From contig NW_003314277.1 in assembly GCF_000143415.4 (NCBI RefSeq), positions 1,625,185 to 1,689,184 on the forward strand: DNA of 64,000 nucleotides. Direction: 5' to 3'. The notes beneath the pieces are model-generated. The model worked only from the letters and a program-made list of their open reading frames with translations, was not told the origin of the DNA and ran no database searches. The position numbers and the translations under genes were made by a program. Origin of the DNA: Selaginella moellendorffii. Its lineage: Eukaryota > Plantae > Lycopodiophyta. Positions 1 to 64,000 of this stretch are shown here, in pieces; position 1 is the stretch's first letter, and each line of letters opens with the position of its first letter.

Positions 1-1240
1 AATCTCATCCATGATCACATACGCTACCTCACCCCCCTTCAAGATGTAATGTCTCATTGATATGATACAACCCTATGACCAAGGGAACCGGACTCATTCC
101 ACATTGAATTACCAATCCTTCCATTGTGTAAACCAGCTGTCCATCTGAGGCAACTAATCATCACCCGTATCGCAATCCTATGGTAGATACCTTCGTCCGT
201 GGATATTTGTAATACATGTGATCATAAGATGAGATTTGGATATACTGTCACTGTGGATCCTTGGAACCTTGGGGGATAAATGGGGATAAAATAGCCACTA
301 AGGGCTCTCTCATTAAGCAATTGCCCCTTTTCCAGTTGGCTTAAGGGGAGAGAGATAAGGTGTGCTACAGTTGGTATCAGAGAAAATGGCATGGGTTCAA
401 TTCCCATTGATTAGTGGCTACTTAAAAATATAATATACCCTTGAGCAAGGTATATTCCTACCCCTAAATTTGAAAATCGTACGTATTGGGCATCCATGCG
501 TACGTCCTTCCTCTTGTAGAGCATCCCAGATGAAGGTCTCCACCATGGGACTGCGGTACAGGTGGATGACTAGTTGCCTCACATGGAATAACTGGTCTAC
601 ACAATGGAAGGATTGGTAAATTTAGTGTGGAAATGAAGGTGCTGGTTCCCCTTGGCTCAGTAGAGGTTGTTAGTCAATAGTCAATAAGGACATTGACATC
701 TTTGAAAGGGGGGTGAGTGTAACGCATGTGATCATGGGATGAGATTTGAATATACTGTCACCGTGGATTCTTGGAACCTTGGGGGAGATTTGAATATACT
801 GTCACCGTAGATTCTTGGAACCTTGGGGGATAAATGGGGATAAAATAGCCACTAAGGGCTTTCTCATCAAGTAATTGCCCCTTTTCCAGTTAGTTTAAGG
901 GGAGAGAGATAAGGTGCGCTACAATACTCCATACAAGAGGAAAGACGTACGCATGGATACCCAATATGTATGATTTCAAATTTAGGGGTAGGAATATACC
1001 TTGCTCAAGGGTATATTATATTTTAAGTAGCCACTAATCAATAGGAATTGAACCTGTGCCATTTGCTCCGATACCAACTGTAGCACACCTTATCTCTCTC
1101 CCCTTAATCTAATTGGAAAAGGGGCAATTACTTGATGAGAGAGCCCTTAGTGGTTATTTTATCCCTATTTATCCCTCAAGGTTCTAAGGATTTACAGTGA
1201 CAATATATCTAAATCTCATCTCATAATCACATACGCTACA
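1..1240 (-). mobile_element. TRIM (miniature non-autonomous LTR element), host copy, interrupted by a second copy; its 3' LTR runs off the window edge
   Basis: 162-bp LTR at 1079-1240 (TGTAG...CTACA). Minus-strand PBS TGGTATCGGAG at 1066-1076 and PPT at about 28-40. Its internal region is the reverse complement of 370-717, split by the insertion at 208-923. Confidence 0.8.
208..923 (+). mobile_element. Complete TRIM nested in opposite orientation inside a sister copy
   Basis: 5' LTR 208-369 (TGT...ACA). PBS TGGTATCAGAG at 372-382 (initiator tRNA-Met type). Non-coding interior, PPT GAAAGGGGGGTGAG at 704-717. 3' LTR 718-923 with an internal ~40-bp duplication. Flanks ATATT/ATACT look like a 5-bp TSD with one mismatch. 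Confidence 0.85.
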
Positions 1241-1241
1241 T

Positions 1242-1743
1242 TGTAAGTCCATATTCACTCTAGCCTTGGACTTCTCAGTGGTTATCTCATCACCCAACAC
1301 CTGGGTACAACCTTCCTGGGCCAAACTAGCCTTTCCTAGCCAAACTGGCTCTGGAACCCTTTGTATGCGCCCCCCCCCCCCGGGGTACGATCGCTTTGGG
1401 CTTTCACCCAACAGCCTGTATTAATATTCGGACTCGGACTCGGACTCAGACTTAGACTCGAACTCAGACTTGGACTCAAACTTGGTCTTGGTCTTGGTTC
1501 CATCTCGGAATCCATCCATGGGTTATGGGGTGGGCCCTTTATATCCCTTTTTTAGAGACTCACTTATTGCTCATTTCATGCTCATTCCTTGAGCTCTTTG
1601 TTGGAAGTTTCACTCTCGTTCTCAACTTTTCGAATCGCAGTTTTTCGTCTTTATATGTTACCCTCATTTGGCTTCTGCCTCAACCACTACCACATGGCAC
1701 CCTTTCGGCTCCTCTTTAGGGCTTAAGGATTTTATATTTCACA
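1242..1743 (+). repeat. LTR-like dispersed repeat with poly-C tract and 6/12-bp GACTCG/GTCTTG array
   Basis: Starts TGT, ends ACA. Collinear similarity with 8731-9390 (direct) and 10708-11390 (inverted). Confidence 0.6.
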
Positions 1744-1816
1744 CTAATAGCCTAGTATGGGTACCTCTACTCCTCTACTTCCATCTCAAAGGGAAGGCCC
1801 AATCCCTTAGGAAGGA

Positions 1817-2736
1817 GTGAGGACTAATGAATCACAACATACTCAAGTTAGGCATCACTCCACATGAGTTAGGAGTATTGCAATTGATTTCCCTTCAAAA
1901 AGTGGGAGTTGCTCTTGAGCACTTCCTTGGGTGGCCCTTTCAGCACCACCCGAGTCCATGCTCACCCCCACCTAAGGCCTCTAAGCCCTAGTCTTAACCT
2001 CAAGTTGGTTTGGAAGCACTTCCAGAGAGTTCCTTAAAAAATTGATCCTTAAACCTCATTATCTCTACCATACTTTTGGAACCCCCCCCCCCCCCTGTGG
2101 GAGGAATGCTTTGGGCTTTCACCCTATGATCTATATTAGTATTTAGACTCGATCTTAGACTTGACTTTGGACTTGGTCTTGGACTCGATCTTGGACTCAG
2201 TCTTAGACTCGGCCTCGAACTCGGTCTCAAAATCGGTCTTGGACTCAATCTCACACTTGGTCTTAGAATCAATCTTGTGAGGACTAATGAATCACAACAT
2301 ACTCAAGTTAGGCATCACTCCACATGAGTTAGGAGTATTGCAATCGATTTCCCTTCAAAAAGTGGGAGTTGCTCTTGAGCACTTCCTTGGGTGGCCCTTT
2401 CAGCACCACCCGAGTCCATGCTCACCCCCACCTAAGGCCTCTAAGCCCTAGTCTTAACCTCAAGTTGGTTTGGAAGCACTTCCAGAGAGTTCCTTAAAAA
2501 ATTGATCCTTAAACCTCATTATCTCTACCATACTTTTGGAACCCCCCCCCCCCCTGTGGGAGGAATGCTTTGGGCTTTCACCCTATGATCTATATTAGTA
2601 TTTAGACTCGATCTTAGACTTGACTTTGGACTTAGTCTTGGACTCGATCTTGGACTCAGTCTTAGACTCGGCCTCGAACTCGGTCTCAGAATCGGTCTTG
2701 GACTCAATCTCACACTTGGTCTTAGAATCAATCTTG
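1817..2736. repeat. Near-identical 460-bp tandem duplication (2 units)
   Basis: GGACTAATGAATCAC at 1821 and 2281. The units differ by about 3 substitutions and the poly-C length; each contains the 12-bp array. Confidence 0.92.
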
Positions 2737-4739
2737 GACTCAATCTCGAACTAGGTCATGAACTCTTTATCAATCCAATTGTAGTTTCAAGGATCCTTTC
2801 GCCTATAACACCTTGGGGAGTTGGTTCTTTACACATGTAATGCTTTCACACCGAATCATATTTATGTGCTGAAAGAAAAATGCATGCATGTCATGACTCC
2901 CAACAAATAGGCCTCTAAGAAACCACTCCCTAGTTAAGCCTATCAAACGAATTGCTATAATCTCTCCCCAAGATTCGAGCTTAGAGTCAAAAAAGATACA
3001 TGTAGGAAGAGGAATAAAAACTGAAAGAAAAATGGTGAGAACTCTTTTATCCCTCCACCAAATCATAAGCATTTCTACTTGTTGGAAAGAGGAGCCCGAA
3101 ATCTATATACCCAAAGAAAGAATGCCTCAAATGGATCAAAGACAAGGGAGAAAATCTGACTAGCAATTCACGCTATACACCATAGTTCTGAGAAAATGAA
3201 ATCTCACTCCCACACTCAAATATTTCTTCATGGGGGTAATTCCTACTACTCCTAATCTATCCATTTCTAAGATTGCCACTCCAAACCTTATAGATCTTCT
3301 CCATTACTCAAGAAAGAAAGAAGACAAGTTTCATACCAGGTTCACCATGTTGAATTGTGGCACCTCAATCCTCTTCCTCTTTATGGCTTTACTCACATCT
3401 TAAGCTCTCTCTCCATGCTCTAGCTAAAGACACAAAACACAAAACCCTTGATATTTCACCCTTCTGGTGTTTTTATACAACCACTTGGAATATTTTAAGA
3501 ATTAGAATATTCCTTCTCTCTCAAGATGCGTATGGTTGCAACACTTGCAACAAGATAAAGTGCCTAAAGAAAAATCTAAACTGCATGCCTCAACAAAATA
3601 TGGTTTTATGTTGTTTGGATGGATGGGAATTGAAGCAAAAGTGAATGTAAAGTTTAAAAGATTAAAAAAAAATCTAGGAAATAGAAGACTATACGAAAAG
3701 AGTATCATTTATGGTGAGTCATGTCAAAAGAAGAGTGATCCTAGAGAAATCTCAAATAAAACACTGATAAAAGTTTGCAAAGTTAAAGAATAATTAAACA
3801 TCACAAACAAAAGTTAGGTGTTACCACTCAAGAATACTATAAACCTTTGGTAGGATCTATAATGATACTATGTGAGGAAATAATATATCCTTAAAACTCC
3901 ACTGAATCTTAATCAAATAACATTTCCCAACTTTGTAAGTCTCAAAGAAGATAAAAATGTCATTAAGATATATAACAATAAGGAGATTGAGAAAATCATG
4001 AAAAACATTATTTGCCATTTATTAGAAAACAAATAAAGGTGTTAGTCAAACCAAAAGGCATTATTGTATATTTGAAGTGGCCATAACAAGTGGGAAATAT
4101 TGTTTTTCACTCATCATTCTCTTGAATATAAATGAAATTGTGATTTTTTAACATACTTGTGCATATGGGGCCATTGTTGTTAGACTAATTTTAATGTCTT
4201 TTAAACATTAAAAGGTCTTATTGTTAGGGCATGTTTGGATGATATGCAATTACATATCATCTTACAATTGAGTATATTGATGAAGGAGTACATCCCAAAA
4301 TTGAAGATTTGATAATCAATCTTGGTGAAAAATCAAACCTTTGAGAGCCATTTCAACATTTTAGGGATTAATGGAAGTGGGTATTAATTAGAAATGGTGA
4401 CTTTGTTCATATTGTGGTAATCAACCACTAAACAAAGAGATCTACCATTCTTAGATACAAAGTAAATAGATGTACCAACTAGAACAACATTTTAGACTAA
4501 TAGTGCAATGACTTAGAAAAGTGAAAATTATAAAATTTGTTCAAGGTTGCTAAAGCACTAATGAGATACTTAGACAAGCAAGAGTTGAAGTAGGGATGTG
4601 GAAAATGGATATACATTTCACTAATTTGGATATGGTGGGATTTAATATGATGTTTGGGATGGATTGATTCAATCAATTTGTAATAGCCTTCTATAAACAA
4701 AATATGAACTTGGTAGTATTGGCAAATACCCTAAAAGAA

Positions 4740-7680
4740 TGATTGAAAGTAGAAATCCAAAATCTAAAGATAAATCAAAATAAGTCTAAGGACTTTTACT
4801 TGAATCTAGTGTTTACAAGAAGACAACTCACTAGGGAACCAAAGTAGTATTTTTGTGTTTATTCTTGATTAAAAGCAATAAAAAGATGAGAACAAAAGAA
4901 ATGCCTTCAGTGATTTAATAGGTATTAGACTAATTTCAAAATACCATACCAAAAAGAAAATTTATGCAAAACTACCCTCTACTCGACTAATAGAATATAA
5001 GATTGAGCTAGTTGAGGGTGCTAAAGTAGTGGTTTGTCTCCATTATTAGTTGAATAAAAAGGAGCTTGAAAAACTCAAATGTGAATTTGAAATGCTGATT
5101 GATAAAAATTATATAAGTTAAGCAACTCGCAATATAAAGCTCTAGTGTTATTTGTGAAAAAGCAAGATAACTCTATTAGTATATATATAGACTATCAATT
5201 GCTCAAAAAATATACAAAGAATAAAAAATACCCTTTACCAAGGATTAATATGCTATTCGATAGGATAAAAAAGGAAAAATATTTTTCATAAATTGATTTA
5301 AAATCAAGATACTACTAATGTTAAAAAGATAATTTGTCAAATGAGGTATAAAAATTTTTAGTTCTTAATGATGCATTTTGGGCTGTGCAATGTGTTGATG
5401 ACATTCTTGGTACTTATGAATCATATTTTTATACCCTACTTAAACCATTTTGTAGTTGTTTATATTAACAATATTTTAATCTATAGCGAAATGCTAGAAG
5501 AGCATGCCAAGCACCTAACAAAAGTGTTTAAGAAACTAAGAGAACACAAATTATATGCTAAGAAGAGTAATTGTGATAAAAGGTAAAATTTCTTAGGGTA
5601 AGGACATGCTTAAGGTGGACTTCAAGAAGGTTAAAGTGATCTAGGAATGGGAACAGTTATTGAACATACATGAGTTAAGGGTATTTTTAGAGCTATGCAA
5701 TTACTATAAAAAAATTTTATCAAATACTATTGAGAGTTTTTTTGCCCCTAATAGACCAAATGGGAAAAAAAAATGGTATGAATAGCAGAATGTGAGGCAA
5801 TATTTGTCCACCTCAAAGGGAAGTTGATAAAGGCTCCTATGTTGACATTACCAAACTTTAGTAAGGACTTAGATAGAAATTAGTGCCTCAAACTTTGCAT
5901 TAAGGGTAGTCATAAAATAAAATAGTCATCTAATGGTGTTTTTTGCAAAGTTGGATAAAGCTTAATGAAAATGATTTGCCCATAAAAAGGAATTATTTGC
6001 AATGGTTTAAGCACTTATGGAGTGGCAACATTACTTTAGGAGACACTTCAAGGTATACATGGATAATGTAACTTTTGAGAGAAATAGGGTCAGTGGGCTA
6101 ATGCTTTGGTTAAGTTTAATTGTGATATCTTTTATAAAATTGAGAAGAGCAATATTGTGGCAAAAACTTTAGGTTAAAAAGCAAATTTGAAGTTGGTGGC
6201 ATCTAGCACGATAACTTTCTAAGATGATGTATGGACTATATATGAAGAGGATGGTCTAGCACAAAAAATGTTGTTAAGGAACAAAAAAGTGCAAGATGCT
6301 CAGGGAAGAGAAAATTGATTATATGGAACACAATAGACTCATTTATTATAAATAGACAAAAGTGTATGTTCCATAAAAGGAATTGGGAAAGATAACCTTA
6401 TAAGAGTCCCATTATAGACCTCCTGCAAAACACAATACAATAGGTTTACTTAAAAGGAAGTATCACTGGCTAAACATAACAAAGAATATATAGGACTATA
6501 TAAAGACATGTATAATATATTAACAGGTGAAAGCCATGACTAAGGTTAGTGGGGGCTTATGCAAAGTTGTCCGATCCCAGATTATCTATGGAAATGTCTT
6601 ACAATGGACTTTATTATAAGATTCCCCTTAAGTGAGGGATTCGATACAATATTTATAGTAGTGGATTAGTTATAAAAAATAGCACATTTCATACCCACCA
6701 CAATGGAAGTGGATGTGGAAAGTGTGGCAAAGCTGTTTTTTGAACAAGTGGTTTGAGTGTGGGGAAAGCCAAAAGAAATTATCTCAGACAAAGATAAGAT
6801 ATTCACTAGTAAGTTCTGGAAAACTCTCTTAAAGCAATATCACACCCAACTAAAAATTCAGTATTGCCTATCACCAACAAATAAATATTACACAGTGGGA
6901 TAAGTCATATGGTAATAACAATTCTTGATAGATAGACAAACAAAAAAGGTGAATATATAACTATAGAATTATTTGTGATATTATGTCTCTAGAGATCAAA
7001 CAAAGGTAAATCATTTAGGACTTGTAGAAATATGCTATAATAACTCACCACATTCAAGTATCAAGGTGAGTATATAGGAAGTCATTAATATGCAAGCCAT
7101 TGAAGGTCTCGTAGAACTCAATATAATTGAGTATCATGGAGAGTTATCCACAGTGCAAGCATTTATGGTAAAAAACCTTAATATTTGGAATCTAGTGAAG
7201 AATTCCTTAGAACAAATTTAACAAAACTAGATTGAATGTGTAAATGAGAAGTATAGAGACACAAGGTTTCAACTTAAGGACAAGATATGGCTAAACACTA
7301 AGAACCTAAGGTTACCAAAAAGGATAAAATAGAAATTGACCCAAAAGTAAAATGCATATATTTTTGAAATGAAGTGATTTTGAGTTCTTTAAATAGGTTC
7401 ACTAGGTGAGGCTCAAATTGGTAAGGTAGCTTACCAGTTTAAACTTCCACCTGTATTCCATATGAACTTACTCAAGCCATATTTTGAGGATCCACTTAAT
7501 AAAGACTAAGTGAGACCTTTACCCAAAATTATCTAAGTAAGGGAAGAATATGAAATCAAGGCCATCCTCAATGTGTGCAAGAGCAAGTGATAAGGATGCG
7601 AGGTGAAAGAGTTCTATGTGAAGTGGAAGTTTCCACTCTATGAGGCAACATGGGAATCAAAAAACAACTTAAGAGGAATT
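4740..7680 (+). mobile_element. Degenerate Ty3/Gypsy (chromovirus) pol: RT, RNase H, integrase, chromodomain
   Basis: MHFGLCN and VVYINNILIYS (eroded YIDD) RT motifs, an integrase-like MDFI..P segment, and a chromodomain EYEIKAIL...FYVKWK...EATWE at about 7545-7660. Many stops and frameshifts; boundaries approximate. Confidence 0.88.
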
Positions 7681-8730
7681 TTTGCAAGATAGAACTCTAT
7701 ATACTTATACAAAGTTTAATTAAAGTATCAATTTGAAAAATTAAGGAATATCCTAAGTTAGGTTTTGAGGCATGCCAAAAATAAGCTAATTAGCAAAGTG
7801 TAGTAAGCTATGTTTAATTCCTATAAAGGGATATCAAATCTATATATATATTCTACAAAGGTTGGGTTTGAGTCCCAATGCTTTAATATATAGGAGATAC
7901 TAGGGTGAGATGTGGTGAGAGATATATGAACACTTATAAATGTAAGTGATTAAATTTTTCATTTTACTTTAATTATTTAACCACACTTTTGACAATTTGA
8001 AAAAGTCTCATTCAAAACCTCTAAATATTCTATCCATGACTTGGGGATATGCTAGCCCCGTGAATGGCATCTATGCCACTCAACTTTTGCATTTGGTCCA
8101 AGTGCTCCACATGTTTGATCTTATGACAGACACCCCAAAAGTACCATTGATATATTAGCCCATTACACTAAGGTTATGTCCATTTGTAATCCAAGACCAC
8201 CCGTACCATAGTCCCATCTCTAAAAAATTGGGCCATCTATACATGAGTGGTTATCCCACAATCACACCTTAGCATCCTTAGGATGCCCAAACACCCTTCC
8301 CCAATATCCCTTCTTTGGTGCCCACCAAGTCCCTCTCTGTCCACAACTGCGCTCACCAATACCACCACTAGGTCAAGATCCGAAGGCTTGACCACTAAGT
8401 TTTATTGACATTTGAGACTTCCTCACTATATGACTATATCTTAAGTCACTATACAAGAGGATTGCTCCTATTCCTTTTCATAATCTAGGACTTTAGGATG
8501 ACATTTCAAAACACCCTGGCCCAACATGAGTTTTATAGGTACTCCCCCCACCTTTTGCCTTTAGGTGCCCTAGTTATATGACTAGAATGAGGTTCTAGTG
8601 AGACACGCCAAGTATGCAAGTAGGTAGTGCCACCCATACAAGGATTGGGAGCATTAACAATTTGATTTCTTGGGGGAGCTAAAGCTGATTATTAAACACT
8701 TCACTAAACTACCCTATTTGTTCAACTGTG

Positions 8731-9390
8731 TTCACTCTAGCCTTAGACTTTTTGATGATTATATCATCACCCATCATGTGGGTGTAGCCTTCTTAGGTTA
8801 CACTAGCCTTTCTTAGCCAAACTAATTCCATAAAAATCCAATCCAACCTTGATACTCTCTCTATTATATATTTGGAACCACCACCACCACCCCCCCCCCC
8901 CCCCCCCTTTTGGGGGGAGGACAATTGCACTTTAGATCTTGTATTAGTATTTGGACTTAAACTTAGACTCGGACTTAGACTTAGATTGGAATTAGGACTT
9001 GGTCTCAATCTTGGCTTTGATCTTGGACTCGGTCTTGGTTTCCATCTTGGATTTAACCTCAAACTCCATCTCGGACTCCTTCTCAAACTCCATCTTGCAT
9101 TCCTTCATAAACTTCATCTCGGTCTCCATTTAGGACTCGATCTCGACACTTTTATGTATTATGACACTTACCATGTGTCAATCCTTTTTGTATGACTTTC
9201 TAAAGACTCATTCATTAATCGTTTTGTGCTCATTCCTTGAGCACTTCATTTGAAATTCCACTCCTGCTTTCGACTTTCCAAATCAAAGCTTTTGGTCCAA
9301 ACATTTTACACTCATTGAACTTCTGTTTAGACTAGTGCCATATGATATACTTTCAACTCCACTTTAGGGCTTAGAGATTTATGTCTCACA
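8731..9390 (+). repeat. Copy of the LTR-like poly-C/12-bp-array repeat
   Basis: Similar to 1254-1743 (TTCACTCTAGCCTT... through ...TCACA). Confidence 0.7.
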
Positions 9391-9559
9391 ATATCTTGTT
9401 GTCATGGGCTCCTAATTGGACAGATTGACTTAGGCACACCACAAGGTGGGTGGATGCCATTGAGGCTATGGTTAACAAGTTATATCATTAATTGAGTTTA
9501 TTTGATATGGGCATCAAACTTTTCTATGGGTGGTGGAGTTATAAAGAACTAACTTGTTA

Positions 9560-9990
9560 AGATTTTGTAGATTAAAGGATCATTTGAAACATGATTAAAA
9601 TGATAAAGAGTTTGTTAGATGAAACCAAGTCCAAGATTGAGTCTAAGACTAAATGAAGATCAAGTTCAAAACTCAAGATCAGTCTAAGACTGACTCCAAG
9701 ATCAAGTTTGAGATAAGTCCAAGATCAAATCTGAACACTAATATTGATAGTGAGGTGAAAGCCCAAATCAATCATCTCTAAGGGTGAGAAGGGGCAATTA
9801 CAAAGGGTTCCAAAAGCATAGTAGGAATAGTGAGGGTAAGGACTCAATTTTGAAAGAACTCTTTAATGATGCTTCCAAATTGAGTTGGGGTTGGGATTGA
9901 GGCTTAATAGCCTTGGATGGGAGTGAGTATGAACTTGAGGGGCATCAAAAAGGCTTTTCAAAGAAGTGTATAAGAGAAACTCTCACTCCC
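9560..9990 (-). repeat. Inverted, diverged copy of the 1900-2790 repeat
   Basis: GTGAAAGCCCAA, GGTTCCAAAAG and GCTTCCAAA are reverse complements of motifs in 1900-2200. Confidence 0.65.
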
Positions 9991-10083
9991 AAAAGTGGTG
10001 CTTCTAGCTTAGGTGTAGTAGTGCTCTTGGCTCAAATGGTGCCCCACTTAAATACCATATAGCTCATTGGTCATTATCCTTAA

Positions 10084-10242
10084 CTTGAGTACAAAGTGGA
10101 AGGTATTTTGGGTATATGCTAGGTTAAACGTTTGAAGTGTCGAGAGTATCTTGTTAAGTGGAAGGGTTACCCAATATGTGAATCTATTTGGGAACCTCTT
10201 AGCAATCTTACATATGCTAATAAGCTTGTCACAGAGTATGAA
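10084..10242 (+). mobile_element. Isolated chromovirus chromodomain remnant
   Basis: Translates LEYKVEGILGIC*VKRLKCREYLVKWKGYPICESIWEPLSNL, matching the chromodomain YLVKWKGY...WEP signature. Confidence 0.85.
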
Positions 10243-10707
10243 AATTATAATAAAGAGTAGCTTTTGTAAATCTTGTAATAAATCTTGCAAATCCATAAAG
10301 TAATATATTTCTATAAAATCAAAAGTTTTGCTTTTCTCGTTCATTAGTTATTGGGTCAATTTTGGCAAGTTGACTTTGGCATTTGAGTGCATGGGTTCAA
10401 TCCATAACCATGGGGATAACTATTATGGATTGATCACAAGTCCCCGCCTCTCTCTCATTGACCTATTTCTAAAAAGAGGCGTGATCGTGTACACAACTTC
10501 ATTTGCTAGTTTATAATAATTGTGTAAATCTTCTCGCCAAGGTTGATTTCTGCTCAAAGGAGTTGGGCCTCTAACTCTTTCCCTATGTCCTTGCAAACAG
10601 GGATGTATCATTCTTTTGTAAGCCAAATGATACTTAAAGCAACAAGAGTTGCTAACTTTATTAGTCATTTCCTTATCAATGATGGCTAGAGGGTGTTTAA
10701 GTCTTAA

Positions 10708-11390
10708 CTATGAGACACAAATCCCTAAGCCCCAAAGTGGAGCCAAAAAAGTGCTATATGGTAGTGGTCGAAGTGGAAGTTCAACAAGCATAACATGTTT
10801 GGAAGAAAAGCTCTGACTTGGAAAATCAAGAGTGAGAGTGGAACTCCTAACAAAGTGTTCAAAGAATGAGCACGAAACAATCAGTGAATGAGCCTCTAAA
10901 AAGGGACACAATAAAGACTAACACATAGCAAGTGTTATAACACCTAGAAGTGTCATGAACCAGTCCGAAAAGGACTTCAAGAAGGAGTCTAAAATGGAGT
11001 TCGAGATGGATTTGAGATGGAGTCCAAGATGGAATTTAATATAGACTCGAGATGGACCCGAGATAGGGTCCGAGATGGAGTTCGAGATGGACCCAAGATA
11101 AAGTCCAAGATGGAGTTCGATATGGACCCAAAATAGAGTCTGAGATAGACTTGAGATGAAATCTGAGGTTGAGTTCGAAGTTGAGGCCGAAACCAAGACT
11201 GAGACCGAGACCTAGTTCGAGACCGCGAGTCTGAGACCGAGACCAAGACCAAGTCTGAGTCCAAGTTCAAGCCCGAGTATGAGGGTGAAAGCCCAAAATG
11301 ATCATTTCCCAAACCCTGAGGGGTTTGGTGATCTCCAAAAATATAGTAGGGGGAGGACTAGGTGTTCCAAATATATAGTAGGGAGAGTGG
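10708..11390 (-). repeat. Inverted copy of the LTR-like repeat with expanded 12-bp array
   Basis: Reverse complement similarity to 1242-1743 and 8731-9390. (GAGATGGAGTTC)n and (GAGACC)n arrays at about 10980-11280. Confidence 0.7.
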
Positions 11391-13579
11391 TTGGAATGTA
11401 TAACTAACAACCTAAGACATTAATTTGGCTCTTATTGGCTATGTTGCTCCTTGTTCTCTATTCAGCTTGGGTTTAAGCCTAATCTCCATGCTGCTCTACT
11501 TGGTGGAGTACCCTCCTCCTTGGCTAAAATCATGCCAAACACTGTTTGACACTATTTTGAGAGTTGGTGCTCGAAGAATTAAGAGTCTATCAAACCCTTG
11601 TTTTGTAACACAATAGGCTTGGAGTTCAGCCTAAATTCAGGTGCACTATAGAAATATTCTCCTCAATATATCCATGTTAATTCTTTTGATGAAAGATTGT
11701 AAATAGGACAAAATGGTGGTGATTTCTTCTCCATAAGATTGATAAGACAATCATAAAGTCAATGTGGTGGTAAAATATTAGCTCTTTTCATATTAAAAAT
11801 ATTTTCAAAGTTAGTATACTTGGAGGAAAGAGTGGATTTAATCTTGAAAGATGAAGTTGGTGCTAGATAACAGCAATTAAACCAAGATTTTGATAATCCA
11901 AAACTCATATAAAGAAATTTAGATTAGAGAAGTAGAAAAGGAGGACTTGGAAGAAAGAAGAATTGTTCATTCAACATCACTCCACTTCCAATCCATTGTC
12001 AAGTTCACCATATCAAACCAAGGGAAACTAAGAATGATGAAGGTCTTTCAAATAAGAAGATGCTGCATCAAGTCCTAAATCTTATTACCTCCACTCAATG
12101 TATACTTGATCATGATTTTTCTTGAAAGGCTTTCATCTTCTTTTGCTTGAACCAGCCTGAGAAGTTCAAAGCTGGCACCTCCTCTTCAGAGCTCAGCTAC
12201 AGAAGATCTTGCCTAGACAAGGTGGTAACTAGATACAAGGAATCAAACTCTCAGTCAATGAAGTTTCCATTAGCACCACTATTGCTTAAAACTTGAAAAG
12301 GGAAGTTAAATTTAATGGAGTGAAAGTAAAAAGTGATATGAAAAGGCTTGGATATTTATGAAAAAGGAATGGAGCTAAGATGAATAAGAGATGACTTATC
12401 TAGTCAAATAGCCCTTAATTGGACTGGAAGTTCTTGTTTTTTGGAACCATAGATGCTACATCGACCACACAAACCTAAGAGTGACTACAAAGATAAAGAC
12501 ATTACTCCCGGAAGTGGTTTGCATCACTATAATACAAGTAGGGTGGTTCTCAATTTAGTGTCATTGTTCAGCCTCAGAAAGACACCATCAACATCTAGTT
12601 CCAATCTCCATTGGAACTATGCCTTGCTCATGTGTTAGTTGCTTAAAGACTAGCATTGTTAGACAAGGAACAAAGGTTTGATAACGACACTTCAATCGAT
12701 TGTTGTTTTAGCAATCGATTATCACGGCAAACATCAAGATTAACAGCAATTGTGAGAGGTGTTGGATCTTAATGAGAAAGCATGAGATCTTTGACATCAT
12801 CACAAAAACCAAGGTGTAAATGTTCTTTGAAGGCTCCATTATCCCATGAAATATCAGTGGCAATCCTTTAGAAATCTGGTGTATAAGAAGATGCAAATTT
12901 AGAGCCTTAGCACAATTGTTGCAATTTATTGATGGTGGTGCACTCTCGATTATCTCTAAATATGTTGATAAAGAGCTAAATAAAGAGGTCAAAATCCTAA
13001 AAAACAATATCACTCTTTTCAAAAAGGGCAAAGAAGCAAGAAAGAAGTGTACCAACAAGAAAAGATTTGATTAGGAGGTTATATGGAAATTTGACATCTA
13101 ACTTAGTTGAGAAATCCATGGAACTCAAACCATATACCATCAAACTTTGCATACCAACCTTTGACTTTGAATCAAGAAGCCATTGTTGATGTTGAGTAAT
13201 TTGCTAGAGTTGTGAATGAAGTATACTTCATATGACTTTTGTAGAGTATCAAGATATAACTAAAGCTATAAAAGAGGATATGAGGAAGCCATTGATATTA
13301 GAGTATTCAAACTATTCATCAAGAGAAGGGGAGATGACAAAATTTATTAAATAATATGATCTAAGAAGATACTTTCATGAAAAAGAGAGAAGAAAAAATG
13401 AATTTACAAAATTTTAAAACCCTAATTTATAAAAACTAATCTTGTTTAACCATCAACTAATGTAAACCTAATCTAGCCATGTCCTAAATGAAATCTCATA
13501 AGCAAAGGTTTAGGGTTCAATTTTTACCATGGCCAGTAGTGGTGAATATACTCCAAAGAGATGGTAAACACATGAAAAA

Positions 13580-14262
13580 CAACGCCTTTCTACCAATTAA
13601 TAAAGAATGTCAAGCAACATTCATTATTAATTGCATCCTTCAAGTGCTAAAGCAACCACTCCCAATTTGTGTCATTCTCAATATCAACTATAGTAAATAA
13701 CCAAAGATATAACACTCTTTTCATATCAACATCAATAAACAGCCTAAGAGTTCCATTTAGCCCATTTAAAGACCTACAACATGAGAAATAAGTTAAGTAT
13801 GCTCTAAAAGTAATGAAAAACTGCTTGAAGCAGCTTATTTCATCTCTTCTATGAATACTTTGCTCTTAGGATTGCTCTCCAAAAACTTCTCACAGTACAA
13901 AGAAAGCTTTACATAAGCTTCTCTGTGATTTTTATGAATTTCTTCAACTACTTTATGTTTTTCCCTCTAATCTCACACATTAATACCATCTTCTTGAACA
14001 TCCTAGATAATACTTCTCACTTCAATCCTAGTTCTTTTAACAAGTTTTGCTAAAACCTATCAACAATTTACATAGAGCTAACTTTCTTATTCTCTAAATG
14101 TTTAACTCCTCTACATTGATAAACACTTGTGAAGGTTCAAATCAAACAAGTTAGCCTTCCTTCTAGAACCAATTCATGCAACTTCCAAGGGCAACCCTCA
14201 CTCTTATAAGTTATAGTATGTCTTTTCCAATCCGATGCAATCATGTGGAGCTCATAGTGATC
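13580..14262 (-). mobile_element. Mutator-like (MULE/MuDR) transposase remnant
   Basis: Minus-strand fragments SDWKRHTITYKSEGCPWKLH, EAYVKLSLYCEKFLESNP, CRSLNGLNGT (cf. CRPLIGLDGT) and VDIENDTNWEWL, in MULE order. Confidence 0.8.
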
Positions 14263-14708
14263 ATAAATAACATCAATCCTGTAACTTCTTGATGGATCCT
14301 ACAGTAACCCCCAACCCCAATGCTTGATTAACCTTAATCCCTAATCCCATTTACCCAAAACTAAATAGAATATTCTAGATTATTTTAAAATAAGTAGAAT
14401 GTTCCAGATTATTCTAGTTGAAAGATTGAGTAAAGGTATTTTTAGTTTGCTTAAGAAAACTTGTAAGGGGAGGGTGTACTTAGAATATGCTTAGATATTC
14501 TAATATGTTCTACTGGTTGTTATTCATTTAGATGAATCTTGTATTTATAATTTATAATTGTTTATATTCAATAATATTAATATTCTGTTTATAAATTAGA
14601 AATATGCTTATAACAATAAATCTATATTTGATTAATTTGATTAATAAATAAAAATAACACTAATATTAAGCAAACAAAACGTTATTGCATGCAATGTGTA
14701 GCAAATTA

Positions 14709-14810
14709 TTGTAATTTTCAAAACTTCATTAGAGAAAATTTATAATCTTAGAACTTCTAGAGGCAAATTTGTAATTTTACAAAGTTAAAATGATAAAAAT
14801 GTAATTTTTC
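14709..14810. repeat. ~30-bp periodic TGTAATTTT repeats, resembling a Mutator TIR/subterminal repeat
   Basis: TGTAATTTT-like motif recurs about every 30 bp, upstream of the MULE remnant. Confidence 0.45.
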
Positions 14811-17445
14811 ATTACTCCAAAGCATATTAAGCATCTAGTTACTCCTTAAGAGCAATGCAGCTTTAGTGAGTGAGTCTAATGAGAAGTTCTATAACATAAA
14901 GTCAATTGTGGCATTAGTAGGTGGCCTCTAGACTTTAGTTGTACTAATCTTATAAGAAATAAGAATAATCTCTTTGTGTTCACCTTTGCAATGATACCAC
15001 TTTACTAGTTAAGGCACTGCTCAATTTCAACCTCCTCTTGCTGCAGGGAGCCATGCATGTTTCCATATTGCATCTTTGATCACAAAGCTTGGAAGCAAGA
15101 GATGGATGTCTTCTCAACATCCATTCATAAATGGACTCTCAAGTAAATGAAGAGTCAACCAAAGAGATGCCAAACACCACAACAACTCCACAATTTGATG
15201 TCAATCTCGATGCTGTAAGTGTTGTTCAACCACTTCCAGAGTGGACTTAGGAATTGATAGAGCAACAAAGAGAACATTCCAGGATAGGCACATTGCAATG
15301 CTCCCTCTTGCTTGGAATCTAGAAAGGTCTAGTTATGAACCTTAACAGTTTAGGCTCTAATAATAGGTAGGATTCAAAATGGATCTTGAATCCCTCAAAA
15401 CCTTCTCTATTAAACTCACAAATTGATGACTTTCCTTCCATAGTGGTATCCTTTAAGATCTAATTGACCTGCGACAGGGAAGCCTGGTAGGTGAGCTAAT
15501 GGCTAGTTTCTCTAGGAATCTCCACAGAACCTAATTGCCCAGGGCTAGAATGAAGTTGATAATGATCCATATGATTGACAAGCTTCCCTAATTGGATTTG
15601 AGGTGCTCAGGGCAGATCAGCCACCTCAAGTAGAAGACTAGAAAGGATTGAAATCTTCAATCCTTATTGCCATTGCCAAGATTGTTTCCCATAATCATTG
15701 AAAAGGAGGTTAAAATAGGAATATTACTTTCATATGAAGTTTAAGCAATTATTGCAAACATTAAATAAAATTTAAAATCAAATTTTTTAAATAAATAAAT
15801 ATAATCCAGGATATTATTATAAAAAATAATAGTGGAATGGAAGACTTTATTATTGATTATAATAATGAAGAGTCAAAATGATTAAAAGAACTCATGGAAA
15901 ATACACCCAACAAATAAAAGAAACAACAAGAAATAATAAAATTATAGATGACAAAAAAAATGTAATGTAGAAACACTTAGTTTGCTTTGGTTTTTTATAT
16001 GTTTTCTAAGCTCTTTTATAATTTATCACATCTCTAATCAATCACTCATGCAGTCCCAATGTGTATGTATTCTACCTTACCAATTCCACTTTTTATAATT
16101 AGAATATAATTTGAGTGGCATTATACATATTATAATGTTACAATCAAATTACTAGCTAGAAAGCATTATTTCTTGGAATAGAAAAAATGAAGGTAATGAA
16201 TTTTTTAAGATTAATAAAATAAAATAAATTTTGGAATAATTGTCTTCACTAATGTACATTATAATATGGAATATATATTTATAATCTTAATAATTTAATT
16301 GCAATCTATTAAATTAACTTCTAAAAATTATAATTTAATATTTAGATCCTTTTAGAAAATATTAAATTAAGTTAATGTTTGGTCTATATTTTCATGTAGT
16401 TTAGCATCATAAAACATGCATTGTGGTAAGTTGCCATTTTGCACCTAATGAACGCAGCACACCAGTGAAGAACAAGGCATTGTCTTTTAAATCTCCCTCC
16501 AGGGAGTTGGAACCATCACTGCTGCAACACGCCTCCTCCTTCATCTAAATTTTACTAATGTTAATATTAATGTAATAAAATATTATCATGAATAAATGAA
16601 CTAATTTCACTTTTAACTAATACTGGTGGGAAGAAAATTAGAGTTAATGATTTCAATTACATAGAACATATGCTTTGTATTTCTGGAAGTTCTTCCATGA
16701 ATTCGGCAATGTTAATAAAGATATGCTTGCCCATGCCAAGTGCCCTGCATGTTTCCACCCTTGTCCTCAGAAAGTGTTTTGCATATCTCCTCCACCTTAC
16801 TTCTTGAGGAAATGCTAAAGCAAAATCACCAGCTAGATCTCAACAAGTGGTTTGCAGATCAAAGAGTTAGATTGGGCCTCACCCCTTTCTTTCTTCCACC
16901 TTGCCCTGCAAACAGTTCCTGGCACACAGTCATCACCGACGTGGATTGCATCTCTCCATCTTGGGCAAATACTTCTTGAGGTTGAGGAAACGCTGATTGA
17001 CTGTAAGTTCCACCTACAATCACCTTGCATGAAAGTATTGGACGATTCACCCCTCTCAAGAAGACCCTCAGCTACTGTTGTCTTGCCGCAAACTCCCACA
17101 ACTCTGTATGACTCGCAATCCTTGCCCCTCTTTGGCAATCGCTCCCTTATCACGCCACCTTGTGTCCACTTGGAGCTTCTTCCAGGCCTTGTCCCTACAC
17201 ACGTAGTGCGCTTGCTCGTGTTTGATATTATTGTGGTAGTCATAAACCACAAGGGTCGGAAGATCATGGGGCTCCCAGCAGTGGCCGTGAGCTTACAAGC
17301 CCTCTCGCACTTCCCATGCACCGCCTCTTTGTCTCCACTAAAGTATTTAAGCTCGTATAACCTTAAAGGGATCCACCCAAATAACTTTGCCACCTTTTTG
17401 GTTAAGTTTAGAGCTAAAACACAAAAGAATAATGCCACGGACAAA

Positions 17446-19985
<2,540 letters not shown>

Positions 19986-20009
19986 CGCCGAGAGCTCACA
20001 CACACAAGA

Positions 20010-20043
20010 CCTAACCCTAAAAAAATCCCCGATAAACCCTAAA
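20010..20043. promoter_or_regulatory. Telo-box motifs upstream of PRP43
   Basis: CCTAACCCTAA and AAACCCTAA within 60 bp of the ATG. Telo-boxes are typical of plant ribosome-biogenesis genes. Confidence 0.55.
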
Positions 20044-20098
20044 TTCTCCTTTCTTTTTCTTTCCCTTTGAGGGAGCGAGCTGGAATGCCCGGCGATGG

Positions 20099-20302
20099 AT
20101 GATCGATCGAGGTAAGCGCGATTTCTTCCTTGGACCAAGCGCTTATCGATCCCCGCATTGTGATTCTCAGATGATGGACCGAAATAAGCGCAAGTTCTTC
20201 CTTGGAGCGAGGATCGAATGCTCCCATTGCGATTCTCAGGTGGGACAAATGGAAGAATTCTTTGTTCCATTTGTTTCGTTCCTCGAGGCGGTTTGTTTGT
20301 AG
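20099..20302 (+). other. Small ORF made of two in-frame ~70-bp tandem repeats
   Basis: Units 20099-20170 and 20171-20239 encode MIDRGKRDFFLG...HCDSQ and MMDRNKRKFFLG...HCDSQ. Confidence 0.4.
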
Positions 20303-21004
20303 GTAGGTCTTAGCTTTCTTTGTTTTGGTGGAGAGAGTATACATCGCATCCATCCATGCTTTTTTTTTTTTTTTTTTTCTTTCGTTCTTTAGGCAAGCTA
20401 TCGAGAGAAGCTGTCGATTCTTGGGTTAGGCAAATGCCAGTGAAAGCTTTCACTCCCTTTCGCTTGATATATCTCCATTTTCTTTACTCTCTTTCTCACT
20501 TTGAATGTTTTGCAGCGTGAAGCACGGCAATTGTGGAGGTAGCGGAGATCCAAGACACTCAAATCAAGGATCAATCCAACAGGTACGTAGCCTCCTACTC
20601 CTACTCGATCGATCGATCGATCCAAGCGCAAAAAAAAGAGAGAAGTTTTTTTAAAAGTTGTCGTGGTTTCGAGGCACACTAAGAGAGGAAGAGCTCGACT
20701 CGTGTGCACAGAGAACAAGACAAGCACCGTACTTGTTCCGTGCGAGCTGGCCAAAACTCGTTTTTGAGCCGCTCACTCACATCACTCACAGGCATCCTGA
20801 CTATTTAGTCCCATTGGGCCCTCCTTGAAAGGTATAGTAGTCTTTTTTTACTCGCAAGCTCCTCTCATTCTCTCTTGAGTGTTGCAGAGCACAGCATCAT
20901 CAAGGAGGAGAAAAAAAAAGAGGAAAAACAGTGAGAGGGATTCTCACTGCTGCGGAGAACTCACAGATAAGTAGCTCATCATCAACTGCTCATATCGATC
21001 TCCG

Positions 21005-22135
21005 ATGGGTTTCCAGTTCTCGGCCGTTTTCGACATCATGTGGAATCATCCACTGGTGTGCGGATCCATTTTGTTGCTGCTCACGCCCTCGCTGTTCCAC
21101 ATCCTGCTCTACTTCTCGCCGCTGCTCATTTCCACCACTTTGTTCATCATCGCGCTCATCAGCATGAAGCCGAGGTTGGAGGAGACCACGGAGGAGCGCG
21201 AGCGATGGGCCAAGGGGGAGAAGTCCATTCCCAGCGTCATGGACGAGAGCTGGCCGTATGGAGACTGGAGCCAGGCGAGCAACGAGGCCGTGGCTGTGAA
21301 GCGGAGACGATCGGAGGTGGATGGCTCCGGCCCGACCTGGATGGAAGTGATTGAGGAGTGGAAGATCAAGCTTGCTTCCTGGGTGGACGAAGTTTTCAAG
21401 GCCGGAGAACTTAAGCCTCTTGCTGGAGAACCGGTAGCTCCTCCGGCCGAGAGCAAGAAGAAGAGTGGAGAAGAAGATGGTGTTACGCCCTCGACTGTTC
21501 GTGATCATCCTCCAGTGGCTTTTGCCGGGTCGAAGCTCGAGGAGTCGGCTCCACCGAAAACTCTGGAAGAGGTCAGCAGTAGAACTCTGGTAGAAATAGT
21601 GGAAGAGGTAGAGGAAAAGCCGGTTTTGGTCGCTCCAGAGTCGAAAGTTCTCGAGGTTGCTCCGATCGAGGTGAAGGAGATCGATATGCCAGAGTTAGAG
21701 ACAGTGGAGGCGCCTCTTCTAGAACAAGTTAGCGTTGCTGGCCCGGAGAAAATTCCAGCGAAAAGCGGACCGATCTGGGACGAAGAAGCTCCAGCGACTC
21801 CACCTCCGGCGGCCGAGTCCTCTCCTCCGGTTCCATTCTCAGACGATGAGTTGCTCGAGGTCTCGCTGCACGATCCGGTCCAGGAAACCGTCCGTGAAGA
21901 TCTTGAGGAGATCCTTCCAGTGAAAGATCTCGTCAAAACCGAGGAGCCACCGAAGAAGAATCCCGAGGAAATTCTTCCAGCCAAAGAGATCAACCGAGCT
22001 TTCAAGTCATCGCCAGTTTCCAAGGAGCCGACTACCACCTCTCCGGCAGCCTCGGCCCGGGACGTCCACCGGCGAATTCTCAAAGATCTTCACACGCAGC
22101 TCGACGAGCTCCAATCCAAGCGGCGCGCCAAGTAG
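21005..22135 (+). CDS. Uncharacterised plant membrane protein (N-terminal hydrophobic hairpin, acidic Glu/Pro-rich tail)
   Basis: 376-aa single-exon ORF with HP...FSPLLISTTLFIIALIS hydrophobic segment and coding-like composition. Likely 5'UTR intron at about 20583-20887. Confidence 0.8.
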   Translation: MGFQFSAVFDIMWNHPLVCGSILLLLTPSLFHILLYFSPLLISTTLFIIALISMKPRLEETTEERERWAKGEKSIPSVMDESWPYGDWSQASNEAVAVKRRRSEVDGSGPTWMEVIEEWKIKLASWVDEVFKAGELKPLAGEPVAPPAESKKKSGEEDGVTPSTVRDHPPVAFAGSKLEESAPPKTLEEVSSRTLVEIVEEVEEKPVLVAPESKVLEVAPIEVKEIDMPELETVEAPLLEQVSVAGPEKIPAKSGPIWDEEAPATPPPAAESSPPVPFSDDELLEVSLHDPVQETVREDLEEILPVKDLVKTEEPPKKNPEEILPAKEINRAFKSSPVSKEPTTTSPAASARDVHRRILKDLHTQLDELQSKRRAK

Positions 22136-22948
22136 TGAGTGCCTCACTCTCCTCTGTTGGTATGCTTTCCTGTTCGTTGTTAGCTCCTGTTTTTCCAGTT
22201 TTCGTTGTTCCTCCAAAGTAGAAAGTTGAGCTCTTTGTATGCTTGATTTCACGGATTTATAAAGCTGGCTAATGCAAGATGTCGTTCTTTTTGGGATTTT
22301 TTTATAGCACTCAGGTTCTCTCGAGGAGAACATCCACGAAGAACACAACCGGGCTCTAGAAAAACTACACTACACCAAAGAAATCAAGAGAGAGGAGAAA
22401 TCCAAGGACAAGGTACAAGAGGTCAACAAAGACAAAACGAACAACGAAGATCTTTGTGAATCTGACCGCTACATTGTATAAAAACAAAAAAACCTCCAGT
22501 TTAGTTCTAATCACGCTTTAACCTGTGATGAGAGCGCCCGCCCGTTTAACCCCGTCCCCGTCATAATTAGAGAATTTACCCGAAAATCCTGAATGTCCGT
22601 GCCCACATTTACTTCCCTGGGGCCAACTCTTTTTTTAACTCCCACCGTCGTCGTCTCGTCCGGCGGCCAGCTAGAACACGTAAAAGAAAAATTATCATAG
22701 TAATTACTCAAGTGGGGTAGAAAATGAATGACGGGCGTCGTAATCCAGGCCCCGCATTTACACTGCTTGTGCCAACCGAATCTCTCTGCGGCGAAAGAAA
22801 TCCCACAACCCTAAAATCTAAGCCTTTAGTAAGAAAGAGAACGTTATTTAGCACATTCCGTCCGTACATAGAATAGTCCTACCGTACCCAAGGCCGTACA
22901 GAGAGGGGTTTAAGCCCACGGCGGTACACAAGGCCGTACAGAGGGGTT

Positions 22949-23389
22949 TTACGCCCCCGGCGCCGCCTCTTGGGCCTTGCCGCCGGCGTAGCTGCCGTAC
23001 TCGCGGGCCTTCTCGGTGGCCTGGTGTACGGAGCCCAGAAGCCTCTGGCGCGCGGCCTCGATCTTGTCGGAGCCGACGGGATGCCTCCCCTTGAAGTAGT
23101 TGTAAATCCACGACACGGAGGAGAGGAAGGCGACGAAGGCGACGCCAGTGATGACAATGCCCGAGACCGCGAGGAAGAGGACGATGCCCAGGGGGACGAG
23201 CACCGGGCTGAAGAAGAGGAAGACGGGGATGCCGATCACCACCGCCAGCGCCAGGCCGCCCAGCATGAATCCGCCCACCGTCAGCACCGCCACGGTGCCC
23301 AAGAGCAGCGCGACGAGCCCTAGCACCTGGCGCGCGTTGGGCGAGTGCTCGCGGAGCTTGCGCTCGCCGCTTTGCATCTTGTCCGCCAT
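22949..23389 (-). CDS. OLE: Oleosin (oil-body protein), 146 aa
   Basis: Long hydrophobic hairpin with proline knot PVFLFFSPVLVP, followed by WIYNYFKGRHPVG. Confidence 0.95.
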   Translation of the reverse strand: MADKMQSGERKLREHSPNARQVLGLVALLLGTVAVLTVGGFMLGGLALAVVIGIPVFLFFSPVLVPLGIVLFLAVSGIVITGVAFVAFLSSVSWIYNYFKGRHPVGSDKIEAARQRLLGSVHQATEKAREYGSYAGGKAQEAAPGA

Positions 23390-23464
23390 GGAATTTGGAG
23401 CGAGAGAGAGAGAGAGAGAGCTAGAGCTGCGAGAGAGTGGTCTTCTTTCCAGCGAGACATGGGG

Positions 23465-23518
23465 TTTATTATAGGACACAGCAGCGGCATGTCGTTGTTG
23501 GTGCATGGCATCCACGTG
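23465..23518 (-). promoter_or_regulatory. Oleosin promoter: TATA, RY (CATGCA) and G-box/ABRE (CACGTG)
   Basis: TATAATAAA at 23465-23473, CATGCA at 23502-23507, CACGTG at 23513-23518. Confidence 0.6.
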
Positions 23519-23612
23519 CCACACTTCTACTTTTTGTGCCCTAAAAAGATCCTACAATTCATCTTAGCTTTTGACATAAGGGGAAAAATAGTTTAGGGCT
23601 TGCGAGGGAGGA

Positions 23613-25156
23613 ATGTCGTTTGTGCGGGCGCTCAAGCGCGTGTCCAGATTCTCGTGGTATGTGCTTGTTGGCAGTGAGATCCTCTTGGTTGATTCCTGTG
23701 CGCTTCAGGGCCACTGGAAGATTGGAATCAAGCTCTGGAATTGATCGCTGCGCGATTCCATTCCAAGCTTTGGTTTTGGGAAGGAATGCTGATCGTTTGA
23801 GCAGGTTTTTTTAATCGTTTGGTGTGTGGTCTTGTTTTTCTGACCTTCGTTCTTTTTTTCAGCTCTTCCAGGAGAAAGTGTCTTACCAGAGAGCCCTGGA
23901 CTCGAGGTAGCGTCTTGGTTTCGAGAGTTTTAGCGAAAGCACTAAAATGCCGAGTTGTCATTCTGTAAGCTGAACTGTTGCAGGCTCCAACTTAACGCGC
24001 GAGAGATGCCTCGGATGCGAGTTTTCGTTCCGGCCAGTGCGTTTCATGTGCAAAGACGCTGGCGTTGAAGGTCTGCGCTGTTTTCCTTCATTGTATCTGG
24101 AGCTCCCATTCTTTTTCTGTTTGTTTTCTTGCAGACGAGAAGGAGTCACATAAACACAAGGCTTCTCACGAGAGCAAGAAGCAGAAAGAAAAAGAGGAGG
24201 ACGATGAGAAACGGCGTGTTCTCAATGCGGCTCTTACGTATGTTGTATGTACACTCGTTTCTCCGTTCTTCCTAGAGAATTCAAGAGCTGTGATACTTTT
24301 GCAGCCTACTTTGGGATGGACAGAGGCCGCCATTGCAGCGGGAGCAAGAGACGTAAATCTATCGCCCGCGATCCTTGGAGCCTTTCACAGGAAAGAAGCT
24401 GCTCTCGTGGAAGTAAGTCTTTCAACAAAAGGTCTCTTGTTTTCTCAACAGACACTCTCTCCGTTGCTGAGCAGTACTTCATGGATGAATCGCTGGACGA
24501 ACTTACGGACGCTGTTGAAGAGCAAAGCGAGGAGCTCGAGAAGCTGGTGCTGCATGAGAGATTGGCGAAAGTCATCCGCATTCGTCTCGAGATGCAAGCT
24601 CCTTATATTTCCAAGTGGGCTCAAGCTTTGAGTATCCAAGTAAGTTGTTCTCACTTCTCCCAAGCTTTAAACTCTTCTATCCTTTCTCTTTGTACCAGGC
24701 GAATCCCATTAACCTTCCTGTCGCGATGAAACAACGAGCCGTGCTAATGGACGAGATCTGGCACTCCGTCGGAGACAGATCCACGGACTGGGATTTCTAC
24801 TCCAAGCGAGCGATCCTCGGCGGAGTCTACACAGCAGCAGAGGTTTACATGCTCACAGATTACTCTCCCGGTAAGTACAAACGCTCTCGCAAGTTTGTTT
24901 TCGCGACCAGATCTATTTTTTGGTTCCAGGATTCAGGGATACTTGGACTTTCACGCAACGCCGGATCATCGACGTGATCGATTGTAGGAAAACTGCCAAG
25001 GAGGTAATGCAAAGGCTCTCGGAGTCGTGGAAGTTTAGGCCGGTTTTGCTGAGCGGTAGTGGAATGGTGCAGGCAGCTCAATTGGCACAGGCCATCGGTG
25101 CGGGATTGGGCAACACCATAGCTACCTTCTTGAAGCAACCACGGCCTGGACCGTGA
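23613..25156 (+). CDS. COQ9: Ubiquinone biosynthesis protein COQ9 (multi-exon)
   Basis: LGWTEAAI, IRIRLEMQAPYISKWAQAL and DEIWHSVGDRSTDWDFYSKRAILGGVY motifs. The start MSFVRALKRVSRF looks like a transit peptide (start inferred). Confidence 0.9.
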
Positions 25157-25476
25157 GAAAAAAAAAACGCAAAAAAAGCGAGAAAGAACTCGTAAGAATC
25201 GATAGAAGAGATAGAGAGGATAGAAAACTATCTTATGCTCGATAGTTCTACAATACGTGGCCATTTTATTGGTATCTTTGATGTGGACAGATCGCGACCG
25301 TTCACGCAAAAACTATGAACAAGACAAAGAACCCGCATTGGTGGTAGGGTTTTGGAACAACGGCGCTATCTCTCGATCGATCGCTCGCTCCGTCGCGGCG
25401 CGCGCTACCGGCGATCAGGTAATGCTAGCTCCCCGCCGCCGCTGCCGAGCTGTAAGCGCCATTGCGCCAGCGTTAT

Positions 25477-26788
25477 ATGCTTGCAGCGAGATTCTGGGCT
25501 CCGGCAGCAGGATTTTCTCGAAATCCCGACTTGCGAGCGCTGAAATCGACGACGATGGTGGCCACTGCGACGCACCAGGATTCCCCTCTCCTCTTTCGAC
25601 AGCTCTTCGAGAAGGACTCGTGTACTTACACGTATTTGCTTGCGGACATTGGGCATCCAGAAAAGCCAGCAGTGGTAAGCAAAGATATTTCTTCTTTTGT
25701 GTTTCCTTTCTTCTTCTTTTGTGGCTAAGTTGTGGAGCTTCCAGCTGATAGATCCCGTGGACAAGACCGTCGATAGAGATGTAAACTTGATCAAGGAACT
25801 TGGGCTAAAGCTCAAGTACGCGATGAACACTCACGTACACGCCGATCATGTCACTGGAACGGGTCTCCTGAAGGTACTCTTTTTTCTTCTTTTGTCGTTC
25901 TTTCTTCTAATCACGGTTCCTTGTTTAGAGTAAACTCCCGAGTGCAAAATCCCTGATATCCAAGGCGAGCAAAGCACAAGCGGATGTTTTCGTGGAGCCA
26001 GGAGAAAAGATACACTTCGGGAACTTGTATTTGGAGGTACATTTTTTTCTTTTCACTGCTTTTAGCTCAAAGATTTATTTGCACAGGTTCGTCCCACACC
26101 GGGACATACCCAAGGATGCGTCACATATGTGTCAGGAGAAGGTGAAGGGCAGCCATCGCCACGAATGGCTTTCACAGGAGACGCTTTGCTCGTTAGAGGG
26201 TGTGGCCGCACGGATTTCCAGGTGTTTTATTTCTCTCTTTTTTGGCCTTCGAATCTCGGAGTAAGATTTTGCCTGCTTGCAGGGAGGTAATGCAAGAGAG
26301 CTTTACAAGTCGGTTCATTCTCAGGTATGAATGATTGCCTTATCCTTTTGGTGGAAATTGAATTTGCTGCTTCACTGCCAGATTCTCTCGCTCCCGAAGG
26401 ACACCTTATTGTATCCTGCACATGACTATAAAGGGAATACTGTAAGTCGAGCTATCATGTTCTTCGATTTTCGCCCTTAACTCTTTTTTTTTTTTTTTCT
26501 CAAGGTTACAACTGTGGGGGAAGAGCTGCTTCACAACACTCGACTTACGAAGGACGAGGTATTTTCCTTTGCTTGGTTCGCGTGTTTCCTGACGTTGGCT
26601 TGCGATTTTGCAGGAAGCATTTGTAAAGATTATGGAAAGTAAGTGAATTTCTTGCTGGTCTCGTACACTTGAATAACTTTGTGTGTGTGTGTGCAGATTT
26701 GGGACTGCCTTATCCCAAGATGATCGATGTAGCCGTTCCAGCAAACATGGTCTGTGGCCTTCAGGAAGCGAATGCCGCGACAGCTTGA
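25477..26788 (+). CDS. ETHE1: Persulfide dioxygenase ETHE1 (metallo-beta-lactamase fold)
   Basis: [38 protein letters not shown] and PANMVCG motifs across about 9 short exons. Confidence 0.94.
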
Positions 26789-27583
26789 TACCACGTCAAA
26801 AATCCTCGGAGAAGTCCAACACCATAAACACATACATACACTCCCAGTAAATTTCTGTCGTCGATTTCTGTGCTAACAATTCCGTTTATAAACAGTGCAA
26901 GGCAATGAAAGTGATCCATTCTCACTCTTTCTCCTCTTGCCTTTATTTTCTCTTTCCAGGGGAGGCAAAACTTTTCCAAGACTCGGGAGGTCCACAAATA
27001 AAATACAATACTCTCGGTCAGGTTTGATCTGAATTTTGTATCAACAACCATATTCATTGATCGTTCTTTTCCAGCAGAAAATAAAGAAAAGAAAACGAGA
27101 GCGATGTTCTCGCTACATGCCAGCAATACCTTTGACAAACCATTGATCTATCCCTTGACAAGGTTCCTTCATTCATTTGACTATATAGTGCCAGCAAACT
27201 TCTCGCGAATTTGAAAACTAACAATGGATCAAGGATTGTTAAAGATGCTTTGGCGATCCAGTGAGTCATGGAATCAGTGAGTTTAGAACTTCTAAGTGTC
27301 CACAAATTTTCTCGTCTCGAGAAACTGACCAAATTTGACTTGGATCCACAATTCCACCGAATATTAATTCGTCCGTACGCTTTGGCTCCGCGTGGCCATG
27401 TGGCACATAATGTGGCCGTTTGTCAAACGTTTGTTCGTACTACTCACATGAGCCCAAGTTGTGTGTGAGCGAACTTCTTCCTATAAGTTTACAGGACGAG
27501 GACGAATCCAAGCATTCCCATTCCCGTGTGACCGCCGTGCTAGGTTTTCTTGCGCAGTCGCAGATTTCCTCGATCGATCCGGC

Positions 27584-30042
27584 ATGGACCTCAATGAGGC
27601 GGAGCTGCATTTGCTGGAGCGGCCACTCTATCTCACCCCGACCTGGGCCGTATCGGTGGTTTGCACTGGATTCGTCATCGTCTCGCTCGGCGCGGAGCGA
27701 TCCATCCATTGTCTTGGCAATGTAAGTCGCGAGCAATGGATTTCTTATGCTTTCTTTCTCGATTTGTTTGTGTTGCCGCATTTAATGCCTGTTTTCTCCC
27801 TGTTTGTTCGTGACCATGTCGCGGCAGCGATCGTTTTTCTAATAAATTTTCTACTGCTTGCGACTTCTTTTTTGATCGAGATCTTTGATCTTTGCTCGAT
27901 ATTTTTTCTTTGGCAGTGGCTCAAGAGGACTAAACGAAAGCCTTTGCTTCATGCCCTCGAAAAAATAAGAGATGGTATAGCCTACGTGATCTCCTCGTTT
28001 GGTTGATATCACATTGTAATGTTTTTCTTGCTTTACAGAACTTATGGTCCTGGGATTTATTTCTCTCGTTCTCACTGTCACACAGAACTACATATCGCAG
28101 TTCTGTGTGGATTCCAGTTTCTACGACAGAATGCCTACACCATGCAAGCGAGAGTCGAGCAGCCACGAGATGGAAGGCAGCATTCACGCGGCGATGCTCG
28201 GGAACCTCAATCCCAGGCGACAACTGAATTCTCGTTTCGGGATCACTTGTGTGCACAAGGTGAGGATCGAGTAAAACCCTCGGAACTTCTCATGATTTTC
28301 GATGCAGGGGAAAGAACCATTTGTGTCGTTTGAAAGCCTCGAGCAGCTTCACCGTTTTATTTTTGTTTTGGGAGTGACTCATGTAGTGTACAGCTGCTTA
28401 ACTATGCTGCTCGCTCTGATGAAGGTGCTTAACTTTGTGAGTTTCGTTTCTGTTAATGGTCTGACTTACTTCCAAGATAGATATATAGCTGGAGTTCCTG
28501 GGAAAACGAAGCTCACGCCGAAAGCCATGACAGTCTTAGTGGTAGAGTATGTCCTGCTTTTCTTGACTAGTAACAGCGTTCTTCTTTTGTTTCAGAAATA
28601 ACGAAGACACTGACTCTCAGACGGCAATCCACATTTGTGCTTTATCATACTTCCAGCAGATGGAGCAGAAACAAGCTGCTAGTGTGGATCGTATGTGAAA
28701 CCAATCTAGTCAGTCTTGTGACTTTTTCTAATTGCATACTTTCCTGCAGGTTTGTTTTCTTCGACAATTTGGACAGTCGGTGACACGAGCCGACTATTTG
28801 ACTTTGCGCTTAGGCTTCATAACTGTAAGGCCAAGATTAACCGGTTTCATGATACTCAGCTGGGTTATCTCATACAGAATCATCACACGGGAACATCGTA
28901 TGATTTTCATAGCTACATGATACGAACTGTAGAAGACGAATTCAAAGAGATTGTGGGCATAAGGTAAAAAATCCTGTTGTTGTTTGTCCTTGCTCAGGCT
29001 TTCTGTAATGCAGCTTCCCCTTGTGGATATTTGTGATTGTTTTTATGCTAATCAACGTACATGGTAAGTTTCTCCATTGCTGTCATGTCTAAACTTTACG
29101 TTTGTAACAACAGGTGTAAACTTGTACTTCTGGTTTGCGTTTCTGCCAGTGATTGTAAGTATTCTCACCAGCCCGAGCTTTATAATGTAACAAGTGATGA
29201 TTTGCAGCTGGTAATTCTTGTTGGAGCAAAGCTCCAGCACATCATTGCAACGCTTGCTCTGGAAAATGCTGGTATTCGCGGTCGTTACATTGGCCAGGCA
29301 TTGAAGCCTCGGGACAATCTATTTTGGTTCAGTAAGCCGGAACTTCTACTCTTCCTTATCCACTTCGTACTTTTCCAGGTCCGTGATAAGGTTTCTTCTG
29401 GTATGTTTTGTAACTTTGTATTTCCTTGGTCCAGAATGCATTTGAGCTTGCAACGTTTCTTTGGACTCTGGTAACATTTGCTGTGTTGAGATTTGCAGTT
29501 TACATTTTGGCGAGTTTTTTGCAGTGGCAATTTGGATACGAGTCTTGTCTCATGGCTGATCAAGCGTATAAGAAATACATCTACGTATATGCTCGCTTGA
29601 TTTCGGGGTAAGGCACTCGAATAAAAAACAGCCTGACGCTTAAATTTGCTATGGCAGGGTCTTTGCACAGTTCCTATGTAGCTACAGCACCTTGCCCCTC
29701 TATGCTCTCGTCACTCAGGTAGCTTTCCTTAAATTTTTTCCTGATCGAGTGTATACAGCAATGGAAGAAGCAACGCGTTGACTCATCAAATTGTGGATGC
29801 AGATGGGTACAAACTACAAAAAGACAATATTCCAGGAAAGTATTGTGCACTCGCTAAACGTCTGGCGCAAGTCCGCTCAACAAAAAGCCAGACAAGCAGC
29901 AGCAGCGGAAGACTCTCACAGCAGTGATCACGACCACGACCATGATGAAACCGTCACGGGCAGGCACAAGGTCTTGAAAAGAAGTGGCTACTCGTCTATT
30001 GGGAGGGAGGAGGATGCATTTGTGGAGGAACATCCGTGTTGA
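27584..30042 (+). CDS. MLO: MLO seven-transmembrane protein
   Basis: [59 protein letters not shown] and a C-terminal CaM-binding-like segment. Confidence 0.95.
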
Positions 30043-30528
30043 CAACACATGTGTTTACGAAAAGGTAATGGCTGGTGTTATAGACTTTGAACGGATCGTG
30101 CGTTGCGACTCCGGAGTCACGCCGCTAACTTTGTTTGTGTAACGTTCAACAGGCTGACTTTGAAAAGCTGTAACTCGTTCCAAGTAAGAATGTGAGCTTT
30201 TCTCGCTCGGAAGCTAATCAAACAGATGGTTTCCGGTTCACGAGCAAACGCGCCACTGAATTGACTGTTTACCAGGCCCGATGGAGGAAGAACACTTCTT
30301 CTGTGTATATAAGACACTGGAGGCGCGAGCACTGAACACAACTTGAGCAGTTCTTCATCCGATCGAATCGTATCAGAGCAAGGACAGCGCCTGACAAGAG
30401 ATCCTGGTTTCTTACACAACGATATCATCACTCTCTTGGAACACAAGTATCAGCAGCAAGAACGTATCAGCAAACGTATCAGCAGCAGAAAGAAAAGAGC
30501 TAGAGATTTGTTCCTGGAGCGGAGGAAA

Positions 30529-30831
30529 ATGGCTCACGGAAGGATACTTCTCGCGATCGCGTTCGTGATTTTGATCAGCGGCAGCGTCCACTGCTCCAGG
30601 CTGGGCTCGTTTTCGGTGATGAACCACCAGGCCGAGCTTGGGAGCTCGCTGCAAGGCAGTGAGTCTCCGGGAGGCCCTTCGAAATGTATCGACAGCCAAG
30701 ATGGGAAGTGCCCGGACAGACCGTCGAGCGTGGATCTTCTTAGCAACAGGAAGGCTCAATCCGGAGTTGAGATGCTCGTCAAGGATCAGAGCACTCCCGG
30801 GCAAGGCCCATCCAAGGACAACCGCGACTAA
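30529..30831 (+). CDS. Small secreted protein, candidate peptide-hormone precursor (100 aa)
   Basis: Signal peptide MAHGRILLAIAFVILISGSVHC, TATATAA at 30306, C-terminal STPGQGPSKDN motif. Confidence 0.65.
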   Translation: MAHGRILLAIAFVILISGSVHCSRLGSFSVMNHQAELGSSLQGSESPGGPSKCIDSQDGKCPDRPSSVDLLSNRKAQSGVEMLVKDQSTPGQGPSKDNRD

Positions 30832-32005
30832 ATGCTGAAACATTCAATTGTATATAAAAGAGCCTGAAATTTACACTTAGCTGTCCTAAACGAGTATTCG
30901 GCATTTGTAGGGTTTACGCTGTTCTTGAGCGTTTATCTGGAGCTGCTTCTCCATCTCTGCTCGCTTCTCTGCTATGGACGCGTTGCGATTCGTGCAAACA
31001 AGGCGCAACCACAAGATCAAGGACGCTGTGCCTGTTTTGTGGCTCGGCTAGTGACAACAGCAGAGAAGCAAGTGGAGATGGAAAGGTAGATTCCAGAAGA
31101 TCATCACACCCTGGTAAGTCAAAAGAACAAGCGGCTGGTTTTAAGCTGGATCATGCAAGAGGCAAATCTCAATGTCCATTTCTGGAATTTCGTGTGCTGC
31201 TCTTGTACATAACAGGGTCAAGATTAACTCTTGTTTGAACTAGTTTCGGGAGGTTGCGTTTTTCAGTCGTTTCAGATTTGATTATACCCATGGTTCGCAA
31301 AAATCGCAAACAAAACATTCACACATGGTTTTTGTGTTCCTTTGGGGACAACATAGAATATATTATATACATTATGTATAGGTCGACCTTTATCTTTAGA
31401 AAATTTAAAACCTGTGGTAGATGCACTATAATAAAAAGTCATTAGGAAAAGGTGCAAAGTTCAAGATATTATTTTATGGTTGTAAACAGTAACAAATATT
31501 GCAAAACAATTCATCTAAGTTTGTAATAACCCAGCGTAGGAGACATCTGACGGCCAGCATGGTCCAGACTGTCCAAATTGTCGGCGCAAACACGAAGTCA
31601 CGTTCGATCCACGGTACGAATCGCATATCCCGGGAATCCACAGTAAATCTTACCAGGTGCAATGTATTTACCATGCTTCCCACATATATACGGCTTGCTC
31701 CTCTCTCTAGGTTTTCCGTGCTTCCCCCATATTTGGAGCAGCCCACTCTCGCCCTCTCGTTCCTCCGGGCGCGCTCTAATCTCTTCCCCAGGCAGGCGCC
31801 GGTCACTCAGGTGAGATTTCTTGAAGAAATCCCAGGTTCGACGATTCCAGCCACAAATCTGCCGAAATGTGGCTGCCCTGGTGTCCTTGTGCCTAGATCT
31901 GTGAATTTCTTGCTAGATTTGTGAGCTCCATGCTCGTAGGTAGCCAAATCCTCGGATTCTCGAGCTAAATCTCCCCGCATTTCGATTCCAGGCACGAGCG
32001 GCGCA

Positions 32006-33187
32006 ATGGAGAGCTTCTTGTTCACATCCGAGTCGGTGAACGAGGGCCATCCAGACAAGCTCTGCGACCAGATCTCCGACGCCGTGCTGGACGCCTGCCT
32101 GGCGCAAGACCCCGACAGCAAGGTGGCCTGCGAGACGTGCACCAAGACCAACATGGTGATGGTGTTTGGCGAGATCACCACCAAGGCCAACGTCGACTAC
32201 GAGAAGATCGTCCGCGACACCTGCCGGGAGATTGGATTCACCTCCGACTCCGTGGGCCTCGACGCGGATCACTGCAAGGTTCTCGTCAACATCGAGCAGC
32301 AGTCCCCCGACATCGCCCAGGGAGTCCACGGCCTCGGCACGAAGAAGCCCGAAGAGATCGGCGCTGGCGACCAGGGACACATGTTTGGCTACGCCACCGA
32401 CGAGACCGAGGAGCTCATGCCGCTAAGTCACGTCCTCGCGACCAAGCTCGGCGCCAAGCTCACCGAGGTCCGCAAGAATGGGACTTGCAGCTGGCTGAGG
32501 CCGGATGGAAAGACCCAAGTCACCGTGGAGTATCGCAACGAAGGTGGCGCAATGGTTCCCATCCGCGTCCACACCGTGCTCATCTCCACCCAGCACGACG
32601 AGACCGTCACCAACGATCAGATCGCCGCCGACTTGCGGGAGTTTGTGATCAAGCCCGTGATCCCCGAGCAGTATCTCGACGAGAACACCATCTTCCACCT
32701 CAACCCGTCCGGGAGGTTCGTCATCGGGGGTCCTCACGGCGATGCGGGGCTCACTGGCAGGAAGATCATCATCGACACCTACGGCGGCTGGGGAGCTCAC
32801 GGCGGCGGAGCTTTCTCTGGGAAGGATCCGACCAAGGTGGATCGGAGCGGAGCTTATATCGTGAGGCAAGCTGCCAAGAGCGTGGTGGCGGCGGGGCTGG
32901 CTCGCCGATGCATCGTCCAGGTTTCTTACGCGATTGGAGTCCCAGAGCCGCTGTCGGTGTTCGTGGATAGCTACGGGACTGGGAAGATCCCCGACGCGGA
33001 GATACTGGAGATCATCAAGAACAACTTCGACTTCCGCCCGGGGATGATTGCCATCCATCTGGATTTGAAGCGCGGATCGAACAAGCGCTACCTCAAGACC
33101 GCTGCGTACGGGCATTTTGGTCGCGACGATCCGGATTTTACTTGGGAGACGGTCAAGCCTCTCAAGTCCGAGAAGACTGCTGCTTGA
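32006..33187 (+). CDS. SAMS: S-adenosylmethionine synthetase
   Basis: 393 aa with [19 protein letters not shown] and GGGAFSGKD. Intronless CDS with a 5'UTR intron at about 31811-31991. Confidence 0.98.
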
Positions 33188-33885
33188 GAAGCCAAGGGAG
33201 GTGAAATTCTTCTTTTTGTTTGTATTACCTCGCTAAAGGTGAATGAATCACGACCGCTGGAATTGCTTTTTTTTTTTTGCGTGCATTTCTTTGGACGGCC
33301 ACGATGGCGCTGTAATCGTGGTGCCACATCAGAGATGTTTGATTACGATCGTGTTTGATTGCGATCGTGTGCCCGGAATCCTTGACTGCAATTCCACGAT
33401 CCTCACAAGCCTGAGGAAGTACAAAATACTATCAAATATTATTGTTGCTTTAAAAGTATCCAATCTTGCCACTGAATTCCTCTGATATAATGACTTGATC
33501 AAATTAACTAAAGAGCTTTAAAAAAATTAATAACCTGAGTTTGCATATTTATTAAATGTTTTTGGTGTTTAAGAAATTTCATAATGTTTATAATTTATAA
33601 ACACGAGATTAATCTTATTGCATATCAACCGTTAGATGGTAGAATAAATTAAAATATACTTCTAGGTGTTTAAAATTTATAAACACAAAATTAATCTAAA
33701 TAAATATCAAGAATATACAAGAATATTCAAACATATTCTTAATCATTTGTTACATTTACGAGTTTCTGACTAAAATTTGAAAATTGAGGAGGCGGGATTC
33801 TAAAACAAACCAACTTGCCTCGGGCGCGAATCTGGAAATAGTCCGCGAGGAAACTCAACAGGAAATTCACTTTATTCCAGCCTGA

Positions 33886-35180
33886 GTAAACGACGAGATC
33901 CTTTTTGTGTGCTCCAAGCTTCTTCACCTATAAGATTGCTCTGATGCCTCCATTCCAATTGATCGACCCGAATGCCATGATGGAATTGGGCGATCGCCAA
34001 TAATTCTATTCTCAATCTTCTTGCAACGAAACAAGATCTCTTCTCCCTCTAATCCCATCGTGATAGAGCGACATCCATGGAGTACTCGATGCTCATCGCT
34101 TTCTTCTGGTCGGTGGAGGGCGTCGCGGCCTTCTTCAAATTCCCAATTCCTCCCGATTTCTATCTCTTCTTCGAGCATCTCCAGCGCAAGATCCTCACCC
34201 GCTGGTCACTCTACCACACCATTACGATTACCTTGCGTTCGTGATGGAAAGTGGCAGAGAGATCGAGAAATCCAGCTGCGACAAGGAACTCCTCACTAAC
34301 ATCTATGACTGGTGGGAGTCCATTCCTTTCAATCCGCCAGCCACATTCGACACAATTGCCATGGATCCGGATTACAAAGCTCTGCTCATGGACGATCTCG
34401 CGAAATTCATGAAAGGCAAGGATTTCTATGCCTCGGTGGGACGAGCATGGAAGAGGGGGTATTTGCTCTACGGCCCCCCTGGAACCGGGAAATCCAGCCT
34501 GATTGGAGCCATGTCGAATTTCACTGGCTATGACGTCTATGATCTGGAGCTCACCAAGGGGTCCAAAACAACCAGAATCTCTGGCAGCTGCTGATTCACA
34601 TCAAGGAGCGCGCGATTGTCGTGGTGGATGACATCGATTGCTCCATTCCAATCGAGAATCGCGAAGAAGACAATGCCCAGGTCCGAAAGTGGAGGAGGAG
34701 GAGGCGAGAAAAGGCGCTAGATCCTGGACAGGACGACAACCAGGGCGTGACGCTCTCGGCATTGCTGAATTTCACGAGTAGCTCATGTGGATGAGCATGT
34801 CCATTCTCCCCGGCCGGAGGAGCGCAGCGTCTAGTCGCGTCACGAAATTCGTGGTGAAGACGAAGATCCGCTCGCTGCCGCAGGTGGACCACAATCCATC
34901 GCTCGTTCGCGGCGTTTCGATCGCTGGCGGCGACCTATCTCAAGATCGAGGATCACGAGCTCTACCCGGCGATCGAATGCCTCCTCGAGAGCGTGAAGAT
35001 GACCCCCGCCTCCGCCGTCCGGCATGGCGAGGATCCCACCGCCGCGCTAGAGAACGTGGTGAAAACCTTAGGCGGATAAGGTGTTGCGCGACGACTATCT
35101 CGATGATAGCGATGACGAGGAGGACGATTACGATGACTATGACGATAATAATGATGAGGACTATGGCGATAATCGGACAA
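33886..35180 (+). pseudogene. Degraded duplicate of the BCS1-like AAA ATPase (37749), including promoter
   Basis: ATG at 34077 matches MEYSMLIAFFW. Has a ~285-bp deletion, frameshifts and a 124-bp inversion at 34777-34900. Upstream sequence matches 37560-37750. Confidence 0.92.
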
Positions 35181-35212
35181 AGTTTACTGCACTGCATTGT
35201 GGAGCAAGGATT

Positions 35213-35517
35213 GATCAGATCGCGAGAGAGTTTGTGATCAAGCCCGTGATCCCCGGATCTTCCACCTCAATCTCTACGCCATCGGAGTTTTCAGTGTTCT
35301 TGGATGACTCTGGAAAACAACTTCGACTTTCGCCCAGGGATGATCGCCATCAATCTGGATGCGGTGTGGATCTAGAACGTCATATCCTGCGCTTGGTGCC
35401 TTCGATGGTGAGCTGCTTACGAAACCTTTTATTTCACTTAAAATTTTTTGTGTACCCTTTTTCAACGCTGGAATTGCTGAATTCTTTTGGACGATGACAT
35501 GCATGTAATGGTGGCCC
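35213..35517 (+). pseudogene. Heavily deleted SAMS fragment (3' CDS plus 3'UTR)
   Basis: GAGTTTGTGATCAAGCCCGTGATCCCCG, ATCTTCCACCTCAA, AACAACTTCGACTT and CGCTGGAATTGCT match 32615-33320 in order. Confidence 0.85.
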
Positions 35518-35547
35518 TAAATTTCCCCTAGTGTTTCTCGGGTGGCG

Positions 35548-37302
35548 ATGATGATTTCGGATCCATCAATGTTGATCCAAAGCCCAGGAGGCAATCTTTC
35601 TTCGTCCAAGGGATGGATCGCTATTTTTCCCTCTTCCAAGGGTTCGATTGGTGGGAGGAGGGGATCACTGGTCGTGGCGGCGGCGAAGATCCACGAGATC
35701 CTCATGCCGAAGCTCAGCGCCACCATGACCGAGGGCAAGGTCGTCGAGTGGACGAAGGCCGAAGGGGACAAGGTCAAGAAAGGGGATATCGTCGCGGTTG
35801 TGGAGTCGGACAAGGCGGACATGGATGTGGAAGTGTTCTACGATGGATATTTGGCTCGCATTGTGGTGGAAAGTGGCAGTTCTGCGGCGATCAACGAGTT
35901 GATCGCGTTGCTCGCAGAGAACGAGGAGGATATTGCCGAGGCGAGGAGAAAATCGATTGGATTGTCATCTCCAATATCTCCAGCTCCAGCTGTGGAAGCT
36001 CCTAAAGTCGAATTTCCCGACGCGCTTCCAGGGGTGGTGGCGGAGGAGAAATCTCTCGTCGCAACTCCTCATGCGAAGAAGTTGGCCAAACAATACAAGG
36101 CCGACCTCTCCAAGATCTCCGGAACTGGGCCGCATGGACGGATCGTCCCAGCTGACGTCGAGGTATTTGCTGGAAAGCCAGTGACGAGCCTGGGCAGTGT
36201 GCTGAGCTTGCAAGGTGTGGGAGCAAGCATCCTTGCATCGCCAAAGGAGCAGGAGGATGGAGCTCTAGTGGCAAATCCATCTCCATCTTCGGGAAAAGCT
36301 GAAGCTCCTCCTCGAATGGATTTCACCGTGCCTTTCACAGGCATGCAGGCAGCAGTGTCCAAAAACATGGTGGAGAGTTTGTCCGTGCCAACTTTCCGGG
36401 TCGGGTGTTCCATCTCGACAACTGGGATTGATGCTCTCTACAGAAAGGTTTGTGACTTCTTTTCCTACGTAACTTTGTTACTTCTTTTGCTAGCTTTTGA
36501 GGATTTTTGCTGCAGATCAAATCCAAGGGGGTCAGCATGTCAGTTCTTTTGGCAAAAGCAGCTGCTTTGGCGCTTGCCCGGCATCCTGTCGTAAACGCAA
36601 GTTGCAAGGAAGGCAAGAGTTTCTGTCACAACAGCAACATCAACATCGCTGTTGCCGTGGCTATCGATGGAGGCCTTATAACTCCAGTGCTCCAGAATGC
36701 GGACAAGGTAAACTCCTCTTTCCCAGATCAGATTTGAGTTTTGCGTTCGCTGTTTTCTCTGATGGCACTGTTGTATAATAGGCTGATGTCTACACCCTTG
36801 CTCGAAAGTGGAAGGAGCTTGTGGACAAGGCTCGTGCCAAACAGCTGCAACCCCAGGAGTACACCACAGGTTTCAGCAAACTCTAGTGTGTTTAAGCATT
36901 GCACAATACGCTTTGACAACCAATTACAGGAACTTTTACAATATCAAACCTGGGGATGTTTGGCGTGGATCGATTTGACGCTATACTTCCACCTGGCCAA
37001 GTAAGCATGGGTTTTGTCGAGTTTTCAGTGAGCTTGTTAAATTTCTTGTCTCCACAGGGCGCGATTATGGCTGTCGGTGCAGCCAAACCAACTCTTGTGG
37101 CAAGCGAGGGTCGCGTGTTTAGTGTTAAGAACCAGATGCAGGTATGAAAACGTCAAGGAATCTTTTGCTCATGAAACTTAAGTGATGGAATTGTCAGGTG
37201 AATGTGACTGCGGATCATCGGATTATCGATGGCGCGGACTTGGCATCGTTCCTCGATACATTCTCCAAAATCGTTGAGAATGCAATGGAGCTGACGCTGT
37301 GA
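35548..37302 (+). CDS. LTA2: Plastid pyruvate dehydrogenase E2 (dihydrolipoamide acetyltransferase)
   Basis: Transit-like N-terminus, lipoyl motif VESDKADM, E3-binding ATPHAKKLA...GTGPHGRI, TISNLGMFG and catalytic ADHRIIDG. Confidence 0.93.
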
Positions 37303-37748
37303 TCAAAGTTTTGTCTTTTAAACTGATTTCTGATTCTCTTGATCCACACGCCTACCTAATCGACCATTTTGTAGCATTTGTCCGCCACTGGAACGATTCT
37401 TTTCGTCGATCACTACACTGGCTCGATGTGCCAATCAGCACTGCCTACGCGCTACAAAACATGAGGTACGAATATCTGAGTTTGATCCCTATGCGAAGAT
37501 GAAATTAACATAATAAGAAAAGCAAGTCCGGCGCCGAAAGAGTTTACTTTGTTTGACAAGTAAACAGTGAAGAGGACGAAGATTCGTTGGACGTTCCATT
37601 TGTGTGCTGTCCAAGCTTCTTTTCCCTATAAAGTGCGTTCTCCACTCCACCATTGGAATTGGGCGATCGCCGAGGTCAAGCCGAGTGATAGATTTCTTCT
37701 CTCTCTTCCAATCCACTCGTTCATACTTGGAGAGCGAGAGAGAGATCC

Positions 37749-39194
37749 ATGGAGTACTCGATGCTCATCGCATTCTTCTGGTCCGTGGTGGGCGTCGCCG
37801 CCGCGCTCAAAACCCTAGTCCCCCCCGATTTCTATCGCTTCCTCGAGGATCTCCGCCGCAAGATCCTCCACCGCTGGTCACTCTACCACAGCATTACAAT
37901 CAGCGAGCGCAGCGGCGCCGGAAGCAACGATCTCTACACCTACGCCGCCCTCTACTCGTCCAGCCTCAAGAACAGGGCCGACGCGCTCACCGCCGAGTGC
38001 CCTAGAAACGCCAAGAAGCTCACATTCACCATCGCCACTGGCCAGCAGGTCTTCGACGAATTCCGGGGCGCCAGGATAGTTTGGGAGCTCCAGACGATCG
38101 TGAGCGAGGGAATGTATCGCAGGGAGGAGCAGCGATTCCTCCATCTAACAGTCCCCAAAGCCGATCGAGGTCTAGTGCCCGATTACCTCGAGTTCGTCAT
38201 GGAAAGGGGCAGAGAGATCGAGAAATTGGGCTGCGAGAAGGAGCTCCACACGAACATCTACGAGTCGTGGGAGTCCATCCCTTTCAATCCGCCCCCCACA
38301 TTCGACACGATCGCCATGGATCCGGATTACAAAGCCCTGCTCATGGAGGATCTCACGAGATTCATGAAAGGCAAGGATTTCTATGCTGGGGTGGGGCGAG
38401 CGTGGAAGAGGGGGTATTTGCTCTACGGCCCCCCTGGAACCGGGAAATCGAGCCTGATTGGAGCCATGTCGAACTTCACTGGCTATGACGTCTACGATCT
38501 GGAGCTCACCAAGGTCCGGAGCAACCAGGAGCTCCGGCAGCTGCTGATTCACGTCAAGGATCGCGCGATTATCGTGGTGGAGGACATCGATTGCTCCATT
38601 CCAATCGAGAATCGTCGCAAGAACAAGAAGAAGAAGAAGAAGAACAAGGACAAGGAGGACGAAGGAAATATCTCCAAGATCCAAAAGAGGAGGAGGAGGA
38701 GGAGAGAGAGGGCGCTAGATCCAGAGGATCAGGGCGTGACACTCTCGGGATTGCTGAATTTCACGGATGGATTGTGGTCCTCGTGCGGCAGAGAGCGGAT
38801 CTTCGTCTTCACCACGAATTTCGTGAAGCGATTGGACGCTGCGCTCCTGCGGCCGGGGAGAATGGACATGCACATCCACATGAGCTACTGCTCGTTCGCG
38901 GCATTTCGATCGCTGGCGGCGACCTATCTCAAGATCGAGGATCACGAGCTCTACCCGGCGATCGAAGGCCTGATCGCGAGCGTGAAGATGACCCCGGCCT
39001 CCGCCGTCGAGACGCTACTCCGTCATGGCCAGGATCACACCGCGGCGCTGGAGAATGTGGTGAAAACCCTAGCGGACAAGGTGTCGCAGGGCGACGATCT
39101 CGACGACAACGAAGACGAGGAGGACGATTCCAGCCTCTGCAGCAGCGGCAGCGACAGCGACAGCGACGATAATGACGATAATAATCAGGATTAG
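37749..39194 (+). CDS. Plant BCS1-like AAA+ ATPase (481 aa, intronless)
   Basis: N-terminal TM anchor, WKRGYLLYGPPGTGKS, VEDIDC, TLSGLLNFTDG, DAALLRPGRMD and an acidic tail. Confidence 0.95.
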   Translation: MEYSMLIAFFWSVVGVAAALKTLVPPDFYRFLEDLRRKILHRWSLYHSITISERSGAGSNDLYTYAALYSSSLKNRADALTAECPRNAKKLTFTIATGQQVFDEFRGARIVWELQTIVSEGMYRREEQRFLHLTVPKADRGLVPDYLEFVMERGREIEKLGCEKELHTNIYESWESIPFNPPPTFDTIAMDPDYKALLMEDLTRFMKGKDFYAGVGRAWKRGYLLYGPPGTGKSSLIGAMSNFTGYDVYDLELTKVRSNQELRQLLIHVKDRAIIVVEDIDCSIPIENRRKNKKKKKKNKDKEDEGNISKIQKRRRRRRERALDPEDQGVTLSGLLNFTDGLWSSCGRERIFVFTTNFVKRLDAALLRPGRMDMHIHMSYCSFAAFRSLAATYLKIEDHELYPAIEGLIASVKMTPASAVETLLRHGQDHTAALENVVKTLADKVSQGDDLDDNEDEEDDSSLCSSGSDSDSDDNDDNNQD

Positions 39195-39331
39195 CATAAC
39201 ACTTAGTTTTTGACAGTGACTGGCCGCATTATTGTGACAAAAGTTGGAAGAAAAATCTTTCCACGTTTTTTTTTTCTATCATGTGCTGTGGTCTTTGTGT
39301 AGACTGTGCAATGTGATTGCAAACATAACAT

Positions 39332-39405
39332 GGCCGCGTAGCGCAGTGGATTAGCGCGTCAGACTTCGGATCTGAAGGTCGTGGGTTCGAATCCCACCGT
39401 GGTCG
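39332..39405 (+). tRNA. trnR-UCG: tRNA-Arg(UCG)
   Basis: Acceptor stem GGCCGCG/CGTGGTC, anticodon arm TCAGA-CTTCGGA-TCTGA, T-loop GGTTCGAATCC, T-runs downstream. Confidence 0.95.
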
Positions 39406-39489
39406 CATTTCTTCTACTTTTATGAACTTTTTCTTTTTGGTGGTTTTAGGGTTTTTATTTTCTGTGGTTTTAGGGTTCCTGGATGAGCG

Positions 39490-42400
39490 ATGGAAGCACA
39501 GGTTGTGGCATTCCACGACAAGCCGCAGGAGCTGCAATGCGTGGGATCGATGCAAGTCCAGAGGACGCTCAATCACAGCGGCGATGATTCTCAGGCTGCG
39601 GGGCTGAGCTTCATATGCGGGAGCTTGCCCGTGCCGACGGCGAGCCCGCCCAAGGCATTTTCCTCTACAGCAGTCGTCTATCACAAGAGGTGAATTCTTG
39701 CGATCGATGTGATTTTGAGTGACGATCTTGCGATGGCTCAATAAATTGCTTGCCTTGCATTCATCCAGGGTGATTGCGCCTCACTACAAGCTACTTCCAG
39801 CGGAGACTGATCTCAATGCGCCTCTGAGCAACAGAGCTCTCGCTGCTGTTAACGAATCATCCGGAAGTAAGAGCTGATCGTTTGGATTGTTCTTTAGTTT
39901 TTAGTCTTTTCTCTTTCAGACATATGTGAAACAACCAGCAAAACAGTCGCTCAAAAATGCGATGCTTTAGCTGCCAGTGCCCTCTCCGGCCACGGGGACG
40001 GGATCGACGTGATTGCTCCCGTTGACATACTGAAGCAGATCTTCAAGACTCCATACTCGAAAGCTCGGGTGTCAGTCGCGGTTCATAGGATTGGGAGGAC
40101 TCTCATACTGAACAGTGGGTGTGTCAACTTTTGTCTTTGCTTTAATTCGAGTTTCTTTGCGTGCTTACGTTTGAATGCAGGCCGGATGAAGACAGAGAAA
40201 CGCTTGTTCGTAAAAAAAAAGCAGTCAAGCTGGGTGAGAAGCTGCTATACTCGAGATTTGTCCACCATTCCATGCAGTCGAGATCGCCCCCGCCGTCGGA
40301 ATCAACCAAAGAGACGGACAGTTCGACGGAGTCCTTGTTCAGCCCATGGCAGGAAACTATAGACGAAGAAGGCTGCGAGGGAAACCTGTGCGCTACGATG
40401 AGACTGCCGGTCCAGCATAACGGGAAGCTCTCGCGTGGAAGGCAGGCTGAAGTTGAGCTGGGGGATGATGATGACGAGGATGATGATGCGGAGTACAGTG
40501 AAGAAGATGGAGTGAGGCAAAAGAAGACATCCGACGATTTTTTGCGGGTCCTTTACTGGCAGTTTCAGAACTTGCGAATGCTTCTAGGAAGCGATCTACT
40601 GGTTTTCAGCAACGAGAAGCATGTCGCTGTAAGTTTGCACCTCATGGAGATTAAACGACAGGTAAAAAGAAGATGGTTTGTGTGCGAGGCCGTTGCTGAC
40701 AGCCTCTTTTATGCAGGTTACGCCTCTGATGTGGCTCGATGCCTGGTTAGATAATGTAATGGCCAGTGTTCCCGAGCTGGCTATTTGCTACCATCACAAT
40801 GGCGTCGTTCAGGGATATGAGCTTCTAAAGACCGACGACATTTTCTGCTTAAAGGGCCTTGCGGAAGACGGGACAGTCTTTTTTCAGCCACATATTGTGC
40901 AACAGAATGCCATTTCAGTGCTGAGGTTTCTTCAAGAAAATTGCAAGCATGACCCTGGGACCTACTGGGTAAGCTATCAATCCGGAGTGTCATGTACTAA
41001 TACTTCACTAATTTTGTAGCTGTGTAAGAATCATGGCGAGGACGTGTTGCAGCTGTATGATCTATCAGATATATCTAAGAGCTGCAAGAAAGTTGACAGC
41101 CACAGCACACTACCTTCGCGGAATGCTAATGGTAACTGTTATACGTTGCCTCTGGCAATGCTTTTGTACCGCATTGCTTACAGCTTATCACGTTCTCAGG
41201 TATGTTTTGAAGTAAGGGGACTTTTTCTTAATTGAAAGTTTGTGTTTATTCAGGAGTCAAGTGACATTTGCAAATGTGCTAAATTGTTTCGGAAATGTCT
41301 AGAGTTCTTAGACAACGAAGAGCATCTGGTAGGTTGCTATTCGTTAATTTTTTGAGCTCTGGCACTAAGTCTGAGTTTGTTTTGTTTAGATAATCAGAGC
41401 AATCGCGCATGAGCAAGTTGCCAGATTAATTCTAAACTGTTGCAAGGAGCATGACTCTTCAGCGAAGCCTGTTCTGCTTTTAGAAGCCTACGATCATGAA
41501 GAAATAGTTGATCCGGACCTTGACGGGAAAAGCGTTTGCATCGAGGAATTATCTACGACATCGGGCGAGACAGAAGTTTCGGAGAAAGAGCTGACTCTTT
41601 ACGACTCTCCTGTACAAGTCATGGATGCCGAAGTCGATCCTGTCTCTCCGCGCCTGGCCGCTGTTCATCACGTCTCTGAAGCCATACTATCTCTACGGTC
41701 CCAGAGGCAGCTTCAAGACATTGACAAGGAAAAGTTGAGGGTGACAAATATCAAGCAGTTCCCTCTGTGCCTTTGCGGGGATATAGACTGTATCAGCTTC
41801 TACGACATTGGAAGCAGCGAGTTCGGTGTTTTGATGGACCAGAAGCTCAGGGAGCTCATCTTGATGCTGGGAGAGTCTTATCTTGCTCTGGGGGAGGCTT
41901 ACAGCGAGAAAGGAGACCTGGTTCGGACAGTGAAAGCTGCTCAGCTCGCCTGCTCCGTTTATGCGTCAGTGCTGAAGCTGGAAAACCTGCCTAGTCCGTA
42001 TGGCTGCCAGTACTGTTTGCCGGCAAGCAGCTCAAAGAAGAAGTTCCTACCTCGTAAATCGGGAACTCAGCAGAATGACCTCCAGAAAGGACTCTTTTGG
42101 GGCCAGGTGTGGCGGTTGATAGGCGACGTCTACATCAAAAACCTCATGGTTCTCGGTGAAAATAGCCTTCCACGCAAGGGAATGAAAGGTGGCGAGGAGC
42201 TACAAATGGCTGAGGAGATAGTGCGAGAAGTTAAACGCCTCAGGAAGAAGTCCGGACAAAAGCCGGGATGTGGAGTCTGTAGTGCCAGTGACTGTAGCTG
42301 CCATATGGATAGAATAAGCAGTGGGAGCAGTGCAACGAGTAGCAGTGATTACAGCGAGAAAAATTCCTCGAGGCAGCGGACAAAGCACAAGAAATCAGGG

Positions 42401-43765
42401 AAAGCGGTGGCAACTGTTTATGAGGCGAAAGATGGGACAGTGGAGGAAGAATCGAAGACTCAAGCAGACTACAGTTACAAGCAAGTTTGCAAGAATCACG
42501 TCTGCTTCCACTTGCAACGAGTTCTCACCAAAGACTTGAAGCTCAACTTCGTGGCGGCAGTGGACTGCTACGATGCTGCGATATACGCTCTAACAGACGT
42601 TCCTGGAGCCTCTAGAGATCTGGACGCAGCCGTTCGGAAGAAAGGCTGGGCCTGCAACGAGCTCGCACGTCTGATACTGGCTAGCGAGGATCTTGCTCTC
42701 GCCGAGATGGCCTATCTCACCGCCATCCGAGCGTTCGAAACAGTTGGAGATTCGACAAACGTACTCCTCGTGAACTGCAACCTCGGCCACGCACTAAGAT
42801 CGGCTGCCGAGAAGCTGGTTGCCTGGATGTCCGTGGGTGACTTGAGTCCGGAGAAACGCGAACGAGTCGCTCGCGAGGCCAGGGAGTTTTACTTGAAGGC
42901 CTTGAAGTGCTACCGAGCTGCGAAGAGAGAAGCCGCCAACTTATCCGGCTCGAAGGAACTCGAGGAAAACGTTGTGACGCAGCTCGCCAACACGTACCTG
43001 AGGCTGGGACTCTTCACGGTGGATCAGCAGACTTCCGCGGTTCTAAACTCGGGCGACTCGCTGACGAGCTACAAGCTGCAATCGCTGTTTGCGACGTCGG
43101 ACATCCTCGAGGCTCTGCTGCTCTACGAGTCGATTCCTCGAGCGCAGGAGACCGCCTTCACGCACTTCCAGATCGGCTCGCACCTTCGGAACTGCCTCCA
43201 GATCGCCAAGCTCAAGACCGACTACAGCAAAGACACGAATCTCAAGTTCCACGCCTCGCTAGCGGACCACCATCTCCGGAAAGCTCTCGGCTACTATCGG
43301 CCTCATTCGCATCCGACGATGTTCCTCGACATCCTCCTGGTGGAATGCGACCTTTGCTTCTTGGTGCTACCATTTTCCGGCGCAAACCAGGTACTACCAC
43401 TTTGCTTTTTGCATAACAAAGTTCTTTTTCTTCGATCGTGAAGTTCTAGTGTTCTAATGGAAGGTTTCTTTGCGCAGCTGTTGATACTGGAGCAAGGAAT
43501 GGCGTGCATGCTGGAAGGCCGGCGAGCGCTGGAAGTGACAGTGGAATCGAGGCCAGCGGACGAAACTCTGGAAAAATTCATCGCCCAGCTCCAGACTTTA
43601 CTGAAAAACTTGCTGGGAGCTGTGATCAAAGAGGACAAAGCGTCGAGCGCTCGAGCACTGGACGTGGAGACGATCAAAACCATGTACCGCATTGCTTTGA
43701 GGTCCTCCATCCACGCTTTGCCAAACGAGTTAAAGGAGCTCCATGATCTCTGGCAAAGACTATAA
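39490..43765 (+). CDS. EDRF1-like protein (erythroid differentiation-related factor 1 homologue)
   Basis: LKQIFKTPYS, MLLGSDLLVF and WLDNVMASVPELAICYHHNGVVQGYELLKT motifs, then a long helical-repeat exon. Multi-exon. Confidence 0.82.
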
Positions 43766-43959
43766 TAACACTACTGTTTTTAGGGTTCTTGAGAGGACAC
43801 GGTCTTGACTTGACGAGCAGCGTTTGGCGATCGCATCAACGAGGTGAGGATCGAGCGAGCGAGCGCCAGTTCCTGGAAGACTTCGCTGGGATCTCAGGAA
43901 AGAATGCTTCTGGATCTTAGATTCTAGAGATTTCGCGAGAGATTCTGGGATTGGACAGA

Positions 43960-46900
43960 ATGCTGCGCGGCGGCATAGGGAATGCGGTGTTGGCACCGAT
44001 CTCCGAGGTGCTGGCTCGATTGGTAGTCCAGGTAACGGACACGGCCATGGCTGCCAAGGATGTGTTGATCGAGAGGGAGAGCTTTAGCGAGCTTGGGAGC
44101 TACCTGGAGAAGATCTTGCCCGTGTTGCGAGAGCTCCACGATAAGAATGTGAGGGACACGCCGCCGATGAGAGTCTCGCTGGAGAGCCTGGAGAGGGAGA
44201 TGAAGAAGGCACAGGAGTTGATCAAGTTGTGTGGATCCAAGAGCCGGATCTACCTTCTTCTACACTGCCGGACGCTCGTCAAGCAAGTCCAGGACATCAC
44301 GCACGAGATTGGGAGGTGTTTGAGCCTCATTCCACTGGCGAGTATGAACATCTCGGTGGACAGCCGCGAGGTGACTTCCAAGCTCTTGGTGGACATGCAA
44401 AGCGCCCAGTTTCGAGCTGCTGCCGCCGACGAAGAGCTCGTGGAGAAGATCGAGCTGGGGATCCGAGACCAACGAACAGACAGTGCTTTCGCGAATGATC
44501 TGCTGCTCCAGATTGCCAGGTCCGTTGGAGTGCCTCAGAACACACTCGCTCTCGCTCAGGAGCTGGAGGAGTTTAAGAAGGAGAAGGAAGAGGCCGAGCT
44601 CCGGAAGAACCGAGCCGAGGCGTATCAGCTTGAGCAGATCATTGGGCTCTTGAGCGCCGCCAACGTGAAGAATGGTGGCAGTGGGGAGTTTCATAGAGTG
44701 ACTGGAAGTAACTGGCAGTACATGCCTTTCTACTGCCAGCTGACGCGAGCTCTCATGGAGGACCCGGTGGAGATTGCTTCCGGCCAGACTTTCGAGAGGA
44801 GCGCCATTGAGAAGTGGTTTCGGGATGGGAACACTGTGTGCCCCGTGACTGGGGTCGAGCTCGACAGCTTCGAGTTGAAGCCGAACCACTCTTTGAGATC
44901 TGCGATCGAGGAGTCCAGAGACAGAAGCACGCGGTACAATATCGAGGCTTGCGGACGAAAGATCAAGAGCCAGGAGGATACTGAGGTACAAGCTGGACTA
45001 TGGGAACTACACAGGCTTAGCGAAGAGAGGCCTCGGAACCCCACGTGGATTGCCGAAGCTGGACTTCTCCCGGTTATAGTGAGCTTGCTCGAGTCCAGAC
45101 AAAGAGCTACAAGGATGAAAGCTCTGGCTGCGCTTTCTAGCCTTGCTGCTGGCAACGAGAACAAGGTATGCTCTGTCACCTTTTGCTCCTTGATGGTCTG
45201 ATTCAGTTGTGCAGGCAAGGCTCTAAATTACGCACACTTTGAGGCAGGAAAGGATAATGGACGCAGGTGCATTGCCCCTCACGGTGAGGTCGCTGTCGCG
45301 AGATGGTGAAGAGCGAAAGGAAGCGGTCAAGCTCCTGTTGGAGCTATCGAAGGTTCCCAGGATTTGCGACCAGATTGGGAAAGCTCAGGGATGCATTCTT
45401 CTGCTTGCGACGCTGAGGAACGAGATCGAAAGCGCTGTTCAGGATGCCACGGCTTTGCTGGATGCTCTTTCGAACAACAGCCAGAACGTGGTACAAATGG
45501 CCGAGGCAAACTACTTTAGACCCCTTGCTGTCCGGCTGGCTGAAGGTATGCATGGTTCTCTTTTGGAACAGGCATTTCATCTGTTTTACTGGTATCTGTA
45601 GGCTCGGACAAGGACAAGATTTTAATGGCAAGTGCGATCGCGAGGATGGGCCTTACGGATCAAGGCAAAGCGACACTAGCACAGGATGGAGCTATAGGTC
45701 CTCTGGTGAAAATGATTTCCCTGGGTAACTTGGAAGCCAAATCTGCAGCGCTTGGTGCACTTCAAAACTTGTCAACGCTTCCGGACAATAGGGACGAAAT
45801 GATTGCTGCGGGCGTCGTCCCCTCCCTGCTCAGGCTCTTGTGCTCAGTCACGTCTTCCTTGGTCACGCTCAAAGAACAAGCTGCAGCAACTTTTGCCAAT
45901 CTGGCATCGTCACCTGCGAATACATCCAAGAGCAACGAGGTGCTGGAATCCGAAGATACACTAGTGCAACTGCTTTCGCTACTCAATCTCGCCGGGCCAG
46001 AGATCCAGGGACATCTTCTACGTGCACTCTACGGAATTGCTACTTCTAGAGACGCCGCAGAGGCCAGAAACATCCTAAGAGCGGCAGACGCCATCCAGCT
46101 GCTTCTTCCATTTTGCGAAAACAGCGATTCTGGCGTCCGAGTCTACGCTCTCAAACTGCTCTTCTGCCTGTCGGGAGATGGCTCTGGACGTGAGATATCC
46201 GAGTTCCTTGGCCCGACTAGCTTCAAGACTTTAGTCGACGTACTATCGGCTACATGGAGCTCGGACGAAGAAAAAGCTGCCGCCGTTGGGATCCTTGGCA
46301 ACCTCCCGTCAACCGACAACCAAGTGATCGAGAGGCTGCTCCAAGCCGGAGCGCTTCCTCCAACGCTAAATCTCCTGGACGGTGTGGTTCGGGGTACGAG
46401 AGCCATGCCAAAGAGCGTCCAAGACTCGGTCGTGGAGAACTCGGTGGCGGTGCTACTACACTTTACAAGGCCAGCACGGGAGGACTTGCAACGCCTGGCT
46501 GCTGATCACGGTGCCGTGTCACGCCTGGTCGACGTACTTTCGGCGGGGAGTCCACTGGCAAGAGCGAGAGCTGCGACAGGACTGGCACAGTTCTCGGAGA
46601 GTTCCCGGAGGCTTTCCACGCCCGTGGCGAGAAGCAGCGCCGGATTGTTCTCGTGCTTCTTCCGGCCTCGAGAAACAGGATGCGAGCTCCACCAAGGCCA
46701 CTGCTCCGAGAGAGGCTCGTTTTGCATGCTCGAGGCCAAAGCAGTGGCTCCGCTGATCCAGTGCCTGGAGGCGAGCGAGGCCCAAGTCCAGGAAGCCGCA
46801 CTCACTGCGCTAGCGACGCTGCTCCACGACGAGATCTGGCAGAAGGGAGTGAAAGTCATCGCGGATGCTCGCGGGATTCGCAGCCTGGTGAGAGTTATCA

Positions 46901-47106
46901 CGTTTGGAACGCCGGAGGCGAAAGAAAAGGCGCTGTGGATGCTGGAGAAGGTGTTCCGTATCGAAAGGTACCGGAACGAGTTTGGGAGCTCGGCTCAGAT
47001 GCCACTTATTGAGCTGACCTCGCGAGGTAACAGCGTGACGAGGCCGATGGCGGCAAGGATTTTAGCTCATCTCCAGGTACTCCACTCTCAGTCATCGTAT
47101 TTCTAA
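43960..47106 (+). CDS. U-box/ARM-repeat E3 ligase (PUB43/44-like)
   Basis: N-terminal helical domain with SRIYLL, U-box FYCQLTRALMEDPVEIASGQTFERSAIEKWF, ARM repeats, C-terminal LAHLQVLHSQSSYF. Two introns. Confidence 0.92.
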
Positions 47107-47159
47107 TCCATTTGTGTGGTATACTAGTGATTGTAAATAGATTTTTCTAAACGAGAGCA

Positions 47160-47729
47160 ATGGCTCTCTACAATCCTGCGTCTTGTTCTTGCGCAAAAGT
47201 TTATGTGGCCACAGTTCCTCTTCGTGTTCCTCCAGGTCCTCCATCTTGGCTTATCAACACAGTGGAAGCCAGTGGGATTACAAAGCTTTGCCACTACATG
47301 ACCATTGTCCAATCCAAGCAGCAGTGCACAGTGTTTGATTTCCAGCCAGAGAATCCAGAGGACCCTCTCGTGGCACTGGCCTTGATTTGTGGCCAGCAAG
47401 TCTCAGGTAGATTTGGATTTCTTTCTCTTCTTTTGATTTTCTTCTTTCAAATAGTATAAGATTTGTATTGTTTGCAAGGAATTGTGCAGCAAAGAAGGCT
47501 GCCAAGGCTTCCTTCCAGCAGAATTGAGCTTGTTGGCAACATGCTTCCTGGATTGGATCTTACTTCTGCTGTGGAGTTTAACAATTCATGGCCTACTGAC
47601 CTGATTCTCCACAGGCATGATTGTAGGCACCACACTGCAGGTATTTGGGAGATATGTTTGTTTTCTTAGCCACTTCTTTAAGCAGGTCTCGTTGGTCATC
47701 TTACTGGGAGAATGGTTGTTCCTTTTTAA
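47160..47729 (+). CDS. Small conserved-looking protein, possibly a permuted papain-like (PPPDE/NlpC) hydrolase, 3 exons
   Basis: Spliced ORF containing HYM...VFDFQPENP...EFNNSW.T.L....HDCRHHT.GLV..LTG, with GT-AG introns. Confidence 0.65.
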
Positions 47730-48510
47730 AAGCTGCATTTTCATATAAACAGTAACTTAGCCAAATCTAAGGAGGATTAACATCTCTGATCTAGATTTCT
47801 AAATTTCTCTTATTCTTACCATCTCCTGTCATCTCCATGCTTGTTTTGACCCAAACAAACTGTCGGGCAAGAATAACTCGCAGACTAGTGAAGTACCAAA
47901 GAGCTCTATATGGGATTGAAAGAATTAACTGGATATATATTAAAAGTGTTGAGGGGGAACAAGCTAAAATGATTGCAAAACGAACGGGGGACCACTTGCT
48001 CGCTCTCCCTCAGTCAGGAGGAGGGGAGAGCGGCAGCTGCGAGTTGGTATAGGACAACATTGAGTTACATATACCAAATACCATAAACATTAAAAACATT
48101 TAGAAGCATTTGAAGTACTAGTTTAGCTTGGACAAGTTTTTCATGGATGGATGGTGGATAATGATCATTTGTCCAAGAAAGATCAAAGAACATTATCAAG
48201 AGATCAATGTAGTTTTTCCGTGCGCTTTAACAATCGTTCTACTGTATAAACTAGATAGTTTAACAAAGATAATAAACAGTATCAATTAGTATAGTATGTG
48301 GTCATGAAATGAATGCTTTCTCATTATTTTCAAGTTGAAAATCAGTCAGTGGATTATTATAAAACATTTATTTTTAGACGATTTGTTAATGCCTTCAATT
48401 ATTTGCTCAGAGAAATTTTTTTAGAGGATCTAATCTATTCTTATTAACTGGGTATATTACTATGCATATTATTTTTAGTTTACAAAACCTTAAGCTATTA
48501 AGCTAATAAT

Positions 48511-49401
48511 TTAGCAAAATGTACCTGAATTCCATACATTTTTCTTTATGGGTTTAGTGCTGAATACCTTTTGATATGAGAAATATAATACTAAATTACA
48601 ATTATTTTGTACTACTAAATGTGCATTTTCATAACAATTATTATATTTACAATAAGTACCAGAAGCCCAAATAACTTCTTTATTATAAGAATATAAAACT
48701 AAATTTCCATCTTCTTGTAACCTTAGTATACATTCTGTACCCTTATTTGTTGTTTGTGTAGACCATAAACTTTTTTTTTTAGTATATAGTACTAAATTAC
48801 AATCACTATTTAAATATAAATATGCTTTTTGGTTTGAAGAAATTAAAAAATGTGTTGTTAATAGATATTGATATAACATATTAACATACCCACTTATTAA
48901 GATACTTGAAAATACGTTACAATTAAAAAGTTTTATTGCATAAATTTGATTATGACGGGGAATATAGTTTCTAATGTAATAATAAATAACAAAATGTTGA
49001 GTGTTAATATAAATATAGGAAGCAGCAAAGTTCCTCATCTCATTATATGATCTTTCTAAAATATGATTTAATGAGTTTCTAATTACAGATCCTACATCTT
49101 CATTGCCTTCATTATTTGAACCACAAAGTTGAGCAGCTGTTTGTAAAGCATAAATACCATATACAATAGAAGTAGTACTTCTACCTGGATTTATAAGTAA
49201 TAAAAGTCCATGGAAGCTTTGATCTCTTGGAAGTACATTATTTGGTATAAAATTAATTGCATTTTGAATAACATGGAAAATAATATTTACTGCTTCTTCA
49301 GATAGAACATCAAAATCACCTGTTTGAAAATTAATATCTTGTGAAATTGTTGTTATTATTATCAATAGTATGCCAAAGTTTGATATATATATCTTTCTCA
49401 T
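48511..49401 (-). CDS. Secreted protein: unknown N-terminal domain plus bulb-type (GNA) mannose-binding lectin
   Basis: Signal peptide and three motifs NSDCNLVLY, QEDGNLVLY, QNNCNLVLY, each followed by a W-S/A-x-x-T type motif. Intact 296-aa ORF in very AT-rich DNA. Confidence 0.85.
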   Translation of the reverse strand: MRKIYISNFGILLIIITTISQDINFQTGDFDVLSEEAVNIIFHVIQNAINFIPNNVLPRDQSFHGLLLLINPGRSTTSIVYGIYALQTAAQLCGSNNEGNEDVGSVIRNSLNHILERSYNEMRNFAASYIYINTQHFVIYYYIRNYIPRHNQIYAIKLFNCNVFSSILISGYVNMLYQYLLTTHFLISSNQKAYLYLNSDCNLVLYTKKKSLWSTQTTNKGTECILRLQEDGNLVLYSYNKEVIWASGTYCKYNNCYENAHLVVQNNCNLVLYFSYQKVFSTKPIKKNVWNSGTFC

Positions 49402-49766
49402 TATTCCAATTTATAATAATAATTACATTCTTCATTGTTATAAGTACTTAAAATAATTATCTTTTGCCAAAAAATATTTAGCAAGATCAGTAAAGTTAAG
49501 TTTACTTTTGTAATTAAATATTATTATAGAATTTCATTTAATATATAAAAATCTTAATAATTATAAAAGTAAAGTTCACTCGTAATTTTTAAATGAATAT
49601 GGCTTTATAGGGATAAAATGAGTTTGAGGTTTGCACATAATAAGATTTTCTGTTTCTCTTAAATTTAACTTGCGGGAATCGAACTCACGACTTGCAACAA
49701 TGTAGATTCAGGCGGTGTTATAAACCTGTCATAACGGTGGGAGTTTGGTTATAAACCGGCTCTCTA

Positions 49767-50539
49767 ATGGCCCAGCAGCTACGCAAAGCCGCAGTGTACA
49801 GCAAAGAAGAAGGCGAGTGCGGAAGCCCAGCTTCGTCCATCGGCAAAGGCGTCAACCAAAGAGCCGAGGCCATCGCCGAGGCACACCGCAATCGTGTGGA
49901 GACGGAAGCACAGGCCTACTTGGAAGCCGCCACTCGCAAGGCCGAAGCACGGGCTCTCAAGCTCCAGGTAGTGACGAGAAATACTTCCAAGTTCCTGTGT
50001 AGCTTCATCCCCCTCCTCTTCTGGAACTCTTTCTACAGGGAAAAGCCGAGAGGCAGCGAATGCTGGAGGAGTCCAAAGCGCTGGAGAATCGAAAGAAGGA
50101 GGAGCAGCGAGCTGAGATGCTCGTCCACTCTGCCGAGGTTTGACTGATTGGATTGCCTTCTTCTCCACCATGGAGTTGTACTGCTTGATCTCAAGTGGAA
50201 TGCAGGTAAGGGTTGATAAACTCCTGGCCAGAGCCCGGCAAGAGTGCCAGAAGATCAAATCCCACTCCCACGAGCACACCGAGAAGAGCATCGCCGATTC
50301 CTTCACAAAAGCCGAGCGGGTAAAAACGGACCACGAGTTTTGTTTTATCGCTCGACTCCACATAAAAAGAGAAACCTGACTTGCCACAGTTGAAAGCCGA
50401 GATCGAGGAGCAGAAGAAGAAAGAGCTTGCGGACATCGTGGACCGCGTCCAGCAATTGATAGTTATCGGAGAGTTGCCGGCTGCAGAGAACAAGAGCGTT
50501 GTCAAGAAATTGAAAGATGGCCTTGCGCGGTACTTCTGA
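49767..50539 (+). CDS. Remorin-like coiled-coil protein (4 exons)
   Basis: AYLEAATRKAEARALKLQGKAERQR and VQQLIVIGELP resemble Remorin_C. Clean GT-AG splicing. Confidence 0.6.
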
Positions 50540-50632
50540 AAGAAAAACTGTAAGTTAATGGTATGACCTCCATACCCGGTGATGCAAACTACAAAAGTAA
50601 AAGAGTTTACCTCGGAAGTAGCTTCTGACACT

Positions 50633-53600
50633 TCAATCACTGTCTGGATCGCCGTCGATAATGTCTGGAAGCGCATCAGTCTCCGAATCAGATCCTAGAG
50701 TGATTTTGGAAGCAGCGAAACTAGAGAGGTCCACAACAGGTGCCTTTTCCGAGAGTGAGCAAGGCTCCTGTTTACCTGGGACACTGTCTTGCTGCTGGTC
50801 TTCAGAGTCCATGAGCCGCGCAAAACTTGGAAAGTCGTTTTGCAGGCTGGTTGCCACTTGAGCACGCGCAACGTCCAGTATGTCTCTCTTCGGCGACGAG
50901 CTGAATTCGCCACCGGGTGTTGAAAGAATCGACATGGACGTTGCAGTAGCAGGCATACCGATGTCCACGTATCTCAAAGGATCCATTGGAATTACTTCGT
51001 CCCCCGCAGCCTCGGCCATTGCTGTCGCAGCTGGCTGCTCCGAACCACCACTTTGTTGGTCACCTTTAAAGACCAGCCCCTCACCGCTCAAATCTTCAGC
51101 GAGCAATCCCCTCCAGTCTTCTCCAATATCTTCTCCATAACCAAGCCAAGTGTCTACTTCCGCCCACGGGTCCACAGCCAGCTGATTATTGACCTTTAAT
51201 GCTGGAGGAGCTGGAGGAGCTGAGGGTGCCGCAAAGCTTATACCCGTCGGCGGAGTCCCAGCTGGAACTGCTCCAACATTTGCAGCAGCGTTCGAGGAAG
51301 TCTTTGCGAGCTTCTGAGTGCTTGACGGATTAGTAGACGGGTTTCCAGAAGCACTTCCTCTCGCCCCCGCCACCGCAGAAGCAGCCATGCCCGAGGCCAC
51401 CGCCGCGGGAGTGTCCAGAGGTGGCAAGCATCGAGGATGGATGAGTGCTTCTAAAGCGAGTAGAGCGTGGGCACAAACTTCAGCTACTTCGCTCCCAGCG
51501 TCTTTTCGACCTGAATGAAGTTCTCATAAATAACCAAACTAAAAATGTACGTGAGAAGAGATTATACCTTTGCGGAAGATTGATAATCCTTGCGCAAGGT
51601 AGGGAGGCCGATGAGCGCAAGGTGACAATAGAGATGCCAGCAGTGCCTTGTATGCGGCGACCTGGAAAGAAGCCGATGCCGCCGACAGATTTCCTTCTAG
51701 TGACGTGCTCTCGTCATCAAAGCCGCCACCAGATGCGCTTTTCGAGGAAGCTAAGATTGCTATGCTTGCAAGTAAACTGTCCACTTCAGCTCGCACACGT
51801 TCCGGAAGCATTGCACCACCCTGTAACATTGAAGGATTAGAATAATATAAAGAACAGCATATAACAGCTTACAGCAGTGAGCAAAGCTTCCAAAGCTTGC
51901 AATGCAGAGATTTGTACGGAGACAGGGATCACTATTTCGTTGAAACAGCTTGCATCTGGCATACCATTTCCTTGATGGTCTACAGGAACGCCACCCGGTT
52001 CCTTCCTTTTCTTCTGGTTTATCCCAGGCCCCCAGGCAGCAACGGTGGACATAGTACTTCCGGGACGTGTGCCCCTCGGAGAAAAAACAAAAGAACCAGA
52101 GGCGCTTCCCCTTAAGTCGGATAGAGCATTACCCACAACTACAGGAGCAAGTGCTTCCGCCATTCCTGGATAAAAAAAGTAAACAACTGACTCATGCACA
52201 GTATACCGTCGAAAATACCTGCACCGAGGGATATCAACAAATGCTTGGATATGCCGTAAAGCTTAACTCTCAAACCAGGTGGTACAGCTCCGCACCTTCG
52301 GAAAGCATCAGTTAATAAGTGGACAATGTGGGCCGCTCGTGGAAGAAGCTGACTGCAAGGACCAATGCAGCAAACATAAGACACAAGATCATGGGAGTAC
52401 GTCCACTGTACCTCCTAGCCCCGCATATGGTTGAATGGAGAAGATTCAATGCGCAGAGATGTAATGCTGGAAGTTCGGAGCAAAGAGCCGTTTGATGAGC
52501 ACTTGATACGGATACACACAGAGGTGATGCTGCTGGCAAGCGAGATCCATCAACCCTGAGGATCCTTGTGGACAATGCAAGTAAAGGAAGTATAGGCACC
52601 GGCACCTTCATCAAAGGGAACCATAAGAGAGGTCCAAACAAACCCGTCTCGTGCTTACCGGGACTGGGTATGGATTGACAAGCAGATAATGGCAGCTTTG
52701 CAAGAGCGACGATATTCGTGGAACCAACTGTTGCCAAAACCTTTTGTTTCCTTGAGTGGACATGTTTGCGCCAGCAAAATGCCACCCTCCTTCCCTGGGC
52801 TGTAATGACATAGTGGCCTCTTCGGCAGCGTTCACTACAAAGAAGACTTAGGAAAACCAAGCAGCTTAAAAATTTGACGTCCTTACCCTCTTCCATACCA
52901 CGAAAGGCTCTATCGAGCTCGGAGTTTACCGCGATGAGGATGCGACGAACCATTGCGCTCCATGCCGACGCTTCACCATGAGCTCTGGGAAGTAAAGCCA
53001 AACATCGAGCACACCTCTGCTTCCTTAACATTTGAAAAGAATTAGCCGCCAGCGCTTCGAAAACATAGATAATAAATACCTCAGAAAGTGCGATATTACC
53101 GTCAGCATCCATGATTTGAGCGACAAGAATGCTTTCAACCTGAAAGTTTTGAATTATAAAACGCCTCAAAACGGAGTTTCACAAAGAACTTACATTGCTA
53201 TAGTGTTGTCGGAGACAAGCCGGAAAATACTTAAGAACGGTGGCTAACAAATCGATAGCCTCATTCTGCAAGAGCGGCAGTGAATGATTTACTGACCGAT
53301 CGACAATGACTCTACATACCCATATTGCGCAGGAATCCTTGTCAGTAAGCAGCTGCACAAGGGTCTGGACCAGCTTAGAAGCCAGAGCGGCGCCTTCGCG
53401 CCGTACTCCCGGGTAGTCAAGAAAGCTTCCCAATCTGAAAAACAATCAATCAGCTTAGAACAAGATAGAAAGCTCTAGTACCTCGTAAGAAAATCATTAA
53501 GCGCAGCACAGACTGCTGCACGGATGAAAGTTGGTTCTGTGGGCTGCCAGAGAAGAAGTTTCAAAAGTGTAACAATTATGTTTTCACAAACCTTGAGCTG

Positions 53601-54123
53601 GACAAGGAGTTTCTGAAACCATGATACATAGGACTCTAGAAAACGTTGTCTTGTAAATTCCTGAAACGTAATTCCCAGCAGTCCCACTCCCGCATAGCGT
53701 GAATCAGCCTAAGGGAAAAAGATAAGACAAGGAGCTTATGAAACAACACAAGCGTACCACCGGACTGGAGAGAAGACCATGCAAGCGCTCGACCCACGCA
53801 TCCACCGCGCATTTCCTAGCATCAGCAGCGGCTTTGGCAGCCGCGCCACCATGGAAAGGATGCAATCCCGGCGCCACTGCCGCAGCAGCCATGGGCTCGG
53901 ACAGCAATGCATGGCGCCGGATGAGAGTCGCGGCGAATTCCAGCTGCGCCAATCGAGACCCGCTACCAATGAAATGCCGCTCCTGCTGCGACCTGTGGAG
54001 GTGATGATCTTCCGGCAAATGCGTCTGCATCACGGCCTGGAGAAGCGCTGGGCGAAGACGAGGATCGTGAACGTTGTGGATGCCGTCCTCAAACCCCAGC
54101 GCCATCGCCGCCATAGCCGCCAT
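50633..54123 (-). CDS. PELP1: PELP1/Rix1-like ribosome biogenesis protein (multi-exon)
   Basis: DPRLRPALL, AVDAWVERL, CSELPALH, AAYKALLASLLSP...PPYL and C-terminal LPDIIDGDPDSD. Telo-box AAACCCTA at 54141. Confidence 0.8.
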
Positions 54124-54145
54124 GGGAATGGAAACCTCGCAAACC

Positions 54146-55996
54146 CTAGAAATCCCTAGTGGGGGTTTTAGGAGCTTTGGAATGCAAAGAGGCGGGATAT
54201 AGAGAAACCGTCTTGGACGATAACGCGAGTTCGAATCCTCGGTAGCGCTTCCACTCCACTGCCATGGCATTGGCGACAAGCACATAGCCACTGGCGGCGC
54301 GCGGGTCGAAATATTTCGCCCCGGCCCTCGCGATCGCGAGATCCGCCCCATTCCTGCAAGATCGAAGCACACAGCTCCACTCCAAATCATCCGGGGCAAA
54401 GGGCATAGCAGCGATGAGATCCATGGCGTCGTCCAGCGATCCCGCGCGGCACAGCAGATCGGCAATGCAGCAGTGATCGCGCTTCGAGGGGTGGACGCCG
54501 TAGCTCTCTCGCATCGACACGAAGATCGACCGCGCAGCGTCCATCTGGCCGAGATGGACGCACGCCGCCAGCGCCGCCTCGAAGCACGCGGCATCCGGCG
54601 CCTCCTCTAGCTGCATTTCGAAGAAGAGGTCCAGGGCTTGGCCGGGCAGGCCATTGCTCGCAGATGCCGCCAGGATGCCGCCCCACGCCGCGGTATCCCG
54701 CTGCGGCATACAGCCGAAGAGCTTTCGCGCCATCTCTACTTGCCCGCTTTGGGAATATGCTGCGGACAGTACCGTCCACGACGCCGCAGTACGCCGTGGC
54801 ATGCTCCCAAACACGGCCTTGGACTCCGCGAGCCTCTCGTTATTGAAAAACGCTACTAGCATACAGTCCCAACTGACGGAATCTCTCTCGGGCATCCCAT
54901 CAAACGTAAATTTTGCTAGCTCCAGATGCTCGCATTGGGCATATGCCGCAAGTATGGCATTCCAAGAAACTAGGTCCTTCATTGGCATAATTTCAAAGAT
55001 GCTTTTAGCGGAATCAAGTCTCCCGTTAGCAGTATATACAGAAAGCAATGTGTTCCAAGAGAAGAGATTGTGGCGCGGTATTTGATCAAACACAAGCTTG
55101 GCCTCCTCCACATTCCCGTCCTGGGAATATGCTGTAAGGAGAGCTGTCCACGTTATAAGATCCGTCTGTGGCATATCCTCCAATACTGCCCAGGCACCCG
55201 TGATGTTTCTACTCTGTACAAATGTGGAAACCATCGTATTACAGGAGCTAAGGCTTCTGTACGGCATGGCACAGTATAATGCCCAAGATTCCTCTAGATA
55301 CCCAGCACGGGCATATGCGGCAAGCATTGCGTTCCAGCACACAATATCTCGCTGACGAATCTCATTAAAGATTCTGATGGCCTCGCCAAGATTCCCTATC
55401 TCAGAGTATGCTGCCAGCATGGCAGTCCAGGAGACCACATTGTGCTCAGGCATCTCGTCAAACGCGCGTTTGGCGTATTCTAGGTTCCCGCTTTGGGAAT
55501 ATGCCGTGAGCTTGGCATTCCATACGACAAAACTCCTCTCAGGCATCTCGTCAAAAATGCGCTCGGCATCTACAAGATGCCCATTGGTGGCATAAGTAGA
55601 AAGCATTGCCGTCCATAAGACTAAGTCTCTCTCGGGCATAGAATCGAAAAGTTTTACGGCCTCTTTGATCAAGCCGAGTTCGCCATGAAATTTGAGCATG
55701 GTTGTTCCCGAGACAAGATTCCTGTGGGGCATGACAGTGAAGATTTTTTGGGCCTCCTCCATATGCCCGTCTTGTACATATGCATCCAATATCAAATCCC
55801 AGGAGTAGTAGTCTTTTCTGCGGATGCTTTGAAAAATTTTGCGAGCGTTCTTTGGGCTTCCACAGCTCGTGTACATCTCAATCAGTTTGTTGGCTAAGAA
55901 GGTGTCTAAGATCTTAATCCTGCAGTGAAGTTCTTGTGCAATTGTGAGATCCCTACAAGATTGTATAGCTCTTAGTAACTTGTTTCGATCCATCAT
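54146..55996 (-). CDS. PLS-class pentatricopeptide repeat protein with partial E domain, no DYW
   Basis: Many ~31-aa repeats (..FDEMPER.VV.W.AML.AY..G), then HCCIADLLCRAGSL and ASGYVLVAN. Confidence 0.92.
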   Translation of the reverse strand: MMDRNKLLRAIQSCRDLTIAQELHCRIKILDTFLANKLIEMYTSCGSPKNARKIFQSIRRKDYYSWDLILDAYVQDGHMEEAQKIFTVMPHRNLVSGTTMLKFHGELGLIKEAVKLFDSMPERDLVLWTAMLSTYATNGHLVDAERIFDEMPERSFVVWNAKLTAYSQSGNLEYAKRAFDEMPEHNVVSWTAMLAAYSEIGNLGEAIRIFNEIRQRDIVCWNAMLAAYARAGYLEESWALYCAMPYRSLSSCNTMVSTFVQSRNITGAWAVLEDMPQTDLITWTALLTAYSQDGNVEEAKLVFDQIPRHNLFSWNTLLSVYTANGRLDSAKSIFEIMPMKDLVSWNAILAAYAQCEHLELAKFTFDGMPERDSVSWDCMLVAFFNNERLAESKAVFGSMPRRTAASWTVLSAAYSQSGQVEMARKLFGCMPQRDTAAWGGILAASASNGLPGQALDLFFEMQLEEAPDAACFEAALAACVHLGQMDAARSIFVSMRESYGVHPSKRDHCCIADLLCRAGSLDDAMDLIAAMPFAPDDLEWSCVLRSCRNGADLAIARAGAKYFDPRAASGYVLVANAMAVEWKRYRGFELALSSKTVSLYPASLHSKAPKTPTRDF

Positions 55997-56514
55997 GCCA
56001 TAGTTTCAGCTAGAATTCATAAATAAAGTGATCTTTTTAAGTTACAAAAGACCCCAATTAGTAATATTTAATGTTGGCAAAATGTAAACTTTCACTCTAA
56101 ATTTATTTTTTAAAGTTAAAATAAAGATAAGATCATTTATTTCTTTTTCAGGGGTTTTGCGGGATCATTTCAGGCATTTCAAGATCACAGTGAGCGTTTC
56201 AGCTGAGGATAGATTTCTACTGCTCACAAGCGTGGCAACCTCAAAGCTGGTCACTTCCCTCCTGGCTGCCAGGCCCAGGTTGTAAATCTCTTGGTAGATA
56301 CGATAGTTTTCATTCTTGCAAGCAGCCTCGCCAGCGATTCCCAGAGACTTGGTCCATCATCCCGAGCGAGATTGTTTTTAAGAAGCTAGGTTGAGGATCC
56401 AGGAAAATTTTGAACTCCTCTCCCAGGATGTCACACACTCGCTGGGGCAAGGAGGCGAGGAAGGAGCTCGTTCTCCATTCCTCGAAGGATTTCTTACATC
56501 TCCATCTTTTATGA

Positions 56515-57195
56515 TCAAGAAAATATAATCGCATACCTCACTTTCACCCTCCGGGGGTCATAGACGGCGAAAATTCTCTCCTGGCCTCGTGTGAACTCCA
56601 CTGGAACTTGCAGATGCGCCACTGGCAAGAAAGTAATCCCCCTCTTCTTGCCAAACACGAGTGAATCTTTGCCAGAAGGGGCCGCTCGCAGCGAAGGCAG
56701 TGTTTCAGCTTGTGTCTCAAAAATGCTCCCCAGGGCCACCTCGCAGAGAAGAACAACGCGCAACCCATTTGCTCCTGCTGTAGCATAGGACAATGCCTTC
56801 CCGACGTAATCGGTCAAGTAGACAGCGTACCTATGATGCAAAGAAAACACAACACTAGAGACAAACTACGAGTAAGAAAAACAAGTTCAAACTCACCCGT
56901 ACGTGTCAAAAGCGTTCGAATTTGTCGGGATCTCAAGACCATTTTCCACTATTGCCTTCAGATTATTGATGTGCGTACCGTGCCACAGAGCTAGAACACA
57001 AAGAAAATCAAAGAGAAAATGTGCAAGTTTTTTCATACCCGTGCGAGCGAGCGATGCGAAATCCTCGTCAAGATCTCCACCATTGCACTTTAAAATCCTA
57101 TCAATCTTGCCTGGATTTCCCCACCTCGCCCAAACGTCCTCGATCTCACGCACCTCTGGATTCTTCGCAGCCGAGAGTGTAGTGACGTTGCCCAT
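56515..57195 (-). CDS. Stand-alone PARP-fold ADP-ribosyltransferase (188 aa, 3 exons)
   Basis: Exons 57195-57039, 56990-56897 and 56830-56515 sum to 567 nt, open. Motifs LWHGT, GYAVYLTD, KALSY, LLCEVALG, GKDS, IFAVYDPRRVKVRY. An alternative in-frame ATG is at 57246. Confidence 0.8.
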
Positions 57196-57699
57196 GGCGC
57201 TGTTTGAATTAGGGTAGAACCAAGTTGCTTTGATTTTTCTGAGCATTACTTGTGTGAAAAGTATCTAAAATGGAAAGGAAGTCGAATTTTGGGCCACTTG
57301 AGGATGAAGAGCTTGCAAGAGAGGATGGGTGCTGAACCAACATGGTCACGATCCAGAAAAATTTTATCCTGTGCTCCAGCGAGGCGCTTGGCATAGGACC
57401 TAAAAACCCTGAATCACTATGTTCACGCTACATGTAGTGAGCCGTGAAATGGCGATAGTTTTCCTTCTGTCACAACCCAGAGCTTGCTCACGCTTCCAGA
57501 TTGTTGTGGCTCACCTATAAGAAGCATTGGAAAAAGCAAACACAATGTCTTGCAAAACTCTCATACCATTAAAACTCCTCCCTAAATGAGTGATAAACCT
57601 TCTTCCCACGACATCAAGGTCCTACAATAATCCAAACAGCAGAATCACGAAAGTGTTGAAAGACAATATAGGATTCTTACAAGGTGATTTGAAGGCTTA

Positions 57700-60523
57700 T
57701 TAAAAGATCTGTTGAATGTGATTTTTGCAAGAGCCACATGACTCTTTTGCAGTTTCCCAAGAGACCAAATGAACCCAAGAAAGTGCGAATCTTTTGCTCT
57801 GGAGCACCCTGTACCAATGAACAGTCATAAACTGATAACAAGCAAGACAGCCCACCCTCCCAACCTTTAAAGCATTATAGACCATGGAATATTTTTAAAA
57901 TATTCCTGTGGTTTGTGTCATTCTCCCCTCCCAACTATATATAGCAGCCTTGAGAAGCTAAACAATTCAAGACAATATAACCATGGAGAAAAGATGTGTA
58001 AAAAAATCTAGGAAATCACAAGCATGAGGTATCTGAACCAAAGCCAAACTCAAACTTGCTAGAATTTGTTCCTTCAAGGCTTGAAATGAACTTTGAGCAG
58101 CTTCAAACCAAGAGAAGTTGGATGAGTGAATGATATCTGTAAGAGGAGCTACTATTGATGTAAAGTGCTGCACAAACTTGCAAAGGTAGTTAGCAAAGCC
58201 CAAACATGCTCGAAGTTTCTTCAATGATGAAGGTTCAAGCCACTTACTAATAGCACTGCACTTATTTGGATTAGCCATCAACTACCCGTTGGAAACTTTG
58301 AACCCCAGATGTGTGATCTCAGTTATACCGAAGTTACACTTGGATAATTTTGCCACCATGCCATGCTGTTTGAGTACAGCCAATACGGTTGAGATGTGCC
58401 AAGAACAGCTGTAGATAAGTATATCATCAAAGAAAACTACAACGAACTTGAAGAGGAATGTGGCCTGAAAGGTAGCAGGGGCATTAGACAAGCCAAAAGG
58501 CATTACACAAATTCAAAAAGCCCCCTGTGTGTCCAAAATGTTGTTTTATGTTGACCTGCAGCTGCCACCCTGATCTGATAATCTATCTTGCTGAGAAACT
58601 TAGCATGACATTGTTCCTTATTCAGCACTCGATAATCCACGCACAGTCGCCATGTGCCATCTTCAAAACTAGAAGCACCGGGGATGCAAACGCACTAGTG
58701 CTCTCAAAGATCATCCCTTGCTGAAGAAGATCCTCGACCATGGAGTCTACAATTTCACGTTTGTCTCGTGTCATGCATATAATCGGCCAAGTGATAGAAG
58801 AAACTCTTGGCTCCAAGTCAATATGGTGCTATACTCCTGTGTGGTCACTGATAAATGCTGAAAGTGAGCACCTAAACACAAGGAGGTGTGCCTCAAGGAT
58901 GGCACACAATGCACTTCTACTTACTTCACAACACTCTTTCCATCACCACTTCCTCCACTGAGATATTGCTGGCGGAGAGGTGATCGTTTGCTTTCTTCTT
59001 AGCTGCTTTCTTCACGGCTTTCTTCTGATCTGCATCTTTCTCAATCACCTCCCTGTTAGACAAGCTTTCTAAGGTCTCTTCTTTCTTCACTGCTTTCTTC
59101 AAACCTTCAAAGCAACTCAAGTTGCTACTGTTTTCTTGATTATCATATCGGGGAGGATTCTTAACTTCTGCTTTCTTCATGTCCGCTTTCTTCACCACTC
59201 CTTTCTTTAGTTCTGCTTTCTTCGTATTGTGATCCTCCTCCTCATCTACTTTTCCCCTGCTGAGCTTTAATTCTTCCCTCGGCCAGTCCGAGATAAGGAC
59301 CTCTGCACCTTGTTTTGCAAACAATAGCATTGTGCTGCCATTGCCAACACAATAGCTCCCATGGAGACCACCCCTTTCAATGCTGTTCTTGGAAGTTAAC
59401 CAATATATCCGCCAACTGTGCCAAGGTCTCCACTCTAAGAACTACATCCCCTACTCCCATGTCAAGCACGTAGAAGTGTTCCAAAACAGCGTAGTCGTTG
59501 ATCATAAAGGAATAGAAAACCTACTCTCTTGTGCAAACTGTTTCCCCATCAGCTATTTCCTAGAACTTGCTCCACCTGCTGTGCATGCAACTTCAGCTTC
59601 GATAAGGATCACCTATTGATGAAGGTATTAGAAGCGCTAGAATCCAGTAGGCCAAAGGCCTCCCGACCATTAATGTGTCCCTTCAACCTGAAACAGGCTA
59701 GACTTGCCAAAGAATGCTAGACTAGAAATTGTTGCCTTCGCCTCTGCCAACCCAGGGCGCAATAGCTCATCCTTATGAGCTGCCTCCCAGATCAACACTT
59801 CGCCAGTTTCCTCAAAGTCATCCATGTTGACTTGCAAGAGATTTCCATTTCATCCTCTTTAAAGTACAACATGGCTGCTTGTCCTTGGATGATTGTCTTG
59901 TTCTTATGCACTAGACACGAAAGGTGGTGATCGTGACTCCATTTGTCTCGGCAGTTGAATCACTTGCCCATCTTCAAATCCTCCATGCATTTAGATTTTT
60001 CGTCATAACTGCTTCTCTCCTGCTGTCGATTGGTCTGGAGCAGTTTGGGTGAATGGCAGAATCTCTCAAGAAGGTTGGAAACGACATCCTCCATTATCTG
60101 TGCATCTCACGCAGAACTGTGAATTTGCATTCACCATTGCTTCTCTAATTGAAGTTGGTTTTGTTTGAGCAACATCAGCTGCCATGGTTGTGGAAGAGCC
60201 GTGATATACTGTTCTGTGAGTACATCTTCCAAAACATTACCGACCTCAAATCGATTCCGCAACCATGTAGCGTTGAAAACTTGCAAGCCCTACTTCTGCC
60301 AATCGTAGCATAGATCACAAAGCTTATTGAATGGGGAATTGGTCACTGGTGTCAAGATGAATGTCTCTTCCAACATCTTCTTGAACTGTGGCCACAAAGG
60401 AAAAATCTTTGCCTGCTCCAAATTATGGAACCATTCGGATGCCAAATCCTTTAGATGCATTGCAGCGAACGGCACCTTCTCGTGATCTCTCCATTGTCTA
60501 CAAACAAAGTTGTGCTCCATTTT
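57700..60523 (-). mobile_element. Degenerate Ty3/Gypsy remnant (gag, protease, RT, start of RNase H)
   Basis: Gag [46 protein letters not shown] and LGFANY motifs, broken by frameshifts. Boundaries approximate. Confidence 0.85.
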
Positions 60524-60674
60524 TGCCTAACGAAAGGTGAAACCGTGTGATGGTGCTCAAGATCCGTCATAGCATATATGGAATGGAAAATGTACATATG
60601 TGTGACATGGTGAACCGGTGAAGACTCGTGTCTCTCCACGTGGACTAACCACGTGGCACAGGGCACTCTCAACA
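60524..60674 (-). repeat. Putative short 3' LTR of the Copia element
   Basis: Begins TGTTG right after purine-rich AGTGGGAG and ends ...TAGGCA where Gypsy gag sequence resumes. The 5' LTR is not in the window. Confidence 0.55.
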
Positions 60675-63600
60675 CTCCCACTGGCACTGTGGCCATCACG
60701 AGTGATGCTCATCAGTGGAGAAAGTCCCAGCCCTTCGCGATGGACTTGAAATCGATCTCGAGGTAGTGCTTTTGTGAAGATATCTGCAACCTGAGTGGTC
60801 GTGTCACAGTAGATCAGCTCAATTGTGCCATCTTCCACTTTCTCACGAACAAAATGATGATGAATCCAAGTGTTTGTTGCATGAATGAAAGCGAGGATTG
60901 GCCGCTAACGCAATGCAGCTTTGATTGTCGCAGAAGAGGCGAGTGGGAGTCTTCACACTCACACCAAGGTTAGAAAGTAGTGAGCGTAACCACACACCTT
61001 CTTTGGTAGCTTGTGAGGCTGCCAAATATTCTGCTTCAGTACTAGAGGTTGCCACTGTACTTTGCTTCCTGCTGCACCACGAGACTGTCGCACTGCCCAG
61101 GGAAAACGAATAGCCAGAGGTGGACTTGCGTGTGTCACAGTCTCCCCCAAAATCAGCATCACAGTAGCCCGTGAGGGTAAGCTCTTTTCCCTGGTAGCAC
61201 AATCCAAAGTAAGTAGTACCTCGAAGGTACCTGAAGATGCGTTTCACCGCTGCCCAATGTTGAGATCCAGGATTAGCCAGGAATTGGCTAACTTTGCTGA
61301 CGGCAAAAGAAATATCTGGGCGCGTACAAACAGCTGGATACATGAGACTGCCAACAGCTTGTCTGTAAGGGATGGAGTCCATGGCTCTCTTGTCGTCCTC
61401 TGTCTCAGGAGACATGGCTCGTGAAAGCTGGCAGCCTAGTTCCATTGGTGTCGCCACTGGATTAGAGCTCGTCATAGAAAACCTGGCCAGCATATCTTCT
61501 ATATACTTGGCTTGGTGAAGATAGATAGTGCGTTGAGAGCGATCACGCACAAGTTCCATGCCAAGAAAGTAGGAAGCCGAGCCAAGAGTTTTCATCTCAA
61601 ATTGGCTGCAAAGATCTCGCTTAACCTGGAGAAACATTAAGCGATGATTATGGATGACAAGAGTATCATCAACATAAAGAGCGATGATCACAAATGATTC
61701 ACCCTCCACCCGAATATAAAGATTTGGGTCTGCCTCGCTACGGGAAAGGCCCACACTTAGTATAAAATCGTCAAAGCGTTTGTACCAAGATCTGGGTGCT
61801 TGTTTCAAGCCGTAGACAGCTTTCTTGAGAAGCCAGAGATGTTCCTCTTTTCCAGCGGCTAGAAATCCTTATGGCTGTGCCATATAGATTTCTTCGTCAA
61901 GCGCGCCATAAAGAAACGCCGTGGTCACATCCATCTGTTCCAGATCAAAGTCTCCCACCGCAGCAAAATTAATCAAGGAACGAAGAGTAGAATGCTTAAC
62001 CACTGGAGCGAAGGTGTCGTTGTAGTCAAGTCCAGGAACTTGCGAGCATCCTTTCGCCACCAATCGCGCCTTGTAGCGAACCGAGCCATCAGGATTAAGC
62101 TTCAGAGCATACACCCACATGCTCTTGATAATCTGGCAATTGGAAGGCACAGTTGGAACAAGAACATGTGTCTTGTTCTTTTGCTGTGAAGCAATCTCGG
62201 CTTCCATTGCTACACGCCAGTAAGACGCTTCCTGTGAGGCCATGGCTTCTCCATAGGTCCTCGGAACAGTAGGAGTCCCAGCTGCACGAGAGGAGACCAT
62301 TGTCTCGATGAGACGCTCAGTAGGCCGCCTTGTGCGGATCGATCTGCGTAGAGGATCTGGAGGAGGCGGCGGGGTTGGTGGTGTTGGAGTAGAAGCGGGC
62401 ATAGATTGTTGCATAGGGACTGTTTGAAGCGGCACAGTGATCGTGCCGACAGTCAACTGATCTTGTTCCGCTTCAACGTCATTTTCTTCGGTCAAGGTAG
62501 GTCTGGAAGTAGAACCTAGAAGGAAGAAACGAATTCTCGTTGAAAACCACATCTCTGCTCAGGATCTCCTGCTTCGTGATTGGATTCCAGAGACGATAGG
62601 CTTTGTGATCGAGGCTGTAGCCCACAAACACAGCCTTCTGGCTCTTGGGGTCCAATTTCTTGCGCATTCCATCAGGGATGTGAGCCCACGCTTCACACCC
62701 GAATATTCTCAGATGCGTAACTGTAGGTTTCTTGCCACTCCATGCTTCTTCAGGAGTGATGTCAGCAAGGGCAGAGGTGGGGAGCCGGTTCTGGAGATAG
62801 TTCGCCGTCAAGACAGCGTGAAACCAGAAGCTGCGAGGCAAACCACTGGAAAGTAGCATTGCCCGAGCACTCTCCACTAGTGTGCGATTCTTGCGCTCAG
62901 CTACGCCATTCTGTTGTGGAGTCTCTCGCGTTGTAAGTTCTCGCACAATCCCTCCTTGCTCACACAGCTCGTTGAAAGCATTGGAAGTGAATTCGCCTCC
63001 ACCATCACTTCTCAATCGCTTGAGCATTTTCCCAGTTTGTGTTTCTCCCATATCCTTGAAAGTCTGGAAGTAGTGTAACGATTGGGATTTGCGAGCCATA
63101 GGGTAGATCATAGTGCGACGACTGTAGTCATCAATGAAACTGATAAAGTATTGGATACCTCCCACTGCTGTGGTGGCCATCGGACCACACACATCAGTGT
63201 GTACAAGTTCCATGAGCTCTGTAGCTCGAGATGCTCCAGTCTTGGGGAAAGGTTGGCGAGTAGATTTTCCTAGCTGACAGCCCTGGCAAAATGGAAGAAC
63301 GGCTCTTGGGTCCAGGTCTAGACCTTCAACCATCTGCTCGCGTGCGAGCTGCTTGATTCTATCAGCACTAGGATGCCCCAGGCGTGCGTGCCAAAGCTCC
63401 AGTGAGTGACTGGTCGTTGTCTTTTGTGCGTGTAGGCCCAGACTCCGTCCAGCAAGATCTGGCAGCATGGTAAGGCGGTAGAGGTCACGCCGTCCAGGCC
63501 GGGACGCTGTGAGGATGGCTCCTGTGGTCGAGATCAGCTGGAATTGGCGAGGTGTAATAGCGAACTGATACCCATCCTCAGCAAATTGTCCCACAGAGAA

Positions 63601-64000: not shown

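Follow-up and report, generated by a model that had tools for sequence, protein, structure and literature searches.

A predicted minimal PARP-type ADP-ribosyltransferase with an H-Y-I triad encoded by LOC9642540 of Selaginella moellendorffii

The gene LOC9642540 lies on the minus strand of the stretch of Selaginella moellendorffii DNA analysed here (the window; 64,000 nucleotides, positions 1,625,185 to 1,689,184 of contig NW_003314277.1). It is transcribed, spliced and under mild purifying selection, and it encodes a protein of 188 amino acids which, judged from a structural model, consists entirely of one ADP-ribosyltransferase (ART) domain. By sequence this is a diverged PARP1/2-type domain with a catalytic triad that reads H-Y-I, and we consider it probable that the product binds NAD+ and transfers at most single ADP-ribose units, independently of DNA. 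So far the gene is known from S. moellendorffii alone; the protein is about 20% identical to PARP1, with fold and frame intact.

The locus has already been catalogued by automatic annotation, yet it is unstudied; literature searches for papers on the locus (by its locus tags) or on lycophyte mono-ARTs found none. The product encoded in the window is RefSeq XP_024531785.1 ('uncharacterized protein LOC9642540', 205 aa), an older model of the same gene is EFJ27902.1 (UniProt D8RJG6, 'NAD(+) ADP-ribosyltransferase'), and a 188-aa protein from another scaffold that is 96% identical, XP_024535907.1, was automatically named 'poly(ADP-ribose) polymerase pme-2'. In older JGI models (246 and 254 aa) the C-terminus is lengthened by splices into the 3' untranslated region. 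A C-terminal extension or an RST domain was considered on this account and rejected, as the 3' untranslated region is continuous in RNA contigs and no Pfam family was found in its reading frames or in the JGI models.

To define the transcript, use was made of public sequencing runs, 20 of which (from 10 studies) hold part of positions 56100-57400, and the contigs of four runs from four studies were aligned over 54100-59900. These runs, RNA by guess, were taken as RNA because their contigs lack the canonical introns. Both splice joints were exact in the contigs of all four, the CT..AC ends on the plus strand being GT..AG on the strand of the gene. One contig of 1325 nt covered 56149-57563 with both introns spliced out and a contig of another run extended to 57569, whereas at 57592-59900 the four runs gave no contigs and no upstream exon was seen. 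The message is a three-exon transcript of about 1.3 kb, with a leader of about 370 nt, a 3' untranslated region of about 365 nt and no upstream exons (Table 1). The spliced coding sequence of 567 nt comprises 188 codons and the stop codon and begins GCC-ATG-G, giving MGNVTT. Thus the frame, the start and both GT-AG introns (48 and 66 nt) that the preliminary description had read from the sequence are all present in the RNA, and no contig joined the gene to upstream exons with WGR or regulatory domains, which that description had named as a sign against its reading. Intron 1 is in frame and stop-free, so that its retention would add 16 residues; retention of intron 2 places a TGA directly after G84. 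Contigs of 119 nt with intron 2 kept were found in two runs and represent either pre-mRNA or a non-productive form. Separately, of the 31-mers of 56100-57400, 43% and 29% occur in runs labelled as two other organisms; either the labels are wrong and the material is S. moellendorffii, or the gene is carried by a very close relative.

Table 1. Features of LOC9642540 and its surroundings, in window positions.
Feature	Positions	Strand	Evidence
Transcribed span, ends approximate	56149..57569	-	contigs of 4 runs
5' leader, seven ATGs	57196..57569	-	sequence scan for upstream ATGs
Coding exon 1, residues 1-52 + one base	57039..57195	-	MGNVTT; ART strand-helix-strand start; profile mapping to PARP1
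Intron 1, 48 nt, GTATGA..TTCTAG, phase 1	56991..57038	-	joint 56990/57039 in 4/4 runs
Coding exon 2, LWHGT; H56 codon 56982-56980, G57 codon 56979-56977	56897..56990	-	Pfam positions 50-76; alignment with PARP1 LWHGS
Intron 2, 66 nt, GTGAGT..TCATAG, phase 2	56831..56896	-	joint in 4/4 runs
Coding exon 3 + stop codon (56517-56515)	56515..56830	-	Pfam positions 86-195 of 199, 1.4e-8
Codons in exon 3: Y88; K95-A96; Y99; I170	56820-56818; 56799-56794; 56787-56785; 56574-56572	-	alignments
3' untranslated region	56149..56514	-	RNA contigs unbroken, no joint
Intronless PPR gene, 616 aa, intact	54146-55996	-	Pfam PPR 4e-84; RNA contigs
Upstream border with gypsy-type reverse-transcriptase remnant	57767..58816	-	blastn against L001 (second copy); RVT_1 1.3e-6 at 58285-58503
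134-aa lysine-rich open frame, KKA/KKE repeats, no Pfam match; between gypsy remnant and copia element	58926-59330	-	
Broken copia element (RVT_2, integrase, gag-pre-integrase), upstream of gene	60846-63921		Pfam

The family to which the protein belongs was clear from profile searches. Pfam PARP (PF00644) matched the whole protein with an E-value of 5e-19 and 69 bits (cutoff 26.7) over profile positions 48-195 of 199, and among the single exons it matched exon 2 (3.3e-4) as well as exon 3. No second Pfam family was found in the 188 residues, and there was no WGR, PARP_reg, WWE or RST domain. When the protein was compared with PDB sequences by phmmer, the catalytic fragments of PARP1 and PARP2 were the best matches (1.6e-7), followed by PARP4, PARP3 and PARP16 (marginal, E 0.03); in this single-sequence search tankyrase, PARP10-15 and RCD1 gave no match at E up to 1, and residues 118-188 used alone matched no PDB sequence. 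On sequence comparison, then, the domain is a diverged PARP1/2-type one, nearest to PARP1 and PARP2. The H-Y-I triad thus does not relate the protein to animal PARP7/10/11/12, which the preliminary description had cited as mono-ARTs with that triad, but the result agrees with that description that a stand-alone PARP-fold domain is present and that its architecture lies outside those of plant PARP1-3 and the SROs. In the profile mapping of exon 1, the WARW stretch fell on IRKYVKN of PARP1 and IDRILKCN on LEVIDIFKIE. The resemblance of DIWARWGNPGK to the WGR domain of PARP2 was examined as a possible WGR remnant and discarded, as it scored 4.1 bits (i-E-value 3.5e+02) and the segment maps to the ART helix IRKYVKN of PARP1.

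An AlphaFold model was built from a 10-row alignment that included the only detectable relatives, single-sequence input having given a pLDDT of 44. The model is of moderate quality (pLDDT 69, pTM 0.71), its low-confidence parts being confined to two variable loops, 77-83 and 145-166, that fall below pLDDT 50. Its N-terminus is formed by a strand at residues 3-7, a helix at 13-23 and a strand at 31-38, and its C-terminus is the last ART strand. Foldseek matched it at E 2e-10 with PARP4, PARP2 and PARP1 at the top, and VIA-align gave Z-scores of 16-17 with an rmsd of about 3 Å over 160-173 residues, PARP12, 13, 10, 14, 15, 1, 3, 4 and tankyrase-2 being tied; an Atlas structural match reached a TM-score of 0.72. 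Residues 1-188 of the model align to PARP1 798-1006 or to PARP10 818-1005. Because the alignment to PARP ART domains runs over the full length, the entire protein is, as modelled, a single ART domain.

The active site was examined in three alignments. HMMER alignment to PARP1 equated H56 with H862, G57 with G863, Y88 with Y896, K95 with K903, A96 with S904 and Y99 with Y907, and HMMER also paired FAVYDPRRVKVRY with YIVYNPNQVRMRY of PARP2, so that the preceding I170 lands on the catalytic Glu. MAFFT placed R-I-F of the Selaginella protein under R-E-F of the H-Y-E domains, and a profile of the MAFFT alignment put the I170 column on N-E-Y of PARP1, that is on E988. Since the three alignments are concordant in equating I170 with E988, the H-Y-I triad (H56, Y88, I170) of the preliminary description is confirmed at the sequence level. 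In PARP1, E988 is the chain-elongating Glu and S904 binds nicotinamide. The Glu at the E988 position by which formers of poly-ADP-ribose are recognised is therefore replaced by I170, and the sequence conforms instead to the H-Y-Φ pattern, with His and Tyr kept and a hydrophobic third residue. Kleine and colleagues are said to have reported in 2008 that a PARP in which the catalytic Glu is missing is unable to extend chains and works as a mono-transferase; such PARPs use substrate-assisted catalysis. Ala at the S904 position is also found in the nearest H-Y-E relatives (K-A-L-x-Y), and thus A96 alone is no argument for inactivity.

The loss of the catalytic Glu (I170) and the Ala at the S904 equivalent would also suit a pseudoenzyme, in which the ART fold has no transferase activity and serves to sense NAD+ or to bind ADP-ribose or protein, as in PARP13 or RCD1/SRO. 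We regard this as conceivable, though unlikely. H-Y-I PARPs, PARP10 among them, are active mono-transferases; the Selaginella protein, in contrast to RCD1 and PARP13, retains the His-Gly pair and the two Tyr residues of the NAD+ pocket, and the phmmer search matched no RCD1 structure at E up to 1. On the other side, the inactive domain of PARP13 fits the model as well as active domains do (Z 16.9), and plant Clade 2 PARP-like proteins described as inactive are on record (Citarelli et al. 2010, PMC2964712).

A second copy of the gene was present at locus L001 (GL377566.1), which is collinear with the window, and the gene is single-copy in each. By blastn, identity between the two was 97.5% over the 7.5 kb downstream (PPR, RIX1 and lectin genes), 95.3% over the gene and 89.8% over the leader and promoter. 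The S. moellendorffii assembly contains two haplotypes, and the L001 copy is probably the allele of the other one. Its coding sequence is intact and agrees with that of the window in length, splice sites and motifs. Of the 16 substitutions that separate the two coding sequences, 8 are synonymous and 8 non-synonymous (dS 0.061, dN 0.019, dN/dS 0.31), and a rough binomial test against neutrality, made on this small set of differences between probable alleles, gave P=0.022. Five of the eight amino-acid replacements are in exon 1; they are conservative and none affects a motif. These figures show that the gene is under mild purifying selection. Among the RNA contigs, a pair of 59 nt at 56773-56831, with 0 and 2 differences, matched the two-base V93/I93 difference between the haplotypes, and therefore both alleles are expressed. 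The preliminary description had named a silent gene with dN/dS near 1, or a truncated PARP2 pseudogene, as outcomes that would count against it; neither was found, as both copies are intact, spliced and expressed and dN/dS is 0.31. Outside the coding sequence the haplotypes differ in the untranslated regions by about 6% (56149-56514) and about 9.6% (57196-57569), with indels in addition, by 1 of 114 sites in the two introns, and by 2.5% in the adjoining 7.5 kb.

Relatives outside Selaginella proved scarce. An exhaustive HMMER search of 1.84 billion protein cluster representatives with exon 3 gave no matches apart from the allelic cluster, a repeat artefact and a single protist protein, which has two PARP domains and is 43% identical over 78 residues of exon 3; beyond the Selaginella cluster no relative scored above about 37 bits in this set. 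Word-index searches of 5.8 billion proteins, whether started from the whole protein or from residues 46-188, gave two Selaginella clusters only, and the same kind of search seeded with the protist relative yielded three more proteins. Close paralogues in the genome would have been picked up by these searches. No relative was found in IMG/VR viral and metagenome contigs. A viral or foreign origin was rejected on this basis together with the spliceosomal introns and a base composition (GC 0.52, GC3 0.56) like that of the PPR neighbour.

The haplotypes cease to be collinear at window position 57766, just upstream of the promoter, L001:1-7449 being unrelated to window 57767-64000; the difference in transposable elements beyond this point is a haplotype-specific insertion or deletion. 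The gene abuts retrotransposon remnants (gypsy RVT_1 and copia), in keeping with the transposable-element border noted in the preliminary description. Capture by a transposon was tested and rejected: around 55900-58100 no terminal repeats, direct or inverted, were present apart from chance matches of 16-17 nt, and the gene is single-copy. On the other flank, contigs show two apparent joints inside the PPR gene, where 392 and 346 nt are skipped and the ends are non-canonical; these look like repeats of the PPR array collapsed in assembly rather than introns. At L001:9398-11032 the annotation divides this neighbour into two partial models that overlap (384 and 258 aa) where the window has a single frame of 616 aa, possibly a difference of annotation or of allele.

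These surroundings, with transposable-element remnants adjoining and many upstream ATGs in the leader, are what might be expected if the gene were a decaying partial duplicate, that is, a young and functionless copy of a PARP catalytic region transcribed from a neighbourhood rich in such elements. The restriction to one species, with just two S. moellendorffii clusters among 5.8 billion proteins, and the lower identity between haplotypes over the gene, leader and promoter than over the adjoining 7.5 kb point the same way. However, both copies keep the frame, the GT-AG introns and all of the motifs, splicing was seen in four of four runs, and the dN/dS of 0.31 reflects replacements that are conservative and outside the motifs. 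In addition, about 20% identity to PARP1 together with an intact fold implies a long period of constrained evolution. We consequently consider decay improbable.

The position of the start codon bears on a further claim, namely that the enzyme is anchored in membranes. ATGs occur in the 5' leader at 57569, 57564, 57527, 57433, 57394, 57343 and 57246, a number that, in a leader of this length, suggests poor translation. The last of them (57246-57244; AGTAATGC) lies 17 codons before MGNV in the same frame, with no stop between them, and has A at -3; it is from here that the RefSeq model of 205 aa starts. In the other haplotype there is an indel in the homologous stretch and the upstream ATGs run into stops, so that the ATG of MGNV is the first to open the frame and the conserved frame begins at MGNV. 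The sequence MGNVTTL fits G-{EDRKHPFYW}-x(2)-[STAGCN]-{P}, a loose and very unspecific PROSITE-type myristoylation pattern, and although codons 3 and 4 show two synonymous changes, the haplotypes agree in all of the first ten residues. In the window haplotype a start at 57246 would make the Gly of MGNV internal, and much of the product of this allele may carry the 17-residue extension that hides it. Membrane anchoring, which the preliminary description had put forward as part of the enzyme's character, is thus not supported beyond a possibility read from the sequence.

We think it very unlikely that the protein is an N-myristoylated, membrane-tethered mono-ART with a role in immunity or a toxin-like one, as had also been suggested. 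The run G2-N-V-T-T-L, its constancy between haplotypes, and the good context of the MGNV ATG (GCCATGG), the first to open the frame in the other haplotype, are consistent with such a protein. Nevertheless, the transcribed in-frame ATG at 57246 would give a product of 205 aa with the Gly internal, the pattern is very unspecific, and the first strand of the model begins at residue 3, leaving no linker. Nor did any signal, neighbour or homologue link the gene to defence.

The reading that we prefer is that the ART domain descended from a PARP1/2-like branch and would have lost the DNA-sensing and autoinhibitory helical parts, with its loops shortened, while retaining the NAD+ pocket (His-Gly, the triad Tyr and the second Tyr). 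Such a protein would transfer single ADP-ribose units to itself or to a partner by substrate-assisted catalysis, as in the H-Y-I PARPs; that it would transfer no more than one unit is inferred because Ile replaces the chain-elongating Glu 988. Its activity would need no DNA breaks and would be free of autoinhibition by a helical domain, and the title of PDB entry 5ds3 describes the ART of PARP1 lacking the helical domain as constitutively active. Against this reading count A96 at the S904 position, the absence of an orthologue from the searches, a dN/dS that is based on 16 substitutions, the moderate quality of the model and the poor translation suggested by the long leader with its seven upstream ATGs. 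A bolder form of it, to which we give very little credence, is that the gene represents an undescribed Selaginella class of minimal PARP mono-ARTs, constitutively active, the 188-aa form being tethered by a myristoyl group and the haplotype-specific ATG acting as a switch between lipidated and soluble products.

Should a minimal mono-ART class be real, land plants would have an endogenous PARP-type writer of MARylation outside PARP1-3 and the SROs; to our knowledge no PARP-family mono-ADP-ribosyltransferases are known in land plants besides the DNA-damage PARPs and the mostly inactive SROs. A bare H-Y-I ART in a lycophyte would amount to a compact natural test of a PARP1-type core without regulatory domains, and it may give access to endogenous MARylation in a vascular plant from an early-diverging lineage. 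The reach of the finding is limited to one species, to a gene for which automatic annotation already exists and to a function that is predicted.

Compared with the known systems, the Selaginella protein is closest in sequence to the ART of PARP1 and PARP2 (Clade 1), with which it shares LWHG(S/T), G-x-x-Y-(F/L)-(A/T)-D, K-x-x-x-Y, LL-x-EVALG and VY(D/N)P..V..(R)Y; the model covers PARP1 798-1006 with a Z-score of 16.8 and 19-20% identity. It differs from PARP1 and PARP2 in having no zinc fingers, BRCT, WGR or helical regulatory domain, and from PARP1 in the changes of E988 to Ile and S904 to Ala, in a loop before the last strands that is about 10 residues shorter, and in length, the ART of PARP1 having about 225 aa to its 188. 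The WGR and PARP_reg domains that stand N-terminal to the ART in canonical plant PARP1/2/3 were found neither by Pfam nor in the transcript.

With animal PARP10/12/14/15 (Clade 3) the protein has in common the H-Y-I triad and a nearly equal domain size (171-200 residues in their crystallised fragments), and these PARPs tie for the best structural match (Z 16.6-17.0), whereas identity is only 14-16% and in Clade 3 proteins the catalytic domain is always accompanied by macro, WWE, zinc-finger or other domains. This mono-ART clade had no plant members in a survey that did not include Selaginella (Citarelli et al. 2010, PMC2964712). Given the low identity, the lack of a phmmer match and a Clade 3 without plants, the shared Ile is best read as convergent. 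The SRO/RCD1 proteins (Clade 2) resemble it in being plant PARP-like domains without a WGR or regulatory domain, some of them short. The defining feature of SROs is an RST domain at the C-terminus, to which a WWE domain may be added (PMC2848248), while the RNA-supported model of LOC9642540 ends at the stop at 56515 with no such domain; RCD1, moreover, lacks the His and Tyr that the Selaginella protein has kept. The N-terminal helical domain and C-terminal membrane anchor of Clade 6/PARP16 are likewise absent, the protein ending with the last ART strand.

Four protist proteins with two PARP domains are the only non-Selaginella sequences to match exon 3 at E<1e-3, and they share K-A-L-x-Y-A and LLC-x-V-x-LG with it. 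They have R-E-F where the Selaginella protein has R-I-F, are 627-703 aa long and mostly H-Y-E, and their overall identity is 26-30%. In three of them the N-terminus reads MGC(T/V), a motif of the acylation type, which hints at membrane-attached PARP-like proteins in protists.

In architecture, the protein corresponds to PARPs that consist of the catalytic domain only. Atlas clusters of 171-206 aa, about 98% of them with PF00644 alone, come from Chordata, Arthropoda and Nucleocytoviricota, and Dictyostelium DDB0304590 is likewise described as having nothing but a PARP catalytic domain (PMC2964712). The Selaginella protein shows no detectable specific sequence relationship to these, and its gene has spliceosomal introns and a host-like base composition. 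Since other eukaryotes and giant viruses thus have catalytic-domain-only PARPs as well, the bare-domain architecture of the LOC9642540 product is not in itself new to biology.
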